Source: Dehalococcoidales bacterium (GTDB taxonomy: Bacteria > Chloroflexota > Dehalococcoidia > Dehalococcoidales > UBA1222). Taken from it: a stretch of 64,000 bases of DNA. Location: contig JAEESL010000002.1 of the NCBI GenBank assembly GCA_016286345.1, forward strand, positions 7,051-71,050. The letters are read 5' to 3'. How positions within the stretch are numbered: position 1 is the first letter of the stretch; each line of letters begins with the position of its first letter. The notes below the pieces were generated by a model that did no database searches, was not told where the DNA came from, and saw only the letters and a program-made list of their open reading frames with translations. This document shows positions 1 to 64,000 of this stretch, in pieces. Both the position numbers and the translations under genes were made by a program.

Positions 1-259
1 GCATTTCAAAGAATGTCATGTGGCTTGCATCACCTACTGACTCGATATCAGTGGTCCTGAAACACTTCTGTACTGTTGTGATCCTGTGACAGGGAGGTTC
101 TTCCTGACCCATAAAGAACGGTTTCATCTGAACCATACCTGCAGTTGTGAGCAGCAGTGTCGGATCATTATGGGGAATCAGAGATGATGAAGGCATGATC
201 AGATGACCATGCTCGACAAAAAAATTAAGGAATGTATTCCTGACTTCTTCACTCGTCAT
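1..259 (-). CDS. alaS: alanine--tRNA ligase, N-terminal fragment (gene continues past the left edge of the window)
   Basis: Not in the ORF track because it is open-ended. My minus-strand translation from the ATG at 259..257 gives [84 protein letters not shown]. This is the canonical class-II AlaRS N-terminus (HNDPTLL.T.AGM, QKC.R..D...VG...H.TFFEM). Confidence 0.85.
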
Positions 260-354
260 TTTTTTCATTTTTTTATATACCGGTCCTATTAAAAACAGTA
301 GTTCATATATTACCACTAAATGGCTGATTATCGGAATTTTGGAAATGAAATAAT

Positions 355-855
355 TCAGGCTTTGTTCAGATAAAGCTTATACAGTGCGAATGCAGTATTC
401 CCGGGAAGATCGGGATATATCTTGTCTTTGACTTCTGCGGCAGGCGTCCATTCGGCAGAGTCGACTTCAGATGAAAGACTGAACGGAGCTTTCTTCACGT
501 ATCCTATAAAACCATGCATAAGGATCTCGTTCCTGGGAAACCAGAAAGTACCGCAATTCTCAAGTGATTCCAGTTTAAGACCTATCTCTTCCTCAACTTC
601 ACGATACGCAGTCTCTTCAGCTGTTTCTCCGGGTTTGATATACCCTGAAACAAATGTGCAGTATTTGTCTGACAGATAGCTTTGTCTGAGCAGTGCTATT
701 TCACGGAATTCATTGGCGACAAGAATTATCGAGCAATCAGCAAAAGTGTCAAACCAGAAGCGGCTGCAGACATTGCAGAATGGAGTATCTCCGTCATCCC
801 CTGCTTCTTTTAATATCAGCTTTTCTCCGCATTGCGGACAATACTTATATCTCAA
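355..855 (-). CDS. NUDIX hydrolase with N-terminal zinc ribbon (NudC-like architecture)
   Basis: 166-aa ORF. It has an N-terminal CPQCG...CNVC zinc ribbon followed by a Nudix box, [23 protein letters not shown] (G-x5-E-x7-REVxEExG). Confidence 0.85.
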
Positions 856-877
856 TGCCGTAACCTTTCAAATACTT

Positions 878-1762
878 TCAGGCATTATTGTCAGGCAGTT
901 TTTTGAGCTCCTCAACGAGCTCTGCCATGAAGCGAAGCGTATCACTTCTGAACTTATCATATCCTTCAGGATGTTCAGTACCCATAGCATTAATATGATT
1001 GCCTTCGGTGAATCCCAGAGATATCTGGAACCACTCACAGTTATTATAATCAACCGCACTCTTGTGGTAATAGCTCCATCTGACAATGTTGTTATCTTCT
1101 ATTATCTTAAGGTAGTCCGGAAATCTCAGCACAGAATCGGACACTTTTCCATAGTACCTGTATTTGCCCTGAGGGAAAAACTCTCCGCTCACCGAGCTGA
1201 TATCTATATCAACATTATTTTCTCTTATTTCTTCGGCAGTGATGAATATTTCGTACCTGTCATGGCCTGACTTTCCATTCTGAATGAAGTTGATCATAAT
1301 GGATTTCAGTTCCCCTGAAATTCCCTCATCTATCTTTTCCTGGATCTTCTTCTGAAGAAGCTTCTCAGTATATGGTTCAAACAAAGATCTTATCTTACCT
1401 ACAAAATCCGAGTATCCAGCCGGAAAAGAATTGCTGCCTCTGGCATAAAGAGATCTACCGTCATTGAAACATATTTCCAGTGAAAAACCGTCCCCATCCA
1501 GAACATGACGATTGGTTTTACTGAAACCGTCCCATTTTTTGATCTTGTCCTTGACATAATAATCATTCAGTTTTTCAAGGATATCATTACCGATCTCACA
1601 GGACATAGTCTCAAACTCTCTGTGCTGATCATCTTCAAATTCAAATATAACTTTGCCACCTTTATTTTTAACGGTGTAGGAATAGGAACATGCTCCAAAA
1701 GGATTGCTGTAATTGAACCGGAATTCTTTTATTCCGCTTTTATTCTCTTTTTTGATGAACAT
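878..1762 (-). CDS. hypothetical protein with internal two-fold duplication
   Basis: 294-aa ORF with no family I recognise. The two halves share a block (GFSLEICFNDGRSLYARGSNSFPAGYSDF vs WFQISLGFTEGNHINAMGTEHPEGYDKF). Confidence 0.5.
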   Translation of the reverse strand: MFIKKENKSGIKEFRFNYSNPFGACSYSYTVKNKGGKVIFEFEDDQHREFETMSCEIGNDILEKLNDYYVKDKIKKWDGFSKTNRHVLDGDGFSLEICFNDGRSLYARGSNSFPAGYSDFVGKIRSLFEPYTEKLLQKKIQEKIDEGISGELKSIMINFIQNGKSGHDRYEIFITAEEIRENNVDIDISSVSGEFFPQGKYRYYGKVSDSVLRFPDYLKIIEDNNIVRWSYYHKSAVDYNNCEWFQISLGFTEGNHINAMGTEHPEGYDKFRSDTLRFMAELVEELKKLPDNNA

Positions 1763-1805
1763 AAATTCACCTCCGTATCATAGGCAGCCATTTTTGTACG
1801 GAAAA

Positions 1806-2813
1806 TCAGGCTTCACAGAGCTCAGAGATCAGGACCATGACGGCAGTATCGGGATCCATCTGTCCAGTCTTGGTCTTTACATCGGCATCAAGGACTTTGC
1901 GGTAAAATCCTTCAAGCTGGGAAACAGAAAATCCCTTGGCCTGTGCAACAGGGTCTTTGATCTGGAATGAAGACAATTTTGTAACTGACAGAAGTTTTGC
2001 TCCGGTGTATCCCTCTTCCATCCACATCTTGACCCGCATGACTTTTCTCATCTGGGTTACGATCATGCTGAGCAGATAATAACCGTTGGCGCCTGTGCCT
2101 GTGATCCTTGTGTAATAGTTCATTGCTGTCTTCAGATCTTTGCCGAGAGTAGCATTGAGAAGTTTCCAGATATCATCCTGCTGACCGATTTCGGGAACCA
2201 TGCAGATGATATCCTTTTCGGTTATCTCCTGTCCGTTTTTGTAGATAAGGAGCTTATCGATATTGTTGCTCAGTGCCCACAGGTCACTTGAGAGATAATA
2301 CTTAAGTTTTTCCACGGCAGATGCGCTTATCCTGCCTCCGTTTTCTGCTACATATGACCTGATCCATTCTGAGAGTTTATTTTCAGAAACAGGAGCAAAA
2401 TTCTTGATATTTATATCTGAGATCCCGTCAAAAAGAGCTTTTGTGACCGCAGATGCCTTTGCTGATGATGAAAGTGCTCCATCCGTCAATACAAGGACTG
2501 TCGTCGGACAGATATCATTCTTCATTACACTGTTGAACTGTACGGGCAGAGAAAGAGAGTCATCATTCTTTTTTGATGCCTTTCCCTTTTCAGCCTGAAG
2601 CCTTTTTAAAAGGTCTTCAACGATCACAAGACGGTACTGCCCAAGGAACGGCATAGACTGAACGTAGTTGCGCAGTTCATCAGGGGTCACCTTGCTCCCG
2701 TCAAGTATGGTGGTATTGTTCTGAAGAGCATCCTGATCCCCCAGTCCGTCTTTGATCTTTTTCAAAGCATGTCTGGCTGAATATGTATCCTCGCCATAAA
2801 TGAAGTAGATCAT
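1806..2813 (-). CDS. holA: DNA polymerase III subunit delta
   Basis: 335-aa ORF. The N-terminus (MIYFIYGEDTYSARHAL), the length and the helical C-terminal half resemble the HolA family. This is family resemblance only. Confidence 0.7.
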   Translation of the reverse strand: MIYFIYGEDTYSARHALKKIKDGLGDQDALQNNTTILDGSKVTPDELRNYVQSMPFLGQYRLVIVEDLLKRLQAEKGKASKKNDDSLSLPVQFNSVMKNDICPTTVLVLTDGALSSSAKASAVTKALFDGISDINIKNFAPVSENKLSEWIRSYVAENGGRISASAVEKLKYYLSSDLWALSNNIDKLLIYKNGQEITEKDIICMVPEIGQQDDIWKLLNATLGKDLKTAMNYYTRITGTGANGYYLLSMIVTQMRKVMRVKMWMEEGYTGAKLLSVTKLSSFQIKDPVAQAKGFSVSQLEGFYRKVLDADVKTKTGQMDPDTAVMVLISELCEA

Positions 2814-2822
2814 TTACTATTC

Positions 2823-4535
2823 CTATGCTGCTGTCTGAGACTCTCCGTCAAGCAGATTTTTTCCGTTCGGGTCTGTCTGTTTGATGAGCTTGTCAAGAAG
2901 ACCTGCTGCAACCCAGAAGAGCGGGGAAATGATGGGAACTGAGAAGCTGAAGAAAGCATGGATTGAATAAGCTAAAACACTTCCTGCAAACAGGAGAATG
3001 AGAGGGTTTTTGCTCATATTCTTAACGCTTCTTACAGCCAGAGTAACCAGGAAAGCGATGTAAAGCAGGAGTGACGGAATACCGGTATTGGAAGCGATCT
3101 GCAGATAATCATTGTGGGCACAATCATAGTACCAGTTGATATCGAACAGCTGCTGGAATCTGGCACTGTTCTCTGCAAATGCTGCCTTGAATGTATCAGG
3201 ACCGGTTCCAAGCCACGGCCACTGAGGAATAAGTTTAAGGGTTTCTTTCCATACCCAGCCTCGATGACTGCCGAAGGTATCATTGAGATGTCCATGGAAC
3301 AGCTGGCTGAGTTCTCCGAGCATTCCCGGAGCACCGTAATATCTGGCATAAATGAATACAACTACTCCCACGACTGCAACTCCGTAAACCGCTGCAATGG
3401 TGATCCTGTACTGTTTAGGAGAGAAATTCAGTTTGTTGACCGCAGTCTGAACCTTCAGAAGTGCCGGGCTGGCAGAAGCACTGAATTTATAATCCTTGAA
3501 GAAGTAATAAAGCCATACAATTGCGACTGCAAATGCAAGGACCAGACTGATCTTAGCTAAGCCGCCGAATGCAAGACCGATCTTGACAGAGCCTTCGACC
3601 ATCGTCACAGGGAATACCTTATATACAAACAACGTCAGACAGGCAGCGAATATCAGTTCAAGGACTCTGCGTCTGTTTTTATTATTGTTGAAGAGAACGA
3701 GTACAAGTACTGCAAGAGCAGCCAGGCCGCCGACCTTGCCGCTGTCCGCATCACCGATGATCTCTGTCATAAGGACCATTACAAAGGCGGGAAGAAGGAA
3801 ATAGAATCTATATTTTCCGTCAAACAGAACATATGCCGCAAAGAATGTGGGGACGACGAGTGCAAAGTAAGCGGAAACCACATCGATATTACCCATTGTA
3901 GATAAGAACTGGGTATTTCTGTATGTATACCCTTCCGGGAAAAGATTAAGAGGATTCATTCCAAGGTACTGGCCGAAAGCAATTATAGAGTAGATGATAG
4001 AAGCGACAGCCAGGGAATAGATAACCGCTTTATGATATTTTCCGAAATGAGACAGAAGAACAAAAATCATTACATATATCATCGTTGCGAAGAAACCTTC
4101 GTAACGACCCTGTCCTACCCAGACATCGGAACCGTACTGTGAGGCGATTGCCGAGATCAGACAGACGAGCAGGTAACCGAGAATGCATAACTGGGGGACC
4201 GAGAAGCTTTTGATCAGCTTTTCCTTATCAAAATGGATCTTTCCCTGGAGCGCCTGCATAACAGCCAGCATGACCAGACAGCCTGCAAAGATCGCAAACA
4301 TGATCACATACTCAAGCCACTTTACGTGGTTCATGTCTGTATACAGGGTCTTGCTGAAAAACAGCGTGAATACTGTGAACATCAGGAGGGCATAGCCCAT
4401 GCCTATCCATTCATAAGGAGTTGTGCTCCACGGGTTTAAGAGAAACTTTCCGTCCTGAAACAGTTCAGTAAAACTGTTGGAAGAACGGCTTTGTTTCTTT
4501 TCTGGTTTAACGTTTTTGTTCTTTTTTGAGCTCAT
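2823..4535 (-). CDS. O-antigen ligase (Wzy_C) family polytopic membrane protein
   Basis: Many hydrophobic segments plus the Wzy_C-type loop CAHNDYLQIASNTGIPSLLLY. I moved the start to the ATG at 4535 (MSSKKNKNVKPEKK); the ORF-track start at 4610 adds a non-membrane leader. The start is uncertain. Confidence 0.6.
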   Translation of the reverse strand: MSSKKNKNVKPEKKQSRSSNSFTELFQDGKFLLNPWSTTPYEWIGMGYALLMFTVFTLFFSKTLYTDMNHVKWLEYVIMFAIFAGCLVMLAVMQALQGKIHFDKEKLIKSFSVPQLCILGYLLVCLISAIASQYGSDVWVGQGRYEGFFATMIYVMIFVLLSHFGKYHKAVIYSLAVASIIYSIIAFGQYLGMNPLNLFPEGYTYRNTQFLSTMGNIDVVSAYFALVVPTFFAAYVLFDGKYRFYFLLPAFVMVLMTEIIGDADSGKVGGLAALAVLVLVLFNNNKNRRRVLELIFAACLTLFVYKVFPVTMVEGSVKIGLAFGGLAKISLVLAFAVAIVWLYYFFKDYKFSASASPALLKVQTAVNKLNFSPKQYRITIAAVYGVAVVGVVVFIYARYYGAPGMLGELSQLFHGHLNDTFGSHRGWVWKETLKLIPQWPWLGTGPDTFKAAFAENSARFQQLFDINWYYDCAHNDYLQIASNTGIPSLLLYIAFLVTLAVRSVKNMSKNPLILLFAGSVLAYSIHAFFSFSVPIISPLFWVAAGLLDKLIKQTDPNGKNLLDGESQTAA

Positions 4536-4677
4536 CTTAACGACCTTTATATAAAACTTGTCATCAGATAGTAGTATAACATGACAGCATTGTTTAAAAG
4601 TAATGTGCAATTATATAAAAAAAGGATTATTGGTTATAATGGTTAAATTGAACTGATTATTCACAACGGAGACAGAT

Positions 4678-5619
4678 ATGTTTGAACCCTTAACACCGAA
4701 AATAGATATGTCTAAAATGCCTGCTCCTGAAAAGGCTCCGGGGTATATTGAAGAAATCGATCTCACCTTCAGGGAGGGGATCGTAAAAAAACAGATCGAA
4801 TCGATCAGGACTATGGTCCTTGAAGGTAATTTTGATGAAGCACTTCCTCTGATGGAAGGACAGCTGCCTATAGTAGAGGAATTTGAAAAAAAACATCAGG
4901 ATACCGAAGATAAGATTTACAGGATCTTTTATGAACCGATGGAGGAAGTCCTCTACAATGAGGTTTTCAAGCCTGAAGTCGAAGCCAAACCTCTTCCCTC
5001 TCTCAGCATTGAGGCATATCTTCTTTATGCAAGCATACTGTCACACTTCAAACGATATGATGAAGCTCTTGAAAACTTTGACAAGGCATTGAAAAGAAAC
5101 CCTGTTGAACACAGAGCCACCATCCAGAAGCTTGAGATATACAAGATACAGAAGAATCTGGATCTTTTATACGAAGACACCAAAAAGGCATTCAAATTTA
5201 TCTTTCATCCTGAGGACATTGCCAGACTTCACAGAAATCTCGGTTATTACTTTATTGAAAAGCAGAAATATCCGGAAGCTCTTTCATGCTATGCCATGAG
5301 CAGATCCTTCGAAAACTCCAAACTTGCCGTACAGGAAATGCAGTACATCATGAATGTTACGAAGGGCAATGTAAAAGTTCCTACACTGGAGGAAGCAAGG
5401 ATACTGGCTGCCAAGGGCGGCTATCCTCTCGGAATAGATGAACACATCCTTCCTCTGGCCAATGAAAACGCAAAGAAACACATGGAAAAGGGTCAGACTG
5501 CAAAGGCCAAGTACTTCCTGGAAGTCATATATTCCATCACTCATCAGGAATCGATCAAGAAAATTATCGATGAGATCGATGAACAGACCAGGAAAAACAA
5601 GGCAAAAGCAAACGGATAA
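4678..5619 (+). CDS. TPR-like repeat protein, function unknown
   Basis: 313-aa ORF. Helical repeat segments such as YDEALENFDKALKRNPVEHRATIQKLEIY and YPEALSCYAMSRSF look TPR-like. Confidence 0.45.
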   Translation: MFEPLTPKIDMSKMPAPEKAPGYIEEIDLTFREGIVKKQIESIRTMVLEGNFDEALPLMEGQLPIVEEFEKKHQDTEDKIYRIFYEPMEEVLYNEVFKPEVEAKPLPSLSIEAYLLYASILSHFKRYDEALENFDKALKRNPVEHRATIQKLEIYKIQKNLDLLYEDTKKAFKFIFHPEDIARLHRNLGYYFIEKQKYPEALSCYAMSRSFENSKLAVQEMQYIMNVTKGNVKVPTLEEARILAAKGGYPLGIDEHILPLANENAKKHMEKGQTAKAKYFLEVIYSITHQESIKKIIDEIDEQTRKNKAKANG

Positions 5620-6438
5620 CTATTTGTTCCAGCTGAAGAGAACCCAGGTCGTATCTTTCTTTTGATATAAATACCCGTCTCTTTTCTCGAGCTTTTCGTC
5701 CAGAAGTTCCATGACTTTTTTGCTGGTGGGAGTATCGATATCGCGGCTTCGGACTATCTGAAAGAAGGCATCCTCAAGAGATGAAAACTCTTTTTCCCTT
5801 TTCAGAGTGAATGTCCTGACGTCCGGATGTATCCCCATGCCCTCTATGACGTTATAAAGAATGGCGTGTTCAGGAGAGTAATCGATATCGATATTCATGA
5901 TCTCGGATATCTGACGGTCCAGCGGATCATTGCCTCTGACTCTCCAAGTTATGTGACATGATTTCAAAGCCACCTCATTCATAAGCCAGATGCTTCTTTT
6001 TATATCACTGCCTCCTGGTATTGAACGAGATGCGATTGCGACATCACAGCGCGGAAGATCTTTAGGTTCGAGTTTGATCCAGTCACCCTGAATCGGAGTG
6101 ATATTATTCAGATTCTCTTCTTCAGCCTGCGCCATTACGACTTTAAGCGCTTCAGTGGATAGATCGACGCCGTAAACCTTTAAAGCGATCTTGGCAAGCG
6201 GTATCGTCAATGCACCTGTACCGGTGCCCACATCCATAACAGTATCCTCAGGATCGATATGAATAAGGGGCAGAAGCATCTCAACATATCTGCTGTGCTT
6301 TGCCTTCGGTTTGATCTTGCGTGCCCAGTCATCCCAGAAACCCGAGTTCTGAGTTTTGTAGGTATGCTGGACCTGTTTCTGCCAGAAGGATGCCCAGTCA
6401 ATATCATTAATACTGTTTATACTGTTGAATATATCCAT
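5620..6438 (-). CDS. class I SAM-dependent methyltransferase
   Basis: 272-aa ORF with motif I VMDVGTGTGALT and the acidic residue after beta-2 (VYGVDLS). Confidence 0.75.
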   Translation of the reverse strand: MDIFNSINSINDIDWASFWQKQVQHTYKTQNSGFWDDWARKIKPKAKHSRYVEMLLPLIHIDPEDTVMDVGTGTGALTIPLAKIALKVYGVDLSTEALKVVMAQAEEENLNNITPIQGDWIKLEPKDLPRCDVAIASRSIPGGSDIKRSIWLMNEVALKSCHITWRVRGNDPLDRQISEIMNIDIDYSPEHAILYNVIEGMGIHPDVRTFTLKREKEFSSLEDAFFQIVRSRDIDTPTSKKVMELLDEKLEKRDGYLYQKKDTTWVLFSWNK

Positions 6439-6447
6439 AATTAACTG

Positions 6448-6867
6448 TTAAAACTCCTCGCTGACTTCGGAATCAAAATCATTTTCCAGTCTGTCACGAA
6501 GTTCCTTGTAAAGATTGATCGCCTTATGTCCTGCTTCAGTCACAACTGCCTTTCCTCCGCCGACTCCACCTGTATTCTTTGTCACCAGCGGTTCTTCGGA
6601 CAACTGGTTCATCGCATCGACCCACAACCAGGCATTTGAATATGTGAGATTCATTGATCTTGCAGCTGCAGCAATAGACCCAAGCCGGTCAATCTCTTCA
6701 AGAAGTTTTGCCCTTCCGCCTCCGATGAACAGCTGGCCGTCTTTTTCGACCCACAAAGCGGTGTGGACACTGTATCCTTCAATGGGATGTCTTCCAAATC
6801 TGGAAGGTTTTCTGATGTTCTTTTTGCCTTCTCCCATGATAAGTCCCTCAACTTTCATAAGACTCAT
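6448..6867 (-). CDS. ModE N-terminal-domain-like winged-HTH regulator
   Basis: RAKLLEEIDRLGSIAAAARSMNLTYSNAWLWVDAMNQLSEEPLVTKNTGGVGGGKAVVTEAGHKAI matches the ModE-type HTH domain pattern (GSIsaAAr..sYs.AW..vd.mN....ePLv....GG.gGGga.lT.aG). There is no C-terminal Mop domain. Confidence 0.7.
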   Translation of the reverse strand: MSLMKVEGLIMGEGKKNIRKPSRFGRHPIEGYSVHTALWVEKDGQLFIGGGRAKLLEEIDRLGSIAAAARSMNLTYSNAWLWVDAMNQLSEEPLVTKNTGGVGGGKAVVTEAGHKAINLYKELRDRLENDFDSEVSEEF

Positions 6868-7021
6868 GCCATGGCGGTATTTTAGAAAAGATAACGGTCA
6901 GTGTCAATATAACTGTCATTATTTACAAGCATAAATCAATGAATCACTCCTTGACAGAGAGACGGACATATTATTTAATGTTTAATCATTTAAGCAATTA
7001 TGCAGATAATGGAGTATTGAT

Positions 7022-7357
7022 ATGTGCAGTGTTATAAATGAAGAACTGGTAAATAAAGTAAAGAAAAGCCTTCCTCCGGATGACAACTTTACTCTTGTAG
7101 CCGAGACCTTCGGAGCAATGTCGGATTCCAACCGCGCAAAGATCATGTTCGCGATCGAAGACCGAGAACTGTGCGTTTCAGATCTTGCGGCTATCATCAA
7201 CGTCACTGATTCAGCAGTTTCCCAGCATCTCCGCATCCTGAGGAATCTGCGCCTGGTGAAAGCCAGAAAAGAAGGCCGTTCCATTTACTATTCACTTGAT
7301 GATGACCATATAAGTAAACTGCTCCATGTCTGTCTTGACCATACAAAGGACGGATAA
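7022..7357 (+). CDS. ArsR/SmtB family metalloregulator
   Basis: 111-aa ORF. It has SDSNRAKIMFAIEDRELCVSDLAAIINVTDSAVSQHLRILRNLRLVKARKEGRSIYYSL, including the ELCV metal-site motif and the SxxSQHL recognition helix. Confidence 0.85.
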   Translation: MCSVINEELVNKVKKSLPPDDNFTLVAETFGAMSDSNRAKIMFAIEDRELCVSDLAAIINVTDSAVSQHLRILRNLRLVKARKEGRSIYYSLDDDHISKLLHVCLDHTKDG

Positions 7358-7358
7358 T

Positions 7359-9215
7359 ATGGAAGAGCACGAAGAAGAACAAAGCCCATTACTGGTTGCC
7401 AGACTTATAATATCGGTCGTTTTGTTCGCTGCAGGTATCATCCTCGAACACAATGATCTGTCTTTTTATATTTATTTCTACATTGCTGCCCTGATACTGA
7501 GCGGATTTGAAGTCATACTCAGTGCTGTTAAAAGCACTTTAAAATTCTCCTTCTTTGATGAAAAGCAGCTTATGACGATAGCTGCCATCGGCGCCTGCTG
7601 TATCGGAAAAGTCGAAGAGTCAGCAGCTGTAATGATCCTTTATTCCGTCGGTGAATTCCTTGAGGATTATATTACAGATAAATCAAAGGACACTATCAGA
7701 GATCTTTTATCATCGGCTCCGTCAACAGCACATACCATCACGGATATCGAAAATACTCATAATATCACGGATGTTTCTCCTGAAGATGTCGAGGTGGGCA
7801 CTCTTCTCATCATCAAACCCGGCGAGAAAATACCTCTGGACGGCATTGTGATCAAAGGAGAAAGCACTGTCGATACATCATCGCTGACCGGCGAATCACT
7901 TCCTATGCCCTGCTCTCCCGATACCAAGGTACTCTCAGGTATGATCAACCAGAACGGATCTCTGATCGTTAAAACTTCCTGTCTTTTCGAAGATACTTCC
8001 ATGGCAAGGATCATTAAGCTCGTAAAAGAATCCGAAGAAAACAAAGCTCCGGCCGAAAAGTTCATTACACGCTTTGCAAGGGTCTATACCCCGATCATCC
8101 TCATACTTGCAGTGCTTGTTGCAGTTCTTCCTCCGCTGTTCTTCGGCGAAGAATGGAGTGACTGGATCTACAGAGCAATGACCCTTCTGGTGATCGCATG
8201 TCCCTGCGCTCTCGTAATAAGCGTTCCTCTCGGTTACTTCTGCGGTATCGGCAAAGCATCGAAGGAGGGCATCATTGTCAAAGGCGGAACACATATCGAT
8301 AACCTGGCAAAAGTAGATACGATCTTTATGGATAAGACCGGAACGCTTACTGACGGTGTGTTCCATATCATCGATATCATTACTACCGGTGATATGCCCA
8401 AAGATGAAATGATGGCTTACGCAGCCAGCGCAGAATCATTTTCGACTCATCCGCTGGCAAAATCCATCTCAGCTTCCACTGATAAAAGACTGAAAATCGA
8501 TAATGCCGTTGATATCACCGGCAAAGGCATCTGGGCGACCATCGAAGGCAGGGATGTCATTATCGGAAGCGACAAACTCTTGCACAGTGAGGATATTTTC
8601 CATGACCATGATCTGTGCAATCTCAAAGGGACCATCATTCATGTCTCTGTTGACAGGAAACATGTCGGATACATAGTTCTCAGCGACCAGCCAAGGAAAG
8701 GAATAGAAAATATCATTTCCAGACTCAAGAAACTCGGAATAAAGAAGACCGTCATGCTGACCGGAGACAACAGAGTATCCGCAGCATATGTAGCAAAATC
8801 TCTCGGAATTGATGAAGTTCATTCTGAATTAATGCCTGAAGAAAAAGTCAGCTATGTCAAAGAATCTGAAAAGAAAGGCACCAAGGCTGCATTTGTCGGA
8901 GACGGTATCAATGATGCCCCTGTTATTGCCATGACTGATGTCGGCATTGCCATGGGCGGTATGGGATCTGCAACTGCAATCGAAGCCAGCAATATCGTGA
9001 TCATGTCAGATCATCTGGCAAAACTGGCAGATATCATCAAGATCTCCCGTAAGACCAGAAGGATAGTTATTGAAAACATTGTGGTATCTCTCACTATTAA
9101 AGCTGTTTTCGTTACCCTGGCAGTACTGGGAATGGCCAATATGTGGCTTGCTGTATTTGCTGATGTCGGTGTGACGATACTGGCAATCCTTAATTCGATC
9201 AGGATCTTCAGATAA
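7359..9215 (+). CDS. heavy-metal translocating P1B-type ATPase (Cd/Zn/Co-type) lacking an N-terminal HMA domain
   Basis: Has the CPC motif (VIACPCALVISVPL), DKTGTLT, MLTGDN and VGDGINDAP. I placed the start at ATG 7359 (MEEHEEEQ), directly after the arsR stop; the ORF-track start at 7326 overlaps arsR. No CxxC HMA domain is visible. Confidence 0.9.
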   Translation: MEEHEEEQSPLLVARLIISVVLFAAGIILEHNDLSFYIYFYIAALILSGFEVILSAVKSTLKFSFFDEKQLMTIAAIGACCIGKVEESAAVMILYSVGEFLEDYITDKSKDTIRDLLSSAPSTAHTITDIENTHNITDVSPEDVEVGTLLIIKPGEKIPLDGIVIKGESTVDTSSLTGESLPMPCSPDTKVLSGMINQNGSLIVKTSCLFEDTSMARIIKLVKESEENKAPAEKFITRFARVYTPIILILAVLVAVLPPLFFGEEWSDWIYRAMTLLVIACPCALVISVPLGYFCGIGKASKEGIIVKGGTHIDNLAKVDTIFMDKTGTLTDGVFHIIDIITTGDMPKDEMMAYAASAESFSTHPLAKSISASTDKRLKIDNAVDITGKGIWATIEGRDVIIGSDKLLHSEDIFHDHDLCNLKGTIIHVSVDRKHVGYIVLSDQPRKGIENIISRLKKLGIKKTVMLTGDNRVSAAYVAKSLGIDEVHSELMPEEKVSYVKESEKKGTKAAFVGDGINDAPVIAMTDVGIAMGGMGSATAIEASNIVIMSDHLAKLADIIKISRKTRRIVIENIVVSLTIKAVFVTLAVLGMANMWLAVFADVGVTILAILNSIRIFR

Positions 9216-9220
9216 ACTTA

Positions 9221-9245
9221 AGGCCACCCTGCGGTGGCCTTTTTC
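9221..9245 (+). terminator. intrinsic terminator hairpin between the convergent P-type ATPase and radical-SAM genes
   Basis: AGGCCACC-ctgc-GGTGGCCT followed by TTTT on the plus strand. It lies 6 nt after the ATPase stop and 11 nt after the minus-strand rSAM stop, so it may act bidirectionally. Confidence 0.65.
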
Positions 9246-9255
9246 ATAAAAGCTG

Positions 9256-10272
9256 TTACTTACTTATCAGAGCACAGTGCGGCGATTCATAGATCTTTCC
9301 ATGAACGAAATAATTGTATGAACGGCAGCCGCCCGCACAGTATTTTCCATGGCTGCATGTTGCGCAGTTTCCTGTGAGCATATCTGATTTGAAGTGTCTG
9401 TTATAAGCAAAAGCATCGGGATCTTCCCATATATCACGGAGCTTCTTTTCGCGTAAATTGCCTTCTATGAAACAGTCTGCATACATGGATTCACAACCGC
9501 GGACATTCCCCACACTGTCGATACCGATCGAATTGATTCCGGCGGAGCATCCGCTGAACGGGACTGTTCCGTTAATGTTTCCGCGAAGACGGGCATCGTC
9601 TTCCGTATAGTAGCCGATATTATCCGCAAAACCGAGCAGAAAAGGCGCAGTCTTTGCATATTTCCTGACAAAATCTATGACCTTCCATACATCAAATGAA
9701 TACGGAACTCCGCTGTTTGCAGCATTTCCCATCGGAGAGCATGCCTGCAGCTGCCAGGCTCCGATTCCGGTATTACGGAGTATCAGATATAACTCTTCCA
9801 GTCTATCCACGTTTTCTGCATTCAGAGTGGAAATAACCGAAGTCGGGATACCGGCATCATTCAGAGTGTGTATGGCTTCTATGGCTCGTTTGTAACTGCC
9901 TGTCTGACGGTATTTATCATGAACATCCTCAGGTCCATCCAGAGAGACTGCAATGGATTCGATATTGACCTCCCGGAGAGTTTTTATGAGCTCCGGACGG
10001 AATAAGAATCCGTTTGTAATGATACAGACACGGATATTGTGATCGGTAAAGCTTTTTACGATCGTCGCCCAGTCAGGTCTCATAAAGACCTCTCCGCCGA
10101 TCAGAGATACTCTGCGACAGCCAAGATCAGCAAGCTGTTCAACGATCGAAAGACACTCTTCCGTTGTAAGTTCATTATCCCGTGCCCTGCCGCCTCTTGA
10201 TCCGCAGTAACGGCAGGAAAAAGAGCATGCCAGGGTTATTTCAAAAACACAGGAACGAAGTCTGAATTTCAT
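9256..10272 (-). CDS. radical SAM / SPASM-domain enzyme (candidate peptide/protein maturase)
   Basis: 338 aa. It has the rSAM cluster motif C16-x3-C20-x2-C23 (ACSFSCRYC) and a GGE motif (LIGGEVF). The SPASM signature is complete: C242-x12-G-x4-C260, C303-x2-C306-x5-C312-x3-C316, C333. The start codon overlaps the stop of the upstream small ORF (ATGA at 10269..10272). Confidence 0.9.
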   Translation of the reverse strand: MKFRLRSCVFEITLACSFSCRYCGSRGGRARDNELTTEECLSIVEQLADLGCRRVSLIGGEVFMRPDWATIVKSFTDHNIRVCIITNGFLFRPELIKTLREVNIESIAVSLDGPEDVHDKYRQTGSYKRAIEAIHTLNDAGIPTSVISTLNAENVDRLEELYLILRNTGIGAWQLQACSPMGNAANSGVPYSFDVWKVIDFVRKYAKTAPFLLGFADNIGYYTEDDARLRGNINGTVPFSGCSAGINSIGIDSVGNVRGCESMYADCFIEGNLREKKLRDIWEDPDAFAYNRHFKSDMLTGNCATCSHGKYCAGGCRSYNYFVHGKIYESPHCALISK

Positions 10273-10619
10273 TTTCTGTAAAGATTAAGATCTATTCCGC
10301 ATTTATCACAGGTGTTTGCGGCGTCATCAACTTTATTTCCGCAATTTGGACAGAAATTGATTGCAGGATTTTCACTGCTAACTGAACGATTCTCAGGATA
10401 TCCGGGGTCATCCACTGGTTCTTCAAACATATCAGGACCGGCATAAACATCCTCGCAGGGGTTGTCATTGACGTTAAAAGGATTTTTTTTCTGAAAAAAA
10501 TCAGGGCCTGCATAGACACCTTCGCACGGATCGGTATCTTTTTTCTTCTTTTTGAAATAATCCGGACCGGCATAAACACACTTCATCGGCTCGTGTTTAC
10601 CGAATAAACGAAAACTCAT
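10269..10619 (-). CDS. YAGPD-repeat protein B with C-terminal zinc ribbon (candidate rSAM substrate)
   Basis: 116 aa, with RBS GGAGG 8 nt upstream. It carries three repeats: KC-VYAGPDYF, PCEG-VYAGPDFF and PCED-VYAGPDMF. These are followed by a YPEN motif and CPNCG-x10-CDKCG. Confidence 0.75.
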   Translation of the reverse strand: MSFRLFGKHEPMKCVYAGPDYFKKKKKDTDPCEGVYAGPDFFQKKNPFNVNDNPCEDVYAGPDMFEEPVDDPGYPENRSVSSENPAINFCPNCGNKVDDAANTCDKCGIDLNLYRK

Positions 10620-11007
10620 TTATGACCTCCTGGCACTGACAATTTATTGTTGTCGTGGTGAACCGCACTCTGGACAGAATTTTGACGGTACTTCAAATTT
10701 GAAGCCACAGCTGGTACAGTAATTCTTTTCGTCACTATCACTTCCGTCTGCATGATTTTCAGGATATACGGGTGTTTTATACGTGTCCGGCATAGCAGCG
10801 CCCATAAACATAAAGCCTTGAGGGTTTCTGTTGTAGAAGTCAGGACCGGCATAAGTCATCATCATCGTCTGGTCAGACGGAGGAGTTGAAGGAAACGAAG
10901 GTTTATCCTGTGGAGTCACTTCAGAATTGGATTCATTGCTGTCTTTCTCCTGAGACTGATCCTCTAATCCCTGCTTATTTGCAAAATAATCAGGACCGGC
11001 ATAAACA
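10433..11007 (-). repeat. five dispersed copies of a roughly 17-nt coding repeat (plus-strand word CAGGACCGGCATAAACA and variants) encoding YAGPD
   Basis: Copies lie at 10433..10449, 10502..10518 (diverged: cagggcctgcatagaca), 10562..10578, 10841..10857 and 10991..11007. All are in the reading frame of the two small ORFs. Confidence 0.75.
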
Positions 11008-11039
11008 CATTTCATCGGTTCATTAGGATTTTCAATCAT
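10644..11039 (-). CDS. YAGPD-repeat protein A with C-terminal zinc ribbon (candidate rSAM substrate, paralog of B)
   Basis: 131 aa, with RBS AAGGAGG upstream. It carries KC-VYAGPDYF and a Cys-less MMMT-YAGPDFY copy, then YPEN and CTSCG-x10-CPECG. The N-terminal 13-mer EPMKCVYAGPDYF is identical to protein B. Confidence 0.75.
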   Translation of the reverse strand: MIENPNEPMKCVYAGPDYFANKQGLEDQSQEKDSNESNSEVTPQDKPSFPSTPPSDQTMMMTYAGPDFYNRNPQGFMFMGAAMPDTYKTPVYPENHADGSDSDEKNYCTSCGFKFEVPSKFCPECGSPRQQ

Positions 11040-11185
11040 AACTGACCTCCTTAATTCATATCTGTCTAATATAAAGCACTGTTTATACGGATATTTTACC
11101 TTGTGACATTATCATAAATAAATACTAAATAACCAGCAGCATATACAACATCAATAATAGTCGAAAGATATCTGTGAACAGAGTG

Positions 11186-11221
11186 TTAAAAAATACACCC
11201 CCTTGGGATCAAGGGAGTGTA
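11186..11221 (-). terminator. intrinsic terminator of rho
   Basis: Minus strand reads TACACTCCCTT-gatccc-AAGGGGGTGTA (one mismatch) followed by TTTTTTAA, 37 nt after the rho stop. Confidence 0.65.
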
Positions 11222-11257
11222 TTCAAAACCTTCCACTTTTAACTGGTTAAGCGTTTG

Positions 11258-13033
11258 CTAGACTGCCTTGTAACGATCTTTCATGATCGACTCAAGGAAT
11301 GCGGCATTATTGGATGTACGCTTAAGAGAATCTATGACTCTCTGTGAAGCTTCCTGTGTAGTAGCATTGGGTGAATCAGTTGCGATTGCACCGACCATTC
11401 TTCTGAGAAGTCTGGTGAGAGTGAATTCATTCTTTTCATACAGGAATTCATCCCGTCGGGTCGATGACTTGGTGATATCAACGGCAGGATAGCATCCGCG
11501 CTCTGCAAGCTTTCTGTCGAGATGGATCTCCATATTGCCTGTACCTTTGAACTCTTCATAGATCAGGTCATCCATACGTGAACCTGTATCGACCAGACAT
11601 GTTGCAATGATCGTCAGGGAACCGCCTTCCTCAATGTTTCGGGCAGCGCCGAAGAATCTTTTGCCGGGATGGAGAGCAACGGGATCGATACCGCCTGAAA
11701 GAGTTCGTCCGGAGGAAGGAAGTGCCAGGTTATATGCCCTTGTAAGTCTGGTGATACCATCCAAGAGAAGGAATACATCCTTTCCTGCTTCTACCATTCG
11801 CTTGGCTTTTTCGATGGCAAGTTCGGCAACTCTGGTCTGGTTCTCTTCGGCTTCATCGAATGTCGCTGCAATAACTTCGCCGCGGACACTTCTACGCATA
11901 TCGGTGACTTCTTCAGGTCGTTCACCGATAAGACAAACGATCACATGGATATCCTTATAATTCTCTTCCACTGCATTCGCAATGGCTTTCATGAGCATTG
12001 TTTTACCGGCCTTGGGAGGTGCAACAATAAGACCTCTCTGCCCGCAGCCGATAGGACAGAAAAGATCTATGATCCTGGTAGCTATAACATCGGAAGTGGT
12101 TTCCATGGTTATTCGTCGGTCAGGGAAAATAGGAGTGAGCTGGGTGAAAACTTTTCTCTGACGAGATTTTTCAGGAGAGATATCATTGATTCTCTCTACT
12201 CTGACCATACTGTAATATTTTTCTTTATCTTTGCCCGGTCGTGAAACACCGACCACATAGTCCCCTGTTCTGAGACCGAATCTCTTGATCTGAGACTGGG
12301 CAACATAAATGTCATCGGCACTGGGTAACAATGAATCCTGTCGGAGGAATCCGTAACCCTCGCCCAATATATCCAGAACACCTGAACAAAGTTTGTAGCC
12401 CTGACCCTGCTGTTCAATATAATGTGCCATCAGCTGCTCAACGACATCCTGCTTTGAATGTGTTGCAATGTCGGTAAGACCTGCGTCTGCTGCCATCTGG
12501 ATCAATTTGACGGAATCGGTTTCATAAAGCTGATCCATCGTCGGAACTGATATATCAGGATTTTTGGGATCATGAGAACCGGCATTCTGATATCTTCCGT
12601 TATAAAATTTTCCGTGTCGTTCTGTGTTAACGGCTTTAGCTGCATCTTCAGTATTTACATCAGTTGCAGCATCCGATGAAGATGCCGTCTCTGCAAGTTT
12701 TTCTTCAGCTGCAGACTTTTCCTTCTCGATCAGCCGTTTGGTCTTCAAAACACGTTTTGTGATTCTTCTTACAGGCGCAGCTTTTACTGATTCTGTTTCA
12801 GTTTTTTCCTGGGCCTCAGCAGGTACCGCTGCAACAGCCTTCTCAGGAACAGTTGCTGCAGTTTCAGTCTTGGGTTTTCTGCCGCGTTTTTTTACCTCTG
12901 GAACAGTTTCTGATTTATTATCAGCAGCTTTCTTTTCAGATGTCTTTTTTACAGCAGTTTTTCTTACAGGCTTTTTGATTTCTACCGCAGATTCTTCTTT
13001 GGTTTCTTCAGTTTTCTTTGTTCGAGGTGCCAT
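11258..13033 (-). CDS. rho: transcription termination factor Rho with a roughly 165-aa low-complexity N-terminal extension
   Basis: 591 aa. The core has the Rho N-terminal helix bundle ([22 protein letters not shown]), the CSD-like RNA-binding part ([14 protein letters not shown]), a Walker A (APPKAGKT) and the C-terminal ATPase. Residues 1-165 are K/E/A/T-rich. Confidence 0.95.
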
Positions 13034-13041
13034 GTTTTCTC

Positions 13042-13692
13042 CTAGGTATTAGATACTTTACGCCAGTCTTCCATGAATTTTGCCTGACCGGCATCAGTTA
13101 AAGGATGTTTCATCATCTGTTCAAGTACTTTGTATGGAATGGTTGCTACATCTGCACCGGCTTTTGCGGCTTCAATGACATGCATGGGATGTCTGATAGA
13201 TGCAGCTATGATCTGTGTATCAAAACCACCGGCATCATATACTTCACGGATATCATAAATGAGATCCATGCCGTTGGTGGAAATATCATCGAGTCTTCCG
13301 AGGAAAGGACTGATGAAGTATGCGCCTGCAAGTGCTGCAAGCAAAGCCTGGTTGGCAGTGAAACACAAAGTCATGTTTACCTTGATGCCCGCCTTGACCA
13401 ATGCTGTTGTAACTTCAAATCCGTCAGGTGTGCAGGGTACTTTTACCACGACATTCTCATGCCATTTGGCGATCTTCTTTCCCTGCCTGATCATTTCAGC
13501 TTTCTTTACGGATGTAACTTCAGCTGATACTTCACCCGGAACGATATCACAAATCTGTTTGATCACAGATTCATAATCGGATATGCCTTCCTTGGCAACA
13601 ATTGTGGGATTGGTGGTCACACCATCGATACCTCCCCAGGCAACACCTTGTTTGATCATGTCAATGTTAGCTGTGTCTAAGAAAAGTCTCAT
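13042..13692 (-). CDS. fsa: fructose-6-phosphate aldolase / short transaldolase (TalC-MipB subfamily)
   Basis: 216 aa. It has MRLFLDTANIDMIKQ...GVTTNPT...VKVP and the length of the short transaldolase/FSA clade. Confidence 0.9.
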   Translation of the reverse strand: MRLFLDTANIDMIKQGVAWGGIDGVTTNPTIVAKEGISDYESVIKQICDIVPGEVSAEVTSVKKAEMIRQGKKIAKWHENVVVKVPCTPDGFEVTTALVKAGIKVNMTLCFTANQALLAALAGAYFISPFLGRLDDISTNGMDLIYDIREVYDAGGFDTQIIAASIRHPMHVIEAAKAGADVATIPYKVLEQMMKHPLTDAGQAKFMEDWRKVSNT

Positions 13693-13722
13693 TTGTTACT
13701 CCATCAAAGTTTAATATCGAAA

Positions 13723-15330
13723 CTATCCACGAACGACATCTTTAGCGGCTTCTATGAAAGCACTGAACAGCGGATGCGGACGATTTGGTCTGGAAACATA
13801 TTCGGGATGGAAAATACAACCGAGCATAAACGGATGATCGATACGCTCGCAAATCTCTATGTACTCATTATCCTTCGAAACAGCAGAGAAAACAAGACCA
13901 TCCTGTGAAAGCTGTCCGAGATATGCTTTATTGATCTCATATGAGTTTCTGTGTCTTTCAACGATATCGCTCTTGCTGTAGCACTTGTATGCAAGTGTTC
14001 CCTCTTTTACAACGCACTCGACATCTCCAAGTCTGAGTGCGGGAACCCTGGTCAGTTCCTCTCGTTTTCCCTGAGGAATGTCAACTACAGGATACAGAGT
14101 ATCAGGCGCAAAGGATGATGAATTGACATCCTTGGAATTGAATAATGCACGGCCGACCTGGATGACCATGGCTTCCATGCCGAGCCCGATTCCGAAGAAA
14201 GGAACTTTGTTGCCTGCTGCATAATCAACTACTCTGATCATTCCTTCAATATTGCGTTCACCGAAACCGCCGGCAAGACAGATGCCCTGAACATCAGACA
14301 GTTTTTCCTTTGCATCTGCTTCAGTGTTGATATCATTGGTTGATACCCACTTCAGCTGGATCTTGCAATCATATTTAAAACCGGCATGATAGATCGCTTC
14401 CCTGATTGAATAATAAGCATCTTCAAGCTGAACGTACTCTCCAACCAATGCGATCTTGACTACCTGTTTATAGTCAACTGCCTTGGCAGCTATCTCCTGC
14501 CACAGTGTCATATCGGGTTCTTTGACATCAAGTCCGAGAGAATCAACGATCAGTTTGCCGGCTCCGTAATGTTCGAGGATCAGAGGGACCTCATATACGG
14601 TCTTAGCTGTCGGCATGGGGATCACGGCATAAGGTTCAACATCACAGAAAAGGCCTATCTTTTCACGAAGACTTTCTGATATGTCACTGTCTGCCCTGCA
14701 GACCAGAATATCAGGCTGAATACCCATCCGTCTTAGTTCATTGACTGAATGCTGTGTTGGTTTGGTCTTGAGTTCCTTGGTGGAACCGATATAAGGAAGC
14801 AGAGTCACATGGATATAAAGTACATTCTCTCTGCCGACTGTCTTTCTCATCTGTCTGATCGCTTCAATGAACGGCTGACCTTCAATATCGCCGACTGTAC
14901 CGCCAACCTCAACCAGGATGACATCGGCCTTGCTTCGTTCTGCCAGCGCAAAGAAACGATCCTTAATTTCATTTGTTAAATGCGGGATCACCTGAACAGT
15001 GCCGCCGATGAAATCACCGCGTCGTTCACGTGCGAAAAGATTGCCATAAACCTGCCCGGAAGTGATATCCGATGCTGCAGTCAATTCAGTATCAGTAAAT
15101 CGTTCATAGTTGCCTACATCGAGATCTGTTTCACCACCGTCACGGGTAACATAGACTTCACCATGCTGTAACGGAGACATAAGACTGGGATCTGTATTAA
15201 GATACGGATCCATTTTCAAAGTTGCTACTGAAAGACCTCGTGCCTTGAGAATGGCACCTATGGACGCTACGGTAATACCCTTACCAACAGAACTGACAAC
15301 ACCACCGGTAACGAAAATGTATTTAGTCAA
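13723..15330 (-). CDS. pyrG: CTP synthase
   Basis: Canonical TKYIFVTGGVVSSVGKG N-terminus and a C-terminal glutamine amidotransferase domain (GICLG-like GIGLGME, HPEY). The ORF-track start (GTG 15378) adds 16 unconserved residues. I prefer TTG 15330, which is preceded by GAGAGAGGG and gives the universal M-TKYIF start. Confidence 0.93.
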   Translation of the reverse strand: MTKYIFVTGGVVSSVGKGITVASIGAILKARGLSVATLKMDPYLNTDPSLMSPLQHGEVYVTRDGGETDLDVGNYERFTDTELTAASDITSGQVYGNLFARERRGDFIGGTVQVIPHLTNEIKDRFFALAERSKADVILVEVGGTVGDIEGQPFIEAIRQMRKTVGRENVLYIHVTLLPYIGSTKELKTKPTQHSVNELRRMGIQPDILVCRADSDISESLREKIGLFCDVEPYAVIPMPTAKTVYEVPLILEHYGAGKLIVDSLGLDVKEPDMTLWQEIAAKAVDYKQVVKIALVGEYVQLEDAYYSIREAIYHAGFKYDCKIQLKWVSTNDINTEADAKEKLSDVQGICLAGGFGERNIEGMIRVVDYAAGNKVPFFGIGLGMEAMVIQVGRALFNSKDVNSSSFAPDTLYPVVDIPQGKREELTRVPALRLGDVECVVKEGTLAYKCYSKSDIVERHRNSYEINKAYLGQLSQDGLVFSAVSKDNEYIEICERIDHPFMLGCIFHPEYVSRPNRPHPLFSAFIEAAKDVVRG

Positions 15331-15486
15331 TTCCAACCCTCTCTCTAAAAAAACGCTATTACGCGCAAAGGCAGTCACTGCAATTTACTTGGGAAATTCG
15401 AATGGAAGCCACGGCTTTCATAGTGTTTTTTTTATTATATTGAGGGCATTTCGGCCTTGTCAAGGCTATAACAGCTGCAGAACCAG

Positions 15487-16830
15487 TTATATTTTTTCTC
15501 TTTTCATATGCTTCTGCAGATAGATGTAATAAACAGCACTGATGACGATACCTATAGCCGTCGCAACCGGTACTACAAAACCGATCGAAAACAGCGTTGG
15601 ATCAGGCTGGATACTCATTATGTAAGACAAAGGAAGTCTTATTAAAAGTGCCATTGTAATACCTGACAGGAACACGAACATCGACTTTGAATGTCCGTTG
15701 AAATAACCGTTGAAGCTGAACAGGATACTGGTCAACACGGCTTCGGGAGCAAGACCCTTCAGGTAATCCGCGGACTGTGCGATGACATTCGGATCATTTG
15801 TAAAGATGGAGGAGATCAGATCGCCTTTGAAGAACATCAGTGCAGTCAGGAATATACCGATACCGGCTCCTATCTCCATACCTGTGAACATGGCTTTTCT
15901 TGCCCTGTCCTCTTTCTTTGCACCGACATTCTGGGCTACAAAAGGACTCATGCACTGCAAGATAGCAAGAGGAATAAGCATGACAAAACCATTGGTCTTC
16001 TGGGCAACGCCATAGCCTGATGAGGCATCAAGACCGAGTCTGTTGATGAAGGCACAGATGGCCAGAAATGAAATATTGGTAAGAAAACTCTGGAGTGCAA
16101 TAGGCATACCAAGCCTTATGTGTTCATTGTCATGCAGATCAAGTTTGATATCAGAAATATGGAATTCAAAAGGCAGCTTCTGTCTTCTGATAATAACAAG
16201 CGAAAGGACAACACTGAGAGCCTGAGCAATGACCGTTGCAATAGCAGCACCCTGTACATTCATATGCATACCTGCAACAAAAATAAGATCACCGATGACA
16301 TTGGCTACACATGAAATACTAACAAAAAGAAGAGGAAGACTTGAATTACCAAGACCACGGAAAATACTGCTTATGAAGTTATAGGCAAGAATGAATATAA
16401 AACCGAAACCGCAGATCCTGACATATGTGGCAGTAAGATCCAGTGCTTCTTCAGGTGCCTGAAGGATAATGGACAGCGGTCTTGCAAAAACAACCATCAG
16501 GACGGAAAAAATAACCGCCATCAACAGGTAAAATGCTGTGGCATGGCCCAGCAACGGTCTGATCTTTTGCGGTTCATTGCTTCCAAGATACTGCCCCATA
16601 AGAATTGTAATGCCGACCGTCATGGCACCAAGTACAAACGTAAACATATTAAGGATATTGCCTCCGGTGGCAACACCGGATATACCTGCCGTAGTACCGA
16701 ATTTACCGACGACCCACAGGTCAACTGCACCGTACATAGCCTGCATAAGAAGTGCAGCTAAGGACGGAAGCATAAATTTAGAAAGGCTTTTTAGAATACT
16801 GCCTTCTGTAAAATATTTAACACTGTTCAT
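15487..16830 (-). CDS. MATE family efflux transporter
   Basis: 447 aa with 12 hydrophobic segments. The N-terminus (ILKSLSKFMLPSLAALLMQAMYGAVDLWVVGK) is typical of MatE. Confidence 0.85.
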   Translation of the reverse strand: MNSVKYFTEGSILKSLSKFMLPSLAALLMQAMYGAVDLWVVGKFGTTAGISGVATGGNILNMFTFVLGAMTVGITILMGQYLGSNEPQKIRPLLGHATAFYLLMAVIFSVLMVVFARPLSIILQAPEEALDLTATYVRICGFGFIFILAYNFISSIFRGLGNSSLPLLFVSISCVANVIGDLIFVAGMHMNVQGAAIATVIAQALSVVLSLVIIRRQKLPFEFHISDIKLDLHDNEHIRLGMPIALQSFLTNISFLAICAFINRLGLDASSGYGVAQKTNGFVMLIPLAILQCMSPFVAQNVGAKKEDRARKAMFTGMEIGAGIGIFLTALMFFKGDLISSIFTNDPNVIAQSADYLKGLAPEAVLTSILFSFNGYFNGHSKSMFVFLSGITMALLIRLPLSYIMSIQPDPTLFSIGFVVPVATAIGIVISAVYYIYLQKHMKREKI

Positions 16831-16909
16831 ATAAAATCCCTAAACAAACAACAAAATACACCCTGCATACCTAAATGTATGTGCAAAAAGTCATAATGAA
16901 AATGATCTG

Positions 16910-18007
16910 CTAGACATTAAAGAGGAAATTGACGATGTCTCCGTCCTTCATGACATATTCCTTGCCTTCAGACCGGAGAAGTCCCTTTTCCCTGGCGGCA
17001 GCGATGCTTCCGCCGACTTCAATGAATTTATCGTAGGCAATTGTTTCTGCCCTGATAAAACCCTTCTCAAAATCAGTATGGATCTTTCCTGCAGCCTGGG
17101 GAGCTTTGGTGCCGTTGATAATGGTCCATGCACGGCATTCATCTTCTCCGGCAGTCAGGAATGATATCAGATTCAAAAGCTTATATGATGCCTTGATCAG
17201 CAGATCAAGACCTGATTCCTTGATGCCGAGTTCCTCGAGGAACATTGCCTTTTCCTCGTCTTCAAGTTCTGCAAGCTCTGCTTCGACTTTGGCGCTGATC
17301 TTGACGACCTGTGCACCATTAGCATCTGCGATCTTTTTCACAGTCTGAACATATTCATTGTCTTCAGCAGCGATCTCATCCTCATTTACATTGGCAACAA
17401 AGATGATGGGCTTGTATGACAGCAGACCAAATGAATTGACGATGTCTTTTTCACTGTCTTCAAAATGAAGGGTACGGGCATTTACTCCGTCACTCAGACT
17501 CTTTTCGATCCTTTCCATGATTTCAAGTTCCTGAGCAAGATTCTTGTTGTTTCCGCCCTTCATACTGTTTTTGGTCTTTTCAATCCTTCGCTGAAGTATT
17601 TCAAGATCGGAAAGGATCAGTTCTGTATCAATGGTCTCAATATCGGATGCAGGATCGACTTTGCCTGAAACATGAACGATATTCTGGTCTTCAAAACAAC
17701 GCACCACATGTACGATTGCTTCGACTTCACGGATGTGGCCAAGGAATTTGTTTCCCAGACCTTCACCCTTGGAAGCTCCTTTTACAAGACCTGCAATATC
17801 ACAGAACTCTATAGTCGCATATGTGGTCTTCTTTGAGTTATATATCTCATGCAGTTTCTTAACTCTTTCATCGGGAACGGCAACGATACCGACATTCGGT
17901 TCGATCGTACAGAACGGATAGTTTGCCACTTCCGCACCTGCCTTGGTAATGGCATTGAACAGAGTGCTTTTACCTACATTTGGAAGACCAACGATACCTA
18001 ATTTCAT
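16910..18007 (-). CDS. ychF: redox-regulated ATPase YchF
   Basis: [32 protein letters not shown] and a C-terminal TGS-like domain. 365 aa. Confidence 0.95.
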
Positions 18008-18186
18008 AACAAAATAATCCTTTGAAAACCTTTCACTGAATAATCAGTAAATCTTAGTATACATTTTTTTGAAAAAAACGACAGAAATAAACTCAGACAA
18101 TAATATATTCTTTCATACTGTTGACAAGAAAACTTGGCAAACATATAATCATGTCATGCAAAGAAAACTTGGCAGAGGAACAAAAG

Positions 18187-18516
18187 ATGAACAAAGAAGA
18201 AATCCTTGAAATGAGCCGTGAAGAAAATAAAGGCGGGATAGGTGAATATGAAAAGGCTGCATCTGACACAGCATCAAAGGTTGGCCTGACAGCCGGGGCG
18301 ATAGCTTGTGTCGTACTTGTGATTTTAGGAAATTTTATTCTGGAAATTCCTGAAATAAGTCTTGCCGGATGGATGGTGTTTTTTGCAATGTTTGGAGGCA
18401 ATCATATTGCTCTGTTCAAAAAATTGGGCACCAAACATAATCTGGCACTGGGCATTGTTGCAATTATTGCTTCAGTTGTATTTTGTGCAGCAATCATTTT
18501 GAAAAGTGTGATGTAG
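18187..18516 (+). CDS. small membrane protein (DUF6442-like), partner of the downstream XRE regulator
   Basis: Start moved to ATG 18187 (MNKEEILEMSREENKG...), followed by hydrophobic segments. This N-terminus plus adjacency to a roughly 68-aa XRE repressor is a recurrent gene pair. Confidence 0.6.
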   Translation: MNKEEILEMSREENKGGIGEYEKAASDTASKVGLTAGAIACVVLVILGNFILEIPEISLAGWMVFFAMFGGNHIALFKKLGTKHNLALGIVAIIASVVFCAAIILKSVM

Positions 18517-18520
18517 TTAC

Positions 18521-18727
18521 ATGGATGAAAAGCTCATACTGAAAAACAGTCTCAAGGAAAGCAGAATTGAAAAAGGATTGTCCCAGCAGCAACTGGCAGA
18601 TCTGGTCGGCGTATCCCGTAATACCATCAGTTCTATTGAGACAGGTCAATTCAATCCAACTGCAAAACTGGCCTTGATTCTTTGCATAGCACTGGACAAA
18701 AAATTCGAAGAATTGTTCTTTTTTTAA
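18521..18727 (+). CDS. XRE-family helix-turn-helix transcriptional regulator
   Basis: 68 aa, with LKESRIEKGLSQQQLADLVGVSRNTISSIETGQFNPT. Confidence 0.85.
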   Translation: MDEKLILKNSLKESRIEKGLSQQQLADLVGVSRNTISSIETGQFNPTAKLALILCIALDKKFEELFFF

Positions 18728-18794
18728 AAAGACCAAACCGTCCTAATTATTTACCCGTTCAGAATCGGATTAAATAACCACTATTTATACATAC

Positions 18795-18827
18795 ATAAAA
18801 TGCCGGATCATTGACTGACCCGGCATT
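18795..18827 (-). terminator. intrinsic terminator downstream of the flavin reductase gene
   Basis: 8-bp stem AATGCCGG/CCGGCATT (18799..18806 and 18820..18827), followed on the minus strand by TTTTAT. Confidence 0.55.
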
Positions 18828-18866
18828 CAGATAACAACAAACTGTTCTGTCAGAAATAATGTGGAC

Positions 18867-19451
18867 TTATTTAATTAAAGCTGCGCCTTCATGGAAAGCA
18901 TTGCCGACTCTTTTGCCAATTGCCCAGTATCCGGCACTTGATCCATCGAAAACGATAGGATTGACCTTTCCCATATCGACCTTGCCATCTGTTAAGACAC
19001 AATCATCTGCGATAACATTGACGATCTCACCGACGACTCGGATTTCTCCTGTTGCAGGATCCTTGCCCATTGATACGACCTTACATTCCAGGGATAAAGG
19101 AAGTTCACTGATAACAGGTGCATCTACGTTTTTACCCTTTGTTACAGTGAAACCTGCTTTTTTGACCTTCTCAGGTTCTTTTTTGGCAGAAACCATGCCC
19201 ACATAATCGGAAGCGACAAGGGATTCCACTGTTCCGAAAGCGATAGTGAAAGCATTTTTCTTTTCAAGATTCTCAGTTGTCTGATGCTGTGAAAGATTCA
19301 TTGCAATATGCTTGGGTCCGCACTGGCCTCCCCAGGCAGCATTCATTACATCAGGATTACCGTTTTCATCATAAGTTCCAATCAATAACACTGCACCGGG
19401 AAAAATAATTCCACTGGCACCCAGATCTTTTTTAGCCATTTTTTCCTCCAA
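18867..19451 (-). CDS. flavin reductase-like (flavoredoxin family) FMN-binding protein
   Basis: 194 aa. PGAVLLIGTYDENGNPDVMNAAWGG is the typical flavin-reductase-like domain signature. Confidence 0.8.
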   Translation of the reverse strand: MEEKMAKKDLGASGIIFPGAVLLIGTYDENGNPDVMNAAWGGQCGPKHIAMNLSQHQTTENLEKKNAFTIAFGTVESLVASDYVGMVSAKKEPEKVKKAGFTVTKGKNVDAPVISELPLSLECKVVSMGKDPATGEIRVVGEIVNVIADDCVLTDGKVDMGKVNPIVFDGSSAGYWAIGKRVGNAFHEGAALIK

Positions 19452-19514
19452 AAAAATTATCTTTATATTATTGTAATACCCAGAAATTGTAATTACTTAA
19501 ATTATTTTCAGATA

Positions 19515-19545
19515 AAAAGATAAAACCGGCATTTGCCGGCTTTAC
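19515..19545 (-). terminator. weak intrinsic terminator downstream of the vWA gene
   Basis: Minus strand reads AAAGCCGG-caaatg-CCGGTTTT followed by ATCTTTTT. The GC core is short, so this is only moderately convincing. Confidence 0.4.
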
Positions 19546-19576
19546 CAATCAGATTATTAACGAACATTGATCTTTA

Positions 19577-20260
19577 TTATTTGCTTCTGCTCTTGAAATC
19601 AGCTGCAATTTCTTCATTCCATGCACTCTTTGCAAGGTTTTCTTCCATATCTTCACAGCAATCAGACTTCATCACAGCGCAGACAGCTTTGGCAACTCCT
19701 GCGTAGACCTTTCTGGTCCCAACTTCATCGTGAATATAATTTGTGACTCTGTCCTTCTTGATACCGAAACGTGCTGCCTCAGCAAAGGAATCAATGTTGG
19801 CACCGATGAATATGAATTCCCAGCCTTCCTCCTGCTGTTTTTCCACCATCTTCTTGATCTTGTCATAGGAATATTCCGAAGAGGCATTTTCCAAACCGTC
19901 AGTAGTAATTACAAAGATCGTTTTTTCAGGTTTGTCTTCTTCTCTGGCATATTTATGGATGCCCTTGATATGCTGAATGGTTGTTCCAACTGCATCGAGA
20001 AGTGCGGTGCATCCTCTTACGTAATAATCACTATCTGTCATAACAGGTACATCATTGATATTGATCCTGTCGTGAAGAGTTTCCTGCTTGTTGTCAAAGA
20101 GAATAGTCGTTACCAGAGCATTTCCACCGGTCTTCTTCTGCTTTTCGATCATTGAATTGAAACCGCCGATGGTATCTGCTTCCAGTCCACCCATTGATCC
20201 GCTTCTGTCCAGAATGTAAACGATCTCAGTTAATCCCTTTTTCTTAATTTCCTTTTTCAT
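19577..20260 (-). CDS. small cytosolic von Willebrand factor A (vWA) domain protein
   Basis: 227 aa with MIDAS motif DRSGSMGG (D-x-S-x-S), followed by a T (ITTDG) and the rest of the Rossmann-like vWA fold pattern. Confidence 0.8.
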   Translation of the reverse strand: MKKEIKKKGLTEIVYILDRSGSMGGLEADTIGGFNSMIEKQKKTGGNALVTTILFDNKQETLHDRININDVPVMTDSDYYVRGCTALLDAVGTTIQHIKGIHKYAREEDKPEKTIFVITTDGLENASSEYSYDKIKKMVEKQQEEGWEFIFIGANIDSFAEAARFGIKKDRVTNYIHDEVGTRKVYAGVAKAVCAVMKSDCCEDMEENLAKSAWNEEIAADFKSRSK

Positions 20261-20367
20261 GGTAAATACCTCCGCTGTAATCAGTTTCTGCTTCCTGCAG
20301 GAAAGCTTTTCTGATTACATGTTATCAGCGGGAAAAAAGTTTGAGGTCAAATCAAAGGGGACTTTTT

Positions 20368-21354
20368 TTATTCTCTTGAAAGAGGTTTAAGATTTCGGTC
20401 AAACAGCGCGATATCGATATCTATGACACTGTAATCCTGATTAACGATAAAGTACTCGACTACTGCATCAGTCTTGGAGATCGGAGACAGAGCATATCCC
20501 GCAAGTCTGAGAAAATCTACAGTTTCATCAAGATTCAGCCTCAGGCCGACTGCAAGAGCCAGCATTTTTTCTTTGCCTGGATGAACCTGACCGTTGATCA
20601 GTTTGGAAAAATACTGCTTTGAAATATTGGCAGCGGTATAAACATCAGAATTCTTGAGATTCTTTTTATTGATGAGCTGCTGAAGATGCCTGGCAAAATC
20701 ATCATTCTTTTCTTTCAGTACATTGTCAAGAGAAGGGCTCGCACCCAGCATTTCAATGGAACCGGCACTGATACTCTGCTGCATTTTTCCAAAGGCAGCC
20801 GGATATGCATTGAGATCATCACCGGATATTTTTTTCAGTACCTGTTTTTTCTGTTTGCCATTAAAGCCAAATTTTCTCGAGGCTTCCTCATCGCAGGTCT
20901 CAAAACAAGCATTATCAGAAGGATAATTTCGACCGGATTCATATTCGGATATGCTGTCATATGCTTCTCCGGAGACTTTACCCTTGAAACCACGGGACAC
21001 AACCAGAACAATTTCCATTTCATGCTCTTCAAGAAAAGCCTTGAAAGCATCTATTGCAACACTCATGTCCTGCTCTATGGGAAAAACATCTGCAGATATA
21101 AGAGGAAAAGCAATCGACTGGCAGTTCTTTTCAAATGCAATTTCCAAAGATTTGTCGTAACACTGTCGGAGAATTGCAGATTCACCATTTTCTCCGCCCT
21201 GCCATTGAGGCGCATGAAAACTAACAATGTAATCTGATACCTCATCAGAAGCAGTTATTTTAACTTCACTGCCTGAAACAGACGCATCGGCTGTTTTTAC
21301 GATCGCATCTGCTTTGAATCTGGTAATATCGTCTCTTACTATCTGAAAAGGCAT
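20368..21354 (-). CDS. divergent macro-domain protein fused to a C-terminal XRE-type HTH domain
   Basis: The N-terminus (MPFQIVRDDITRFKADAIV...QSIAFPLISADVFP) resembles a macro domain, but the canonical NAAN and GGGVDG loops are not recognisable. The C-terminal part (NSDVYTAANISKQYFSKLINGQVHPGKEKMLALAVGLRL) is an HTH. Confidence 0.6.
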   Translation of the reverse strand: MPFQIVRDDITRFKADAIVKTADASVSGSEVKITASDEVSDYIVSFHAPQWQGGENGESAILRQCYDKSLEIAFEKNCQSIAFPLISADVFPIEQDMSVAIDAFKAFLEEHEMEIVLVVSRGFKGKVSGEAYDSISEYESGRNYPSDNACFETCDEEASRKFGFNGKQKKQVLKKISGDDLNAYPAAFGKMQQSISAGSIEMLGASPSLDNVLKEKNDDFARHLQQLINKKNLKNSDVYTAANISKQYFSKLINGQVHPGKEKMLALAVGLRLNLDETVDFLRLAGYALSPISKTDAVVEYFIVNQDYSVIDIDIALFDRNLKPLSRE

Positions 21355-21447
21355 ATATCTGATTCCTTTGTTCTACATTTATACTAAAAATATAGCACTA
21401 ATCTGAAATGGCAAGAATTAATATTTGCTGATAAAATATTCAATTAT

Positions 21448-21524
21448 GCCCCTGTAGCTCAGGTGGATAGAGCAGCGGTTTCCTAAACCGCGTGTCGGGC
21501 GTTCGAGTCGCCCTAGGGGCACCA
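21448..21524 (+). tRNA. tRNA-Arg (anticodon CCT), CCA encoded
   Basis: Cloverleaf read by eye. Acceptor is GCCCCTG/TAGGGGC, the D arm is GCTCAGGTGGATAGAGC, the anticodon stem-loop is GCGGT-ttCCTaa-ACCGC and the T arm is GGGCG-TTCGAGT-CGCCC. It ends in a discriminator A plus CCA. Confidence 0.9.
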
Positions 21525-21561
21525 TCCTTTTCCAAATAGTTTTTATAGATTTAAGAATAAT

Positions 21562-22068
21562 ATGACAATAAAAAAGATAATATTCGCAACTCTTGGTTTC
21601 ATCTTTTTTGCTCTGGCGATACTCGGCTCGTGGGTACCTGTACTGCCCACCGTTCCATTCCTTCTTTTATCAGCATTCTTTTTCACCAGGAGCAGTGACC
21701 GTCTCAACAACTGGTTTATCAATACGAAGGCCTATCACAAATATCTTGAAAGCTATATGGCACATAAATCCATGACTTTAAGGACAAAGATATTTATATG
21801 CACGCTTGCCAGTGTAATGATGATCTTTGCCTTTGTCATGCTGAAGAATATGGACAATGACATCCTGAGAATAAGTTTGAGAGTTTTCCTGGTAGTCGCA
21901 ATGCTGACAATGTACTGGTATTTCCATACCAGGATCAAAACAGTCTCCCAGGAAGAAATGAAAAAAATGCAGGCAGAATTTCTGGCAGCAGCTGAAGCAA
22001 AGAAGCAAGCTGAAGCCCAGACAAATCAGTCTGATGACATTAAAACCGAACCGGTTGATACCGACTAG
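21562..22068 (+). CDS. YbaN/DUF454 family inner-membrane protein with acidic/Q-rich C-terminal tail
   Basis: GFIFFALAILGSWVPVLPTVPFLLLSAFFFTRSSDRLNNWF is the DUF454 signature. Confidence 0.75.
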   Translation: MTIKKIIFATLGFIFFALAILGSWVPVLPTVPFLLLSAFFFTRSSDRLNNWFINTKAYHKYLESYMAHKSMTLRTKIFICTLASVMMIFAFVMLKNMDNDILRISLRVFLVVAMLTMYWYFHTRIKTVSQEEMKKMQAEFLAAAEAKKQAEAQTNQSDDIKTEPVDTD

Positions 22069-22120
22069 ACAACTTCTTTTGGCAGTGTGACATGTGCCGG
22101 TCAGAGGCACAGTTCCTTAA

Positions 22121-22717
22121 CTATTCTTCTGCCAAATTGATCGGCTGAGGTTTCTTCAATACAGGACTTTTCTGTCCGCCTGTAAGTCTGCAGTGCCAGC
22201 CACCGCATGGTTTAACAAACCATTCATAAGGGGGTTTATGCTCTCCCATGAATGCTGACATGATCGACATTACTACTCCGCCATGAGTAACGATAACACA
22301 GTCCTTTATCTTCTTCTTTTTTGCATCATTGATAATTTCCCTGAATGCAGCATCCGTTCTGGGCATAAAAGTCTCAAGACCTTCTCCGTCAGGGCATGAT
22401 TCCAGACCATTGTTTTCGGTCCACTTCTGATAATCAGGATCATCCTTCATCTCATCTGAAGTGCGTCCTTCAAACTTGCCGAAATCCATTTCTCTCAGAT
22501 CATCGATAACTATCTGTTCAGCATCCGGGAACCAGATTGCAGCAGTCTGTTTTGCACGTTTGAGCGGGCTGACATATACAACTTCAGGATGAAGATTGAG
22601 CATCTTTGATTTGATCTCTGCTATACCCTCCTCACACAGATCGGTGTCTGTTCTTCCTGCATATCTCCGTTCAATAGTAAGCTGTGTTTTTCCGTGTCTG
22701 AGAAGATAAATTTCCAT
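22121..22717 (-). CDS. cobC: histidine-phosphatase family protein, likely alpha-ribazole-5'-phosphate phosphatase
   Basis: Has the MEIYLLRHGKT RHG motif and a second His (VTHGGV). It is the last gene of the cob salvage operon. Confidence 0.75.
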   Translation of the reverse strand: MEIYLLRHGKTQLTIERRYAGRTDTDLCEEGIAEIKSKMLNLHPEVVYVSPLKRAKQTAAIWFPDAEQIVIDDLREMDFGKFEGRTSDEMKDDPDYQKWTENNGLESCPDGEGLETFMPRTDAAFREIINDAKKKKIKDCVIVTHGGVVMSIMSAFMGEHKPPYEWFVKPCGGWHCRLTGGQKSPVLKKPQPINLAEE

Positions 22718-22720
22718 ATC

Positions 22721-23065
22721 CTATCCTTTGATTGTCATTGGTATTCCGCATACCACACGTACGACTTTATCAGCCTTTTCGGCTAGCATTATACTTAATT
22801 TACCGGTATCTTCAATATATCTGCGGTCTTTTTCGTTTACGGGCATCACTCCGGATCCGACCTCATGACAGGTAACTACTTCCTTGTCCTTCACGATACT
22901 GAATACATCTTCGGGTGAAAGCCCTTCATTCAGCAATGCCAGATCGGCATCATAAATCACCTTTTTATCAGAATGAATATCCTTTGACATATCGTCGACG
23001 GTATATCCGATCGACTTAAGATATTTTCTTTTCCCGGAGGCTATTCCGCCAACTACAAAAAGCAT
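22721..23065 (-). CDS. truncated CobU-like P-loop protein (paralog of the adjacent full-length CobU)
   Basis: 114 aa with P-loop VVGGIASGKR. The C-terminal half (CHEVGSGVMPVNEKDRRYIEDTGKLSIMLAEKADKVVRVVCGIPMTIKG) aligns with the CobU C-terminus (ANEVGKS...IIYMTCGIPRTIKG). The central segment that carries the guanylyl-His in CobU is missing. Confidence 0.55.
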   Translation of the reverse strand: MLFVVGGIASGKRKYLKSIGYTVDDMSKDIHSDKKVIYDADLALLNEGLSPEDVFSIVKDKEVVTCHEVGSGVMPVNEKDRRYIEDTGKLSIMLAEKADKVVRVVCGIPMTIKG

Positions 23066-23832
23066 GTCATTATCCTTATTGTCACATCAATTGCGACAAG
23101 CGTATTTAATTCTACCATCTGAGTCAGAAATCCGTTGCTGTCTCCGTTCATACCGCCGAAGTGTCTTTTAGCCATCAGATAAGTTAAAAATCCTGTAAGA
23201 GCGGCAGCAATAACAAATACAGTCAGCAATATCCATCCGCTTTTCCAGTTGACTGCAACAGTAATGATGGAAAAGAGGATCACAAAAATGACGGAATACT
23301 TTGAACTTGCACTGCGGGCATTCTCAAAAAAACCCTCTTTGGCCATAGCAGGTGCATAAAGAGCTGTAACGCTTCCGACATTGCGGCTGACAACAAAAAG
23401 ACTGGCATATAGCAAAAAATTCGAAGAAACTGTGAAATAATCGTAAGTAAAAGCGATCATCAGTGCGACATAGAAAATCAGACGTATAACAGCAAAGGAG
23501 CCCACTCTGGAATCCTTCATTATCTCGATCTTTCTTTCACGCGGCTGACAGCTGGCTATGGCATCTGTGACATCGGCCATGCCGTCATAGTGCAGTCCTC
23601 CTACTATAAGCACCGGAATAAGAACCAGGACAGTTGCAAGAACTATCTGTGAAAAGCCAAGAATATCTGCAAGCCATTTCCATCCAAACATGACTAAGGC
23701 TATGACCCATCCGACAAGAGGAAGAAACGCCACGGCAAAACTCATGTCCTCACTGGTCATATTGACAAAGGGAGCAGGAATACGTGAGTAAGTGGAAAAA
23801 ACCGCAAAAAATGATCTGATGATTTTCTTCAA
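23053..23832 (-). CDS. cobS: adenosylcobinamide-GDP ribazoletransferase (cobalamin synthase)
   Basis: 259-aa polytopic membrane protein. FSTYSRIP...HYDGMADVTDA is the CobS signature. Confidence 0.85.
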   Translation of the reverse strand: MKKIIRSFFAVFSTYSRIPAPFVNMTSEDMSFAVAFLPLVGWVIALVMFGWKWLADILGFSQIVLATVLVLIPVLIVGGLHYDGMADVTDAIASCQPRERKIEIMKDSRVGSFAVIRLIFYVALMIAFTYDYFTVSSNFLLYASLFVVSRNVGSVTALYAPAMAKEGFFENARSASSKYSVIFVILFSIITVAVNWKSGWILLTVFVIAAALTGFLTYLMAKRHFGGMNGDSNGFLTQMVELNTLVAIDVTIRIMTCFL

Positions 23833-23836
23833 TATC

Positions 23837-24349
23837 TTAACCTTTGATCGTCCTGGGAATACCGCATGTCATATAGATTATCTTATCAAATCGCTGAGAG
23901 AGGGAATGCTCCAGTCTTCCCAGTTCCTTAATATACTCTTTTGTTCCCTCACTGTAATCCGAATCGAAGCTCTTCCCTACTTCATTTGCAACGATAATGA
24001 TATTGTCTGCCTTTTCACTTAGAGCAAGAATATCATTTTCAACCTTATCCATGACATTTCTGTAATTCCCGTTATTATCAAACATCTCATTGGCATAAAG
24101 AGTTGCAAGGCATTCAAGAAGAACTGTTCCGGAAGATATATCTATATTTTCGATATCCGTATCTTTTTCGATCAGGATAATATCCTTGCCTTCACGGCGT
24201 TTACGATGATCGGAGACCTTGCGCTCACTTTCGGAATTATCATTACGCATGGTCGCAATATAGTAATGCGGGCCGGACATGGACAGCAGAAGTTTCTCCG
24301 CATATGAACTTTTGCCGGAAGCCGCTCCTCCGGTAACAAGTATCCTCAT
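23837..24349 (-). CDS. cobU: bifunctional adenosylcobinamide kinase / adenosylcobinamide-phosphate guanylyltransferase
   Basis: 170 aa. It has MRILVTGGAASGKSSYAE, YIAT, a central DHRKRR His region and a C-terminal NEVG...GIPRTIKG. Confidence 0.85.
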   Translation of the reverse strand: MRILVTGGAASGKSSYAEKLLLSMSGPHYYIATMRNDNSESERKVSDHRKRREGKDIILIEKDTDIENIDISSGTVLLECLATLYANEMFDNNGNYRNVMDKVENDILALSEKADNIIIVANEVGKSFDSDYSEGTKEYIKELGRLEHSLSQRFDKIIYMTCGIPRTIKG

Positions 24350-25387
24350 CTAAAATCCAAGATCCTTATATGTGATCGTATTTTTATATACAGCAAGACT
24401 GGTATCCAGCAAAGGAAGAAGACAGACAGCACCGGTTCCCTCTCCCAGTCGCATTCCCGCATCAATTACAGGTCTGAGTCCCATTTCCCTGAGCGCCAGT
24501 CCGCAGGAAGGCTCCGGGGAAAGGTGGCTGGGCAGCATATAATAGACAGCTTTCGGGCATAATCTGTATGCAAGAAGTGCCGACACTGCACTGATGACCC
24601 CGTCAATAATCACCGGCATCTGATGAATTGCTCCTCCCAGATACAATCCGACCATATGGGCAATATCGTATCCGCCGACCTTGCTTAATACATCAATGGG
24701 ATCGGCAGGGTCAGGAGCATTTATCATGATCGCTTTCTTTATGGCATTTATCTTGTTCTGATAACCTTCGTCTGAAAGACCGACTCCTCTGCCGGTAGTC
24801 TGTTCAACATCAAGACCCAGCAGAACAGATGCCACGGCACTGGATGTGGACGTATTGCCTATGCCCATTTCCCCTGTAGCAACGATATCGTATTCCTCTT
24901 CCTTCAGATCCCCAATGAGATCAATACCATTCTGAATCATTTTCTCCGCCTGATCACGGGTCATTGCAGGGCCAAGGGTCATATCATTGGTCCCGCTGGC
25001 AATATGACAGTCAAAAATATCAGGAGACACGATGTGCCTGAATAATCCGCAGTCATAAGTAAAAACATCACAGTTGTTGGTTTTGGCCATAGCTCCTACT
25101 GACGACTTGTACTGTGAAATATAATCTGTCATCAATGCAGATACTTCACTGGGCGTCATGGCAACACCCTGTCTGGTAATACCATTATCAGAGCATGACA
25201 CAACAACACACCTGTTGCTCAGATCAGGAACAATCTGATTCTGCATTCCGGAGATCTTGATAAGCATCTTTTCAAGTTCACCGAGTGAGCCTACCGGTTT
25301 TGCGATGTTATCCCATTTCTCTGATGCTTTTTGCATTATTTCCTTATCCAGAGGATTAATGCTGTCATTGATTCTTTTGTAATTCAT
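24350..25387 (-). CDS. cobT: nicotinate-nucleotide--dimethylbenzimidazole phosphoribosyltransferase
   Basis: 345 aa, with KPVGSLGELE, GEMGIGNTSTSSA and RLGEGTGA motifs. Confidence 0.9.
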   Translation of the reverse strand: MNYKRINDSINPLDKEIMQKASEKWDNIAKPVGSLGELEKMLIKISGMQNQIVPDLSNRCVVVSCSDNGITRQGVAMTPSEVSALMTDYISQYKSSVGAMAKTNNCDVFTYDCGLFRHIVSPDIFDCHIASGTNDMTLGPAMTRDQAEKMIQNGIDLIGDLKEEEYDIVATGEMGIGNTSTSSAVASVLLGLDVEQTTGRGVGLSDEGYQNKINAIKKAIMINAPDPADPIDVLSKVGGYDIAHMVGLYLGGAIHQMPVIIDGVISAVSALLAYRLCPKAVYYMLPSHLSPEPSCGLALREMGLRPVIDAGMRLGEGTGAVCLLPLLDTSLAVYKNTITYKDLGF

Positions 25388-25388
25388 C

Positions 25389-26144
25389 TTATTTCCATTC
25401 GGAGAACAGTTCGTTCATCCAGCCATAAACATCCATTGAAAACGCATTAATAAGATTATCACGGTTAAGTACTTCGCCGACTTTTCCCGATCCGACGACC
25501 TGACCCTTATTAAGCAGCAAGGCCTCTGTTCCATAATGCTTCGCAAGGCTCAGATTGTGAACGACTGAAATAATGGCACGGTCTTTTTCCCTGAGCCATT
25601 TTTCAAGCAACTCAAAAATTTCTTTCTGGTATAACAGATCAAGGTTATTGGTGGGTTCATCAAGAATAAGTATCTCCGGATCCTGTACAAGTGCCTGAGC
25701 AAGGAAGGTACGCTGAAGTTCACCGCCGGAAATGCGCATGACAGACCTGTCCTGTATAGGAGCAAGTCCCGTAATATCCAGAATATGATCTATGATCTCA
25801 TTGTCAGTGCTGGTCACATCCTTGAAAAGACCTTTATGATAGGCATATCTGCCAAGTTCCACTACTTCTCTGATAGTGAAATGATAATTAACATAGTGTG
25901 ACTGAGCCATTACACTGACCTGTCTGGCATAATCCTGATTCCGGTATTCCATAATATCTCTGTCATGCAGACAGACTTTCCCGGTATAACTGACGCCTTT
26001 GGACAGAGCTGTTACGAGAGTGGATTTTCCTGCACCGTTGGGTCCAACAAGCATCAGCCATTGTCCGCTGACGACTTCAAAACTGACGTCGTTCAAAATT
26101 TGCAGGGCGTCATATTTTACGGAAAGGTTTTCAACTCTGAGCAT
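25389..26144 (-). CDS. btuD: ABC transporter ATP-binding protein of the B12/siderophore-type importer
   Basis: Walker A GPNGAGKST, signature ISGGELQR and Walker B ILILDEPT. I moved the start to ATG 26144 (MLRVENLSV), which has RBS AAGGAAAGGA and lies just after the permease stop. Confidence 0.8.
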   Translation of the reverse strand: MLRVENLSVKYDALQILNDVSFEVVSGQWLMLVGPNGAGKSTLVTALSKGVSYTGKVCLHDRDIMEYRNQDYARQVSVMAQSHYVNYHFTIREVVELGRYAYHKGLFKDVTSTDNEIIDHILDITGLAPIQDRSVMRISGGELQRTFLAQALVQDPEILILDEPTNNLDLLYQKEIFELLEKWLREKDRAIISVVHNLSLAKHYGTEALLLNKGQVVGSGKVGEVLNRDNLINAFSMDVYGWMNELFSEWK

Positions 26145-26145
26145 A

Positions 26146-27198
26146 CTATTTTCCTTTCCTTGTTCTGTAGAAGATAATGACAAATACGATGGCACCTACA
26201 AACGAGGTTACGACACCGATCGGGAGTTCGGCAGGATTTAGTATGATCCTTGCAATCAGATCGGCCAGCATCAGAAATGTTGCACCGCATATGATGGAAG
26301 CCGGAAGCAGTTTCTTGTAATTCGGACCGACTATCATCCTGACTATATGAGGCGTGACCAGACCGACAAAGGCAATCGAACCTCCGATGGACACACATAC
26401 ACCGATAAGTACGGATACCAGGATCAGAACGATAAGACGTACCTTTTTTACATCAACTCCGATGTGTCTGGCATTTTCCTCACCGATGGCAAAAGCATTA
26501 AGCTCCTCGGAAAGAGAAAGAAGGACCGCTCCGCAGATAAGCAGTACGACTGAAAGTATAACGACATTAGTATATGTACTGCCCTGGAGGGATCCCATAG
26601 TCCAGAATGTGATTTGTTTGACCTTATCGGATGCCATTACAGTGATCAGGGAAATGATGCTGGTGGCAAACATTGAATATATGACACCTATAAGGATGAT
26701 CGTATTCGTGGATAATGATCCGTCTATCTTATTTGCAAGAGAGATGATGAACAGGATCGAGAGGAATGCAAAAAGCATAGCCATTACCATAGTTCCGGAA
26801 AGCGGAAAATTCGGAAGAGTTATTCCAAACGCGATGGATATGACAGCCCCAAGAGAAGCTCCTGTAGAAACGCCGAGGGTTGAGCCATCGGCAAGAGGAT
26901 TCCTTAACAGCCCCTGCATGGATCCGCCGCATATCGAAAGAGATGCACCGACCAGAGCGACACAGATGACCCTGGGGAGTCTGACTGAAACAATAATAGA
27001 TGAAGTATTCACCAGCTCTTCGGGCAGCGGAATATTCCAGATAGCACTCCAGATCACCTTTACAGTATCGAAAAAGGATACTCTTACGCTTCCGATCGCC
27101 ACACAGAGCACAAAAACGATAAGCATGATGACACCAAACACGGCATAGTCGAGAAACCTAAATTTATTTTTTTTTGCCAGTGCATTGATGTCCATCAT
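26146..27198 (-). CDS. btuC: FecCD/BtuC-family ABC importer permease
   Basis: 350 aa, about 10 TM segments. It has LPRVICVALVGASLSICGGSMQGLLRNPLADGSTLGVSTGASLG, typical of FecCD. Confidence 0.8.
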   Translation of the reverse strand: MMDINALAKKNKFRFLDYAVFGVIMLIVFVLCVAIGSVRVSFFDTVKVIWSAIWNIPLPEELVNTSSIIVSVRLPRVICVALVGASLSICGGSMQGLLRNPLADGSTLGVSTGASLGAVISIAFGITLPNFPLSGTMVMAMLFAFLSILFIISLANKIDGSLSTNTIILIGVIYSMFATSIISLITVMASDKVKQITFWTMGSLQGSTYTNVVILSVVLLICGAVLLSLSEELNAFAIGEENARHIGVDVKKVRLIVLILVSVLIGVCVSIGGSIAFVGLVTPHIVRMIVGPNYKKLLPASIICGATFLMLADLIARIILNPAELPIGVVTSFVGAIVFVIIFYRTRKGK

Positions 27199-27236
27199 GC
27201 TTACCCTGTTTATCTGAAGTTAATTATATTGATTAA

Positions 27237-28190
27237 CTATTTATTAACAAAATCATATAATGCAAGGGCACCGTCTGCCAGTCTGGGACCTGGTCGGCTC
27301 AGCTCATTATTGGGAAGATTCAGGATTGCATTATTCTTTACAGCAGTGATGTTGGACCAGCCTGCTCGTGAGATGATCTCTTCTTCAGGAGTAGGACCTT
27401 CACCATAATACATAGTGATAGTTACGATATAGTCAGGATTTCTTTCGATAACCTGTTCTTCACTTACAGCAGCCCAACCGTCGATATCACCGAAGATGTT
27501 CTTAAGTCCGCACAAATTAGCAATTTCATCCATGAAAGTGCCTTTGCCTGCAGACCAAAGGCCCCACTGAAGAGGAGAAACTTCAAAGTAAATTGATTTG
27601 CCGGTATCCTTGGCTGAGACCTTATCGAATGTTGCTTTCATGCTCTTGATAAGATTTGCAGCATTGTCTTCCTTGCCCATAAGTTTACCGATCATTTCAA
27701 TTGCCTGATATGTTCCGGCAATATCCTGGGCATCACTTACTACAACATGGACTCCTGCAGCCTCAAGCTGTTTGACCTGGTCTTCTGTCTGGGCCATAGT
27801 ACCCATGAGAAGTACCTGAGGCTTAAGTGCGAGAATCTGCTCGATGTTTGTTTCATATCCTGACTGGACAGAAGCAACGCTCATTACATCAACAGGATAA
27901 TCACAATACTCGCCTCTTCCGACGAGAGTATCACCTGCACCGATTGCATAAAGGATTTCGCAGTCAGCTGCGGTGAGGGCAACGACACGAGTAGCAGGCT
28001 GATCAAGGGTAATTGTTCTGCCGGTCATGTCTGTGACTGTAACACTGGGATCAACGGTTACAGTCTTGGTTTCTGTTACAGTCTGTGTGTTTGTAACAGT
28101 ACTTGTAACAGTTGTTGCAGCGGTACATGATGTTATTCCAAGCATCAAAACTGCCATTGCAACTAAAAACAGTTTTTTAAGGTTTTTCAT
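27237..28190 (-). CDS. btuF: periplasmic-binding-protein type 2 lipoprotein, likely cobalamin-binding
   Basis: I moved the start to ATG 28190 (MKNLKKLFLVAMAVLMLGITSC, lipobox), preceded by AAGGAGGG. It has a PBP type-2 fold pattern (RVVALTAADCEILYAIGAGDTLVG). The gene sits directly downstream of a cobalamin riboswitch. Confidence 0.75.
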   Translation of the reverse strand: MKNLKKLFLVAMAVLMLGITSCTAATTVTSTVTNTQTVTETKTVTVDPSVTVTDMTGRTITLDQPATRVVALTAADCEILYAIGAGDTLVGRGEYCDYPVDVMSVASVQSGYETNIEQILALKPQVLLMGTMAQTEDQVKQLEAAGVHVVVSDAQDIAGTYQAIEMIGKLMGKEDNAANLIKSMKATFDKVSAKDTGKSIYFEVSPLQWGLWSAGKGTFMDEIANLCGLKNIFGDIDGWAAVSEEQVIERNPDYIVTITMYYGEGPTPEEEIISRAGWSNITAVKNNAILNLPNNELSRPGPRLADGALALYDFVNK

Positions 28191-28261
28191 CAAACCCTCC
28201 TTCATAAAATCAAACAAACAGATACGAGAGAGCTAGACTCTACTCTTGAAAGAGGGCATTT

Positions 28262-28450
28262 TGACGTTGACATCCACGTTGCTGCACCCCGTCCCAGGAG
28301 CTATCATGTGTAATCAGGTCTCCCGGCTCAGCTTCATCCTACTCGAGTGCCTTCCCGTATAAAAATATACAGTGACTTCCTTACTCTTTCGTCCACTCCA
28401 CGGTTACTGGGGTAGCTCAGATTGATTCCCTCAGTACTGTCACCAGTACC
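28262..28450 (-). promoter_or_regulatory. cobalamin (B12) riboswitch controlling the btuFCD-cob operon
   Basis: The minus strand contains ...GGTGACAGTACTGAGGGAATCAATCTGAGCTACCCCAGTAACCGTGGAG...ACGGGAAGGCACTCGAG...GAAGCTGAGCCGGGAGACCTGATTAC. The AGCCGGGAGACCTG B12 box (plus-strand 28315..28328), the AGGGAA and the GGGAAGGC elements are in the expected order. A downstream CCCTCT (28251..28256) can pair with the btuF SD. Confidence 0.8.
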
Positions 28451-28501
28451 GGCATATCGCTATGCAAAAACACACGCTGTTCGCTTGTATTGGTTATTTT
28501 A

Positions 28502-28798
28502 CTACATTGACGGTTTTCTTGAAACAAACCAGACTTCTGCGGCTCCGGTACCTCCGTGGAGACTGTCAGCGTCATTGTATGACTCTACGATAGGACAATC
28601 ATCGAGATAAAATCTGACTGCATCCTTAACTGCACCGGTACCTTTACCGTGAATAACAAGCACCTTCAGATAATGCTTGCGGTATCTATCAAAGAGAAAT
28701 GTTTCAAGCTCCATCAAGGCATCATCAACAATGAAACCATGAAGATCCAAAACATCAAGACGTGATCTTTCTGAACGCATACAGCTATTGTATTTCAA
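28502..28798 (-). CDS. Smr domain protein
   Basis: 98 aa. LDLHGFIVDDALMELETFL...LKVLVIHGKGTGAVK is the Smr (MutS2 C-terminal-like) signature. Confidence 0.75.
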   Translation of the reverse strand: MKYNSCMRSERSRLDVLDLHGFIVDDALMELETFLFDRYRKHYLKVLVIHGKGTGAVKDAVRFYLDDCPIVESYNDADSLHGGTGAAEVWFVSRKPSM

Positions 28799-28822
28799 GA
28801 ACGAAAAAACCGAAAGAGTATA

Positions 28823-29122
28823 TTAGGGTTCAAAAATAGGTTCGTCATCTTCAGTAAGAATAGACGTTAAAGATGCCCTGAAGAAGGAGTGGTCACACTG
28901 AACTTCATCGCATGCCCCGCATGGATCATTATGAATATTCTGTGCAGGGATGCGCAGATGTACATCACGATTGATCTGATCCTTATGACACCAGACTGCC
29001 TTACCCATCAGGATAGGAAGAAAGAACTCGCACCTGTCACTGATGAATGCCAGTCCGCCCGCTTTCCTTATGATCTTTCCCGTAATTACCATAGAGCTCT
29101 CATCTGACTCCCTGTTATTCAT
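28823..29122 (-). CDS. hypothetical Cys-containing protein
   Basis: I moved the start to ATG 29122 (MNNRESDESS...) to avoid overlap with lipB. I recognise no family. It contains DPCGACDEVQC. Confidence 0.4.
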   Translation of the reverse strand: MNNRESDESSMVITGKIIRKAGGLAFISDRCEFFLPILMGKAVWCHKDQINRDVHLRIPAQNIHNDPCGACDEVQCDHSFFRASLTSILTEDDEPIFEP

Positions 29123-29199
29123 AACGAACCTATTATAATAAATAGTTTTATGCGTTACAAATAAAATAATTTTATTGATTAAATCAAAGAGTTCTATAG

Positions 29200-29847
29200 T
29201 TAACAAAAAAAATATTCATAGAACAGGTTCAGAAAAGAGGTTTTTACATCTTTAATGTCAGGAATCCTGCCGGTTTCGGCAAAAATTGACGTTGCACTGA
29301 GATCTTTCACTCCGCACAGGTTTATCGACTTAAATAATTCAATATCCGGGGAAACATTGACAGATATGCCCTGGGTTACAACATCGCGGCTTATGTGCAA
29401 ACCTATGGCTGAAATCTGCTTTCCGCCGACATAAACTCCGGGATGGGAAGATCTTTCGGCATCCAGAACCCCGTTTTTCCGACAGACTTCTATAACGATT
29501 TCCTCAAGAACATTTATAAATTTACGTAATGAAATATGAAATTCCATCAAATCGAAAATCGGATATATGACAAGTTGTCCCGGAAGATGAAGAGTGACAT
29601 CTCCTCCCCTGTCGATGTCAACAACATCGATCTTTTTTCTTTTCAGTTTTTCTTCAGACCAAAGGATATTGGATCTGTCAGCAAAATGTCCGATGGTAAT
29701 AACAGCCGGATGTTCCGCAAAAACAAGGGTGTCGGTGATCTTCTGACAGGATCTGTATGATGCAAGCATCTTCTGAAGATCGTTTGATACCGAAAAATCT
29801 ATCGTTCCAAAATCAAGGGCATTCAAGCGGCCGGACGAGGATTTCAT
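29200..29847 (-). CDS. lipB: lipoyl(octanoyl) transferase
   Basis: 215 aa. Has VFAEHPAVITIG, IDRGGDVTLHLPGQLVIYP and GGKQISAIGL (catalytic Lys), a LipB-type pattern. Confidence 0.75.
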   Translation of the reverse strand: MKSSSGRLNALDFGTIDFSVSNDLQKMLASYRSCQKITDTLVFAEHPAVITIGHFADRSNILWSEEKLKRKKIDVVDIDRGGDVTLHLPGQLVIYPIFDLMEFHISLRKFINVLEEIVIEVCRKNGVLDAERSSHPGVYVGGKQISAIGLHISRDVVTQGISVNVSPDIELFKSINLCGVKDLSATSIFAETGRIPDIKDVKTSFLNLFYEYFFC

Positions 29848-29859
29848 TGCTTTTCCGAT

Positions 29860-30198
29860 TTACGAGCCTATTTGAACTTTATGGATTTTATCAAGATATT
29901 TATCATCGGCTTCAAGTACTGCCATGGCAGTAACCTCAGGAGCATCTCCGCCGATGCGGGCAGACAACCATTTGATGGTATTGTTCATAAGAAGTCTATT
30001 GGAAACTATCTCTACGACACATTCTGTTTTTTTCTGGATGTTACCATCGACAATAAAATGAGTCTCTACCTGGGGATAAATGCTGACACTGTATGCCAGT
30101 CTGTCATTCAGCAGATCAACACTCATGCTTCGCGCTGCGCCTTCGTCTTCAACAGTGCATTTTATGACAACGATCTGTTTCGACATTGATGAAACCAT
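29860..30198 (-). CDS. cutA: CutA1 divalent-cation tolerance family protein
   Basis: 112 aa. IVVIKCTVEDEGAARSMSVDLLNDRLAYSVSIYPQVETHFIVDGNIQKKTECVVEI fits the CutA fold pattern. Confidence 0.7.
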   Translation of the reverse strand: MVSSMSKQIVVIKCTVEDEGAARSMSVDLLNDRLAYSVSIYPQVETHFIVDGNIQKKTECVVEIVSNRLLMNNTIKWLSARIGGDAPEVTAMAVLEADDKYLDKIHKVQIGS

Positions 30199-30210
30199 AC
30201 TGCCCCCTTG

Positions 30211-31248
30211 TTATTTAAGCCCTTTTTTATAAGAATCATTGAATACCTTCCAGAATAAATCTTCCCTGGGACGAAGCAGCGGAATTTCAATTCCGAATCT
30301 GACTTTCAAATATCCTGATCCTTCTTTTATAAACTTGCCGACACGTTTGGCGCTGATATCCTTGGCACTAAGGGCGCTTATGATATTTTCAACCGCATCA
30401 GATGAACATGCGATGATAAGTGAACCGCTGCTGAAAGAGAAATCCGGGTCTAAACCGAAAAGCTTACAAATGTCTGATACACCGTATTCCATATCGTATG
30501 AATCATCAAGAGCGACTCCAAGCCCGGCATTCTCAGCGAGCTCGATAATGCTCCCGCTGACCCCAAGGTCTGCGGCATTCAGCATGGCATGGATGCCGTC
30601 GATGTTTTTTACTGTTTCAACATCTTCAACAGCACTGGCATCATTGAACACATCGATTGCCTTGTGGACAAATTCCTGTCCGTATTTTTCAGCAATTGTG
30701 ACAGGGAACATTGCTGTAAGAAGTGCTGTTGCGGAAACGGCAGGGCCTTTTGTTACGATAATACTGTCTTCTTCCTTGACAAAAGCCGGTGAAAAATACC
30801 TGTCACCTTCACAGATAACAGTCGCCGACCCTACCCACGGGAAAGCGCAGGTTTCATTGCGCTCTATCCTGCTTGATATGATCGCAACTTTGTACTCAGC
30901 ACATATTGCACTGATCGTCTTCCAGATAGACTCAATCAATGTATCAGTACATGTCCTGGGAAGATTAAGAGTAATGGTGAGATACTTCATCTCCAGCCCG
31001 GTCGAAGCGGCTGCAGAGAAAAGATAATGCATTGCAAACCATGATGCATTCTCAAGCCCGAGATCAGGCAAAAAGAATAACGGCTTGGTCACAGTGGAGA
31101 CCTTTTTACCGCCTATTTCGACAAAACCGGTGGATCTTCCGCTGATATGGCCGGGAACAGCATCAAATGCATAACCGCAGTTAGGCGAAACAACTGTTTT
31201 AAGAAATCTGCTGGATACTTTTCCCTGGGGAGACATCATATTAGGCAT
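30211..31248 (-). CDS. AIR synthase-related (PurM/HypE/ThiL superfamily) protein, function unknown
   Basis: 345 aa. The two-domain PurM-like pattern is present, but none of the specific PurM, ThiL, SelD or HypE signatures are recognisable by eye. Confidence 0.65.
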   Translation of the reverse strand: MPNMMSPQGKVSSRFLKTVVSPNCGYAFDAVPGHISGRSTGFVEIGGKKVSTVTKPLFFLPDLGLENASWFAMHYLFSAAASTGLEMKYLTITLNLPRTCTDTLIESIWKTISAICAEYKVAIISSRIERNETCAFPWVGSATVICEGDRYFSPAFVKEEDSIIVTKGPAVSATALLTAMFPVTIAEKYGQEFVHKAIDVFNDASAVEDVETVKNIDGIHAMLNAADLGVSGSIIELAENAGLGVALDDSYDMEYGVSDICKLFGLDPDFSFSSGSLIIACSSDAVENIISALSAKDISAKRVGKFIKEGSGYLKVRFGIEIPLLRPREDLFWKVFNDSYKKGLK

Positions 31249-31266
31249 TTTGAACCCCGGAACAGA

Positions 31267-31533
31267 TTATTCATTATCTCCGAAGGATAATCTGAAAATA
31301 TCAGGTACAGATGCTTTGCTTGTATTCAACCATACCTGCAAACATTCAACCGAACAAAAAGTAAGACAATCAAACCTTTCGTTATCATGTATCTGTGACA
31401 AAACGATCCATCCGTTCATCGCATGGCAAACATCTTCAGTTTGTCTGATGACTGCGGTTTTTTCACAGACCTGACAATGTCTGATAATCTCTCTCATATA
31501 AATGATATTATCTCTCATAATAGCCAGTGTCAA
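31267..31533 (-). CDS. small Cys-rich protein (CxxC ... FCSxxC, TRASH-like zinc-ribbon pattern)
   Basis: 88 aa, with CQVCEK ... CLTFCSVEC. The spacing is longer than in a canonical TRASH domain. Confidence 0.4.
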   Translation of the reverse strand: MTLAIMRDNIIYMREIIRHCQVCEKTAVIRQTEDVCHAMNGWIVLSQIHDNERFDCLTFCSVECLQVWLNTSKASVPDIFRLSFGDNE

Positions 31534-31542
31534 ACGACAAAG

Positions 31543-32430
31543 CTATTCAGCGGCAGGAAGGTCGGAATCAGCTGAATCCAAAGTCTCTTTGTCTTCAGCG
31601 GCAGGGACAGCGTTTTTCTTGCCCTTGTATACGGTTCTGGAAAGAAGAATACCAATTTCAAGAAGCAGGATGAGAGGAACTGCAATAATAGTCTGATTCA
31701 CGGGATCGAAAGTAGGCGTGATTATGGCAGAAAGGACAAATGCCATAACGATCCATATCTTTCTCCTCTTTGCCAGCCAGTCAGGAGACACTATACCGAA
31801 CTTGGCCAGCACCATAACAATGATAGGAGTTTCAAACACGATACCTACCACCAGAAGCATTCTGGAGACAAGATCGATATAGTCTGAAATTCGTCCGTGT
31901 ACTTCTGCGACTTCAGTATTGAAGTTATAAAGGAAGTTCAAAGCCGGGGGCAATGCAATAAAGTATGCGAAGGCAACACCGGCAAAGAACATAAGTACGA
32001 TGAACGGGAGCGCAGTAAACAGTAATCTCTTCTCTTTGCTGGTCAGGCCCGGCGTGACAAAGGCAAGAATGTGATAGACCAGATAAGGCATGGCAACTAT
32101 AAGAGAAGAAGTAAGACATACTTTGAAGAACACAGACAAATTCTCCATAGCTGTAATAGCCTGGAGTTCGATAGCTTTGACAAGTTCCGGATCTGTTCCA
32201 AATGATGCAGCCTTCTTTAAAGGATACTTGAGCAGATCAATAACTTCGTTTCCAAAGTAGAAGCTGGCAATCATAAGGATCACAACCACGATCACGCATT
32301 TGATCAGTCGGTTTCTCAGTTCCTTAAGATGACCGGAAATAGGAGCAGCAGACTTCTGAAGTTTGGCTTCTTCAGCTTCCTTTTTCGCCTGTTCTACATC
32401 TTCATCTAATAATTCAACCTGTCCTGCCAT
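31543..32430 (-). CDS. tatC: twin-arginine translocase subunit TatC
   Basis: 295 aa, 6 TM segments. HLKELRNRLIK... and ...FVTPGLTSKEKR are the TatC signatures. Confidence 0.9.
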   Translation of the reverse strand: MAGQVELLDEDVEQAKKEAEEAKLQKSAAPISGHLKELRNRLIKCVIVVVILMIASFYFGNEVIDLLKYPLKKAASFGTDPELVKAIELQAITAMENLSVFFKVCLTSSLIVAMPYLVYHILAFVTPGLTSKEKRLLFTALPFIVLMFFAGVAFAYFIALPPALNFLYNFNTEVAEVHGRISDYIDLVSRMLLVVGIVFETPIIVMVLAKFGIVSPDWLAKRRKIWIVMAFVLSAIITPTFDPVNQTIIAVPLILLLEIGILLSRTVYKGKKNAVPAAEDKETLDSADSDLPAAE

Positions 32431-32444
32431 ATCATTCCACTTTT

Positions 32445-32966
32445 TTAAATGTCATTTAAATCGTCCTGTGCGTCTCTCACACGAACGAATTCCTGTTGAG
32501 CAATGGGGTCGACCGACTGATCGCGTGTAACCGGTTCGTCAGCCGGAGTCCAGATATTGGGGTTTTTGGTATCCTGAGGTGTATCGTCAATATCGATATC
32601 TTTCAGTGATTCATTGACACTGTCTTCAGCATCTTTAAGTGAATCATTGACGGTCTTTTCCAGACTCTCATCAGAAACAGAAACATCATCGACATCATTC
32701 AATGATGCACGCAAGTCATCGGCATCCTTCTGCAATGATGCTCTGATCTCATCGATTCCGCTTGTGAGAGATTCCCCGTTCTCATCTTCATCAAGAGCCA
32801 CTGCTTTACGCAGATCCGATGTGACTCCGTTTGTCAGCTGCCTGAACTTACGATAATACTTCCCGAATGTCCTGACATATTCAGGCAGTTTTTCCGGGCC
32901 AAGTACTATTAAAGCTACGATGAGAATGAGTATGATCTCCGGCCAACCCATCCCAAGAAAATCCAT
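32445..32966 (-). CDS. tatB: TatB-like Sec-independent translocase component with long acidic tail
   Basis: The N-terminal TM plus hinge (IILILIVALIVLGPEKLPEYVRTFGKYYRKFRQ) has the LGPxxLP hinge typical of TatB. Confidence 0.7.
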   Translation of the reverse strand: MDFLGMGWPEIILILIVALIVLGPEKLPEYVRTFGKYYRKFRQLTNGVTSDLRKAVALDEDENGESLTSGIDEIRASLQKDADDLRASLNDVDDVSVSDESLEKTVNDSLKDAEDSVNESLKDIDIDDTPQDTKNPNIWTPADEPVTRDQSVDPIAQQEFVRVRDAQDDLNDI

Positions 32967-33021
32967 ATTCTAGGTCCTTACTCCTATGGCATGATAATCT
33001 GCTTGCAAATGAAGCAGAAAA

Positions 33022-33303
33022 TTAGCCAAGATTCTCTTTTTCAGGGGTTTCAGGCTTTGTATCCTGTACCGGTGACTGGTTTTCAGCGGGAGCTGCTGGC
33101 TTTTCTTCAGCCTTGATTTCAGCTTTTTCTTCTGCTTTTTCCTGTTCTTCAAGTTCCTTGGTATCTTTAGCTGCTTTGTTTCGCAGTTTGTTTACACCCT
33201 TGCCGAGTGCATCAAAGATCTGAGGAAGCTTACCGGCACCAAAGATAACAAAGATGATCAGTAATATAATTAAAAGCTCAGGTACTCCGAGTCTAAATGG
33301 CAT
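33022..33303 (-). CDS. tatA: twin-arginine translocase TatA/E family protein
   Basis: MPFRLGVPELLIILLIIFVIFGAGKLPQIFDALGKGVNKLR. Confidence 0.85.
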   Translation of the reverse strand: MPFRLGVPELLIILLIIFVIFGAGKLPQIFDALGKGVNKLRNKAAKDTKELEEQEKAEEKAEIKAEEKPAAPAENQSPVQDTKPETPEKENLG

Positions 33304-33345
33304 ATCTATTAATCCTCCGTTAGGATATTTTAAAAGTAATTATAG

Positions 33346-33660
33346 TTATTTTTCGTCAGAAATAGGACCCTGCTGTGAATCTGCAGGCTTGTCATTATCA
33401 GTCGCAGGACTGGGCTGAACTTCAACAGTTGGTTCAGCTTCTTTGACAGGTTCGTTCTTAACTACTTCTGCAGTGGTATCAACTGGTTTTGCGTCGTTCT
33501 TTTCTTCTTCAAGCTTATCTTTATCGGCATCTTTCTGTCCGTCTTTGAAAGCCTTGATGCTTTTTCCAAGTGCTGAAGCGACCTGGGGAAGCTTGCCGAT
33601 ACCGAAAATTAAGGCAATAACAGCGACAATAAGAATGATTTCTGGGGTTCCAAGATGCAT
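33346..33660 (-). CDS. tatA: twin-arginine translocase TatA/E family protein (second copy)
   Basis: MHLGTPEIILIVAVIALIFGIGKLPQVASALGKSIKAFKDG. Confidence 0.85.
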   Translation of the reverse strand: MHLGTPEIILIVAVIALIFGIGKLPQVASALGKSIKAFKDGQKDADKDKLEEEKNDAKPVDTTAEVVKNEPVKEAEPTVEVQPSPATDNDKPADSQQGPISDEK

Positions 33661-33837
33661 ATTAGCCTCCGTGTATAGAAACCGAACAATTTCGGTTGCA
33701 GATAAACATATTAATTTTTGCGCTTAGCGTAAACAACTGGGCCGGTAGGTTGCACAAATGCAGATACCAAGAAGTATTCTAAGTTAGTTTAGAGTCATTG
33801 TCAAAACTGTTAAGCAAAACTGACCGAAAATATACTG

Positions 33838-34689
33838 TTATGGAATATATTCAACGCTTGACGACTCTGATTCCCAGACCTCAACAGAGACAAGCTTTAT
33901 ATCTGTGCCATCGAACAGCGGCTTCATTTTATTATAAATGTAGATAGCCAGATTCTCCGATGAAGGATTGATATCCCTGAAGTAATCAAGTTCATTCAGA
34001 TTATGATGATCAAGTTCATCAAGGATCTTGTTGAATTCTGCCTTAAGATCTGTGAAATCATAAACGATACCAATTTCGTTCTGTTTTTCACTCTGTATCT
34101 TCACTGCTGCCCTGAACGTGTGTCCATGCAGAGCTTCACATTTACCCTTATAACCACGAAGAGCATGTGCAGAAGAAAAATGCCCTCTTACTGTTAAATT
34201 AAACATTTCCGGCCTCCATTTTTTTACTCCGCTTTTATCAATTTTATCCGTTATGTCATGTATTGTCATGTGCCTGACAGGATGAACCACATCAGGGGCT
34301 ATTTCACACAGAGGAACCATTACAAATGCCCTGTCTGTCATTCTGGCATGAGGAATGGTCAGTTTATCTGAGTTTATTATCTCATTGCCATACAGAATGA
34401 TATCCACATCAATATTGCGCGGTCCGAACCTGACAGTCTTCCTGCGTCCCAGTTCTCTTTCGATCCCCTGTGTCCGTTCAAGCAGCTCCTGGGGCTTCAG
34501 ATCAGTGGATATCTCGCAAACCACATTAAGAAAGTCTGGCTGATCAAGATAACCGACAGGTGCAGTTTCATAAACAGAAGAAACATTTCTTATATCAGCA
34601 AAGTCCGAAATCAGCCTGAGAGCATCATCAAGATTGCCTTTGCGATCTCCGAGATTGCTTCCAAGACAAAGAAATACCCTAGTCTTCAT
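33838..34689 (-). CDS. folK: fusion of HPPK (FolK) with a 6-pyruvoyl-tetrahydropterin synthase family (PTPS/QueD-like) domain
   Basis: The N-terminal half (VFLCLGSNLGDR...YETAPVG...RFGPRNIDVDIILYG...LTIPHARM) is HPPK. The C-terminal half (FNLTVRGHFSSAH...GKCEALHGHTF...) is COG0720-type with a C-E-x2-HGH motif (34120..34140). I placed the start at ATG 34689 (MKTRVFL), which overlaps the folP stop. Confidence 0.8.
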   Translation of the reverse strand: MKTRVFLCLGSNLGDRKGNLDDALRLISDFADIRNVSSVYETAPVGYLDQPDFLNVVCEISTDLKPQELLERTQGIERELGRRKTVRFGPRNIDVDIILYGNEIINSDKLTIPHARMTDRAFVMVPLCEIAPDVVHPVRHMTIHDITDKIDKSGVKKWRPEMFNLTVRGHFSSAHALRGYKGKCEALHGHTFRAAVKIQSEKQNEIGIVYDFTDLKAEFNKILDELDHHNLNELDYFRDINPSSENLAIYIYNKMKPLFDGTDIKLVSVEVWESESSSVEYIP

Positions 34690-35530
34690 AAGCATCCCTA
34701 TACACAGCATCAGCCATGATGCATGTCCTGACCGCACTCTTTACATCATGAACTCTTATAATGTCGGCACCCTGGCTGATCCCTATGGTATGCATTACCT
34801 GGTTTCCTTCATTGCGTTCGCTGACATCGCAACCCAGCATTTCCCCTATAAAGCTCTTGTTACTAATGCCAAGCAATACAGGAAAACCAAGTGCCTTTAT
34901 CTCTGAAAGTCTTTTCACAAGCTCAATATTCTGTTCAACGGATTTGCCGAAACCGCATCCGGGATCACATATGATACGTTCCTTATCTATTCCGGCAGAA
35001 ATACAGATATCTATCATCTTTGACAGATCATCTTTGACTTCGTGAACTATATCCCTCTTAATAACCTTTTTGCGCTGATTGCTGGTGATGATAAAACCTG
35101 CAGAATAATCAGAGGCAAGAGCCGCCATATCCTTGCAGTTGGAAAGGCCTGAAACATCATTGATGATATTTACGCCCAGCTTTAAAGCTTCTTCGGCAAC
35201 AGCAGGTTTCATGGTATCGATACTTATTGGAACATCAAAGGCAAGTTTGAGTTCCCTGATAACCGGGATAACTCTTTTTAATTCATCCTCTTCCGATACA
35301 GCGCCGCTGGTCGGAGCAGTGGATTCTCCGCCGACATCGATGATATCAGCCTTATCCCTGATCATACCATTGACCCTTGACATGATTTCAGATATATCTG
35401 TCAACCCGTCACCGGAAAATGAGTTCGGAGTGGCATTGACAATACCCATGACATAGGTCATGACACCCCAGTTAAAAAGAAATCCGCCAATGTTTACCAT
35501 ATGCTGTCCATTTTCTGATTTTTTGTCCAA
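34679..35530 (-). CDS. folP: dihydropteroate synthase
   Basis: Has IVNATPNSFSGDG, IIDVGGEST, SIDT and the pterin-binding domain pattern. 283 aa. Confidence 0.9.
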   Translation of the reverse strand: MDKKSENGQHMVNIGGFLFNWGVMTYVMGIVNATPNSFSGDGLTDISEIMSRVNGMIRDKADIIDVGGESTAPTSGAVSEEDELKRVIPVIRELKLAFDVPISIDTMKPAVAEEALKLGVNIINDVSGLSNCKDMAALASDYSAGFIITSNQRKKVIKRDIVHEVKDDLSKMIDICISAGIDKERIICDPGCGFGKSVEQNIELVKRLSEIKALGFPVLLGISNKSFIGEMLGCDVSERNEGNQVMHTIGISQGADIIRVHDVKSAVRTCIMADAVYRDAYED

Positions 35531-35619
35531 TACCGTGTTTTATCATGGTAAATGTGTCGAAATTATTATAGCAAATTGAATTACATAATAAATTATTGTA
35601 GAATTAGTGCGAGGTTAGT

Positions 35620-36690
35620 ATGACCATTGATAAGAACACAAATCAGTTAGAAGACAAAGGCAAGGCTCTGGAACTTGCTCAGGAACGAATACTTAAACGT
35701 TTTGGTAAAGGCGCGATCATGAGGTTCAGCGATACCGTTGATCCTTCGGAAGTTGCAGCAATATCAACAGGTTCCGTAGCTTTGGACTTGGCTTTAGGCG
35801 TAGGGGGCATTCCCCGAGGTCGTATTACAGAGATTTTCGGTCCTGAAAGTTCAGGTAAAACCACTCTTGGCCAGCATATAATTGCACAGGCGCAGAAGAT
35901 GGGTGGACAGGCTGCTTACATCGATGTTGAGCATGCCCTTGATCCGACATACGCAAAGATCTGCGGTATCGATATAGACTCATTGCTTGTTGCACAACCC
36001 GATGCCGGCGAAGAGGCACTGGAGATAACAGAAACTCTTGTAAGAAGCAATGCTGTGGACGTAGTGATCGTAGACAGTGTTGCAGCCTTGGTTCCCCGAG
36101 CTGAAATAGAAGGAGATATGGGTGACAACCATGTCGGCCTGCAGGCCAGACTTATGTCACAGGCATTGCGAAAGCTTTCTCCTGCAATCAGCCAGTCCAA
36201 GACAGCCGTAGTGTTCATTAACCAGCTCCGAGAAAAAGTCGGTATATTATTCGGTAATCCTGAAATCACTCCCGGTGGAAGAGCACTGAAGTTCTATGCA
36301 TCAGTAAGGATCGATGTCCGCAAGGGAGAAGTCATCAAGCAGGGTGACAAAACTTTAGGTATCAGAGTAAAAGCAAAAGTCGTCAAGAACAAAGTCGCAC
36401 CTCCGTTCAGGGCTGCCACCTTTGACATCATGTTTAACGAAGGCATCAGCCGTGAAGGCGATTTGATCGAACTCGGCGTAGAAATGAACATTATCCGAAA
36501 AGCTGGGGCGTTCTTCTCCTATGGTGATACACGATTAGGACAGGGAAAAGAAGCTGCCAAGAATTTCCTCAAAGAAAACAAGGATATCGCCGAGGAAATC
36601 GAAAAGAAAATTAGAGATACCGCTGCAAAAAGCAACGTCATATCGTTTAACGACGGTTTAAACGAGGACGATGACATATCTGAAGCATAA
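35620..36690 (+). CDS. recA: recombinase RecA
   Basis: Canonical RecA: [35 protein letters not shown] and [10 protein letters not shown]. Confidence 0.97.
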
Positions 36691-36744
36691 CTTCTAAATT
36701 TCTTATTAGCGTGACTTTACCTGTTCTTAAATGAAAGGAACAAG

Positions 36745-37368
36745 GTGAGTACGGTTACGCGTATCAGCATAATAGAAAAACCGCAGGCCAAGATAAACGT
36801 TTATCTTGACGGTGCACTCACTTATGCCCTTCCCTTAGACATGGAAAAAGAGCTTTCCGTCGGTCAGATCCTGACAGAAGAGGATCAGATACGACTGGAA
36901 AGAATGAGTCAGTATTTCAAATGCCTTGCCTCAGGCAAACGTCTGGTCACAAACAGACCCCACAGCAGGAAGGAACTGAAAACCAAACTTCTGCAGAGAC
37001 ATTATCCTTCAGAAGCAGTGGATAAAGTCCTGGACAAACTGACAGAATGGGGTCTGGTCAATGATGAGGAATTTGCTGCTTACTGGATCGACAACCGCAA
37101 TTCATGCAATCCCAAGAGCAAGCTGTTGACAGCAGCAGAACTGCGTGACAAGGGTGTGTCCAGTGCTATCATCAGTGCCCAGGTCAAGAATATTGACGAC
37201 AGCAAAAATGCATACGAAATAGCATCCCGCAGAGCTGAGAGACTTGCAGGTCTGGACAAGAATACTTTCATGCGAAGACTTGGAAGTTTTCTCGAAAGGC
37301 GTGGATTCAGCTATGAGACCATTCGTCCGACAGTGGAAAAGCTGTGGGTCGAATATAAGACAAATTGA
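36745..37368 (+). CDS. recX: recombination regulator RecX
   Basis: 207 aa with a GTG start. It is a three-helix-repeat protein immediately downstream of recA; it has SRKELKTKLLQRHYPSEAVDKVLDKLTEWGLVNDEEFA. Confidence 0.85.
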   Translation: MSTVTRISIIEKPQAKINVYLDGALTYALPLDMEKELSVGQILTEEDQIRLERMSQYFKCLASGKRLVTNRPHSRKELKTKLLQRHYPSEAVDKVLDKLTEWGLVNDEEFAAYWIDNRNSCNPKSKLLTAAELRDKGVSSAIISAQVKNIDDSKNAYEIASRRAERLAGLDKNTFMRRLGSFLERRGFSYETIRPTVEKLWVEYKTN

Positions 37369-37412
37369 ATTTAAGAAAAAATGAAAAACCAAATTAAGGA
37401 AAGGAGATAACC

Positions 37413-38945
37413 ATGGAGCAGCCTATATTGATTTTAGCTGCATTTGTTATCGGTGCTGTATTCGGCGCTATGGCTGTCGCTTTGACAAGAGGTTTCTTTG
37501 CAAACAGACAGATCAAAGCCGCACAGAAACGTGCAGAACGAATTGAAGCCGAAGCCAAAGTAGAAGCTAAGAACATAATTAATGAAGCCAACCTCGACGG
37601 TGATAAGATCAGAGCCCGCGCTGAGAGCGAAATCCGTGAACGAAGGACTGAACTTCAGAGACAGGAAAACAGACTCAATCAGAAGGAAGCCAACTTAGAC
37701 AACAAGGTCGAGGAACTCGAACAGAAAGAACACAACCTCAACACCAAGGCCAGACAGCTGGAAGACACAGAAGAAGATCTGGAAGAACAGAGAAGCAACA
37801 TCAACAAGAGACTGGAAGAGGTCTCCGGTATGACCATCGATGAAGCCAAGGCTGAACTACTTACCAATGTCGATGCTGAACTTGGCGCTGAAAAGACCAG
37901 AAGAATCAGAGATTTCAATGTAACCCTTACTGAGGAAGCCGAGCAGAGAGCAAGGGATATCCTCGCCCAGGTCATTCAGAGAAATGCATCAGAAGTCGTT
38001 ACAGAAACCACTTCATCAGTGGTACCTTTGCCATCTGATGATATGAAGGGCAGACTCATCGGCCGAGAAGGCAGAAACATCCGTGCCCTTGAACAGGCAA
38101 CAGGCGTCGATCTTATCATCGACGATACTCCTGAGGCTGTCACTGTATCATCATTTGATCCAATCCGACGAGAAGTTGCCAAGCAGGCCCTTAACAAACT
38201 GATTCTCGACGGCAGGATACACCCGTCAAGAATTGAAGAAATCGTTGAAAAAGCAAAAGAAGAAGTCGAAGCCACCATTTACTCTGCCGGTGAACAGGCA
38301 GCCTATCAGGTCGGTGTTCATGGACTTCATCCCGAACTTATCAAACTCCTCGGTAAACTTAAATACAGAACAAGCTATGGTCAGAACGTTCTGGCTCACT
38401 CAATGGAAGTTGCAACTGTTGCAGGTATGATCGCATCTGAACTGCACGCCAATGTAGCCATTGCAAAGAAAGCTGGTCTTCTCCACGATATCGGCAAAGC
38501 CGTTGACAGAGAAGTTGAAGGCACTCATGCTGCAATCGGTGCAGACCTGGTCAAACAGTGGGATAAATCCAAGGATGTCGTAAGAGGTGTTGCTGAACAT
38601 CATCTTGATGTTGCCGATATCTCATTCTGGGGTTTCATCGTCTCAGCCGCAGATGCCATTTCAAGCGCACGACCCGGTGCACGACGTGAATCCATGGAGA
38701 ACTACCTCGCCCGAATCAAGAGCCTTGAAGAAATTGCAAACAGCTTCATTGGTGTTGATAAATCTTATGCGATCCAGGCCGGACGAGAAGTCAGAATTCT
38801 CGTCAATGCAGAACAGATTGACGATCTGGACAGCATGAGACTTGCCCGGGATATCGTAAAGAAGATTGAAGAAACACTGGAATACCCGGGTCAGATCAAA
38901 GTGACCGTTGTCAGAGAAACAAGAGCAACTGATTACGCGAAATAG
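37413..38945 (+). CDS. rny: ribonuclease Y
   Basis: N-terminal TM, coiled coil, a KH domain ([15 protein letters not shown]) and an HD domain (LLHDIGKA). 510 aa. Confidence 0.95.
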
Positions 38946-38954
38946 GATACCGCT

Positions 38955-39728
38955 ATGAGAGTACTGTGTATTGGCGATGTGATCGGAAACCCCGGACGAA
39001 TGGCGCTGAATAAATTATTGCCTATCGTAAAGATGCAATATAAGGTGGACTTCGTTATTGCCAATGGCGAAAACAGCGCAGGAGGCAAAGGGGCAACACC
39101 AGATACTGTCAGAGAAATGATGGCTGCCGGCTGTGATGTGATCACAAGCGGCAACCATATATGGGCAATGAAGGAGATCGTCCCCAGTCTCGAAGGTGAT
39201 CAGCCGATACTGCGTCCTCTCAACTATCCTCCCGGACTTCCCGGTCAGGGACACATAATCATGGGCGATATCTGTGTTGTGAATATCATCGGAAGGACCT
39301 TCGTCGGAAACTTTGATTGTCCTTTCAGAGCAATGGATGATATCCTCAAGCGCATCCCTGACAACATAAAAATTATCGTTGTTGACTTCCATGCAGAAGC
39401 GACCAGTGAGAAAGTGGCCATGGGTTACTATCTCGATGGACGAGTGAGTGCATTATTCGGCACCCATACACATGTTCCCACCGCAGATGAAAAGATACTC
39501 CCAAAGAAGACAGGCTATATCACCGATGTTGGTATGGTCGGACCCACACACTCTGTCATAGGCTGTGATGTTGATGAAGTTATTGAAAGAACAATCTCAC
39601 AGGTAATGCATCGTTTATCAGTATCAAAAGACAAAAGCGTTACTTTTAATGCTGTTCTCTTCGATATAGACGACATAACGGGGAAAACAATATCTGTTGA
39701 ACGTATTAACAAAGAGGTTTCTTTATGA
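38955..39728 (+). CDS. ymdB: YmdB-type metallophosphoesterase (2',3'-cyclic-nucleotide phosphodiesterase family)
   Basis: MRVLCIGDVIGNPGR...VIANGENSAGG...GNHIW...DFHAEATSEK. It conserves synteny directly after rny. Confidence 0.85.
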   Translation: MRVLCIGDVIGNPGRMALNKLLPIVKMQYKVDFVIANGENSAGGKGATPDTVREMMAAGCDVITSGNHIWAMKEIVPSLEGDQPILRPLNYPPGLPGQGHIIMGDICVVNIIGRTFVGNFDCPFRAMDDILKRIPDNIKIIVVDFHAEATSEKVAMGYYLDGRVSALFGTHTHVPTADEKILPKKTGYITDVGMVGPTHSVIGCDVDEVIERTISQVMHRLSVSKDKSVTFNAVLFDIDDITGKTISVERINKEVSL

Positions 39729-40558
39729 AGATAGATTTACATGTTCATACCAATGCTTCAGACGGAAAATATCCCGTTGAAGAAATCATTAAGATGGCAT
39801 ATGACAATGGTGTAAGAGTTCTGGCCATTACCGATCATGATACCGTGGCAGCTATCCCAAGAGCTGTTGAATGTGCAAAGAATTATCCGGATCTGACTCT
39901 TATCCCGGGTATAGAAATGTCCAGCACATATCCTGGCTGTGAAGTCCATATCCTCGGTTATTTCGTAGACTGGAAAGATCCACATTTCCTTGAACAGCTT
40001 CAGGAAATGCGTGAATCAAGAGTCAACAGGGCAGCCGCAATGGTTGAAAAATGCCGTGAACTGGGTATGGACATAACCATGGACAGAGTCAGGGAAATAG
40101 CCGGTGACGCAAATATCGGAAGACCGCATATTGCACACGCCATCCTCGAAAAAGGCTATGCCGCCACCTGGGATGAAGTATTCGACAAGTACCTTGGACA
40201 CGGTGGACAGGCATACGTGGAAAGAGTAAAGCTATCTCCCTATGATGCTGTATGTCTTCTTCATGAAGCAAAAGGTATCGTTTCCTTTGCCCATCCTTTC
40301 CTTACATCTGATTACAAAGCCATCCTTCCGCAGCTTCTTAAAGCAAATATCGAAGGAATGGAAACATACTATAAGACTTTCAATGATGAACAGCGTAAAG
40401 AGCTAAAAAAATGCTGTCAGGAAAACAATCTTATCCCCACCGGCGGCACTGATTTCCATGGCATTGAAGACGATGAAATATTTATAGGGGAAAGTGGAAT
40501 TCCCAATGAAACCGTTCTCGCACTGCTTGATGTTGCCCATAAGCGAGGACGACTTTAA
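39725..40558 (+). CDS. PHP-domain phosphoesterase
   Basis: MKIDLHVHTNASDG...LAITDHDT is the PHP signature. 277 aa. Confidence 0.8.
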   Translation: MKIDLHVHTNASDGKYPVEEIIKMAYDNGVRVLAITDHDTVAAIPRAVECAKNYPDLTLIPGIEMSSTYPGCEVHILGYFVDWKDPHFLEQLQEMRESRVNRAAAMVEKCRELGMDITMDRVREIAGDANIGRPHIAHAILEKGYAATWDEVFDKYLGHGGQAYVERVKLSPYDAVCLLHEAKGIVSFAHPFLTSDYKAILPQLLKANIEGMETYYKTFNDEQRKELKKCCQENNLIPTGGTDFHGIEDDEIFIGESGIPNETVLALLDVAHKRGRL

Positions 40559-41268
40559 TGGCTGACAGCGTAGTACTGTTTCTGACCAGTTCAACTATCG
40601 GTCTTTTTATAGCATCATATCTGATAGGATCCATACCAATGGGATGGCTGCTTGTCAGAATATTCTATAAAAAGGATCTTCACAAATACGGCAGCGGCAA
40701 TGTGGGTGCCAGCAATGTAATGACAACAACTCATAATTACCTGCTTACCGCTATATGCGTGATCTTCGACTTCTCAAAAGGCGCTCTGTGCATGCTGATC
40801 GCAAGGGAGATCGGACTCCCGATTTACGTCCAGATGATCGCAGGTCTCGGAGCCATCATTGGACACGATTATTCCATATTCCTTAAATTCTCCGGAGGAA
40901 GAGGCATTCTGACCACGCTCGGAGTCTATTTCTTCATATCTCCATGGCTTGCATTACTTGCGCTGCTGGTGGCAGCATTATTTGTTCCATGGCATCATCT
41001 TGCTCTGGGATGTGTTGCAGCCGCATTTAGCGTACTGGCAGCCGTCAGCATATTCCCTGAAACATTCGGACTTGTAGGAATGGAAGATCTTGCTTCAGTA
41101 TCGACAGGCATATCACTGACAGTCATTCTTATATTTATAAGAAGACTGATTGCCCGCAGGACACAGTTGAGTCAGAACGAGCCACTATGGAGGATCGTAC
41201 TCTGCCGACTGTTTTTTGACAGGGACATACCTAACCGAGAGGCCTGGATACATCAGGACAGAAACTGA
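40558..41268 (+). CDS. plsY: glycerol-3-phosphate acyltransferase PlsY family protein
   Basis: GSIPMGWLLVRIFYKKDLHKYGSGNVGASNV and GHDYSIFLKFSGGRG motifs, with multiple TM segments. It is somewhat longer than typical PlsY. Confidence 0.75.
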   Translation: MADSVVLFLTSSTIGLFIASYLIGSIPMGWLLVRIFYKKDLHKYGSGNVGASNVMTTTHNYLLTAICVIFDFSKGALCMLIAREIGLPIYVQMIAGLGAIIGHDYSIFLKFSGGRGILTTLGVYFFISPWLALLALLVAALFVPWHHLALGCVAAAFSVLAAVSIFPETFGLVGMEDLASVSTGISLTVILIFIRRLIARRTQLSQNEPLWRIVLCRLFFDRDIPNREAWIHQDRN

Positions 41269-41278
41269 TCGGAAATCT

Positions 41279-42544
41279 CTAATAATCCAAAGGCGTCATT
41301 GTAAGCAATTCTTTGGCAATCTCAGGATATTTTATTATGAATATCAGTTCTTCCTCTACCAAAGGCTTATGTGACTCTACATTGGCATAACGGACAAGTT
41401 CAAGGATACGGTTTGCTGCATCACGATCTTCAGGAAGAGCGAGATCTAAATTTGCATCTTCGTTATTCAGCTGATTTACAACATGCTTGAACCCGTTGAT
41501 TCCGCTGTATTCTCCTGCACAGATCTCACTGCCGGTATTAACGGTGATAGGTTCACCTCGTCCGAGTTCTTTGTAGCCGTAGAGCTCATAGTTTTCAGGA
41601 TCCTTCAGAACGCCGTCGGCGTGAATGCCTGATGCATGTGCAAAACAGTTGCGTCCGACTCCAGGCTGATTGATAGGAATTGGTACATTGAAGGCATATG
41701 AAGCAAATCTTGCGGCGTCCCATATTCTTTCAAGCTTGATGGGAATTCCAAGTTCATATTTGCCGGCGATACCTTTAGCTTTCATCAATGACAGGACACA
41801 GCTTAAAAAGTCTGCGTTGCCGGCTCTTTCACCGACACCATTGATCGTAGTATTGATATAAGCATCCTGGCCGGCATCTACAGCAGCCATTGCACCGGAA
41901 ATGGAAGTTGCAACTGCAAGACCAAGATCACCATGAGTATGTATCTCAATATCCATCTTTACTGCTGTTGCAAGAGCATAAATAGTGTCATAAATGCTTT
42001 TCGGGCTTTCATATCCGAGAGTATCACAATATCTCAATCTGGTTGCGCCATGCTTTTTTGCTTCACTTGCAAATCTGATCAGAAAATCAAGATCCGTTCT
42101 GGAACCGTCTTCACAGTTGACACCGACGGTTTCAGCACCCAGTTCATATGCTTTGTCAACGGCGGCTGTCATATCACTGATGACATCATCCCTGGTCTTT
42201 CGACCCCTATATTTACCCTGGATCATCTGGTCTGAAGTGGAAGATGAGACATTGAGATGCTTGATAGTAGGAATAGCTCTGAAAGCTTCCTCAACATCGG
42301 ATGCCAGACCACGTGTCCAGCCTGAGAGTCGGATATTTTTCAGTACACCCATTTCCTGAAGTTTTAGATTTGCGAGCAGATATCTTCTCTCATGTTTGGT
42401 TGTAGGAAAACCGAATTCGCTCTGGAATACTCCCATTTCATCCATATATAAATTGATCATGGTCTTTTCAAGTTTTGAAAGACCAAGTCTGGCGGTCTGA
42501 ACACCATCTCTGTTCGTTACATCAACAAAATATATTTTTCCCAT
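41279..42544 (-). CDS. HMGL-like / DRE-TIM aldolase family enzyme (homocitrate / Re-citrate / citramalate synthase-like)
   Basis: 421 aa, with VDVTNRDGVQ, HTHGDLGLAVA and INGVGERAGNA motifs of the isopropylmalate/homocitrate synthase family. It lacks the LeuA C-terminal regulatory domain and is not in a leu operon. Confidence 0.75.
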   Translation of the reverse strand: MGKIYFVDVTNRDGVQTARLGLSKLEKTMINLYMDEMGVFQSEFGFPTTKHERRYLLANLKLQEMGVLKNIRLSGWTRGLASDVEEAFRAIPTIKHLNVSSSTSDQMIQGKYRGRKTRDDVISDMTAAVDKAYELGAETVGVNCEDGSRTDLDFLIRFASEAKKHGATRLRYCDTLGYESPKSIYDTIYALATAVKMDIEIHTHGDLGLAVATSISGAMAAVDAGQDAYINTTINGVGERAGNADFLSCVLSLMKAKGIAGKYELGIPIKLERIWDAARFASYAFNVPIPINQPGVGRNCFAHASGIHADGVLKDPENYELYGYKELGRGEPITVNTGSEICAGEYSGINGFKHVVNQLNNEDANLDLALPEDRDAANRILELVRYANVESHKPLVEEELIFIIKYPEIAKELLTMTPLDY

Positions 42545-42556
42545 TTTTCTATCTCC

Positions 42557-43225
42557 TTAACGGAAAATATGAATTCCCATAATAAAAAGCCATGTGGCTA
42601 ATGAATAAAGTATAGCCCTTCCGATGGCAGTGCCTACAAGAAATTTCCAGTACGGATATTTCAAGGCTCCGGCAACCAGCCCCATGACATCAAATGCCAG
42701 AGGCACTCCTGACATCACGATAATAAGAAGCATGCCGAATTTATTCAGCCACGTTTCGAGCTTGATATACAGATCCTTCTTTTTCTTATTTTCATCGACC
42801 ATTGTCTGTCCGCTGTAACCTGCAAGATATCCTGTAGATTCACCTATGGCAGCTCCTATTCCGCCGATAACACCTAGGCAGATCGGAACAGGAATGACAA
42901 TTGATCCGATCATAATCGGAGGAAGCATTGTAGACATGGCAACCAATACCACCATATTGCCGACCGGCAATATCAGTGTTGCGTTCATAATAACGGAGAT
43001 AAGAAATATTCCCAGATATCCGAGGTTCCTTATCTCTTCGACTTTATCGGGTCTGTAGTGATATAAGTAAAAAACCACCCCGACTATTGCTGCAACAAAA
43101 ACAAGCAGAAGAATAGGCACCAAACGACTGGTCACCCATAGCGGTATAAAGATATTTCTGCCGAAAATCCTTTTATATGTACCTTTTTTCTCTCTTGATT
43201 CTATTTCCGTTGTTTCTTCAGACAT
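42557..43225 (-). CDS. DedA/VTT-domain-like membrane protein
   Basis: 222 aa with multiple TM segments. The pattern resembles the TVP38/DedA family. Weak call. Confidence 0.45.
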   Translation of the reverse strand: MSEETTEIESREKKGTYKRIFGRNIFIPLWVTSRLVPILLLVFVAAIVGVVFYLYHYRPDKVEEIRNLGYLGIFLISVIMNATLILPVGNMVVLVAMSTMLPPIMIGSIVIPVPICLGVIGGIGAAIGESTGYLAGYSGQTMVDENKKKKDLYIKLETWLNKFGMLLIIVMSGVPLAFDVMGLVAGALKYPYWKFLVGTAIGRAILYSLATWLFIMGIHIFR

Positions 43226-43247
43226 ATTGAAGATTTTACCATATATG

Positions 43248-43835
43248 CTATTTCTTTATAGCAAATATATTGGTCCACATCTGCTGGCGACCGTTTCTTA
43301 ATTCTTTTGACATCCAGACTTCAATGTTATCCCACTGTCCAGACTGTTTTATGATGTCACTGATATCATCTCCGTTTGTATCGTAGAAATACCGTCCTTT
43401 ATCAAAATGGGAACCTCTTCCGAAATAATACGAAGCAAATATCACTCCGGTCGGCCTTACTGCTTTGTAGAATTTCTTCCACACTATATGCTGTTGTTCA
43501 TAGGGAACATGAAGCATTGATGCCGAAGCCCATATACCATCATATGCATCAACTTCATCAATATCAGTAAAATACTTGTTCTGATACTCACATCCGGTCA
43601 GTTCATGAGCGTATTCACACATATTGATGGAGGCATCAAGCAGGATACATTTGTAACCTTTTTTAGTGAAATACAGACTGTCGCGGCCTGATCCGCAGCC
43701 TGCATCAAGTATGATTCCACCATTGGGAATATGAGTCAGGAAATCATCGGCGATCTCCTCCAAATCGTAATTGATGGTATTGCCGATATACTCTTCGGAA
43801 TTATTGTCGTAGTACTCAATAGTTCTGTCCATCAC
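43248..43835 (-). CDS. class I SAM-dependent methyltransferase
   Basis: ILDAGCGSGRDSLYF motif I and CILLDAS post-I acidic residue. 195 aa. Confidence 0.75.
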   Translation of the reverse strand: MMDRTIEYYDNNSEEYIGNTINYDLEEIADDFLTHIPNGGIILDAGCGSGRDSLYFTKKGYKCILLDASINMCEYAHELTGCEYQNKYFTDIDEVDAYDGIWASASMLHVPYEQQHIVWKKFYKAVRPTGVIFASYYFGRGSHFDKGRYFYDTNGDDISDIIKQSGQWDNIEVWMSKELRNGRQQMWTNIFAIKK

Positions 43836-43966
43836 AGTACCCCAAAACAGTCATAAATTGATACTTAAATGATATATAAAACATCGAAGGATGTTCAAAA
43901 AGATTAATCATCACCGGACAGTTTGCGAAATAATTAAACCTTTGATATACTACACAATTGTTCTGT

Positions 43967-44042
43967 GCCCCCATCGTCTAGAGGCCTAGGACAACGGCCT
44001 TTCACGCCGTCAACATGGATTCGAATTCCATTGGGGGTGCCA
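43967..44042 (+). tRNA. tRNA-Glu (anticodon TTC), CCA encoded
   Basis: Acceptor GCCCCCA/TGGGGGT, D arm TCTAGAGGCCTAGGA, anticodon stem-loop ACGGC-ctTTCac-GCCGT and T arm ATGGA-TTCGAAT-TCCAT, ending in G plus CCA. Confidence 0.9.
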
Positions 44043-44113
44043 CATTTCATCTCTTTTTTCAGATTTTACTTCTTCTTTACGTTTCGTATGTATAATATGC
44101 ATAGTGAGGTATT

Positions 44114-44812
44114 ATGCGCATTTTAGTTGTTGAAGATGAACAGGCTATGGCTGATGCTATTGCACTCGGTCTGACAAGAAGCGGTTATGCCGTTGATACT
44201 GTATATGACGGAGAGGAAGCAATCGAAAGCGTTAGCGAAAATGATTATGATCTTGTTGTCCTTGATCTTAATCTTCCGAAAGTTGACGGAATAGACGTAT
44301 GCAGATTTATCCGCAGTACAAATGCAGCCACCGGCATCCTGATGCTGACAGCCAGATCGACAACTGAAGAACGGGTATTCGGACTGAATGCCGGTGCAGA
44401 TGACTACCTGATCAAACCATTTCATTTCACAGAACTTCTGGCCAGAGTACATGCTGTTCTCAGAAGATCTTCCATCGTAAGACAGGTGATTCTGAAATGC
44501 GGCAGACTCACACTGGATCCGAACAATATGCAGGTGACCTACGGAGATGAACTCCTTTCACTTACAACAAAGGAATTCGGCATCCTTGAATACCTGCTGA
44601 TCAATAAAGACCGTATCGTCAGCCAGGAAGAACTGCTGGAGCATATCTGGGATAACAATGCCGATATGTTCACTCAGACAGTCAAAGTACACATCAACAA
44701 CCTGCGAAAGAAACTCGATTCTGCCGGAGCCGTAAATCTTATCCAGACGATCAAGAATAAAGGCTATCTGATCAAGGAAGTACCCGATGAAGAAACCCAA
44801 ACCGATAGATAA
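44114..44812 (+). CDS. OmpR-family two-component response regulator
   Basis: Receiver domain (MRILVVEDE...DLVVLDLNLPKVDG...KPF) plus a winged-helix output (LTTKEFGILEYL...GYL). Confidence 0.9.
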   Translation: MRILVVEDEQAMADAIALGLTRSGYAVDTVYDGEEAIESVSENDYDLVVLDLNLPKVDGIDVCRFIRSTNAATGILMLTARSTTEERVFGLNAGADDYLIKPFHFTELLARVHAVLRRSSIVRQVILKCGRLTLDPNNMQVTYGDELLSLTTKEFGILEYLLINKDRIVSQEELLEHIWDNNADMFTQTVKVHINNLRKKLDSAGAVNLIQTIKNKGYLIKEVPDEETQTDR

Positions 44813-45968
44813 AATAAAACAGATAGATTTCTTCAAAACCTACAGATTCAGGATCATCGCATGGTTTTTTGCTGTGACAGTGCTGCTCACATTATTAATG
44901 CTGGTAGGCATCAACTCCGCCATGGAATTCTCCAGAGAAGATGACCAGCCTCCTTTTGGCACAGACACTGCCTCCTGGCAGGAAAAGCTTGAAGCACAGA
45001 GAGAAGAGTTCTCCCATAATCTGAAGGTGTATTCCACCATAGGCGCAGTCTGGGTCATAATGGCCGGCTCGGTAGGCATCTATGCTTTATCAAAAGATCT
45101 TGTCAAACCGATCAATGAAATAACTTCTCTGGTCAGCCGTATTTCAAGAACCAATCTTTCAGAACGAATCAATTATGTCGGGCCTGATGATGAGATCAAA
45201 TACATGGCGGACACCTTTGACAACATGCTTGAAAGGCTTGAACAGTCCTTCAATCAGCAGCAGGAATTCATTCAAAATGCCTCCCATGAGCTCAGGACAC
45301 CCATTGCCATAGCCCTTACCAATATCGAAGTCGAAGAGATGAATCCAAATCCGACGATCGAGGAATACAAGGAACTGTCGAATACCATCAAGACCAGCCT
45401 CATACGGATGAATGCGATCAACAATAATCTTCTTATCCTGTCCGAAGGAAACCAGCCGAACAGGATCCTCAGCCGCGTCGATATCAACCAGATACTCAAA
45501 GAACTGGTTGCAGAGATGAAGAACGCAGCTGCCCAGGAAGAAGTAACCATTATTTCACATATCCCTGACAGTCCAATGATCGTAAACGGAGACATAATGC
45601 GTTTACGACAGTGTTTTTTCAATCTTATCGAGAATGGTATCAAATACAATAAAAAGGGCGGAGAAATCCATATCAGAGTCTCAGAAGCCAATTCCTGTGC
45701 CGTCATAGACATCGCCGATACAGGTATCGGTATCCCGGAAGAAGCACAGAAGGAAATCTTCAGACGTTTTTATCGTGTCGACAAATCACGTTCACGTGAA
45801 AAAGGCGGAAGCGGCCTGGGTCTCTCCATAGTTGAAAAGATCATCAATGATCACGGCGGCAGAGTTACCGTAAACAGCAGACTCGGAGAAGGCAGTGTTT
45901 TCCACGTGATTCTGCCTATGGATGATAACGCTGTAAAAACTTCAGCCACAGCTGATATCATTTACTGA
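44787..45968 (+). CDS. sensor histidine kinase (2 TM, HAMP, HisKA, HATPase_c)
   Basis: H-box FIQNASHELRTPIA, N-box NLIENGIKYN, and G-boxes DTGIGIP and GGSGLGLSIV. Confidence 0.9.
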   Translation: MKKPKPIDKIKQIDFFKTYRFRIIAWFFAVTVLLTLLMLVGINSAMEFSREDDQPPFGTDTASWQEKLEAQREEFSHNLKVYSTIGAVWVIMAGSVGIYALSKDLVKPINEITSLVSRISRTNLSERINYVGPDDEIKYMADTFDNMLERLEQSFNQQQEFIQNASHELRTPIAIALTNIEVEEMNPNPTIEEYKELSNTIKTSLIRMNAINNNLLILSEGNQPNRILSRVDINQILKELVAEMKNAAAQEEVTIISHIPDSPMIVNGDIMRLRQCFFNLIENGIKYNKKGGEIHIRVSEANSCAVIDIADTGIGIPEEAQKEIFRRFYRVDKSRSREKGGSGLGLSIVEKIINDHGGRVTVNSRLGEGSVFHVILPMDDNAVKTSATADIIY

Positions 45969-46077
45969 TTTTTTTACTTTCTTTGCAATTAGTCTATTTT
46001 CTTTACTTTGTCTTAACCATTGACACTGTAAACTTTCATCACCAAAAGATAAAAAAGCAAAGAAAGGACAATGCGAA

Positions 46078-47157
46078 ATGAACACCACTCTCAAAAAAGT
46101 TCTGCCAGTTTCACTGTTAGTTCCGGCATTAGTATTGTCCGGTTGTGAATATCTGCCCCTGCCAACAGAAACTCAGACCAAGACATACACCAAAACTGAA
46201 GTAATCGAATCACCGAATCAGACAGTAGTTTACAAAGATGATTTTTCCGATATGGTCGAAAAATGCAAGTCATCAGTCGTTGCTATCACTACAGAAGCTT
46301 CATATTTCGGTTTCTTCGGAACATATACACAATCCGGTGCAGGATCAGGTTTTATTCTTGATAAATCCGGAATCATCGTAACAAACAACCATGTCATCGA
46401 AGGAGCAACGACAGTTAATGTGATCCTTGATGACGGAAGGACCTTCCAGGCAAAAAAGGTATACGGCGATGCCATCACTGATATTGCAGTCGTCTTCATC
46501 GACGCTGAAGATCTTACTCCGGTATCGATCGGAAATCCGGATAAACTGAAGGTCGGCAACTGGGTATTCAATATCGGCAATGCCCTGGGCATCGGAATCA
46601 GCGCATCAGAAGGTATCGTCAGTGCAAAAGATGTCACACTGAACTCTGAGGGTACAGCAACCTACGGTCTTATCCAGACCACGGCAGCAATTAACCCAGG
46701 CAACTCCGGAGGACCTATGTTTAATACCAATGGTGAAGTTGTCGGTATCACTTCATCAAAAATGTCAGCCGTTGGTGTGGAAAGCATGGGTTATGCGATC
46801 AGCATGAACGAAGCAATTCCTATCATCGAGCAGCTGATCGACAACGGAAAGGTTATCCGACCTGACCTGGGAGCAGAGTTATATACAGTAACCAGTTCCA
46901 TAGCAAGACGATACCAGCTTGCAGTAAACAGCGGGGCTCTGGTCACTTCGGTCAGCAACGGCGGTGTTGCAGACAAGGCAGGTATCAGAATCGGTGATGT
47001 AATCGTTAAAGTCGATGATACAGAAATCAAGACAGCTTCAGCGATGACTCATTACCTGCAGAACAAAGAAATCGGCAGCACTATCAAGATCACCTACTAC
47101 CACGGAAACACTATGACCGAGGCAACAGTAACTTTAGTAAATACAACATCCAAATAG
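46078..47157 (+). CDS. htrA: HtrA/DegP-family serine protease lipoprotein with one PDZ domain
   Basis: Lipobox LVLSGC, catalytic triad contexts TNNHVI, DIAVV and GNSGGP, and a C-terminal PDZ (GALVTSVSNGGVADKAGIRIGDVIVKVD). Confidence 0.9.
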   Translation: MNTTLKKVLPVSLLVPALVLSGCEYLPLPTETQTKTYTKTEVIESPNQTVVYKDDFSDMVEKCKSSVVAITTEASYFGFFGTYTQSGAGSGFILDKSGIIVTNNHVIEGATTVNVILDDGRTFQAKKVYGDAITDIAVVFIDAEDLTPVSIGNPDKLKVGNWVFNIGNALGIGISASEGIVSAKDVTLNSEGTATYGLIQTTAAINPGNSGGPMFNTNGEVVGITSSKMSAVGVESMGYAISMNEAIPIIEQLIDNGKVIRPDLGAELYTVTSSIARRYQLAVNSGALVTSVSNGGVADKAGIRIGDVIVKVDDTEIKTASAMTHYLQNKEIGSTIKITYYHGNTMTEATVTLVNTTSK

Positions 47158-47168
47158 GAGGTAGATAA

Positions 47169-47390
47169 ATGAAATACGTACGATCAATAAGCAGAGGCGT
47201 CAAGAAAACAGACAAGGATTACAACAAGTCCTACCTCAATACTGACATAGAGCTTAACTCTCACTGGACATTAGGCGGCTGTCCGAAATGCGCAGGAGAT
47301 CTCTTCCTGGAAATCGATGAGGACGGCGACACAATGGGTCACTGCCTCCAGTGCGGATTTGTCGGCCTTGCAAAGGCGATCAGCATCTAA
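47169..47390 (+). CDS. small zinc-ribbon protein
   Basis: 73 aa, with CPKCAGD...-x17-...CLQCGF. It lies 11 nt after htrA and is preceded by AGGAGG. Confidence 0.55.
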   Translation: MKYVRSISRGVKKTDKDYNKSYLNTDIELNSHWTLGGCPKCAGDLFLEIDEDGDTMGHCLQCGFVGLAKAISI

Positions 47391-47412
47391 CTATTGCCCC
47401 TTCTTTATTAGT

Positions 47413-47451
47413 AGAGGAACCTTCCTGACCAGAAGGTTCCTCTCTTTTTTT
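47413..47451 (+). terminator. strong intrinsic terminator after the RR-HK-htrA-zinc-ribbon unit
   Basis: Perfect 12-bp stem AGAGGAACCTTC/GAAGGTTCCTCT with a 7-nt loop, followed by CTTTTTTT. Confidence 0.85.
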
Positions 47452-47465
47452 ATGCATCTGCAAGC

Positions 47466-47972
47466 TTAAAGCTTCTGAAAATACGGAAGCAGTTTATCGT
47501 AGACACTCATCAGTGCCTCATTCATTACCCTGGCATCCCCGATAACAGTCATGAAATTGGAGTCTCCGATCCATCGTGGAACGATGTGATTGTGCATATG
47601 CTGATCGATTCCGGCTCCCGCAGGTCTTCCGAAATTGATACCTGTATTGAATCCTGCCGGATGGTATGCATCATCAAGGATCTTAAGGCTCTTTGAGAGC
47701 AGATCGATATGTTCATTCCTTTCATCGTCACTAAGCAGCCATAATCGGTTTACATGCCGTATGGGGGCGACCATAAGATGTCCGCCGGTATATGGATAGA
47801 GATTCATCAGGACATAGTTGTACTTTCCATGATAGAGAACAAGGTTTTCGCGGTCATTCTCCGGTGTTGATTCCGCTTTCTCGCATAATATACAGATATT
47901 TTTACCGGCTTTCTCATCTGCAACCGCTTTATCGATATACATAGAGCGCCATGGTGCTTCAATATGATCCAT
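47466..47972 (-). CDS. HIT-family nucleotide hydrolase/transferase (Ap4A phosphorylase-like branch)
   Basis: 168 aa with histidine triad QHMHNHIVPRW. The N-terminal part resembles the GalT/Ap4A-phosphorylase-like HIT branch. Confidence 0.75.
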   Translation of the reverse strand: MDHIEAPWRSMYIDKAVADEKAGKNICILCEKAESTPENDRENLVLYHGKYNYVLMNLYPYTGGHLMVAPIRHVNRLWLLSDDERNEHIDLLSKSLKILDDAYHPAGFNTGINFGRPAGAGIDQHMHNHIVPRWIGDSNFMTVIGDARVMNEALMSVYDKLLPYFQKL

Positions 47973-48065
47973 TTGTTTTCTCCCTTCATGACAATTATAT
48001 ATTATTCTCTGCCTGATACCCCACAGCTATACTCTACAATCAAAAAAATCTGTTAATATTAAGGC

Positions 48066-49877
48066 ATGAACTATCCTGACAAAATACTCTCCAAAGTAAT
48101 GAAACCTGCCAGGTATACCGGCGGAGAATGGAACAGTGTTCGTAAGGACTGGGACACCACAAAAGTCCATATGGTGCTCAGCTACCCTGATGTTTATGAG
48201 ATCGGTACATCCAACATGGCTGTCGGCCTTCTGTATGAAACGCTGAACAACCAAAAGGAGATCGGTTGTGAGAGAGTATTCATGCCATGGCTGGATCTTA
48301 TCCAGCAGCTGAAAGAGCATAATCTTCCGCTTGTCAGCCTTGAGAACGGCCGTCCGCTGAAGGACTTTGATGTTGTCGGGATCTCGATCGGTTATGAACT
48401 GACCTTCACAAACATACTTACCATACTTGACCTTGGAGGAATTCCTGTTAAAGCATCTGAAAGAACAGACAGCGATCCTCTTGTGATCGGAGGAGGTTCA
48501 TCCTGCTACAATCCTGAACCTGTTGTCGACTTCTTTGACATGTTTGTTATCGGTGAAAGCGAAGATCTTCTCCCGTCTCTGTATGAAAGTCTCATGAAGC
48601 ATAAAAACAAAGGTAAGCTTGATAAAAAAGCATTCCTCAAAGAAGTGTCTGTTCTTCCGGGCGTTTATATTCCCTCCATGTATCAAGCAAAATACCATGA
48701 TGGTGAATTTGACGGCTTCGATATCATTGGCAATGCTCAGCCGAAGGTCAGACGCCAGATAGCAAAGGATCTTCCGTTTGCAGCGGTAAGACCGATCATG
48801 CCTTACATTGAAGCAGTCCATGACAGAGCCGGCGTTGAGATTTCCAGGGGCTGTACAAGAGGCTGCAGATTCTGCAATGCGGGAATCATTTACAGACCGG
48901 TAAGAGAACGCCCTATTGACGAAGTCATGGAAGCTGTCAGGGCCTGCATAAGAAACACCGGATACGATGAAGTTTCTCTCGTTTCGCTGTCCAGCGGAGA
49001 TTACTCCAGGATAGATGAACTGCTGGAAAGGATACACAGTGAATTCGGAGACAGTCTTACAGTCTCTCTTCCCAGCCTCAGACTGGACGAGCATTCACTT
49101 GAACTGCTTGAATCACTGTCCACCTCCCGCAAGAGCGGTCTGACATTTGCACCCGAAGCAGGCACAGAGCATATGCAGAGAATCATCAACAAATTCATTA
49201 CCCGGGATGAACTGCTGTCCACATCTGAACTGGCATTTTCCAAGGGTTGGACAGGGCTTAAACTCTACTTCATGATCGGACTGCCAGGAGAAGAAATGGA
49301 AGATGTCCAGGGTATCGTTGACCTGGTCAAAGCAGTACAGAAGACCGGAAACAGAAGAAGGATACAGATCAGGATAGGTCTCGCCAACTTTGTACCAAAG
49401 CCCCATACCGCTTTCCAGTGGGCTGGACAACATACCAGCGAGGTATTGACAGAGAAGCATTTTCTGCTCAAATCCCAGTTCAGCAAAATGAACGTCAAAC
49501 TCAACTGGACTGACACAAACATTTCCGTCATGGAAGCAGCACTGTCCAGAGGCGACCGAAGATTATGTAATGTAATTTATCTGGCCTGGAAAAACGGAGC
49601 AGTTCTTGATACATGGGACGAATGCTTCAATTTCCAGATCTGGAAAAATGCCTTTGAGGAATGCGGTCTGGATCTGTACAAATATGCCCAGCAGGAACGA
49701 ACGACCGACATGGCTCTCCCATGGGAACATCTTGATATGGGCATAAGCAAGGATTATCTTATCAAGGAACTTAACCGGTCACTGGCAGGAGAACTGACCA
49801 AAGACTGCCGTCATGGCTGCAATGGCTGTGGCCTGACATCAAATGAATGCCCGGTATTATCCGGAAAGGGATTCTGA
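48066..49877 (+). CDS. B12-binding-domain-like radical SAM protein (TIGR03960-like family)
   Basis: 603 aa with rSAM motif SRGCTRGCRFCNAG (C-x3-C-x2-C). The N-terminal Rossmann-like part and the long C-terminal extension are as in the family that often pairs with DUF2344. Family assignment is from memory. Confidence 0.75.
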   Translation: MNYPDKILSKVMKPARYTGGEWNSVRKDWDTTKVHMVLSYPDVYEIGTSNMAVGLLYETLNNQKEIGCERVFMPWLDLIQQLKEHNLPLVSLENGRPLKDFDVVGISIGYELTFTNILTILDLGGIPVKASERTDSDPLVIGGGSSCYNPEPVVDFFDMFVIGESEDLLPSLYESLMKHKNKGKLDKKAFLKEVSVLPGVYIPSMYQAKYHDGEFDGFDIIGNAQPKVRRQIAKDLPFAAVRPIMPYIEAVHDRAGVEISRGCTRGCRFCNAGIIYRPVRERPIDEVMEAVRACIRNTGYDEVSLVSLSSGDYSRIDELLERIHSEFGDSLTVSLPSLRLDEHSLELLESLSTSRKSGLTFAPEAGTEHMQRIINKFITRDELLSTSELAFSKGWTGLKLYFMIGLPGEEMEDVQGIVDLVKAVQKTGNRRRIQIRIGLANFVPKPHTAFQWAGQHTSEVLTEKHFLLKSQFSKMNVKLNWTDTNISVMEAALSRGDRRLCNVIYLAWKNGAVLDTWDECFNFQIWKNAFEECGLDLYKYAQQERTTDMALPWEHLDMGISKDYLIKELNRSLAGELTKDCRHGCNGCGLTSNECPVLSGKGF

Positions 49878-50191
49878 TGGGAGAAACTATTATTCCTTTG
49901 CTGATAGCAGTAGCAGTATTCGCAATTCAGATAGTATTGTGTTTATTCGTCAAAAAAATATGGATAAAACTGACACCGGTTTTTCTGATAGTAATATTTG
50001 CAGTTGTATCATTTCTTTATAAGAACGGAATAATCGGAGAACCAGATGCAATCATAGAAATCTGGAACCTTGTTATTGGAGAAGCGCTTTTTACATTTGC
50101 CTTAATACTGATCATTGCAGACGCACTCGGATGGCTGATATATCGAGCTATTGTATTAATAAGAAGACTAAAGGGTTTCGAGAATGAATGA
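49877..50191 (+). CDS. small 3-TM membrane protein, tandem paralog 1
   Basis: Start ATG 49877 overlaps the rSAM stop (TGATG). MGETIIPLLIAVAVFAIQIVLCLFVKKIWIKL... is paralogous to the next ORF. Confidence 0.55.
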   Translation: MGETIIPLLIAVAVFAIQIVLCLFVKKIWIKLTPVFLIVIFAVVSFLYKNGIIGEPDAIIEIWNLVIGEALFTFALILIIADALGWLIYRAIVLIRRLKGFENE

Positions 50192-50525
50192 CATATCAAT
50201 ATTGAATGAAGACAACATAGTTCCGATACTGATACTTGTCGCAATAGCTGTAATACAGATAATCATCTGTGTTGTGGCAAAAAAGCTGTGGATAAGACTT
50301 ATCCCAGCTTACCTGATAATCATTGCCATTGCTTTTTCTCTTTTATTCACCTATGGAGTCATAGGTGAACCATCGGATAACGGCTGGGGGCAGTTATTCC
50401 AGGCATTCTTCGGTATCGTTTTTTTGGTGATCTCCTTGCTGGGGGCAGCGGCAGATCTTGTCGGCTGGGGTTTGTACGGGATTGGACATTTGATTCATAA
50501 AAAGAAACACAAAGAACTAGAATAA
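50184..50525 (+). CDS. small 3-TM membrane protein, tandem paralog 2
   Basis: IVPILILVAIAVIQIIICVVAKKLWIRLIPAYL...GVIGEP aligns with paralog 1 (IIPLLIAVAVFAIQIVLCLFVKKIWIKLTPVFL...GIIGEP). It overlaps paralog 1 by 8 nt. Confidence 0.55.
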   Translation: MNDISILNEDNIVPILILVAIAVIQIIICVVAKKLWIRLIPAYLIIIAIAFSLLFTYGVIGEPSDNGWGQLFQAFFGIVFLVISLLGAAADLVGWGLYGIGHLIHKKKHKELE

Positions 50526-50540
50526 CTTTACATAAGAGTA

Positions 50541-50774
50541 TTGCATATGAAAAACAAAAAGCTTTATCGTTCGCTAACTGAAAGAAAGATCTGCGGTGTA
50601 TGCGGAGGGATCGCCAAATATCTGGAAATCGATCCGACTGCTGTGAGGATCGTATATATCCTTATTACGCTGTTTACGGCATTGTGGATGGGAATAATCG
50701 CCTATTTTGTAATGGCCATAATCATGCCGGATGAACCGGTCGATGATGAAACGAATCCGCCCGATAATGAATAG
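50541..50774 (+). CDS. PspC-domain membrane protein
   Basis: LYRSLTERKICGVCGGIAKYLEIDPTAVRIVYIL is the PspC domain signature, followed by one TM. Confidence 0.8.
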   Translation: MHMKNKKLYRSLTERKICGVCGGIAKYLEIDPTAVRIVYILITLFTALWMGIIAYFVMAIIMPDEPVDDETNPPDNE

Positions 50775-50935
50775 CAGTTTGTAACTTTATGTAAACCTGG
50801 ATGGTCCGAATAATCCTTCCGGAGAACCAGGACTAAAATACACCGGTTGACACTCTTGCAACAGTATTGTCCATGGTTTGGCAATGCCATTCAGCTTTGA
50901 AATAACTCAGTTTTCAATTAAGTATTGACACAAAA

Positions 50936-50963
50936 TTGAATAAGCAGGAATAACTGATATAAT
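50936..50963 (+). promoter_or_regulatory. candidate sigma-70-type promoter for the downstream lipoprotein gene
   Basis: TTGAAT (50936..50941), a 16-nt spacer, then TATAAT (50958..50963), 10 nt upstream of ATG 50973. This implies a very short leader, so the call is uncertain. Confidence 0.4.
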
Positions 50964-50972
50964 CATTTCTAA

Positions 50973-51599
50973 ATGATTCCATCATCAATAAGAAAATTAA
51001 TTTCTCTTTTATTCGTTCCGCTGCTGGTACTTTCAGGATGTTCCAGACCGGTCCCGACCGATACTGCACCTGTCCTGTCTGATGATTTTTATATTTCATA
51101 TGAAGTTAAAGAAGACAGTACTTCTCTGAAAAAAGATTATGTAATGTCAGAGATCAGTCTGAATGGTACTGTCTGGCTCGAACTCGGTGACAGCGATGAG
51201 CAATACGTTTTTGAAAAGAAAGACAATGGTCAGTACGCAATGTATAAAAAGGACAAGGGTTCCAAGTCATTTGTCATGTCTGACGAATCAGTCGGTATAG
51301 ACACGCTTAATTATTTCGAATCAAGAATTGCAGAATGCTACAACATGCAGAAGAACGCAGGACAGCTGGATGACAAGGGCAAGACAGATGTCGACGGCAG
51401 ACAATGCCTTCATTACTACAGCGAGGAACATTCAGGAGACTATGCTGTTTACTGGAATCTGTTCCTGGACCCCGAAAACAATATATGTATAGCAGGATCA
51501 TATAAGAAAAAACCTCTTTTTGGCATCAGCGGAGAAACCAAAATGATCCAGCTTATTACCTACAGTACCGACAATTTGTCCATACCTGTCTATAGGTAG
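50973..51599 (+). CDS. lipoprotein, function unknown
   Basis: Signal peptide with lipobox LLVLSGC. 208 aa, no recognisable family. Confidence 0.6.
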   Translation: MIPSSIRKLISLLFVPLLVLSGCSRPVPTDTAPVLSDDFYISYEVKEDSTSLKKDYVMSEISLNGTVWLELGDSDEQYVFEKKDNGQYAMYKKDKGSKSFVMSDESVGIDTLNYFESRIAECYNMQKNAGQLDDKGKTDVDGRQCLHYYSEEHSGDYAVYWNLFLDPENNICIAGSYKKKPLFGISGETKMIQLITYSTDNLSIPVYR

Positions 51600-51684
51600 T
51601 CATATCCAAATAGATTCGGTTGATTATTATTGATAAAAGGTAATGTGGCAACCTGGTCACTTATAACATCAAGAATTAATAAAA

Positions 51685-51721
51685 TAAAAAATGCCAGTGC
51701 AGGGCTTTGCACTGGCATTTA
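51685..51721 (-). terminator. intrinsic terminator of groES-groL (possibly bidirectional)
   Basis: 11-bp perfect stem ATGCCAGTGCA/TGCACTGGCAT (51691..51701 and 51708..51718) with a 6-nt loop. It is followed by a T-run on the minus strand and flanked by only TTT on the plus strand. Confidence 0.8.
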
Positions 51722-51741
51722 AACGATTACTTATTCTGGGT

Positions 51742-53364
<1,623 letters not shown>

Positions 53365-53380
53365 TCAATTTCTCCTTTAC

Positions 53381-53668
53381 CTAGTCTTTGATTGCCAAAA
53401 TATCACTCTCACGAAGGATCATGAGGGTCTCGCCGTCTTCTTTGATTTCAGTACCGCCGTATTTTGCATAAATAACGGTGTCGCCGACTTTAACTTCCAT
53501 GGGGACGATCTCTCCATTTTCGTTTCGTTTTCCGACACCTACTGCGATTACTTTGCCTTCCTGGGGTTTGTCTTTTACTGTATCAGGCAAGTAAATACCG
53601 CCTTTAGTCATTTCTTCTCGTTCAACTGGTTTGACCAAAACTCGGTCACTTAAGGGTTTAACAGCCAT
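53381..53668 (-). CDS. groES: co-chaperonin GroES
   Basis: 95 aa. [29 protein letters not shown]... is canonical. Confidence 0.95.
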
Positions 53669-53713
53669 TTTAATTAATTCCTCCTATTTCAAAACAGCTT
53701 GATTTCCAAAAAT

Positions 53714-53740
53714 TTAGCAATCCCTGATGCAGATTGCTAG
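53714..53740 (-). promoter_or_regulatory. CIRCE-like inverted repeat (HrcA operator variant) upstream of groES
   Basis: TTAGCAATC-N9-GATTGCTAG, compared with the CIRCE consensus TTAGCACTC-N9-GAGTGCTAA. It lies 46 nt upstream of the groES start. Confidence 0.6.
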
Positions 53741-53847
53741 AAATATAATAACGCATTATTTCTTTTCTATCAAGTTTTTTTCAAATTATTTTTACGGTCG
53801 TTGAGTCATATGTATTTTTGGTTCTGTTTTCAGCTAAAATTAAAATT

Positions 53848-54255
53848 ATGAGGTTGATAGTTATTCTTGATGATAACAACGGAATGAAATTCGGCAGAAG
53901 ACGGCAGAGCAGGGATTCGCTTCTTATCGAACATATGTCCAAGCTGGTCGGCGAAAAGCCGATCTGGATGAATTCCTTTTCCGGCCGGCTCTTTGCAAAA
54001 AGCATGCAGAGAACAGTGATATCCGACTTCTTTCTTGATGCCTGCGGAGACAACGACTACTGTCTGTGCGAGACAAAGCAGATCGGCAGCTCAGCCGAAA
54101 AAATCAGGGAATTGATAGTTTACAAATGGAACAGGGTTTATCCTTCAGATTTGAAGTTTGATCTGCCACTGGAAAACTTCTTTCTTAAAAACTCCGAAGA
54201 ATTCGCCGGATCATCTCATGACAAAATAACTGTTGAGTATTACGAAAGAATTTAA
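53848..54255 (+). CDS. hypothetical protein with weak dihydrofolate-reductase-like pattern
   Basis: Start moved to ATG 53848 (MRLIVILDDNNGMKFGRRRQSRD...). The C-terminus (ELIVYKWNRVYPSDLKFDLP...HDKITVEYYER) loosely parallels DHFR-family topology. Low confidence. Confidence 0.35.
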   Translation: MRLIVILDDNNGMKFGRRRQSRDSLLIEHMSKLVGEKPIWMNSFSGRLFAKSMQRTVISDFFLDACGDNDYCLCETKQIGSSAEKIRELIVYKWNRVYPSDLKFDLPLENFFLKNSEEFAGSSHDKITVEYYERI

Positions 54256-54257
54256 AC

Positions 54258-55220
54258 ATGAAAAAAATATTTGCTGTAATTGCTGTAATCACTTTGATGT
54301 TCTGTACCACAGGCTGCGCTGTTGTGGAATCATTCATTGACGGTTTTATTGACGGAATAGGCGAAACGACCGTAACGACTCAGCCTACAACCACAAAAAC
54401 GACCAATACCTCCCCTAAAACCCAGACATCAAATACATCTTCCATCTCCCAGCAAGACACTTTCTCTCTCGATCTTATTCCACCTTTCCAGTACTCAACT
54501 CCTTACGTAATAATCAACGACAACGAGCCGTCCTTCAGCCAGAAGGTGACAGGTTCATTTGAGAAATATTATGACCTCGACAAACTCGGACGATGCACCA
54601 TGGCATATGCCTGCCTTGGCCGCGACCTGATGCCGACGACAGCCAGAGGCTCCATCAGTTCTATCAGACCGACCGGCTGGCACAGCAGCCGTTATACCTT
54701 TGTTGAAGAGAATTCGCTGTATAACAGATGCCATCTGATCGGATGGCAGCTGAGCGGAGAAAATGCCAATCCGAATAATCTGATCACCGGAACAAGATTC
54801 CTCAACAATGTTGGTATGCTTCCGTTTGAAAACCTGATCGCAGACTACATCAAGGAAACCAACAATCATGTCCTGTACAGAGTGACTCCCATCTACGATG
54901 GCGACAACCTTGTTGCAAGCGGAGTACATATGGAAGGATATTCAGTGGAGGACAAGGGTGACGGTGTCTGCTTCAATGTTTACTGCTACAATGCCCAGCC
55001 GGGCGTGATCATCGACTACAAGACCGGAGATAATCACGAAGATCCAAACATCAAGGGCGTAGTTACAACATATATCCTTAATACCAACTCCCATAAATAC
55101 CATGATACCGATTGTCCCGGAATCAATGACATTAAGGATTCGAACAAAGCCACATACGTCGGAACCCGTGAGATCCTGGTCGCCCAGGGATATAGTCCCT
55201 GCAGTACCTGCAAACCTTAG
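54258..55220 (+). CDS. secreted DNA/RNA non-specific endonuclease lipoprotein (EndA/NucA-like) with C-terminal Cys/His metal-binding tail
   Basis: Lipobox MFCTTGC, a Thr/Pro/Gln-rich linker and a catalytic region (YNRCHLIGWQLSGENANPNNLITGTRFLN). The tail is HKYHDTDCPG...GYSPCSTCKP. Confidence 0.8.
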   Translation: MKKIFAVIAVITLMFCTTGCAVVESFIDGFIDGIGETTVTTQPTTTKTTNTSPKTQTSNTSSISQQDTFSLDLIPPFQYSTPYVIINDNEPSFSQKVTGSFEKYYDLDKLGRCTMAYACLGRDLMPTTARGSISSIRPTGWHSSRYTFVEENSLYNRCHLIGWQLSGENANPNNLITGTRFLNNVGMLPFENLIADYIKETNNHVLYRVTPIYDGDNLVASGVHMEGYSVEDKGDGVCFNVYCYNAQPGVIIDYKTGDNHEDPNIKGVVTTYILNTNSHKYHDTDCPGINDIKDSNKATYVGTREILVAQGYSPCSTCKP

Positions 55221-57046
55221 GTCTGTTCTTCGAACTGTGAGTTATACAGGCTTGCATAGAAGCCATTCTTTGCAAGCAGTTCTTCATGATTGCCAGTCTC
55301 AATTATGTCTCCGTCCTTCATTACAAGGATGATGTCAGCATTTTTGATGGTAGACAATCTGTGGGCGATCACAAAACTCGTACGGCCTTTCATGAGGTTT
55401 TCCATTGCAGTCTGGATCAAATGCTCAGTTCGGGTATCAACGGATGAAGTGGCTTCATCAAGGATTAGAATAGGGCAGTCTGCCAGAATGGCCCTGGCTA
55501 TTGTAAGCAGCTGACGCTGACCCTGGGAAACATTATCTGCTTCTTCGTTGAGTTCCATATTGTATCCGCCGGGAAGAGCACGAATGAAATGATCTGCTCT
55601 GGCGGCATCTGCGGCATTTATCACTTCTTCGTCAGTGGCATCCAGCTTGCCATAACGGATATTCTCCATAATAGTGCCTTTAAACAGCCACGTATTCTGA
55701 AGCACCATTGCGATTCCTTCTCTGAGATCGCCTCTGGCGTAGGACTGAATAGGATGTCCTCCGATCCTTATTTCTCCGCTGTTAACGTCATAAAAACGCA
55801 TAAGAAGCTTGACTATAGTTGTTTTACCTGCACCCGTCGGACCGACTATGGCAACCATCTGTCCGGGTTTAACATCAAGATTGAAATCGTGAATTACAGG
55901 CTTATCCTTTTCATAGCCGAAACGAACATGGTCAAATTCGATATGACCATTCATTTCACCGGCAGGAACAGGGTTCGCCACATCAGGAACATCTTCTTCG
56001 CTTGCAAGGAACTCAAAAACTCTTTCTGCAGCTGCAGTCATTGACTGAAGCATATTTGATACCTGGGCAAGCTGTGATATCGGCTGAGTAAACTGTTTGA
56101 CGTACTGGATAAAAGCAACGATGTCACCAACCATAATGGTTCCTCTGGCAGCCAGCATAGCTCCTGAGATAGCAACAGCAACATAACCGAGATTGCTTAC
56201 AAAATTAAGTATCGGCATCATGATGCTTGAGAAGAACTGACTCTTCCAGGCCGATTCAAACAGAATATTGTTGGTCTTCTTGAATGATTCAAGTTCAGCC
56301 TCTTCTCTGTTGAAGGCCTTGACAATATTATGGGCTGAGAAAGTCTCTTCGATCTGCCCGTCAATAGCACCAAGGTACTTCTGCTGGGCAATGAAGTATT
56401 TCTGGGAACTCTTTATGATGACAGCAACAAGTATTGCCGATATCGGAAGAATAACAATTGTAATGAGTGTCATAAGCGGTGATATAGACAGCATCATGAC
56501 AACGACACCGACAACCGTGCACAATGAAGTAATAAACTGTGTGATGGCCTGGTTAAGCCCGTGTCCAAGGGTGTCAACATCATTTGTAATTCGTGATAAC
56601 ACATCTCCGATCTTATTTGATTCGAAATAGGATACCGGCATACGGTTGATCTTCCTGGAAATGTCTTTTCTCAAACGGAAGCACATCTTCTGTGATACGG
56701 TCGCCATAATCCATCCCTGGATGAATCCGAACAAACTGCTGATGCCGTACAGTCCGAGCAATGTGAGAAGTATGGTTCCAATCCTGTTGAAATCTATCGA
56801 ACCGGTACCTTTGATCTTAGCGATAAGACCATTGAAAAGCTCAGTTGTGGCATTACCGAGGATCTTGGGTCCGATAACGTTGAATACCGTAGATCCGATT
56901 GCAAAGATCATCACAGCCAAAATGGCAAATCTGTAATTGCCAAGGTATTTAAGAAGATTCTTTACAGTACCCTTGAAATTCTTGGGTTTCTCTGCCGGAA
57001 CTCCCGGACCATGACGCATAGGACGGCGACTTCTTGCTTCAGCCAT
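55217..57046 (-). CDS. ABC exporter half-transporter (TMD-NBD), consensus-site catalytic subunit of a heterodimer
   Basis: 609 aa, 6 TM segments. Walker A GPTGAGKTT and Walker B plus catalytic Glu ILILDEATSSVD, but a deviant signature VSQGQRQ. Confidence 0.9.
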   Translation of the reverse strand: MAEARSRRPMRHGPGVPAEKPKNFKGTVKNLLKYLGNYRFAILAVMIFAIGSTVFNVIGPKILGNATTELFNGLIAKIKGTGSIDFNRIGTILLTLLGLYGISSLFGFIQGWIMATVSQKMCFRLRKDISRKINRMPVSYFESNKIGDVLSRITNDVDTLGHGLNQAITQFITSLCTVVGVVVMMLSISPLMTLITIVILPISAILVAVIIKSSQKYFIAQQKYLGAIDGQIEETFSAHNIVKAFNREEAELESFKKTNNILFESAWKSQFFSSIMMPILNFVSNLGYVAVAISGAMLAARGTIMVGDIVAFIQYVKQFTQPISQLAQVSNMLQSMTAAAERVFEFLASEEDVPDVANPVPAGEMNGHIEFDHVRFGYEKDKPVIHDFNLDVKPGQMVAIVGPTGAGKTTIVKLLMRFYDVNSGEIRIGGHPIQSYARGDLREGIAMVLQNTWLFKGTIMENIRYGKLDATDEEVINAADAARADHFIRALPGGYNMELNEEADNVSQGQRQLLTIARAILADCPILILDEATSSVDTRTEHLIQTAMENLMKGRTSFVIAHRLSTIKNADIILVMKDGDIIETGNHEELLAKNGFYASLYNSQFEEQT

Positions 57047-59205
57047 TAAGAAGCACCTCCTACCATATCAAGTTCAGCAACAGAAAGCTGACTTTCAGCG
57101 ATTTCCCTGTAGGTCTTGCAGGTCTTCAGCAGATGCTGATGAGTACCTTCCCCGACGATCTTTCCTTCATCCATACATATGATCTTATCGGCATGGAGAA
57201 TAGTGGCGATCCTCTGGGCAACAATGATCACGGTGGAGTCACCGGTATATTTCTTCAGTTCCGTTCTCAGTTTCACATCTGTCTTGTAATCAAGTGCAGA
57301 AAATGCATCATCGAACAGATAGATCTTCGGATGCCTGGCAATTGCTCTGGCTATAGATAATCTCTGACTCTGTCCGCCCGATACATTAGCACCTTTCTGT
57401 GAGATGGGTGACTCAATACCCTGGGGCATAGCATTTACAAAATCCTCTGCCTGGGCAATGGAAAGAGCTTCCTTTATATCGGCATCCGTAACTTCATCGG
57501 AAGCATATTTGATATTGCTTTCAACCGTCCCGGAGAACAGCATACTTTTCTGAGGAACATATCCGATCTGATCACGCAAAGTTTTCTGTGTCAGATCCCG
57601 TATGTCCACCCCGTCCAGGGTTATCTGTCCACCGGTCACATCAAAGAATCTGGGAATGAGATTTATCAATGTAGTCTTGCCGCATCCTGTGGACCCGATA
57701 ATTGCAGTGACCTTTCCCGGTTCAGCAGTAAAACTGATATCATCCACGGCATTGCTCAAAGCATCGGGATAGGCAAAATCAACATGATCAAATACAAGCC
57801 GACCTTTACAGTCTTTGATCTTATCGTCCTGAGGATCATCCGGATCAGAAATAGCTATCTTGCTGTTCATGACATCTGCAATACGATCGGCTGCAACAAC
57901 AGCTCTCGGAAGCATGACGGAAATCATCGTCAGCATAAAGAAACTCATTACGATGACCATGGCATATGTAACGAATGCCGTGAGGTCTCCGACCTGGATT
58001 GTTCCTACATCGACTTTGCCTGCACCGACCCACACGATGAGCACAGACAGACCATTCATGATGATCATCATTATCGGGAACATGAATGTCATTGTCCTGT
58101 TAGTGAAAAGCTGCGTCTTGTAAAGATTAGTGTTGGCTTCTTCAAAACGATCCTCTTCATATTTTTCCCTGTGGAATGCACGGATAGGCATAATGCCGGA
58201 AAGAATTTCCCTGGAAACAAGATTCAGTTTATCGATAAGCGTCTGCATTATCTTGAATTTCGGCATTGCGACCGCAACCAAAATTCCGACCAGGGCTGAC
58301 AATGCGGCAACACCCACTACAACGATCCAGCCCATTCCGGCACCGGTCTGAACAACTCTGATAATACCGAAAATAGCCAGAATAGGGGCATATGACACCA
58401 TGGTCAGCAGGAGAACTGTGACCATCTGAACAAGCTGTATATCATTTGTGGAACGGGTTATAAGAGAGGCGGTCGAAAACTTTTCCATTTCAGAAGAAGT
58501 AAATTTCATAACCTTTGTATAAAGTTCTTCCCTGATCCTTCGTCCGATGCCGGCAGATGTTCTTGCAGCCAGCAGTCTTGTAAGAATTGCAGCAATCGAC
58601 ATGACAAGGGTAACAAGCAGCATCATTCCGCCGATTTTGAACAGATACTTATTCTGAATCTTGCTCAGATCAATACCCTGAGCAGAATATTCCTGTGAAA
58701 CATAACTGACAGCTATCTGGTTCAGATAATTAGCATCAAGCTCTTCATATTCAGCCAGCATGGAATTGATCTGTCCGCGCAGCTGTTCTCTGGTCATCGC
58801 ACCGGATGCCAAAGCCATCTTCACGTCCTGCAGAGAGATCCCCATCTCAGGCACGTTCTGCAACTGGTAAACAATGCTTTCAGGAAGCAGTAATACAGAT
58901 TCAACTTTGCTGATGTCCACATCTTTTTTCAGCGAACGGATACCATTGGGATCAGCAACACCGAAAGAACCCTCTACAATCGTGATCTCATCATCTGTCA
59001 TAAACACATACAGATCATCGAGAGATGACTGTCTGATAGTTTCAGGAACCGGACTCTCAATACCGTTCTGCTGGAAACCAACGTTGATAATATCACTTGT
59101 ATATTTGGGAAGGGACAGATCGCAGTACGCCTGAACAATCAGGATAATGACGATACCGATCACTATCGGCTCAGATCCCTTCAGAAAACGCAGTATATTT
59201 CTCAA
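57046..59205 (-). CDS. ABC exporter half-transporter (TMD-NBD) with degenerate Walker B and a roughly 150-aa insert between TM1 and TM2
   Basis: 719 aa. Walker A GSTGCGKTT and a canonical signature VSGGQSQR. The Walker B region is IYLFDDAFSALD, with Asp replacing the catalytic Glu. There is a long hydrophilic segment between residues about 35 and 185. Confidence 0.9.
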   Translation of the reverse strand: MRNILRFLKGSEPIVIGIVIILIVQAYCDLSLPKYTSDIINVGFQQNGIESPVPETIRQSSLDDLYVFMTDDEITIVEGSFGVADPNGIRSLKKDVDISKVESVLLLPESIVYQLQNVPEMGISLQDVKMALASGAMTREQLRGQINSMLAEYEELDANYLNQIAVSYVSQEYSAQGIDLSKIQNKYLFKIGGMMLLVTLVMSIAAILTRLLAARTSAGIGRRIREELYTKVMKFTSSEMEKFSTASLITRSTNDIQLVQMVTVLLLTMVSYAPILAIFGIIRVVQTGAGMGWIVVVGVAALSALVGILVAVAMPKFKIMQTLIDKLNLVSREILSGIMPIRAFHREKYEEDRFEEANTNLYKTQLFTNRTMTFMFPIMMIIMNGLSVLIVWVGAGKVDVGTIQVGDLTAFVTYAMVIVMSFFMLTMISVMLPRAVVAADRIADVMNSKIAISDPDDPQDDKIKDCKGRLVFDHVDFAYPDALSNAVDDISFTAEPGKVTAIIGSTGCGKTTLINLIPRFFDVTGGQITLDGVDIRDLTQKTLRDQIGYVPQKSMLFSGTVESNIKYASDEVTDADIKEALSIAQAEDFVNAMPQGIESPISQKGANVSGGQSQRLSIARAIARHPKIYLFDDAFSALDYKTDVKLRTELKKYTGDSTVIIVAQRIATILHADKIICMDEGKIVGEGTHQHLLKTCKTYREIAESQLSVAELDMVGGAS

Positions 59206-59299
59206 ATAGTACTTCCTTCGTCCTGTAAACAGTAAAAGCTTACAGAATTAATACCCTATAAAAATACATTTGAGCATATTGAGACTGAACTTGTAAATC

Positions 59300-59950
59300 T
59301 TACAGATCGATCTTTTCAAAATTTCTCTCGGAAGAATTCATTGAAATCAATGTCTGAACAACATAAATAACGATTCCAAAGAGTAATACAAATGCCTGTA
59401 TGAGACTTGTTCCGGAAGTACTGTTCAATGCTTCCATTCCGGGAAGATGATGCAGCATTTCCCCGACACCGATCAATAAGAAGCCAGCTATGCAGAAGAT
59501 GATGAACGGCTTGCCGATCCTGTAAGCAGTCTTAAAAAAGCCTTTCATAAAGCAGGTGTTGAAAACGGCAAAAACAAGAAGAAGGAATCCCAGATAAAAC
59601 AGGTTTGCATTCATCATCTGATTGACCAGATATACCTTTGCTTCACTTAATAAAGTCATTCTCAGAACAGTAAACAATGCACTCAACACGAATGAAATCA
59701 TCTGGATAATAATGACAAATGCATATTTTGCTTTCACCACATCTTTTTTTCTGATAGGAAGAAGAGCCGAGAAGGTTATATCATCGTATTCAACGGCCTG
59801 CTGATAAGTAAAGAAAATACCAAGACAGACAAAAAAGCCTCCGACAAGAATAGGGTACCCCGGAAGGAATGTCATAAAAGAAAACAGAATAAACCAGTAG
59901 CTGAGAGGACTTGCGGTAAGTTTCATTTCTTTTTTCAGAAGTTTGCCCAT
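59300..59950 (-). CDS. ABC-2 type transporter permease
   Basis: 216 aa, about 6 TM segments. The start of the N-terminus (MGKLLKKEMKLTASPLSYW) is typical of small ABC-2 permeases paired with an upstream ATPase. Its ATG overlaps the ATPase stop. Confidence 0.65.
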   Translation of the reverse strand: MGKLLKKEMKLTASPLSYWFILFSFMTFLPGYPILVGGFFVCLGIFFTYQQAVEYDDITFSALLPIRKKDVVKAKYAFVIIIQMISFVLSALFTVLRMTLLSEAKVYLVNQMMNANLFYLGFLLLVFAVFNTCFMKGFFKTAYRIGKPFIIFCIAGFLLIGVGEMLHHLPGMEALNSTSGTSLIQAFVLLFGIVIYVVQTLISMNSSERNFEKIDL

Positions 59951-60684
59951 TACAGTACAACCTCCTCTTTTTCAATGAATACCATGATCTCTTCGAGCGA
60001 GGGCACTTTACCCATACTCTCTGTATAAGAACGGATAAACTCGCTTTTATTACCGGAGAACATCAACTCTCCATTCTTGATATATGTAATTGAATCTGCA
60101 CATCTGTCCAGATCGCTGGTGATATGAGTTGAGAAAAGGATCGCAACTCCTTTCTGTGCAAGTTTTGTAAAAATATCAGTTATTTCTTCGCGGGAAACCG
60201 GATCCAGACCACTGGTAGGTTCATCCAGAATGAGGAGCTTTGCATGATGAGACAGTGCAAGAGTCAGATAGAATTTCACTTTCATTCCAGATGACAATTC
60301 CTTCAGCTTTTTGTTTTCATCAAGCTTGAAAGCATTGAGATAGTGCTTATATTCACTGTCATCCCAGTTTTCATAGAACATCTTGGTGACAGCAACGATA
60401 TCGCATATTCTTTTACGATTGTAGTAACTGACGCCTCCGACGGCATATCCGATCTGCTGCTTGATCACATCTTCATTTTCCATGAAATCCAGACCGAAAA
60501 CGCGGACACTGCCTGCATCAGGATGAACAAGATTGAGAATGGATTTCAGAGTCGTGGTCTTTCCGGCACCGTTTCTGCCGACAAACCCCATGACCATTCC
60601 CGGATCAACATGAAAACCAACTGACTTCAACTCGAATGAAGGGTATTTTTTAGACAGCCCTTTAACTTCAAGAACGGATTCCAT
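59950..60684 (-). CDS. ABC transporter ATP-binding protein
   Basis: Start moved to ATG 60684 (MESVLEVKGLSK) with GGAGGAAAA upstream. Walker A GRNGAGKTT, signature LSSGMKVK and Walker B LLILDEPTSGLD. Confidence 0.9.
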   Translation of the reverse strand: MESVLEVKGLSKKYPSFELKSVGFHVDPGMVMGFVGRNGAGKTTTLKSILNLVHPDAGSVRVFGLDFMENEDVIKQQIGYAVGGVSYYNRKRICDIVAVTKMFYENWDDSEYKHYLNAFKLDENKKLKELSSGMKVKFYLTLALSHHAKLLILDEPTSGLDPVSREEITDIFTKLAQKGVAILFSTHITSDLDRCADSITYIKNGELMFSGNKSEFIRSYTESMGKVPSLEEIMVFIEKEEVVL

Positions 60685-60688
60685 AGTG

Positions 60689-60892
60689 CTATTTTCCTCC
60701 GAAAACATGAGATGACAGCAAATCAACCGATGATTTAGGGGGAATCGCTATACCAAGTTGTTCATCACCCAAAAGAAGAAGGGTGTCTCCCGGTTTGATA
60801 TCGAATATCTCTCTGGCCTGTTTGGGAATAACGATCTGACCTTTCTCTCCCACAGTTGCAGTCCATGCGTATTTTCCTTTAGGTGCGTTCAT
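60689..60892 (-). CDS. AbrB/MazE/SpoVT-family DNA-binding protein
   Basis: Start moved to ATG 60892 (MNAPKGKYAWTATVGEKGQIVIPKQAREIFDIKPGDTLLLLGD), preceded by GGAGG. It has the SpoVT-AbrB swapped-hairpin signature. Confidence 0.8.
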   Translation of the reverse strand: MNAPKGKYAWTATVGEKGQIVIPKQAREIFDIKPGDTLLLLGDEQLGIAIPPKSSVDLLSSHVFGGK

Positions 60893-60913
60893 AGCGCTTA
60901 CCTCCGCAATCAA

Positions 60914-60940
60914 GTATAACAAGTATGTTTTGTATAACAA
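60914..60940 (-). promoter_or_regulatory. direct repeat TTGTTATAC x2 (18-bp period) overlapping the predicted transcription start of the abrB-like operon; candidate operator
   Basis: Plus-strand GTATAACAA occurs at 60914..60922 and 60932..60940, between the -10 box and the RBS. Confidence 0.4.
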
Positions 60941-60968
60941 ATTATACTTTTTGTCTTATCAATGTCAA
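60941..60968 (-). promoter_or_regulatory. consensus sigma-70 promoter of the abrB-like/ABC operon
   Basis: Minus strand reads TTGACA (60968..60963), a 16-nt spacer, then TATAAT (60946..60941). Both hexamers match the consensus perfectly. Confidence 0.65.
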
Positions 60969-60969
60969 C

Positions 60970-60997
60970 AAAAAAGGCATCCGTTTTTTCGGATGCC
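60970..60997 (-). terminator. intrinsic terminator of the TatA-like membrane protein gene
   Basis: Minus strand reads GGCATCCG-aaaaaa-CGGATGCC followed by TTTTTT, 31 nt after the stop at 61028. Confidence 0.8.
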
Positions 60998-61027
60998 ATG
61001 AATGCGTAAGGATTTACGTAAGAGCAG

Positions 61028-61441
61028 TTATTTCTTCTTCAGGACAAAAAGCATTATGAGAGATACAACGCCTATACCTGCGATCAGACCGCCGGCAATA
61101 TAGAAAAGAATGGCATACTTGGATAATTCAGGGAAATAAATTGTCGCCAGAATAAGAATGACACCGATAAAAGTGAATGCGATTCCCGCGTATTTCAATG
61201 TCTTGGTAGGATCAGCTTCATCTTTGTTATTCTTCTTGGCATCTGTCGACGAAATCACGACTGAAGGGGATTCGGACGTTGCTTTTGAAGAAGATGTCGT
61301 AACCTTTGAAGCAGCAGGAGCTGATTTGACCTGTCCCTTCTGCTGTTTTCTTTTCTGATTGATAAATTTAAGTCCTCTTGTGCCAAAGAGAATGGCCAGA
61401 AGCGCAAGGATGATGAGTAATTCCGGTAAACCAAACTGCAT
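61028..61441 (-). CDS. membrane protein with TatA-like N-terminal anchor, S/T/K-rich linker and two C-terminal TM segments
   Basis: The N-terminus (MQFGLPELLIILALLAILFGTRGL) mirrors the TatA copies at 33 kb (PELLIILLIIFVIFGAGKL), but the amphipathic helix is replaced by a K/Q/S/T-rich linker and two further TM helices. Confidence 0.55.
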   Translation of the reverse strand: MQFGLPELLIILALLAILFGTRGLKFINQKRKQQKGQVKSAPAASKVTTSSSKATSESPSVVISSTDAKKNNKDEADPTKTLKYAGIAFTFIGVILILATIYFPELSKYAILFYIAGGLIAGIGVVSLIMLFVLKKK

Positions 61442-61621
61442 ATTATTCTTACCTTTTCGAAAGATTTTTACATAACGAATTCTTAATTATTATAAACCTT
61501 AAATTAATGACCGTACACACCGATATAATAAAGTTTGTGAAACAATAAAGAAAGGCTGAAGAATACGACCGATTATTGTCTATTACATAGGGTTGAATTA
61601 AAATAATCGTGGTAATTAGTC

Positions 61622-62212
61622 ATGAAAATTGTTGGAGTTACAGGTTTAATCGGCAGCGGTAAAAGTACCGTTTGCAAGATGATGATCGATTTCGGCGCCA
61701 AGTACATCAACGCAGATGAAATCGGACATAATATTTATTTACCTAACACACCCGGATATGATGCCGTAATAGCTGCTTTCGGCGACAGCATCATTGATTT
61801 CAGGAATGACCTTATCAACCGCAAGAAATTGAGCAACATTGTTTTCGAAGATTACGATAAGCTCAAGATCCTCAACAAGATCACCCATCCTTTGATCGAA
61901 GAGCAGATAAAAGAAAAACTCAGCCAGTACAAATCCGAAGGAGCCGATGTCGTGGCTTTGGAAGCGGCGTTGCTCATCGATGCAAAATACGAAAAGATCG
62001 TAGACCGGGTATGGCTTACAACTGCTCCGATCGATGTTATTGTTGAAAGACTCCGAAAATCCCGTGGAATGACAAGAGCAGATGTAATGAGACGTATCAA
62101 CGCCCAGCTTCCGATCGGAGAACTCAGGGAGCATGCCGATGATGTTATATCGACAGCCAATCCCATCAATGTAGTTTTCGAGCGCGTCAAATATCTTTAC
62201 GAACACATTTAA
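61622..62212 (+). CDS. coaE: dephospho-CoA kinase
   Basis: MKIVGVTGLIGSGKSTV P-loop, 196 aa, typical CoaE layout. Confidence 0.9.
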   Translation: MKIVGVTGLIGSGKSTVCKMMIDFGAKYINADEIGHNIYLPNTPGYDAVIAAFGDSIIDFRNDLINRKKLSNIVFEDYDKLKILNKITHPLIEEQIKEKLSQYKSEGADVVALEAALLIDAKYEKIVDRVWLTTAPIDVIVERLRKSRGMTRADVMRRINAQLPIGELREHADDVISTANPINVVFERVKYLYEHI

Positions 62213-62228
62213 TGCTAGAATATCCCCT

Positions 62229-62732
62229 ATGAATAACTCTCTTGCAAAAAGATATGTATTATTTTGGCTGATTTCCATTGTGTCAGTTGTAATAGATCAG
62301 CTTTCAAAGGCATGGATATCATCACATCTCGCAATAGGCCAGAACATTCATCTGTTTGGGATTTTAAACGTCACACACATCCATAACACCGGTGCCGCAT
62401 GGGGCATGTTCAACAACAGCACCATGGTCCTTACTGTTTTCTCTGTTATCGCCGCACTTGCGTTCCTTATCTTTTTCCTTTTCTTCTCGCACAGAATTGC
62501 TTATATGAATACGACCTCATTTACAGTCTGTTTTGCAATGATCTTCAGCGGAACAGTAGGGAACCTGATCGACCGTGCTGTCAACAAATACGTGGTGGAT
62601 TTTATCAGTGTCGGAAATTTCCCGGTATTCAACGTGGCCGATTCATATATTGTCTGCGGCTGTATCCTCCTGGCAATACTTCTCATTTTCGTCGTCAAAG
62701 ACAGTGATGAAAACAAAAAGGATGAGAGCTGA
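62229..62732 (+). CDS. lspA: lipoprotein signal peptidase II
   Basis: DQLSKAW, NTGAAWG and FPVFNVADSYI motifs. 167 aa, 4 TM segments. Confidence 0.9.
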   Translation: MNNSLAKRYVLFWLISIVSVVIDQLSKAWISSHLAIGQNIHLFGILNVTHIHNTGAAWGMFNNSTMVLTVFSVIAALAFLIFFLFFSHRIAYMNTTSFTVCFAMIFSGTVGNLIDRAVNKYVVDFISVGNFPVFNVADSYIVCGCILLAILLIFVVKDSDENKKDES

Positions 62733-63640
62733 TGTATTCAGTCGTTGTTGCAGAAGAAGACGCCGAACAACGAATCGATAAATATCTGGCAGACTATTTT
62801 GTTGAATTTACCCGCAGCTACATCCAGAAACTGATAAAAACAGACCATATCATCGTCAACGGAAAACCCATCAAGGCCAGCTACATCATCCGTGAAGATG
62901 ATGTTATTTCAATTACAGAACCGGAAGCAGAACCAAGCCCGCTTACTCCTGAGGATATTCCTCTGGACATAGTCTTTGAAGATGACGATATCATTGCAGT
63001 CAATAAACCTCCGTTCATGCCTACTCATCCGGCAGTAGGACACAGAACAGGGACCCTGGTCAATGCCCTCCTATGGCACCTGCCTGACCTTCCTGATTCA
63101 TCGGCACCCGAGAGGCCGGGAATCGTTCACAGACTGGATATGAATACTTCGGGAATAATTCTGGTGGCCAAGACAAGAACCGCCCTCAATTATCTGAATC
63201 AGCAGTTTCAGGACCGGCTCATCCATAAGAAATACTGGGCTCTTTCACTGGGGAAGATCAACGATAAGCAGTTCATCGTGGATGCTCCCATAGGACGAAA
63301 TCCCCAGAACAGACAGAAAATGTGTATCAATTATGAAAACGGCAGGGAAGCAAGGACTGAATTTGAAGTCCTGCAGACCATTCCGGGGTATACATTCCTT
63401 GAGGCAAGACCCCAAACCGGAAGAACTCATCAGATAAGAGTTCACCTGGCATCACTGGGGCATCCGATCGTTGCAGACGAGACTTACGGAAAGAAGAATG
63501 AACTGTTCCCGAGACAGTTCCTTCATGCGCATTCAATTACCTTTACACATCCTGTGACAAATGCACCTATAACGCTTGAAACAAAAATGCCCTATGATCT
63601 CGCATCAGGCATGAAGCAGTTAGGTTTCGATCTGATCTGA
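62732..63640 (+). CDS. rluD: RluA-family 23S rRNA pseudouridine synthase (RluD-like) with N-terminal S4 domain
   Basis: S4 domain (RIDKYLAD...VNGK) and the catalytic motif GIVHRLDMNTSGIILVAK. Conserved lspA-rluD synteny. Confidence 0.9.
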   Translation: MYSVVVAEEDAEQRIDKYLADYFVEFTRSYIQKLIKTDHIIVNGKPIKASYIIREDDVISITEPEAEPSPLTPEDIPLDIVFEDDDIIAVNKPPFMPTHPAVGHRTGTLVNALLWHLPDLPDSSAPERPGIVHRLDMNTSGIILVAKTRTALNYLNQQFQDRLIHKKYWALSLGKINDKQFIVDAPIGRNPQNRQKMCINYENGREARTEFEVLQTIPGYTFLEARPQTGRTHQIRVHLASLGHPIVADETYGKKNELFPRQFLHAHSITFTHPVTNAPITLETKMPYDLASGMKQLGFDLI

Positions 63641-63664
63641 AAAAGAGTACTGTTTTCTATTTGA

Positions 63665-63991
63665 TTACCAGGAATTATCGGATTCCGATTCTGATATCTT
63701 TTCGCCTCTTAACGCATAAAACATTTCTATGACCTTTTTCAGCAGGGCATTGTCATCGTCGGAGAAGACTTTGTATTGGGAGAATCCATAGCTTTCATAC
63801 CTGCTTCCGCCGACAGCAGAACAGTCGAATACGATTCCATATGAACGGGGGCTGTAATCATAAACAAACATGTCACTGTCAGGACGATTTGATAAGTCTA
63901 TTAAATTCTTTTCCTTGATGAATGACTCGAATTCTGCCACAGCATCAGCCGATACTCTATATGTTGTAAGCATCATCGGAGACGAATGCAT
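63665..63991 (-). CDS. hypothetical protein
   Basis: 108-aa ORF with no recognisable motif. The start is uncertain (several Met near the N-terminus). Confidence 0.35.
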   Translation of the reverse strand: MHSSPMMLTTYRVSADAVAEFESFIKEKNLIDLSNRPDSDMFVYDYSPRSYGIVFDCSAVGGSRYESYGFSQYKVFSDDDNALLKKVIEMFYALRGEKISESESDNSW

Positions 63992-64000
63992 ATCACGGTT

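Follow-up and report, generated by a model that had tools for sequence, protein, structure and literature searches.

A radical SAM/SPASM enzyme paired with Val-Tyr repeat proteins: a predicted tyrosine-directed protein-modification system beside the splicease-type families

To our knowledge, no ribosomal pathway other than that of the spliceases leads to backbone ketoamides. Splicease loci have an X/Y/A architecture (PMC11414181), PlpX is assigned to IPR026482 (PMC11002830), the splice tag of PlpA is PIRPLYGLPI (PMC10533398), and these enzymes act on proteins as well as on short tags (PMC11414181, PMC10533398). According to a review, the natural end products of spliceases and their functions in native hosts remain elusive (PMC9811515). 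In Nostoc, a gene of the TIGR04103 family is flanked by a Nif11 precursor ending ...ALYGLPPELF and by a small PlpY-like ORF, an arrangement that matches the PlpA splice tag and the X/Y/A architecture. This locus anatomy suggests that TIGR04103 is probably the PlpX splicease family (IPR026482). Genes of a further family, TIGR03913, adjoin DUF1842/1843 proteins with ...MYGV... sites, which a 2024 structure paper describes as proteins of unknown function. In Aureibacter, DUF1843 paralogues beside a TIGR03913-like enzyme have LYAAG, MYAAS and PYGAG at the same site, so that Y-A is a natural variant of Y-G there. Our literature search found no splicease that accepts a residue other than Gly after Tyr.

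Within the 64-kb window (the whole stretch of DNA that was analysed) we identified a three-gene operon at 9256-11039 on the minus strand, with a hairpin on each side, that encodes a radical SAM/SPASM enzyme and two small paralogous proteins, A and B (BLASTP E=9e-15). Its features, in the direction of transcription, are as follows.

11198..11216, minus strand: terminator-like hairpin and T-run, 3' of rho; upstream boundary of the unit
10644..11039, minus strand: protein A, predicted substrate, 131 aa, paralogue of B; two [VT]YAGPD, VYPENH, zinc ribbon
10989..11006, minus strand: repeat A1, V12-D17, context EPMKCVYAGPDYF
10839..10856, minus strand: repeat A2, T62-D67, context QTMMMTYAGPDFY
10755..10766, minus strand: second conserved motif of A, Y92-P-E-N95
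10665..10718, minus strand: zinc ribbon of A, CTSC-x10-CPEC; PF13240 21.9 bits versus 25, below cut-off
10269..10619, minus strand: protein B, predicted substrate, 116 aa; SFRLFGK N-terminus, three VYAGPD, GYPENR, zinc ribbon
10560..10577, minus strand: repeat B1, V15-Y-A-G-P-D20, context EPMKCVYAGPDYF
10500..10517, minus strand: repeat B2, V35-D40, context DPCEGVYAGPDFF
10431..10448, minus strand: repeat B3, V58-D63, context NPCEDVYAGPDMF
10389..10400, minus strand: second conserved motif of B, Y74-P-E-N77; may serve in docking or as a further target
10299..10352, minus strand: zinc ribbon of B, CPNC-x10-CDKC; PF13240 31.9 bits versus cut-off 25
9256..10272, minus strand: radical SAM/SPASM enzyme, 338 aa; CX3CX2C and SPASM cysteines, Pfam matches
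10227-10204, minus strand: CX3CX2C, residues 16-23
9549-9274, minus strand: SPASM cysteines, residues 242-333
9220..9241, minus strand: terminator-like hairpin of 9 pairs (6 G-C), 3' of the enzyme gene, bounding the unit downstream

Each element of the operon layout described in a first-pass annotation of this DNA was re-found in the sequence: the ATG of the enzyme gene overlaps the TGA of the 116-aa ORF (ATGA at 10269-10272), coupling protein B and the enzyme translationally; 24 nt separate the stop of the 131-aa ORF from the start of the 116-aa ORF; and AGGAGG lies just 5' of both small ORFs. The two hairpins likewise agree with its view of the unit as insulated. Convincing promoter hexamers had not been pinned down there, nor did our search of the minus strand yield a consensus promoter, and an Rfam search gave zero families at threshold. 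Synteny with rho and cadA was considered as potentially meaningful and rejected, neither gene being present in any locus then examined. The three repeats reported for B and the two for A were counted again with the same result, and of the 7 YAGP tetrapeptides that a six-frame translation of the window yields, 5 fall within the 247 residues of A and B. Both proteins have a C-terminal CxxC-x10-CxxC ribbon, for which several ribbon families match protein A, all below cut-off. No family exists for A or B in NCBIfam or Pfam, and neither protein has a Nif11 or NHLP match.

Relatives of the enzyme were found in 283 species genomes, a figure that comprises matches to the two peptide patterns used as queries and these alone. 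We kept 80 loci, of which 76, all from different species, were evaluable (enzyme identity 64-71%); judged from MAG record titles, the hosts are gut and rumen Clostridia, many of them Lachnospiraceae. When the search started from the enzyme, an adjacent motif-bearing ORF was present at 76 of 76 loci, lying directly upstream on the same strand at 75 and convergently at one. YA[GASP]P occurred 250 times in 15,974 partner residues versus 3 times in 130,430 residues of other ORFs (at least 100 aa, same loci), an enrichment of ∼680-fold. When it started from the motif, a gene for a ∼337-aa radical SAM/SPASM protein adjoined six of six proteins found by profile, and in an unbiased DNA-pattern scan of metagenomes such a gene adjoined each of the 15 proteins of V-YAGP type whose flanking DNA sufficed. 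A search with a three-unit pseudo-profile returned only proteins of 57-90 aa, the prevalence of long repeat proteins being beyond its reach. The pairing persists, with a different gene order, at 44-45% enzyme identity (L094 and L095). No motif ORF was found near a homologue from Agathobacter rectalis or another from L096 (both 39%), indicating that the association fades at that distance; upstream of one homologue at 39% identity lies an ORF that ends in ...DVYGPPPP.... In the first-pass proposal, the adjacent enzyme acts on the two repeat proteins; the pairing expected from it thus held from either direction, and these searches found no proteins of this motif type without the enzyme, which would have counted against the proposal if common.

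The commonest other neighbour gene occurs at only 6 of the 76 loci, which revealed no recurrent third gene and no linked protease, transporter or RRE. None of 150 distant representatives was a natural fusion of enzyme and substrate, and a scan of viral contigs for the system found nothing. A word-indexed homology search with the 116-aa protein recovered only five relatives, as its repeats are too short and its linkers too variable. A metagenome scan for bare YAGP retrieved mostly an unrelated YxGPGG family and low-complexity DNA, both used as negative controls; the YxGPGG repeat proteins are secreted, and no radical SAM gene lies near them. Literature searches found the VYAGP/YAGPD motif in no relevant context and nothing relevant for TIGR04103, TIGR03913, TIGR04133 or TIGR04134. 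Judged by sequence, the pairing of enzyme and repeat looks like an undescribed protein-modification system.

Across the partners, the defining motif is P-x-[MIF]-x-x-V-Y-x-G-P. Over 250 repeats, Val (-1), Tyr (0) and Pro (+3) are near-invariant and the linkers vary freely; the conserved flanks are a hydrophobic residue at -4, Pro at +3 and Met or Phe at +6. Tyr is mostly followed by Ala, also by M, N, Y, F, D or C, and occasionally by Gly, with VYGGP standing beside VYAGP within partner proteins of L003, L025 and L073. Asp or Glu follows the motif Pro in 103 of the 250 repeats. Cys stands at -2 in 42 of them, several partners having no Cys near their repeats, and at -2 or -3 in four of the five repeats of the window. 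The four-Cys ribbon is found in 59 of 75 partners and missing in 16, whilst the repeat is universal. Sequence conservation therefore marks four features as dispensable: the Ala that follows Tyr, the Asp that follows Pro, the Cys and the zinc ribbon. The YAGPD motif first described is present in the window as reported, but family-wide it takes the form V-Y-x-G-P, preceded at -4 by a hydrophobic residue; similarly, the zinc-ribbon character and the Cys element hold for the proteins of the window but are optional in the family.

A second motif, with the logo KK-Y-P-[ED]-[NRS]-[AYFH], is present in single copy and nearly universal, and adds to the first-pass annotation; 73 of 75 partners contain the YP dipeptide, versus 42 expected (maximum 51 in 200 shuffles). 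As it contains a Tyr itself, this K-Y-P-x-N motif might be what the enzyme really targets, or else take part in a cross-link. Partners range from 79 to 406 aa and have one to seven repeats (more when variant repeats are counted), and from the variable copy number, free linkers and near-invariant core we infer a substrate-like chain. The motif-bearing segment is also found attached to unrelated domains, namely KsgA, GNAT, FHA and a TM helix.

The enzyme contains the cluster-binding radical SAM motif C16-x3-C20-x2-C23, a glycine-rich, SAM-binding GGE motif (G59-G60-E61) and a complete SPASM signature (C242-x12-G-x4-C260; C303-x2-C306-x5-C312-x3-C316; C333), which predicts two auxiliary clusters. 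C16, C20, C23, GGE and all seven SPASM cysteines are invariant in 24 homologues, and Pfam scores for the radical SAM superfamily (PF04055, 108.8 bits versus cut-off 29.5) and the SPASM subgroup (PF13186, 29.6 bits versus 21.5) bear out the motifs as originally assigned. It has neither an RRE domain nor a C-terminal extension. As a specific family, no NCBIfam or Pfam model reaches its cut-off, in keeping with the original placement of the enzyme outside any named family. The top NCBIfam matches are TIGR04103 (nif11-class peptide radical SAM maturase 3; 238.7 bits versus cut-off 725, E=9e-71) and TIGR03913 (GDL-motif peptide-associated radical SAM/SPASM maturase; 227.9 bits versus 591.75, E=2e-67), both full length, followed by WgkB (158 bits). 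TIGR04103 and TIGR03913, the closest annotated relatives, which the earlier reading had missed, were also the sole families at E<=1e-100 among the 114 nearest 50%-cluster representatives. Identity to this group is 33-36%, compared with 46-48% among its own members, and the sequences make the enzyme a separate clade beside it. Radical SAM/SPASM enzymes at such a distance often differ in chemistry.

Models of other maturases score well under their cut-offs: MftC TIGR03962 (133.9 bits versus 265), AhbD TIGR04545 (141.8 versus 500), NirJ TIGR04051 (116 versus 515), StsB (132.5 versus 625), SkfB (85.4 versus 300), rSAM_ACGX (96 versus 400) and TIGR04133 (139.6 versus 425). These scores place the enzyme in no clade of unrelated known function, which would have told against the first-pass interpretation, and the genes around it differ between loci and have no connection with heme synthesis. 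Bacteroidetes TIGR04134 lipoproteins have YG-x-P sites. A PDB sequence search with the enzyme found only distant radical SAM/SPASM structures (SkfB, BlsE, SuiB, CteB and PqqE).

Spliceases of TIGR04103, the best-scoring curated family, resemble the enzyme over its full length including SPASM (34% identity to a PGAP-annotated Nostoc member), act on a hydrophobic-Tyr-small site with Pro at Tyr+3 (their LYGLP, here VYAGP) and may have substrates with several sites; the shared Pro was counted for splicease-type chemistry. They differ in the clade separation already noted and in their canonical X-Y-G site, which V-Y-x-G-P, usually with Y-A, resembles without an exact match. In contrast to type I spliceotides, neither small protein of the window has a Nif11/NHLP leader and no gene for a PlpY-type protein (a PqqD-like RRE fragment) recurs across our 76 loci, whereas the Nostoc comparator has both, and the ∼80-aa C-terminal extension of the Nostoc enzyme is absent. 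The substrates here would be disordered, mostly zinc-ribbon proteins with one to seven or more repeats in anaerobic gut and rumen Clostridia, and the chemistry is a prediction from sequence. TIGR03913 is similar at 35% identity over the full length (B. pseudomallei member), in having the enzyme gene directly after tandem paralogous substrate-like proteins, and in putative substrates that are proteins rather than short peptides, with a [MP]-Y-G-V site. Apart from the score below cut-off, it differs in that these putative substrates are folded, combining a beta-barrel with a DUF1843 domain that is helical, and have a single site apiece instead of repeats in a disordered chain, its enzymes are ∼490 aa with a C-terminal extension, and its hosts are Proteobacteria and Bacteroidota.

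Mycofactocin maturation also directs a radical SAM/SPASM enzyme at a Val-Tyr pair (MftA ...GVY), and the MftC match is significant and full length, with ∼30% identity to plasmid-borne mftC genes. However, the Val-Tyr of MftA is C-terminal, decarboxylated and a single site, whereas here it is internal and repeated, and the MftB chaperone and MftE peptidase that mycofactocin needs have no counterpart, there being no linked mft genes. Freyrasin-type ranthipeptides and the NxxC, triceptide, ACGX and His-Xaa-Ser systems follow a similar logic, in which a SPASM enzyme is encoded beside an ORF that reiterates a short motif and each repeat is expected to receive one modification, but their models score nowhere near for this enzyme. 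Sactipeptides and ranthipeptides differ further in that our family has no conserved Cys donor, and triceptides in that the third residue of Y-x-G is Gly here, which makes a triceptide-type C-beta cross-link at position 3 impossible. Unlike the repeat radical SAM RiPP systems, the partners reach 406 aa and have no leader/core organization, protease or exporter.

The best reading of these sequences is a new clade next to the splicease-type families that would modify the Tyr of each repeat. The sequences establish the layout of the genes, the conserved pairing of enzyme and motif, the anatomy of the motif and the kinship with TIGR04103 and TIGR03913; from these we infer that the repeats are the substrates and Tyr the target, with one modification per repeat. 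The enzyme would bind the adjacent, intrinsically disordered small proteins, probably docking via the single-copy K-Y-P-[ED]-[NRS] motif, the amphipathic N-terminal segment F-x-x-L-F-G-K or both, a mode that would parallel the activating helix found in splicease leaders; 5'-deoxyadenosyl radical chemistry would then modify the Tyr-centred site in P-x-[MIF]-x-x-V-Y-x-G-P, one event per repeat. By analogy with spliceases, the event would most likely cut a tyramine equivalent (-135 Da) from Tyr and rejoin the backbone, possibly giving ketoamides. That a self-contained operon modifies each repeat in this way, with tyramine excision as the likeliest reaction, we hold at a little under an even chance. 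The first-pass annotation had expected a shift of -2 Da; as kinship with TIGR04103 and TIGR03913 suggests a specific chemistry, this may be the wrong mass, and splicing would give -135 Da per site. As to a biological role, the options, among them a regulatory tag and multivalent protease-inhibitor warheads, are a matter of speculation.

A different Tyr chemistry by the same pair, be it cross-linking, desaturation, hydroxylation or epimerization in each repeat, is a serious possibility on which we would nevertheless not settle. All association evidence fits it equally, the enzyme clade stands apart from the splicease-type families, WgkB (a Lys-Trp cross-linker), MftC and sactipeptide/ranthipeptide-type maturases also match significantly, and most repeats depart from X-Y-G. 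The flanks at -4, +3 and +6 could be cross-link partners beyond serving recognition: C-C or C-O bonds might run from the Tyr ring or C-beta to Val-1, Pro+3 or the hydrophobic residue at -4, or the Tyr of VYxGP might be linked to the K-Y-P-x-N motif. Excision is favoured over these options by the fact that both top named families are tied to hydrophobic-Tyr-Gly/Ala sites, that no flanking side chain is invariant and reactive except Val, Tyr and Pro, and that the tolerance at +1 and +2 is easier to reconcile with a reaction on the backbone at Tyr than with cross-linking of a defined side chain.

Two further explanations carry little weight. If the small proteins were accessory subunits, such as rubredoxin-like zinc/iron-ribbon electron carriers or regulators, for an AhbD/NirJ-type enzyme acting on an unlinked small molecule or cofactor, the prevalence of the four-Cys ribbon and the want of a linked protease or exporter would be accommodated, and the AhbD/NirJ models do match at E 1e-33 to 1e-41. 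Yet it is the repeat rather than the ribbon that every partner has, it is substrates, not subunits, that typically vary in repeat number along a disordered, fast-evolving chain, the AhbD/NirJ scores are lower than those of the peptide-maturase matches, and the motif segment recurs on unrelated domains, all of which makes the accessory role very unlikely. The least probable explanation, one to which we give hardly any credence, is a sactipeptide- or ranthipeptide-like thioether from the Cys before some repeats, following the freyrasin analogy drawn in the first-pass annotation. SPASM enzymes commonly make thioethers, the StsB and SkfB models match significantly, and most repeats of the window have a nearby Cys, but family-wide that residue is usually absent, in many partners all Cys residues belong to the ribbon and some (such as L019, L030 and L051) are entirely free of Cys, so that thioether formation cannot be the general chemistry of the family.

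Published splicease mining searched for YG-rich neighbours (PMC10849128), to which this family was probably invisible because its substrates are mostly Y-A. The family is large and has the simplest possible genetics, substrate plus enzyme. If the enzyme splices, the site rule would widen from X-Y-G to X-Y-x-G-P, and a compact, leaderless, RRE-free tool of 338 aa with a short tag would become available for protein engineering; if it does otherwise, disordered proteins would be the site of a new radical modification directed at tyrosine. In both cases, what such modifications do physiologically becomes testable in cultivable anaerobes.

We regard it as rather unlikely that the system is an intracellular protein-modification system of gut and rumen Clostridia, as opposed to an antibiotic-type RiPP, in which a portable disordered tag (K-Y-P-x-N for docking plus V-Y-x-G-P) undergoes a chemistry other than tyramine splicing. 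Were it so, the presence of the tag on KsgA, GNAT, FHA and membrane-anchored proteins would point to a new regulatory or structural modification, and a sister system, in which [R/K]-Y-A-G-P repeats go with an enzyme of 35-37% identity, would point to a wider enzyme-tag family.

Using the ORF listing together with the minus-strand sequence, we confirmed that two small ORFs and a radical SAM/SPASM gene form a compact unit downstream of rho, as the first-pass annotation had described it. The elements of the unit are as follows:

11258-13033, minus strand: rho gene, upstream of the radical SAM unit in the ORF listing
11198-11216: terminator-like hairpin and T-run, after rho
10644-11039, minus strand: protein A, a 131-aa ORF with an AAGGAGG site ahead of it
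10269-10619, minus strand: protein B, a 116-aa ORF preceded by AGGAGG and separated from the protein A ORF by a 24-nt gap
9256-10272, minus strand: the enzyme, a 338-aa ORF with an ATGA overlap with the protein B ORF
9220-9241: hairpin with a 9-bp stem, after the enzyme ORF

The spacer between the rho-side hairpin and the protein A ORF is AT-rich; a consensus promoter scan of this spacer returned no minus-strand promoter, and no Rfam family reached threshold in 9000-11400. Proteins A and B are paralogues (E = 9e-15) that contain two and three copies of [VT]YAGPD, respectively, with a C-terminal CxxC-x10-CxxC ribbon in each, in keeping with the earlier description; a Y-P-E-N motif is also present in both. 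When the 64 kb was translated in six frames, five of the seven YAGP tetrapeptides fell within the 247 residues of these two proteins. On either side of the unit, the rho product (591 aa) begins with a Lys/Glu/Ala/Thr-rich low-complexity extension of ~150 residues ahead of its conserved part, and the plus strand at 7022-9215 encodes a 111-aa regulator of the ArsR family, whose ORF runs into the beginning of that for a P-type heavy-metal ATPase (629 aa). This pair is convergent with the radical SAM operon, the 9220-9241 hairpin region being common to both units.

The first-pass annotation had interpreted the YAGPD-repeat proteins as substrates of the SPASM enzyme, and searches started from either partner support this pairing, with refinements. 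More than 1600 relatives of the enzyme were found at E ≤ 1e-20, the top 120 at 64-70 % identity; the few of these with a named source were Lachnospiraceae or Clostridia MAG proteins labelled merely 'radical SAM protein'. For the enzyme-first scan, one genome per GTDB species was screened with two conserved peptide patterns, which identified a relative in 283 species; 80 loci were kept and their ORFs called, with 76 being evaluable (complete enzyme gene and sufficient upstream DNA). In 75 of these, a same-strand ORF bearing YA[GASP]P ends just ahead of the enzyme gene, whilst in the 76th (L075) a convergent partner lies just downstream (MACIYAPPEIM...EYPFTY), such that all 76 loci contain the pair. 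The density of YA[GASP]P was 1.57 per 100 residues in partners vs 0.0023 in the other 581 ORFs of ≥ 100 aa from the same loci. Conversely, a profile of the repeat unit retrieved short proteins, and for all six whose contig was looked up a Radical_SAM/SPASM gene of ~337 aa followed directly, in otherwise unrelated neighbourhoods. Finally, metagenome contigs were scanned at the DNA level for three YAGP codon sets, which yielded 119 loci; 17 of these encode V-YAGP-type proteins, and the enzyme (56-71 % identity) is present next to all 15 that have space for a neighbouring gene, the remaining two lying at a contig edge. The other pattern loci were either low-complexity DNA or members of a secreted, glycine-rich Y-x-G-P-G-G family, in which the enzyme was absent from all 30 loci; thus, the extended motif is specific, whereas YAGP on its own is not. 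The Y-x-G-P-G-G proteins (L104, L105, L106, L107, L118, L119, L156, L178, L217 and some 20 others) come from marine, soil and freshwater contigs and are small, carrying a signal peptide, tandem Y-x-G-P-G-G-x-x units flanked by Cys and a Cys-rich C-terminal tail; they have no radical SAM gene nearby and are unrelated to the window system.

The enzyme and its partner constitute a module without conserved neighbours. The commonest flanking gene cluster occurred at 6 of the 76 loci, and rho, cadA, arsR, the transaldolase-like gene and pyrG were in none of the loci examined for synteny. No protease, exporter, RRE or immunity gene was linked to the module, and no copy of it was found on viral contigs.

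In order to describe the repeat, we built a logo from 250 copies, with Tyr as position 0; Tyr, Ala (+1) and Pro (+3) were preset by the search pattern.

Residues of the repeat by position relative to Tyr
-6 and -5: Pro enriched
-4: Met (141/250), Ile, Phe or Thr
-1: Val (213/250)
0: Tyr
+2: Gly (208/250); Ala, Ser or Pro in the remaining copies
+3: Pro
+4: Glu, Asp, Pro or Gly
+6: Met or Phe

On looser inspection of the partners, VYMGP, VYNGP, VYGGP, VYACP, AYFGP and VYDGP were seen to share the register of VYAGP, so that position +1 is free and V-Y-x-G-P is the core. Partner length ranges from 79 to 406 aa (median 209); the chains are rich in Pro, Glu, Ala and Gly and hold roughly half of all their Tyr residues within the repeats. 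A TM-like segment occurs in only one, and no obvious signal peptide was seen among those inspected by eye. A four-Cys ribbon is found in 59 of 75, some with two, and tandem paralogues resembling proteins A and B were seen also in L001. A second motif, K-K-Y-P-[ED]-[NRS]-[AYFH]-x-[ED], accounts for a Y-P dipeptide, usually single, in 73 of 75 partners (42 expected and a maximum of 51 in 200 composition-preserving shuffles). It often sits within an N-terminal M-K-N-F-F-K-x-L-F-G-K-K-Y-P-E-R segment; protein B begins MSFRLFGKHEP, with GYPENR further along. The module is a conserved, two-component one, in which a Tyr-centred motif of variable copy number is carried on a disordered chain. Motif-bearing tails additionally appear fused to other domains:

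L023:2786-3973: fused to KsgA (16S rRNA dimethyltransferase)
L061:3055-3984: fused to a GNAT acetyltransferase
L062:3296-3979: fused to an FHA domain
L094:2080-2403: fused to a C-terminal TM helix

Some of these apparent fusions could be assembly frameshifts; as KsgA is a separate upstream gene in six loci, this may apply to L023.

For the enzyme itself, the features initially ascribed to it were borne out: C16-x3-C20-x2-C23, GGE at 59-61 and a seven-Cys SPASM signature (C242, C260, C303, C306, C312, C316 and C333), all invariant among 24 homologues, with Pfam scores of 108.8 bits for Radical_SAM and 29.6 bits for SPASM. Four cysteines outside these motifs (C8, C40, C52 and C178) are likewise invariant in the 24 homologues (64-70 % identity) and vary in more distant relatives. 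No NCBIfam model reached its cut-off, the best six being TIGR04103 (nif11-class peptide radical SAM maturase 3; 238.7 bits, cut-off 725), TIGR03913 (GDL-motif-associated maturase; 227.9 bits, cut-off 591.75), WgkB (158 bits), AhbD (141.8 bits), TIGR04133 (139.6 bits) and MftC (133.9 bits). A HMMER search of 1.84 billion cluster representatives returned 520 clusters at E ≤ 1e-30, in which identity passes from 57 % directly to 45 % and below; among the 114 nearest full-length representatives, only four match TIGR04103 and three TIGR03913 at E ≤ 1e-100, and none any other family. Against annotated plasmids, tblastn found a 'GDL motif peptide-associated radical SAM/SPASM maturase' of Burkholderia and Azospirillum (35 %) and a 'nif11-class peptide radical SAM maturase 3' of Nostoc (34 %), then mftC (~30 %), whilst relatives in the PDB are distant only (SkfB, BlsE, SuiB, CteB and PqqE). 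Pairwise identities of 46-48 % link TIGR04103, TIGR03913 and an Aureibacter homologue, against 33-36 % between this group and the window clade, which is thereby placed as a separate, neighbouring clade.

At X-Y-G sites, spliceases (the radical SAM/SPASM enzymes PlpX and relatives) cut out a tyramine equivalent (C8H9NO, -135 Da). We take InterPro entry IPR026482 to be built from TIGR04103. PlpX has been assigned to IPR026482 (PMC11002830). In Nostoc, the TIGR04103 gene is flanked on one side by a Nif11 precursor with the C-terminus GGRGSIALYGLPPELF and on the other by an overlapping ORF of 71 aa, matching the published A/X/Y architecture (PMC11414181) and the PlpA splice tag PIRPLYGLPI (PMC10533398), and thereby giving independent support to the equivalence with PlpX. 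In Burkholderia, the TIGR03913 gene is preceded by genes for three proteins, one DUF1843 and two DUF1842-DUF1843, whose sites are TPYGVAI, AMYGVAI and PMYGVGL followed by GDL. Beside the homologous Aureibacter enzyme, three DUF1843 paralogues start MYQVLYAAGIREA, MYLPMYAASIREA and MIIQPYGAGIREA, from which it follows that Y-A and Y-G naturally occupy the same presumed modification site. These tandem paralogues, on Aureibacter tunicatorum plasmid pAT1 (L100:1647-2360; LYAAG, MYAAS, PYGAG), adjoin the TIGR03913-like gene and a SAM methyltransferase. From these three loci, both named families nearest to the window enzyme, itself of the peptide-maturase type, pair with hydrophobic-Tyr-Gly/Ala sites. 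Pro at Tyr+3 is common to VYAGP and the TIGR04103 site LYGLP. The zinc ribbon belongs to the predicted substrates in the window system but to the enzyme in a Burkholderia pseudomallei plasmid TIGR03913 maturase (L093:2204-3679), as a C-terminal CxxC...CxxC, CRNCDGYVHAGEQTCPHCGG.

Taken from sequence and gene context, the repeats are very probably the substrates of the enzyme, with the Tyr of each repeat as its likely target. In spliceases, PlpY or the RhaA leader supplies an activating helix (PMC11414181); by analogy, docking would proceed via the N-terminal amphipathic segment, K-Y-P-x-N or both. The small proteins are unlikely to be accessory subunits, because the family can do without the ribbon but not without the repeat. 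Thioether formation is similarly unlikely, as Cys is usually absent from the repeats, occurring at -2 in only 42 of 250. We tentatively propose tyramine excision, which would leave alpha-keto-beta-valine at each site; however, identity to splicease-type families is 33-36 % at most (the TIGR04103/TIGR03913 members being comparators rather than proven spliceases), and the residue after Tyr is mostly other than Gly. The main rival, in which the enzyme carries out another Tyr-directed reaction on these substrates, is a real if somewhat doubtful possibility.

The underlying logic, a SPASM enzyme with an adjacent substrate of reiterated sites in a splicease-like neighbourhood, is known. The enzyme clade, the V-Y-x-G-P/K-Y-P-x-N architecture, the zinc-ribbon disordered proteins, the leaderless organisation free of RRE, protease and exporter, and the host range were found in no curated family or paper. 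Published splicease mining was keyed on YG-rich neighbours (PMC10849128), a character that the window-family substrates mostly lack. The enzyme-VYxGP module is widespread, open to experiment and a solid lead to a putative enzyme-substrate pair.

In the wider neighbourhood of the enzyme, homologues with an adjacent motif ORF include L094 (45 %; downstream ORF ribbon...SYPHN...AVYAGPP...TM), L095 (44 %; upstream ORF QYPDS...MVYFGP...ribbon) and L099 (39 %; upstream ORF ...DVYGPPPPSLFGDD). No motif ORF was found near two 39 % homologues, L096 and that of cultured Agathobacter rectalis DFI.5.28 (Lachnospiraceae; L091:3995-5149, a 251-kb plasmid-labelled record), the latter positioned right after fusA-tuf and followed by an MFS transporter. 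Three proteins on low-GC metagenome contigs, L117:2473-2946(-), L155:11704-12204(+) and L220:1105-1605(+), adjoin radical SAM enzymes 35-37 % identical to that of the window and have an N-terminal hydrophobic segment and three to four [R/K]-Y-A-G-P repeats (e.g. EPVRYAGPPMPQPSP). By sequence they look like a sister system, which suggests that X-Y-A-G-P, with X variable, is a general site of this enzyme branch. At L098:1378-3589, a 41 % homologue is in tandem with a second radical SAM/SPASM gene; a sulfatase, a sulfotransferase-like gene and a gene for a 184-aa protein with the N-terminus MAEIGKYGMAEVLGGYAT lie nearby. This arrangement may represent a different, multi-enzyme variant.

Follow-up and report, generated by a model that had tools for sequence, protein, structure and literature searches.

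A minimal radical-SAM/SPASM enzyme paired with tyrosine-repeat, zinc-ribbon proteins: a candidate RRE-less, splicease-like protein modification module

Known splice sites are marked by a glycine directly after the tyrosine, and the main survey of spliceotides is reportedly that of Scott et al. (Chem 2022). The content of that survey is taken here from two reviews (PMC10849128, PMC9811515). As the first of them summarizes the field, published mining was keyed on YG-rich precursors (PMC10849128); a family built on VYAGP would thus have escaped it. The PlpX splicease family corresponds to IPR026482 (PMC11002830), and the tag of PlpA2 reads PLYGLPI (PMC10533398). Binary systems, which consist of a splicease and a precursor and lack an RRE/Y protein, exist, and the splicing of whole proteins, independent of a leader and at multiple sites per precursor, is documented (PMC11414181). 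Likewise, protein-sized substrates without an RRE or a protease are already known in non-cyanobacterial binary spliceotide systems (PMC11414181).

The locus described here lies on the (-) strand of a 64-kb stretch of DNA, the whole of which was analyzed and is referred to as the window. It probably constitutes a self-contained two-component module, formed by two proteins, A and B, and a radical-SAM (rSAM) enzyme, in which the RRE-less enzyme would modify the repeat tyrosines of disordered proteins. Within the window, the transcription unit consists of A, B, and the rSAM gene only, with a terminator-like hairpin at each end: one after rho (11198..11216, (-)) marks the upstream limit, and a strong hairpin of nine pairs, six of them GC (9220..9241, (-)), located between the rSAM gene and a convergent P-type ATPase gene, marks the downstream limit. 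The stop codon of B and the start codon of the rSAM gene overlap in an ATGA and are thus translationally coupled. On one flank of the unit are the genes for Rho, transaldolase, CTP synthase, MATE, and YchF, and on the other those for ArsR and the P-type ATPase. No peptidase gene occurs among these flanking genes in the window, and a dedicated leader peptidase and exporter are absent from the unit itself, as had been noted in a first-pass annotation of this DNA, whose features of A and B all proved exact when their positions were re-checked.

Protein A (131 residues; ORF at 10644..11039, (-)) is preceded by the Shine-Dalgarno sequence AAGGAGG (11046..11052) and contains two [V/T]YAGPD repeats, a YPEN sequence, and a C-terminal CxxC-x10-CxxC pattern. 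Protein B (116 residues; ORF at 10269..10619, (-)), with a Shine-Dalgarno-like GGAGG at 10626..10630, contains three VYAGPD repeats, YPEN, and a C-terminal zinc ribbon. The two are paralogous, with 32% identity and collinear motifs. The repeats of A are found at 10989..11006 (A1, VYAGPD, context EPMKCVYAGPDYF) and 10839..10856 (A2, TYAGPD, context QTMMMTYAGPDFY), and those of B, each VYAGPD, at 10560..10577 (B1, context EPMKCVYAGPDYF), 10500..10517 (B2, context DPCEGVYAGPDFF), and 10431..10448 (B3, context NPCEDVYAGPDMF), all on the (-) strand. The pattern [VT]YAGP occurs five times in the window and is confined to A and B. Residues 1–88 of B are predicted to be unstructured (AlphaFold, pLDDT 47–59), and the repeats should be accessible because they are located in such a region. 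Neither protein contains a signal peptide or transmembrane segment, in agreement with the first-pass annotation, the 19-residue Kyte-Doolittle mean peaking at 0.11 in A and at -0.17 in B. We propose that both proteins are cytoplasmic and, judging from the predicted structure, largely intrinsically disordered. A Pfam match of the repeats to 'MgtT' was dismissed (18.5 bits against a cut-off of 27).

The third gene (9256..10272, (-)) encodes a minimal radical-SAM/SPASM enzyme of 338 residues, identified by Pfam Radical_SAM and SPASM matches. Its CxxxCxxC cluster motif occupies residues 16–23 (10204..10227, (-)), with C16, C20, and C23 invariant in an alignment of 21 homologues. The SPASM region (9274..9549, (-)) is defined by conserved cysteines in invariant alignment columns (C242, C260, C303, C306, C312, C316, and C333), with the Pfam SPASM match covering residues 242–306; the last cysteine is residue 333 of 338, and the enzyme ends five residues later. 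A motif starting at residue 16 and a terminus at 338 leave no room for an RRE in the enzyme, and the earlier claim that an N-terminal RRE is impossible here is strengthened by the alignment to SuiB, which begins at SuiB residue 132, past its RRE, and by a length of 335–366 residues in all 120 homologues listed, out of more than 1600. The alignments to SkfB and CteB, like that to SuiB, begin past the N-terminal domains of these proteins. The AlphaFold model (pTM 0.79) retrieves SkfB, SuiB, PqqE, and anSME as its best Foldseek matches; these are generic rSAM/SPASM neighbors only, and confidence in the model is low in its SPASM part. At the sequence level, the enzyme is homologous to the splicease clade, with TIGR04103 (the PlpX, PcpX, RhaX, and RasX spliceases) as its top NCBIfam match. 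The match (238.7 bits, E 8.6e-71) is collinear over enzyme residues 4–333 and profile positions 3–342 of 412, and does not reach the equivalog cut-off of 725 bits, which is narrow because other sampled relatives also score below it.

The generality of this arrangement was assessed in a neighborhood survey of 67 related genomic loci and a substrate survey of 52 proteins. A VYxxP-repeat ORF ([V]-Y-A-G-P type) lies directly upstream of the enzyme gene in 66 of the 67 loci, its stop codon often overlapping the start of the enzyme gene. This pair is conserved, and the 67 loci contain no other conserved neighbor and no small conserved extra ORF. Accessory genes at homologous loci had been raised as a check in the first-pass annotation; no recurring peptidase, exporter, or RRE was found across the 67, which supports its claim that the locus departs from the conventional RiPP arrangement with RRE, protease, and exporter. 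The 52 substrates are hydrophilic proteins of 79–395 residues without signal peptides, and they share two hallmarks, P-x-M-x-x-V-Y-A-G-P-[E/D] in two to nine copies each and [K/E]-Y-P-x-[N/R] in one copy. In a logo of 186 repeat sites, in which the tyrosine and the +3 proline were fixed beforehand by the collecting pattern, conservation reaches 83% for V, 89% for A, and 84% for G; the residue directly after the tyrosine is Ala in 89% and Gly in 3% of the sites. The repeats have no conserved cysteine, the frequency of Cys at position -2 being 16%.

Whereas the enzymes are 64–70% identical among the matches listed, the substrates keep the motifs alone, and just five sequence homologues of B were retrieved from 5.8 billion proteins. 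The enzyme family comprises more than 1600 homologues/protein clusters in at least 268 species-level genomes, mostly of Lachnospiraceae from herbivore and human guts, and the two-part module has a wide distribution among Clostridia of the rumen and gut. No homologue was found in a phage collection. More distant minimal homologues share the architecture of the window module: locus L087 encodes a 75-residue protein (QYPDS...MVYFGPQ...zinc ribbon), and locus L090 a ribbon-like protein of 107 residues with SYPHN and AVYAGPP. The gene context of the distant relatives P0145 and P0137 contains no obvious precursor.

In the mechanism that we propose for the module, the minimal rSAM/SPASM enzyme would recognize short linear motifs of A and B directly, without an RRE, a mode of recognition that would resemble that of anSME and of leader-independent/binary spliceases. 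Radical chemistry would then occur at two sites in A and three in B, one in each P-x-M-x-x-V-Y-A-G-P-[D/E] repeat, whose invariant tyrosine we infer to be the target of the enzyme. Splicease-type tyramine excision is the leading guess for the chemistry, and a related Tyr-centered backbone or cross-link reaction would be an alternative. The product may stay a protein or may be trimmed by housekeeping peptidases, with no dedicated protease and export. Most likely, the module represents a new branch of splicease-like protein-modifying systems, not a classical secreted peptide antibiotic, and we judge it to be a genuine variant of rSAM protein modification that is binary, RRE-less, and probably directed at tyrosine.

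The single-copy YP motif of the family logo corresponds to YPEN at residues 92–95 of A (10755..10766, (-)) and 74–77 of B (10389..10400, (-)). In the six-frame translation of the window, YPEN and the pattern C..C-x10-C..C each occur twice, once in either protein, and chance is excluded because no copy lies outside A and B. In both proteins, the spacing between YPEN and the first ribbon cysteine is exactly 12 residues, in line with the earlier description of YPEN preceding the ribbon. Among the 52 substrates, 46 contain [K/E]YPx[N/R] once, and the remaining few are truncated ORFs or near-variants. The motif is located at the extreme N-terminus in many homologues (MKNFFKKLFGKKYPxR), and it is not tied to the ribbon. 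Being single-copy and nearly universal, it is a better docking candidate than the ribbon; its distribution makes [K/E]-Y-P-x-[N/R] the most likely candidate for a docking or activating element.

The zinc-ribbon cysteine patterns, CTSC-x10-CPEC in A (10665..10718, (-)) and CPNC-x10-CDKC in B (10299..10352, (-)), are of the classical CPxCG...FCxxCG knuckle-pair type. Relative to the 25-bit cut-off of Pfam PF13240 (Zn_Ribbon_1), B scores above at 31.9 bits and A just below at 21.9 with the pattern intact, and three homologues (L005, L006, and L011) score 26.8–33.1 bits. For residues 89–116 of B, AlphaFold predicts a small beta structure (pLDDT 76–87). A rubredoxin-like identity of the ribbon was dismissed, the matches being sub-threshold. 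The first-pass annotation had suggested that the folded C-terminal ribbon may act as a follower-type docking module. That the enzyme needs it to recognize its substrates is unlikely, even though 39 of the 52 substrates have a ribbon (C-terminal in 37), it is predicted to be folded in B, and it recurs in the superfamily on the C-terminus of the enzyme itself in TIGR03913 members and P0270; because it is enzyme-fused there, it could act in cis in those proteins and in trans in the window module. A C-terminal follower helix is also used by the nearest family. However, 13 of the 52 substrates lack a ribbon, with none within 2.5 kb at 12 such loci, and its position varies, being N-terminal in L047 and L074 and internal in L034, L038, and L067. 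At one locus (L001), a single enzyme is paired with two substrates, one with and one without a ribbon. Since it is missing in a quarter of the substrates and is sometimes N-terminal or internal, the ribbon cannot be an obligatory docking module, and the YP motif comes nearer to being universal. Thus, of the interpretation given in the first-pass annotation, the unconventional nature of the RiPP locus is supported, and docking by the ribbon is not; the traits that it took to be atypical are those already known from non-cyanobacterial binary spliceotide systems (PMC11414181). Based on its distribution, we propose that the ribbon is an accessory that occurs often but can be dispensed with; it may tether or stabilize the substrate, or have a role in the function of the product itself.

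The same surveys make it improbable that the locus encodes a conventional secreted RiPP, in which the repeats would be multiple cores and the protease and transporter would be encoded elsewhere in the genome. Multi-core precursors occur in other RiPP classes, a rhomboid protease is encoded downstream in four loci, and MATE or ABC genes are near some; yet no peptidase or exporter recurs, and the 33 same-strand downstream neighbors belong to nearly as many distinct families. Moreover, the MATE gene of the window lies four genes off, beyond rho and a terminator-like hairpin, and no signal peptide, double-Gly leader, or regular cleavage site accompanies the repeats among the family substrates. Synteny covers neighboring genes, and a protease or exporter may be encoded elsewhere in the genome.

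There is similarly little chance that A and B give rise to a small peptide-derived cofactor or metabolite in the style of PQQ or mycofactocin, with one molecule released per repeat after non-specific proteolysis. The mycofactocin precursor ends in a C-terminal Val-Tyr, which the conserved V-Y pair recalls; there is no exporter, and the repeat number of two to nine is as expected if dosage matters. The matches to MftC (133.9 bits, cut-off 265) and PqqE (87.5 bits, cut-off 381) are significant but below threshold, and the splicease-type models score much higher. Mycofactocin and PQQ precursors carry a C-terminal Val-Tyr or an E-x3-Y and act with an RRE partner, whereas the V-Y of the window proteins is internal and repeated, and no RRE is present. 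Conserved tailoring genes (peptidase, oxidase, cofactor-using dehydrogenases) are lacking, and the ribbon and the YP motif would be left as unexplained ballast. Finally, Cys thioethers are common products of SPASM enzymes, the model for the sactisynthase StsB matches with 132.5 bits, and SkfB is the best PDB match, but it is highly improbable that the four ribbon cysteines are thioether donors of the sactipeptide or ranthipeptide/SCIFF-like type and the Tyr repeats not the target, given an StsB cut-off of 625 bits, a CPxCG...FCxxCG pattern that exceeds the Pfam zinc-ribbon cut-off, the 13 substrates without such cysteines, and the poor retention of Cys within the repeats.

Full-text literature searches yielded nothing relevant on a VYAGP-type motif, on repeat/zinc-ribbon rSAM RiPPs, or on a Lachnospiraceae SPASM family, and no name, curated model, or paper was found for the enzyme family, which is large and strongly conserved. 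A more far-reaching reading, possible and in our estimate doubtful, is that the module belongs to a so far unrecognized class of rSAM-modified proteins in Clostridia of the rumen and gut, in which multi-site V-Y-A-G-P modification of intracellular disordered zinc-ribbon proteins would proceed by non-YG tyramine excision (yielding alpha-ketoamide warheads) or by an undescribed Tyr chemistry, with a position-independent YP motif replacing leader and RRE. Should the proposed modification of the repeats take place, splicease-like enzymes would have substrate rules that go beyond X-Y-G, the module would be a natural example in which radical chemistry modifies a disordered intracellular protein at multiple sites, and a very small (338-residue) RRE-free enzyme and a 10-residue tag would be available for protein engineering.

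Annotated TIGR04103 and TIGR03913 members from a plasmid collection served as references. The window enzyme is 33.5% identical to one of them, a TIGR04103 enzyme from Nostoc, and a rough NJ tree places its clade (with P0127, P0135, and P0144) apart from the TIGR04103/TIGR03913 clade. As in the window, the Tyr site of TIGR04103 systems follows a hydrophobic residue and often has Pro at +3 (ALYGLPP). Spliceotide sites read X-Y-G, whereas A and B contain [V/T]-Y-A-G-P, with Ala after the tyrosine and no YG dipeptide in either protein. The last ~70 residues of the TIGR04103 model have no counterpart in the window enzyme, which more generally lacks the C-terminal region of roughly 70–130 residues found in TIGR04103 and TIGR03913. 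Unlike spliceotide precursors, its substrates have no Nif11/NHLP leader; they are disordered, contain repeats, and carry a zinc ribbon.

TIGR03913, the GDL motif peptide-associated maturase, is the second-best NCBIfam match (227.9 bits against a cut-off of 591.75, profile positions 21–353 of 477; 35% identity). Its operon, like that of the window, combines an enzyme with several paralogous substrates and contains no RRE, protease, or exporter. Among the substrates are ~200-residue proteins in which a linker holds the Tyr site and a recognition-like element comes after it at the C-terminus (PMC10994174). In the DUF1843 partners, the Tyr site comes first and a conserved helix after, which sets a precedent, within the nearest curated family, for a C-terminal recognition element. 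In both systems, Tyr sites occur in the annotated partners (ALYGLPP for TIGR04103; PIRMLYGG, TPYGV, and AAMYGV for TIGR03913), and from their Y-G sites we infer that the TIGR03913 enzymes may be spliceases; a literature search on TIGR03913, the GDL motif, and DUF1843 returned no functional paper and none naming TIGR03913 spliceases. Several differences set the window apart. TIGR03913 enzymes bear a CxxC-x11-CxxC ribbon on a C-terminal extension that the window enzyme lacks, whereas here the ribbon is on the substrate. Their substrates have one x-Y-G site each instead of repeats, and the partners contain the DUF1843 GDL helix, also as DUF1842-DUF1843, for which A and B gave no Pfam match. The taxa differ as well, being Proteobacteria (Burkholderia, Azospirillum) for TIGR03913 and Clostridia for the VYAGP module.

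A further set of relatives (P0230, P0253, P0219, P0169, and P0190) has a 35–38% identical rSAM core with three to eight repeats fused to the enzyme C-terminus. The fused repeats ([A/V]-Y-G-[F/I]-P-D, x-Y-G-I-Q-P-D, and D-Y-A-G-P / D-Y-M-G-P) have the Y-x-x-P-[D/E] skeleton in common with the window repeats, and we count these fusions as Rosetta-stone support for the repeats as putative partners of the enzyme. They differ from the window in that the repeats, most of them true Y-G sites, are in cis after a lipobox-like hydrophobic segment, and in that neither a YP motif nor a zinc ribbon is present. Other candidate substrate–enzyme fusions were rejected, P0130 and P0132 as tandem rSAM fusions and P0139 as a chimera. 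Among enzymes of established function, anSME is a minimal rSAM+SPASM protein with a cluster motif from about residue 15 and no RRE, which recognizes a short linear motif (C/S-x-P-x-R) in a full-length protein for formylglycine formation; it is a structural match of the window enzyme, with sequence similarity at the superfamily level only. The comparison also shows that either partner can carry the recognition modules of this superfamily, be it a helix, a TPR, a zinc ribbon, or the substrate itself.

On the minus strand of the window, the genes for two repeat proteins, candidate substrates A (10644..11039, 131 aa) and B (10269..10619, 116 aa), are tightly packed with that for a radical-SAM/SPASM enzyme (rSAM; 9256..10272, 338 aa). 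A strong Shine-Dalgarno sequence precedes each of A and B, the TGA stop of B overlaps the ATG of the enzyme gene (ATGA), and terminator-like hairpins lie 3' of the upstream rho gene (11198..11216) and of the enzyme gene (9220..9241), which together define a transcription unit A-B-rSAM. The flanking genes (Rho, transaldolase, CTP synthase, a MATE pump and YchF on one side; an ArsR regulator and a convergent P-type ATPase on the other) bear no relation to peptide processing. In Rho itself (11258..13033, minus strand), the RNA-binding domain is preceded by an approximately 200-residue extension enriched in Lys, Glu, Ala and Thr, the Pfam domains beginning at residue 217.

A and B are paralogues with collinear motif order. 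Both contain a YPEN motif (A, 10755..10766; B, 10389..10400; minus strand) and, with a spacing of 12 residues to the first Cys, a zinc-ribbon pattern (A, CTSC-x10-CPEC, 10665..10718; B, CPNC-x10-CDKC, 10299..10352; minus strand), all exactly where the first-pass annotation had placed them. In a six-frame translation of the whole 64 kb, C..C-x10-C..C and YPEN each occur twice, all four within A and B, and the five occurrences of [VT]YAGP are confined to the same proteins; chance is no explanation. The Pfam model Zn_Ribbon_1 accepts B (31.9 bits, cut-off 25), with A slightly under at 21.9 bits. In the AlphaFold model of B, residues 1-88 are unstructured (pLDDT 47-59) and residues 89-116 are folded (pLDDT 76-87). 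Neither protein contains a hydrophobic stretch, in agreement with the reported absence of signal peptides and transmembrane segments. Sub-threshold Pfam matches of the VYAGPD repeats to 'MgtT' (PF23498; 18.5 and 11.7 bits, cut-off 27) are probably composition effects.

More than 1600 clusters are homologous to the enzyme at E<1e-20; the 120 best homologues (64-70% identity) are from Lachnospiraceae and other Clostridia in metagenomes of rumen and gut. Scanning one genome per species yielded 268 loci, of which 80 were kept and 67, those with a cleanly called enzyme gene, were used for counting. The pairing with a repeat protein is conserved: an upstream ORF with at least two strict repeats is present in 58 of the 67, and all but one of the rest have diverged repeats (VYASPD, VYAPPE, LYAAPE and others). 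Clustering of neighbouring gene families across loci revealed no further conserved gene; 33 same-strand downstream neighbours were spread over almost 33 families, with few recurring (KsgA, MerR, CNNM/CBS, a rhomboid protease at 4 loci, DUF6709, a sugar-type ABC ATPase and MATE). The rhomboid-family intramembrane protease, encoded 1-2 genes downstream of the enzyme in, for example, L034, L060 and L068, is the sole recurring protease, yet too rare for membership of the module. One locus has another radical-SAM gene, unrelated to the first, 3' of the enzyme gene (L031:~1885-2830, 315 aa).

The substrates are defined by their motifs and are otherwise hypervariable. The repeat logo, built on 186 instances gathered with Tyr and the +3 Pro fixed in the search pattern, is P-x-[M/I]-x-x-V(83%)-Y-A(89%)-G(84%)-P-[E/D/P]-x-[M/F]. 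The YP motif, [K/E]-Y-P-x-[N/R], is present as a single copy in 46 of the 52 substrates, apparent exceptions being truncated ORFs or near-variants. Its position is free, often at the extreme N-terminus (MKNFFKKLFGKKYPxR), otherwise directly before the ribbon as in the window. About 20 substrates (e.g., L005:6960-7988, L006:1065-1871, L031:121-771) share a basic N-terminus, MKNFFKKLFGKKYP[E/D]R, with the YP motif at the very start; the N-terminus of B, MSFRLFGKHEP, looks like a remnant of it. Substrates span 79-395 aa with 2-9 repeats and are enriched in Pro, Glu, Asp, Gly and Met. Pfam and NCBIfam recognize the ribbon and nothing more in them, and B has just five sequence homologues among 5.8 billion proteins.

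The ribbon had been proposed as a C-terminal, follower-type docking module. Of the 52 substrates, 37 carry it at the C-terminus, one internally and one at the N-terminus, and 13 lack it; no ribbon ORF lies within 2.5 kb at twelve ribbon-less loci. With a quarter of substrates lacking it and its position variable, an essential docking role is less likely, and the proposal fails as a general rule. Recognition at a C-terminus does have precedent in the DUF1843 partners of GDL-motif maturases (TIGR03913), and a weaker, accessory docking role survives because a ribbon of this kind is carried by the enzyme in that family and by the substrate here.

The enzyme offers no space for an RRE, as had been noted: its CxxxCxxC spans residues 16-23 and its final SPASM Cys is residue 333, all of the best 120 homologues are 335-366 aa long, and alignments to RRE-containing maturases start past their N-terminal domains (e.g., SuiB residue 132). 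Nor does any RRE, peptidase or exporter co-travel with the module across the 67 loci. A multi-core RiPP that is exported, its processing genes lying elsewhere, is thus a less likely reading, and the conclusion that this is not a conventional secreted RiPP holds; the features judged atypical against RiPP loci are typical of binary spliceotide-like systems. Also less likely are thioether chemistry at the ribbon Cys and a role of A and B as precursors of a peptide-derived cofactor.

Among 1.84 billion representatives, a profile search returned 1307 relatives of the enzyme at E<1e-30. In several, the SPASM domain is followed by a hydrophobic segment and then 3-8 repeats, such as AYGFPD/VYGIPD (P0230), xYGIQPD (P0253) and DYAGPVP/DYMGPGP (P0190), which share a Y-x-x-P-[D/E] skeleton with VYAGPD of the window. 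These Rosetta-stone proteins look like natural enzyme-substrate fusions. The C-terminal segment is lipobox-like in P0230, P0253, P0219, P0169, P0190, P0207 and P0223, with repeats of the form x-Y-G-x-P-D/E or Y-A/M-G-P; if it anchors the protein in the membrane, the repeats would face the outside of the cell, a puzzling arrangement for an Fe-S enzyme of the cytoplasm. Many other relatives (e.g., P0143, P0147, P0149, P0151, P0154, P0156) have C-terminal TPR domains instead of an RRE, which may be another way of recognizing peptides, and in P0130 and P0132 two rSAM enzymes are fused in tandem.

A rough NJ tree places the window enzyme with P0127, P0135 and P0144, and genes adjoining the latter two encode the same substrate architecture in miniature. 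Beside P0135, a 75-aa protein (L087:632-859; QYPDS...MVYFGPQ...CPCG...FCAECG) combines a single YP motif with a single VYFGP site and a ribbon, and would make a convenient minimal test substrate. Beside P0144, a 107-aa protein (L090:2080-2403) is ribbon-like at its N-terminus, contains SYPHN and AVYAGPP, ends in a transmembrane helix and would be a tail-anchored version; its gene lies downstream of the enzyme gene at this more distant locus. A 39% identical rSAM (L091:2995-4149) is encoded beside an MFS transporter on a 252-kb 'plasmid' of Agathobacter rectalis DFI.5.28, a cultured human-gut Lachnospiraceae strain, where a small unannotated upstream ORF ends ...NLFGPVMYGTGVRM, with a possible M-Y-G site.

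A-B-rSAM is probably a binary, RRE-less, Tyr-directed protein-modification system. In this model the invariant Tyr in every repeat, within the disordered part of A and B, would be the target of the minimal enzyme; docking or activation would fall to the single YP motif, and the ribbon would be accessory. The data establish the gene anatomy, the conservation of the pair, the lack of accessory genes, the homology and the Rosetta-stone fusions; the target residue, the function of the YP motif and the chemistry are deduced. Spliceases excise a tyramine equivalent at X-Y-G; those of the cyanobacterial type depend on a small Y protein, which is missing from hundreds of binary, non-cyanobacterial systems, and short-tagged whole proteins can be modified leader-free (PMC11414181, PMC10533398, PMC9811515). 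It is from this literature that we infer a binary, RRE-less arrangement. Tyramine excision as the specific chemistry is a tentative and rather doubtful assignment, because in 89% of sites the residue after Tyr is Ala, not Gly, and the enzyme is without the C-terminal region of the reference families TIGR04103 and TIGR03913. Published spliceotide genome mining was keyed on YG-rich precursors (PMC10849128) and would therefore have missed a Y-A-G-P family. Neither the enzyme clade nor its substrates are covered by any Pfam or NCBIfam model or by any paper found in our literature search. The family's size, the very small enzyme and the non-YG site make the module worth experiment for rSAM and RiPP enzymology; also of interest are the multi-site disordered substrate and the movement of recognition modules between enzyme and substrate.

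The module is best called a variant of splicease-like rSAM/SPASM protein modification. The best curated models for the enzyme are TIGR04103 (nif11-class maturase 3; 238.7 bits) and TIGR03913 (227.9 bits), both scores far under the families' own cut-offs, with the next model, WgkB, well behind at 158 bits. TIGR04103 corresponds to InterPro entry IPR026482. The founding splicease, PlpX, is a member of that entry (PMC11002830). Annotated members of the two families from a plasmid collection are 33.5-35% identical to the window enzyme. A Nostoc TIGR04103 enzyme adjoins a Nif11 precursor ending ...GG RGSIALYGLPPELF and a small Y-like ORF. The TIGR03913 enzymes of Azospirillum and Burkholderia adjoin two or three DUF1843 or DUF1842-DUF1843 proteins, described in a 2024 structural paper as still of unknown function (PMC10994174), with PIRMLYGG, TPYGV, AAMYGV or MPMYGV sites followed by a GDL helix. 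In these partners (L092:2034-2734; L094:560-2125), encoded next to a splicease-like rSAM, the hydrophobic-Y-G site comes right before that helix; one Azospirillum paralogue has PMYMAT, a Tyr without a following Gly. RRE, protease and exporter are absent from these loci too. Both TIGR03913 enzymes (L092:2872-4428, L094:2204-3679) end in their own CxxC-x11-CxxC zinc ribbon, and P0270 too has a ribbon on the enzyme, whereas in the family of the window the ribbon is carried by the substrate.

Follow-up and report, generated by a model that had tools for sequence, protein, structure and literature searches.

Repeated V-Y-A-G-P tags next to a radical SAM/SPASM enzyme: a probable non-canonical protein-backbone modification system

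Introduction

Radical SAM/SPASM spliceases excise tyramine at X-Y-G, the established splice site (PMC11414181, PMC11626197, PMC9811515), and Y-G is required in all described spliceases (PMC11414181). The splice tag of PlpXY has 10-11 residues (PMC10533398, PMC5995677), and PlpX is placed in InterPro IPR026482 (PMC11002830). In binary spliceotide systems, which are free of a Y protein, the spliceases RhaX and RasX act on X-Y-G precursors (Scott et al. 2022, summarized in PMC11414181, PMC11626197, PMC10849128). Non-cyanobacterial spliceotide systems are two-component, with a helix in the substrate that activates the enzyme (PMC11414181).

The 64,000-nucleotide stretch analyzed here (the window) contains two tandem paralogous genes, A and B, on the minus strand directly upstream of a radical SAM/SPASM gene. 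Together, A, B, and the enzyme probably form a system of a new, non-canonical kind that modifies the protein backbone. None of the curated models in NCBIfam, Pfam, or PADLOC describes the repeats of A and B, and a literature search by motif string and family name found no paper on the V-Y-A-G-P family.

Comparison with described systems

The locus has much in common with the binary spliceotide systems. Both place a radical SAM/SPASM enzyme without an RRE domain beside the substrate gene with no other dedicated gene, both use a Tyr-containing linear tag of about 10-12 residues, and in both the substrate may be a protein. The substrate-borne helix that activates the binary enzymes has a candidate counterpart in the window, and the clade of the window enzyme includes a Nostoc enzyme that PGAP names after TIGR04103. 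Unlike the binary systems, the window has V-Y-A-G-P rather than X-Y-G sites, its family has 2-11 rather than 1-2 sites per protein, and its putative substrates are disordered zinc-ribbon proteins rather than leader-core peptides. PlpX/PlpY type I systems with Nif11/NHLP precursors are related through the same Nostoc enzyme (33.5% identity over the full length). In the Nostoc core (...ALYGLPPELF), as in the tag, Tyr follows a hydrophobic residue, +3 is Pro, and an acidic residue precedes two hydrophobic ones. However, the window locus lacks a Y protein and a Nif11 leader, and Ala replaces Gly at +1.

The TIGR03913 GDL maturase and its DUF1843/DUF1842 proteins share 35% enzyme identity, tandem paralogous substrate genes directly upstream, folded proteins among the substrates, a conserved Tyr site ([L/P/M]-Y-G), and a zinc ribbon. 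In that system, however, the ribbon is on the enzyme, each protein has one site, and the hosts are Proteobacteria and Bacteroidota instead of Clostridia. The anSMEs are likewise compact, RRE-less radical SAM/SPASM enzymes that recognize their unfolded protein substrates by a short linear motif instead of a leader peptide, and their fold is similar to that of the window enzyme (TM-score 0.68-0.70). Nevertheless, they belong to an unrelated clade (15-16% identity), target Cys or Ser in C/S-x-P-x-R, and produce formylglycine. CteB, PapB, AlbA, and StsB have the radical SAM/SPASM fold and, in some cases, substrates with repeated short motifs, such as the six C-x3-D motifs of PapA. These enzymes require Cys donors and an RRE domain. 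The tags of the window family have no conserved Cys donor, and the window enzyme has no RRE domain.

Gene layout and features of the locus

Proteins A and B are paralogues with colinear architecture (BLASTP E = 9e-15). A contains two tags and B three; in both, a single YPEN motif is accompanied by a zinc ribbon at the C-terminus (Table 1). The stop codon of B overlaps the start codon of the enzyme gene as ATGA. A sigma-70 promoter scan upstream of A gave nothing convincing. The ribbon of B reaches the Pfam cut-offs for Zn_Ribbon_1 (31.9 bits) and Zn_ribbon_3 (27.3 bits); that of A scores 21.9 bits with Zn_Ribbon_1, under the cut-off of 25, and matches the NCBIfam 4Cys_prefix domain at its cut-off (24 bits). 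The AlphaFold2 model of B alone, which is informative only for predicted disorder and the zinc ribbon, assigns almost every residue from 1 to 86 a pLDDT under 50; the ribbon reaches about 72.

Table 1. Features of the A-B-radical SAM/SPASM locus, in window coordinates.
Feature	Position	Strand	Basis or detail
Gene A, 131-aa putative substrate protein	10644..11039	-	ORF, AGGAGG ribosome-binding site
Gene B, 116-aa putative substrate protein	10269..10619	-	ORF, AGGAGG ribosome-binding site
Radical SAM/SPASM enzyme, 338 aa	9256..10272	-	Pfam Radical_SAM, SPASM
Terminator-like hairpin after rho, predicted upstream boundary of the A-B-enzyme unit	11198..11216	-	consensus scan only
Terminator-like hairpin, 9 bp (6 GC), 15 nt past the enzyme stop codon	9220..9241	-	consensus scan only
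Tag A1, EPMKCVYAGPDYF; -5 to +6 around Tyr13, PMKCVYAGPDYF	10983..11018	-	Tyr codon start 11003
Tag A2, QTMMMTYAGPDFY; extended, TMMMTYAGPDFY	10833..10868	-	Tyr codon start 10853
Tag B1, EPMKCVYAGPDYF; extended, PMKCVYAGPDYF	10554..10589	-	Tyr codon start 10574
Tag B2, DPCEGVYAGPDFF; extended, PCEGVYAGPDFF	10494..10529	-	Tyr codon start 10514
Tag B3, NPCEDVYAGPDMF; extended, PCEDVYAGPDMF	10425..10460	-	Tyr codon start 10445
Single-copy Y-P-E-N motif of A (VYPENHADG)	10755..10766	-	
Single-copy Y-P-E-N motif of B (GYPENRS)	10389..10400	-	
Zinc ribbon of A (CTSC...CPEC)	10665..10718	-	Zn_Ribbon_1, 4Cys_prefix scores
Zinc ribbon of B (CPNC...CDKC)	10299..10352	-	Pfam
N-terminal basic amphipathic stretch of B (SFRLFGK)	10596..10616	-	
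CxxxCxxC radical SAM cluster motif (C16, C20, C23)	10204..10227	-	invariant in alignments of relatives
SPASM domain (C242...C260, C303-x2-C306-x5-C312-x3-C316, C333)	9274..9549	-	Cys invariant in aligned relatives

The tags in the window and across the family

An earlier note on this DNA had described five copies of a YAGPD repeat between 10425, which is the last base of Phe65 of B, and 11009, the first base of Cys11 of A. All five read exactly as listed there, on the minus strand. The Cys-to-Asp spacings are also as described (C-x5-D in A1 and B1, C-x7-D in B2 and B3, no Cys in A2), and in every copy two hydrophobic residues follow the Asp. Over the whole six-frame translation of the window (127,996 codons), 0.44 occurrences of YAGP are expected from the window's own composition; five within the 247 residues of A and B thus exclude chance. 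The two further YAGP matches in the window, at 48950 (YAGPD) and 6363, are isolated, and the one at 48950 lies in the antisense shadow of another gene.

The gene pair recurs across many gut and rumen Clostridia. Eighty genome loci with an enzyme orthologue (58-71% identity) were compared. In 76 of them the ORF that directly precedes the enzyme on the same strand has one or more tags, in 68 two or more, and all-against-all clustering found no other conserved neighbor. In the reverse test, three repeat proteins were found by sequence alone, and the enzyme gene comes after every one of them. This synteny, the ATGA overlap, and the lack of another conserved neighbor uphold the earlier proposal that the neighboring radical SAM/SPASM enzyme acts on the repeats, which very probably are its substrate sites. 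At E<=1e-20 there are 1,602 enzyme homologues. A word-indexed search for homologues of B gave only six proteins, and an exhaustive HMMER search was used instead; it yielded 233 cluster representatives at E<=1e-3, with at least two tags in 112 of the 148 examined.

The family logo, computed from two sets of 237 and 592 repeats, is Φ-x-x-V-Y-A-G-P-[E/D]-Φ-Φ. Tyr and Pro are present in about 100% of repeats, Val at -1 in 89-90%, Ala at +1 in 90-93%, and Gly at +2 in 90-92%, with hydrophobic residues at -4, +5, and +6. The residue after Pro (+4) is Glu in 40-49% and Asp in 16-19% (59-65% together) and otherwise Pro, Gly, or Ala. The pentad described as invariant is therefore so inside the window but not across the family, where the conserved core is V-Y-A-G-P and +4 varies. 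Over all family sites, Ala occupies +1 in 84-93%, with an occasional Met, Asn, or Asp, and Y-G sites make up 6% (18/300). Sites of the form Φ-Y-x-x-P number 300 against 17.6 in shuffles. Proteins carry 2-11 tags at a median spacing of 21 residues, and tag units can abut at 9-10 residues, a spacing similar to the length of the PlpXY tag.

Tag A1 fits the logo. A2 has the Met expected at -4, lacks Cys, and has Thr in place of Val at -1, a replacement found in about 1% of family repeats; B2 has Cys at -4, a position usually occupied by Met, Ile, or Phe. One family locus, L052 (enzyme 63% identical), has only V/I-Y-G sites: VYGPPEYF, VYGPPEMY, and IYGPPEMF. Repeats of the VYGPP type with zinc ribbons, which the note had mentioned, thus exist as a family variant. 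VYGPPEYF closely resembles both LYGLPPELF of Nostoc and the PlpA2 tag PIRPLYGLPI. The core variants YAAP, YASP, YAPP, and YGPP cluster on the enzyme tree. Tags are fused to zinc ribbons and to FHA, ACT, and WXG100 domains. A sizeable minority of family proteins lack a zinc ribbon, and the tag is the common denominator.

The same note had set a Cys-to-Asp or Cys-to-Tyr thioether against a Tyr-centered reaction and had argued that natural variation would discriminate between them, which the logo bears out. The comparison it had proposed shows that the V-Y-A-G-P core is conserved, while Cys is absent from about 82% of the repeats (592+271) and Asp is not conserved. The thioether model is therefore rejected and a Tyr-centered reaction favored. 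The Tyr-centered model had been framed as crosslinking or epimerization, a list that omits the tyramine excision known from X-Y-G, the motif with which the closest relatives of the enzyme are associated.

The radical SAM/SPASM enzyme and its relatives

The enzyme matches Pfam Radical_SAM (108.8 bits) and SPASM (29.6 bits, residues 242-306). The radical SAM motif begins at residue 16, so the enzyme has no N-terminal domain, and a search with NCBIfam and Pfam profiles found no RRE domain. TIGR04103, which we take to be equivalent to IPR026482 and hence to be the PlpX-family model, is the best NCBIfam match (238.7 bits; cut-off, 725), followed by TIGR03913 (228 bits; cut-off, 592). All other models score at most 158 bits, and the enzyme lies under every NCBIfam cut-off, including that of the presumed PlpX-family model. 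The AlphaFold2 model (pLDDT 86.7) has a fold like those of PqqE, SkfB, SuiB, and anSME. Sequence and fold searches of the PDB returned these generic SPASM enzymes only and are not discriminating because the PDB contains no splicease structure.

In tblastn, relatives of the TIGR04103 and TIGR03913 types score 180-246 bits against at most 131 for MftC and the rest. In a neighbor-joining tree with few outgroups and without experimentally characterized splicease sequences, the family groups with an Agathobacter enzyme at 100%, and that group joins the Nostoc TIGR04103, GDL, and Tropicibacter enzymes at 90% bootstrap; MftC, NirJ, and TIGR04053 fall outside the clade. Every relative in this clade except the Tropicibacter enzyme, for which no small adjacent precursor was identified, adjoins an X-Y-G substrate, and the window enzyme is only 33-40% identical to these X-Y-G-associated relatives. 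On plasmid p057_G of Nostoc sp. C057, a Nif11 precursor with ...SIALYGLPPELF and a small downstream protein match the type I A-X-Y layout. GDL maturases adjoin DUF1843/DUF1842 proteins with [L/P/M]-Y-G, and the Agathobacter rectalis enzyme adjoins a peptide with ...GPVMYGTGVRM, for which only within-species variants were found. The TIGR03913/DUF1843 proteins and the A. rectalis peptide may be spliced, judging from their motifs.

Proposed mechanism

The pair may form a two-component, splicease-like system that acts on disordered proteins at 2-11 copies of a non-canonical Y-A-G site, a tentative reading that is plausible if a little short of probable. A and B would be protein substrates of the co-transcribed enzyme, with no accessory protein, protease, or exporter. 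The enzyme would recognize a linear tag of about 10-12 residues, Φ-x-x-V-Y-A-G-P-[D/E]-Φ-Φ, within the disordered chain, and the Y-P-x-N motif, the basic amphipathic stretch, or both may provide a single-copy docking or activating element. The invariant Tyr of every tag would be the site of radical chemistry, most likely of the kind established for PlpX-type spliceases at X-Y-G. A tyramine equivalent (C8H9NO, -135.07 Da per site) would be excised and the backbone re-joined, with conversion of the preceding Val (Thr in A2) to an α-keto-β-amino acid. The reaction at Y-A-G would leave two ketoamide sites in A and three in B, and the Cys residues would take no part.

The splicease reading draws on the synteny, the logo, the model scores and phylogeny of the enzyme, and the X-Y-G substrates of its relatives, as well as on the bridging L052 and Y-G variants, the two-component architecture, and the co-variation of tag and enzyme. 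Against it count the absence of X-Y-G from all five window sites (Y-G is likewise missing from about 94% of family sites), the scores under the cut-offs of both nearest families, the 33-40% identity, and the few outgroups of the tree. A change of chemistry from that of the relatives is entirely possible.

Alternative explanations

The same pair and tag could serve another radical reaction at or next to the Tyr, performed by a diverged relative of the spliceases, which is possible but doubtful. Candidates include a Val-Tyr or Tyr-Pro C-C or ether crosslink, dehydrogenation, β-hydroxylation, and Cα epimerization. Such a change would account for a Y-A-G site where all described spliceases use Y-G (PMC11414181) and for an enzyme that falls below the model cut-offs of its X-Y-G-associated relatives, and SPASM enzymes of similar fold do perform many different reactions. 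The strong V-Y conservation recalls the Val-Tyr pair of MftC, whose model TIGR03962 scores 133.9 bits. However, MftC, which lies outside the clade, depends on a C-terminal Tyr and on the chaperone MftB, and the locus has neither. The closest relatives with an identifiable adjacent substrate all point to X-Y-G, and true V-Y-G sites occur in some family members, as at L052. Radical SAM peptide epimerases abstract a Cα-H to give D-residues with no mass change. No sequence-level affinity of the window enzyme to PoyD or YydG/EpeE was seen, and its fold matches that of EpeE only distantly (TM-score 0.45-0.48). A ranthipeptide- or sactipeptide-like thioether, in which Cys would be joined to Asp or Tyr and A2 would be a decoy, is scarcely credible, and as the chemistry of the family it is already refuted by the logo of the repeats. 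The enzyme does have a full SPASM domain, four of the five window repeats carry Cys 2 or 4 residues before Tyr, and Cys is enriched at -2 in the family (15-16% vs about 1% background). Nevertheless, 82% of 863 repeats have no Cys within -8 to +9, 35-42% of family proteins have none near any repeat, and about 25% have none outside the zinc ribbon. In about 80% of repeats, the position of the proposed acceptor carries Glu, Pro, Gly, or Ala instead of Asp. The lack of an RRE domain, a score of 132.5 bits with the best sactipeptide-synthase model (StsB; cut-off, 625), and about 36 bits by sequence for CteB and SuiB also speak against a thioether.

Two further explanations retain the tags but give them, or the proteins, another function. 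A and B could be multi-core RiPP precursors from which modified repeats are cut out as small, possibly secreted peptides. Repeated cores with variable linkers and 2-11 tags do resemble such precursors, and the spliceotides described so far are classed as RiPPs whose ketoamides inhibit proteases (PMC11626197, PMC9811515). This is improbable given that no protease or exporter beside the pair is conserved across the 80 loci, that there are no conserved cleavage motifs, that the domains to which tags are fused (zinc ribbons, FHA, ACT, WXG100) are folded and cytoplasmic, and that 58-71% enzyme identity across Clostridia families reads as more typical of a housekeeping function than of clusters of the bacteriocin type. 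It is even less probable, to the point of being remote, that the repeats are not substrates at all but linear interaction or export motifs, such as the type VII secretion signal Y-x-x-x-D/E, with the enzyme linked to them otherwise, for example with the zinc-ribbon protein as its partner. Y-A-G-P-[D/E] formally fits the export signal, a WXG100 protein (PF06013, 43.7 bits) bears a C-terminal tag at three loci, and in GDL-type maturases the zinc ribbon sits on the enzyme itself. However, only 59-65% of repeats have Asp or Glu at +4, the WXG100-fused tags have Asn or Gln there, and no secretion genes are conserved nearby. The minority of family proteins without a ribbon speaks against the partner role, and against the non-substrate explanation as a whole stand the co-variation of the tag core with the enzyme tree and the relatives of the enzyme, which are peptide or protein maturases.

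Several other assignments were considered and rejected. The triceptide motif, reportedly defined by Nguyen et al. in 2020, is an aromatic-X2-X3 sequence with a Cβ-H on X3. A three-residue cyclophane of the XyeB type fails because X3 is Gly, as it is in about 90% of repeats, and the 25 best NCBIfam matches of the enzyme include no XyeB-type model. Mycofactocin was set aside on the grounds that V-Y is internal and repeated, that no neighbor is MftB-like, and that the TIGR03962 score lies below the cut-off of 265. Regarding a defense system, the enzyme has only generic radical SAM core matches to pVip in PADLOC (56-60 bits, residues 10-184), and no PADLOC model matches A or B. A Pfam MgtT match to YAGPDFY (18.5 bits; cut-off, 27) was judged to be chance.

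Implications

If the enzyme splices at Y-A-G, the X-Y-G substrate rule for tyramine splicing is too narrow. In that case, genome mining based on the number of Y-G motifs close to SPASM enzymes, as published (PMC10849128), would have missed this large Y-A-G family. Splicing would moreover mean that nature supplies protein substrates with several sites each, along with a compact enzyme of 338 aa and a tag of 10-12 residues, all directly useful for introducing β-amino-acid or ketoamide handles into proteins. If the chemistry differs, the family would stand for a radical SAM reaction that is new and has a very clean substrate logo. In either case, the natural variation is a ready mutational series (Cys present or absent, Val/Thr at -1, Ala/Gly at +1, Asp/Glu/Pro at +4).

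It is conceivable, though somewhat unlikely, that the tag marks a widespread, housekeeping-like Tyr modification in anaerobic Clostridia, with the intact protein having a regulatory or structural role. A leaderless enzyme would then remodel as many as 11 Tyr residues, in the backbone or the side chain, of intrinsically disordered zinc-ribbon, FHA, ACT, or WXG100 proteins, either by non-Gly splicing that gives native poly-ketoamide proteins or by an undescribed Tyr-centered reaction. The modified product would not be an antibiotic-like peptide.

Elements outside the tags

Many family proteins have, at their N- or C-terminus, a stretch like SFRLFGK of B (FFKKLFGKKYP, YPWIKSIFKK, GLFTKLFKK). From this recurrence, the amphipathic stretch may be an enzyme-docking or activating helix. 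Each of the two window proteins also has one Y-P-x-N motif, which the earlier note had not listed and which in the family often lies beside a basic amphipathic stretch. The Y-P dipeptide is present in 67 of 80 family proteins, mostly once, in the context [K/P]-Y-P-x-[N/R/S]-[Y/F/H].

The tag-bearing cassette

Three co-oriented genes occupy positions 9256-11039 on the minus strand of the window (see table). Proteins A and B are colinear paralogues, in each of which the tags are followed by one Y-P-E-N motif and a four-Cys zinc ribbon. The stop codon of B overlaps the start codon of the radical SAM/SPASM enzyme gene (ATGA), and terminator-like hairpins flank the unit. Translation of the window returns the five tag copies of the earlier note with the same sequences, Cys spacings, and coordinates. 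By chance, the window's whole six-frame translation should contain YAGP 0.44 times; the 247 residues of A and B contain it five times. Elsewhere the window has a single YAGPD, a chance match in the antisense shadow of a 603-aa ORF. An AlphaFold2 model of B alone has pLDDT values under 50 across almost the whole of residues 1-86 and of ~72 in the ribbon; since the prediction comes from a single sequence, this pattern is only weakly consistent with a disordered arm carrying the tags.

Features of the window and of compared loci
Feature	Sequence	Position	Strand	Description
Gene A	window	10644-11039	-	131 aa; AGGAGG ribosome-binding site
Gene B	window	10269-10619	-	116 aa; AGGAGG ribosome-binding site
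Radical SAM/SPASM enzyme gene	window	9256-10272	-	338 aa
Tag B2	window	10494-10529		Cys at -4
Tag B3	window	10425-10460		Cys at -4
Terminator-like hairpin	window	11216-11198		after rho, one flank of the unit
Terminator-like hairpin	window	9241-9220		other flank of the unit
Putative rho	window	11258-13033	-	just upstream of the cassette; 591-aa product; N-terminal extension of ~200 residues rich in Lys/Glu/Ala/Thr
YAGPD chance match	window	48950	-	antisense to the 603-aa ORF
603-aa ORF	window	48066-49877	+	CTRGCRFC; resembles a second radical SAM enzyme, unrelated to the A-B-enzyme locus
Tandem tag genes	L001	2402-3001, 3005-3958		5 and 6 tags
Small ORF, A. rectalis	L087 (NZ_CP143948.1)	3707-3913		unannotated; directly upstream of radical SAM/SPASM and MFS transporter genes
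Radical SAM gene, A. rectalis	L087	3995-5149
GDL maturase	L088	2204-3679		C-terminal CxxC...CPHC zinc ribbon
GDL maturase	L089	2872-4428		C-terminal CxxC...CPHC zinc ribbon
GDL maturase	L090	2926-4350		C-terminal CxxC...CPHC zinc ribbon

The conserved element of the tag

Logos from two repeat sets (n=237 and n=592) give the same picture. With Tyr (~100%) as position 0, position -1 is Val in 89-90% of repeats, +1 is Ala in 90-93% (Gly in 3-6%), +2 is Gly in 90-92%, and +3 is Pro in ~100%. Position +4 is Glu in 40-49%, Asp in 16-19%, and otherwise Pro, Gly, or Ala, while -4 is Met/Ile/Phe, +5 Tyr/Phe/Met, and +6 Phe/Met. A looser pattern gives 84% Ala and 7% Gly at +1. Sites of the form Φ-Y-x-x-P number 300, against 17.6 in shuffled sequences; YAGP makes up 193 of them, and the variants include YAAP, YASP, YGGP, YAPP, YGAP, and YGPP. 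Proteins carry 2-11 tags (median 5), and units can abut at 9-10 residues.

Judged by these logos, the conserved element is V-Y-A-G-P and neither Asp nor Cys. The earlier note had asked whether Cys or the YAGPD pentad is conserved among homologues; the Y-A-G-P part of the pentad stands and its Asp does not. Cys is enriched at -2 family-wide (15-16% vs ~1% background), the variable position it occupies in A1 and B1, and is not required there. In B2 and B3 it sits where ~80% of family repeats have Met, Ile, or Phe. Cys is missing from -8 to +9 in 82% of repeats, and one protein in four lacks any Cys beyond those of the ribbon. The family logo thereby rules out the Cys-thioether chemistry suggested earlier.

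Distribution and architecture of the family

At E<=1e-20 the enzyme has 1,602 relatives in the database; the top 120, which are 64-70% identical, stem from Clostridia of the rumen and gut and carry only the name 'radical SAM protein' in their sources. Neither Pfam, NCBIfam (June 2026), nor PADLOC has a model for the tag or the enzyme family, and no published description was found in the literature searched. A large splicease survey was mined by Y-G frequency (PMC10849128), and a Y-A-G family was therefore probably missed.

Synteny was compared in 80 genome loci with an enzyme orthologue (58-71% identity), including Lachnospiraceae, Oscillospiraceae, Christensenella, Mogibacterium, Eubacteriaceae, and others. 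The same-strand ORF directly upstream of the enzyme carries at least one tag in 76 loci and at least two in 68. When all ORFs of these loci are clustered against one another, just two conserved families emerge, the enzyme and the tag-bearing upstream protein; no protease, exporter, or secretion gene is conserved near the enzyme. An exhaustive HMMER search with B recovered 233 cluster representatives; at least two tags occur in 112 of the 148 examined, 94 of which also have a zinc ribbon. In the reverse direction, an enzyme orthologue follows each of three repeat proteins that were identified purely from sequence.

The tag is modular, being joined to 1-3 zinc ribbons or, directly upstream of the enzyme, to Pfam-confirmed WXG100 (L060, L062, L063), FHA (L025, L048, L053), and ACT (L040) domains. 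Stop-to-stop ORFs with Fe-ADH-like (L061) and PyrB-PyrI-like (L064) regions also contain it and are only possible fusions. A Y-P dipeptide is present in 67 of 80 upstream proteins, mostly once and mainly as [K/P]-Y-P-x-[N/R/S]-[Y/F/H] (KYPERA, PYPENYAEEP, KYPWIKSIF; VYPENH in A and GYPENR in B), and often accompanies the tag on these unrelated folded domains. Beside it or at the opposite terminus there is often a basic amphipathic stretch (FFKKLFGKK, YPWIKSIFKK, GLFTKLFKK; SFRLFGK in B).

Relatives of the enzyme

The enzyme has CxxxCxxC at residues 16-23 and a full SPASM domain; a domain search of its sequence found no N-terminal RRE. No curated NCBIfam model reaches its cut-off. The best is TIGR04103, 'nif11-class peptide radical SAM maturase 3' (239 bits vs 725), then TIGR03913, 'GDL motif peptide-associated maturase' (228 vs 592), followed by WgkB (158), AhbD (142), MftC (134), and StsB (132 bits). 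Against plasmid records, tblastn gives one group of relatives at 180-246 bits and all else at or below 131 bits. The structure model, a confident one (pLDDT 86.7), best matches PqqE, SkfB, SuiB, BlsE, and anSME in the PDB, with TM-scores of 0.62-0.74 that cannot tell chemistries apart because no splicease structure exists.

In a neighbor-joining tree (340 columns, 100 bootstraps), the VYAGP-family enzymes group with that of Agathobacter rectalis at 100%, and Nostoc, GDL, and Tropicibacter enzymes join them at 90%; MftC, NirJ, TIGR04053, and a Bacillus RRE-associated enzyme lie outside. Most of the members examined from the 180-246-bit tblastn group adjoin X-Y-G sequences. Nostoc sp. C057 shows the A-X-Y arrangement known from type I spliceotide clusters: its TIGR04103 enzyme is flanked on one side by a Nif11 precursor ending ...SIALYGLPPELF and on the other by a 71-aa protein. 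In Burkholderia, Azospirillum, Ralstonia, and Aureibacter, tandem DUF1843/DUF1842 genes precede a GDL-type enzyme, with [L/P/M]-Y-G just ahead of the GDL motif. No small adjacent X-Y-G precursor was found beside the Tropicibacter oceani enzyme. The A. rectalis enzyme (39% identical to that of the window) follows an ORF ending ...GPVMYGTGVRM, which reads MFNLEELSLEFVKISELKTSKNLFGPVMYGTGVRM from an internal ATG. By its sequence this ORF, which is called in many assemblies but conserved within the species only, resembles a spliceotide-type precursor of the X-Y-G (MYG) kind; A. rectalis is a major commensal of the human gut.

Possible function and alternatives

PlpX-type radical SAM/SPASM spliceases act at X-Y-G, removing a tyramine equivalent (C8H9NO, 135.06 Da) and leaving an α-keto-β-amino acid (PMC11414181, PMC11626197, PMC9811515, PMC11002830). 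Recognition of their 10-11-residue tag does not depend on the leader (PMC10533398, PMC5995677), and the systems found outside cyanobacteria have two components, with the enzyme activated by a helix of the substrate (PMC11414181). The most economical reading of A, B, and the enzyme is a two-component splicease-like system, proposed tentatively and with less than even confidence. The tags would be the substrate, and the enzyme would act on the Tyr of every one; each site would lose 135.07 Da and be left with an α-keto-β-valine, or with β-threonine in the case of A2. The Y-P-x-N/amphipathic element might act as the activating helix. The comparisons above show motif conservation, synteny, and the enzyme's place in the tree, and from these the substrate role of the tags, Tyr as the target, the reaction type, and the helix role are inferred. 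The locus would work like a binary spliceotide system, yet without the X-Y-G motif and with an enzyme below the family model cut-off. Family and Nostoc/PlpA2 tags share Pro at +3 and a hydrophobic residue before Tyr. One locus (L052, enzyme 63% identical to that of the window) has canonical sites only, VYGPPEYF, VYGPPEMY, and IYGPPEMF, which are very similar to LYGLPPELF of Nostoc and to PIRPLYGLPI, the PlpA2 splice tag. Core variants of the tag cluster on the enzyme tree, a pattern compatible with enzyme-tag co-evolution that shared descent alone could also give.

The Y-G dipeptide that defines splicing is missing from 94% of family sites, and between the enzyme and its X-Y-G-associated relatives identity is just 33-40%. 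A different reaction at the same site must therefore be taken seriously as a rival, rated somewhat less likely than splicing. That the tags are not enzyme substrates, or are released as multi-core peptides, is disfavoured because no protease, exporter, or secretion gene is conserved and the tag is fused to folded cytoplasmic domains. Y-A-G-P-[D/E] formally fits the type VII secretion export motif Y-x-x-x-D/E, and in three loci a WXG100 protein bears the tag. Against this, just ~60% of repeats have Asp or Glu at +4, and the neighbourhood lacks conserved secretion genes.

Gene duplication and zinc ribbons

Tandem pairs of the putative substrate gene occur more than once, in the window (2 and 3 tags) and in L001 (5 and 6 tags), and resemble the tandem DUF1843 paralogues beside GDL-type maturases. 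GDL-motif maturases carry the zinc ribbon on the enzyme, whereas the VYAGP family carries it on the putative substrate. The ribbon may be a shared docking module moved between partners, or a coincidence.
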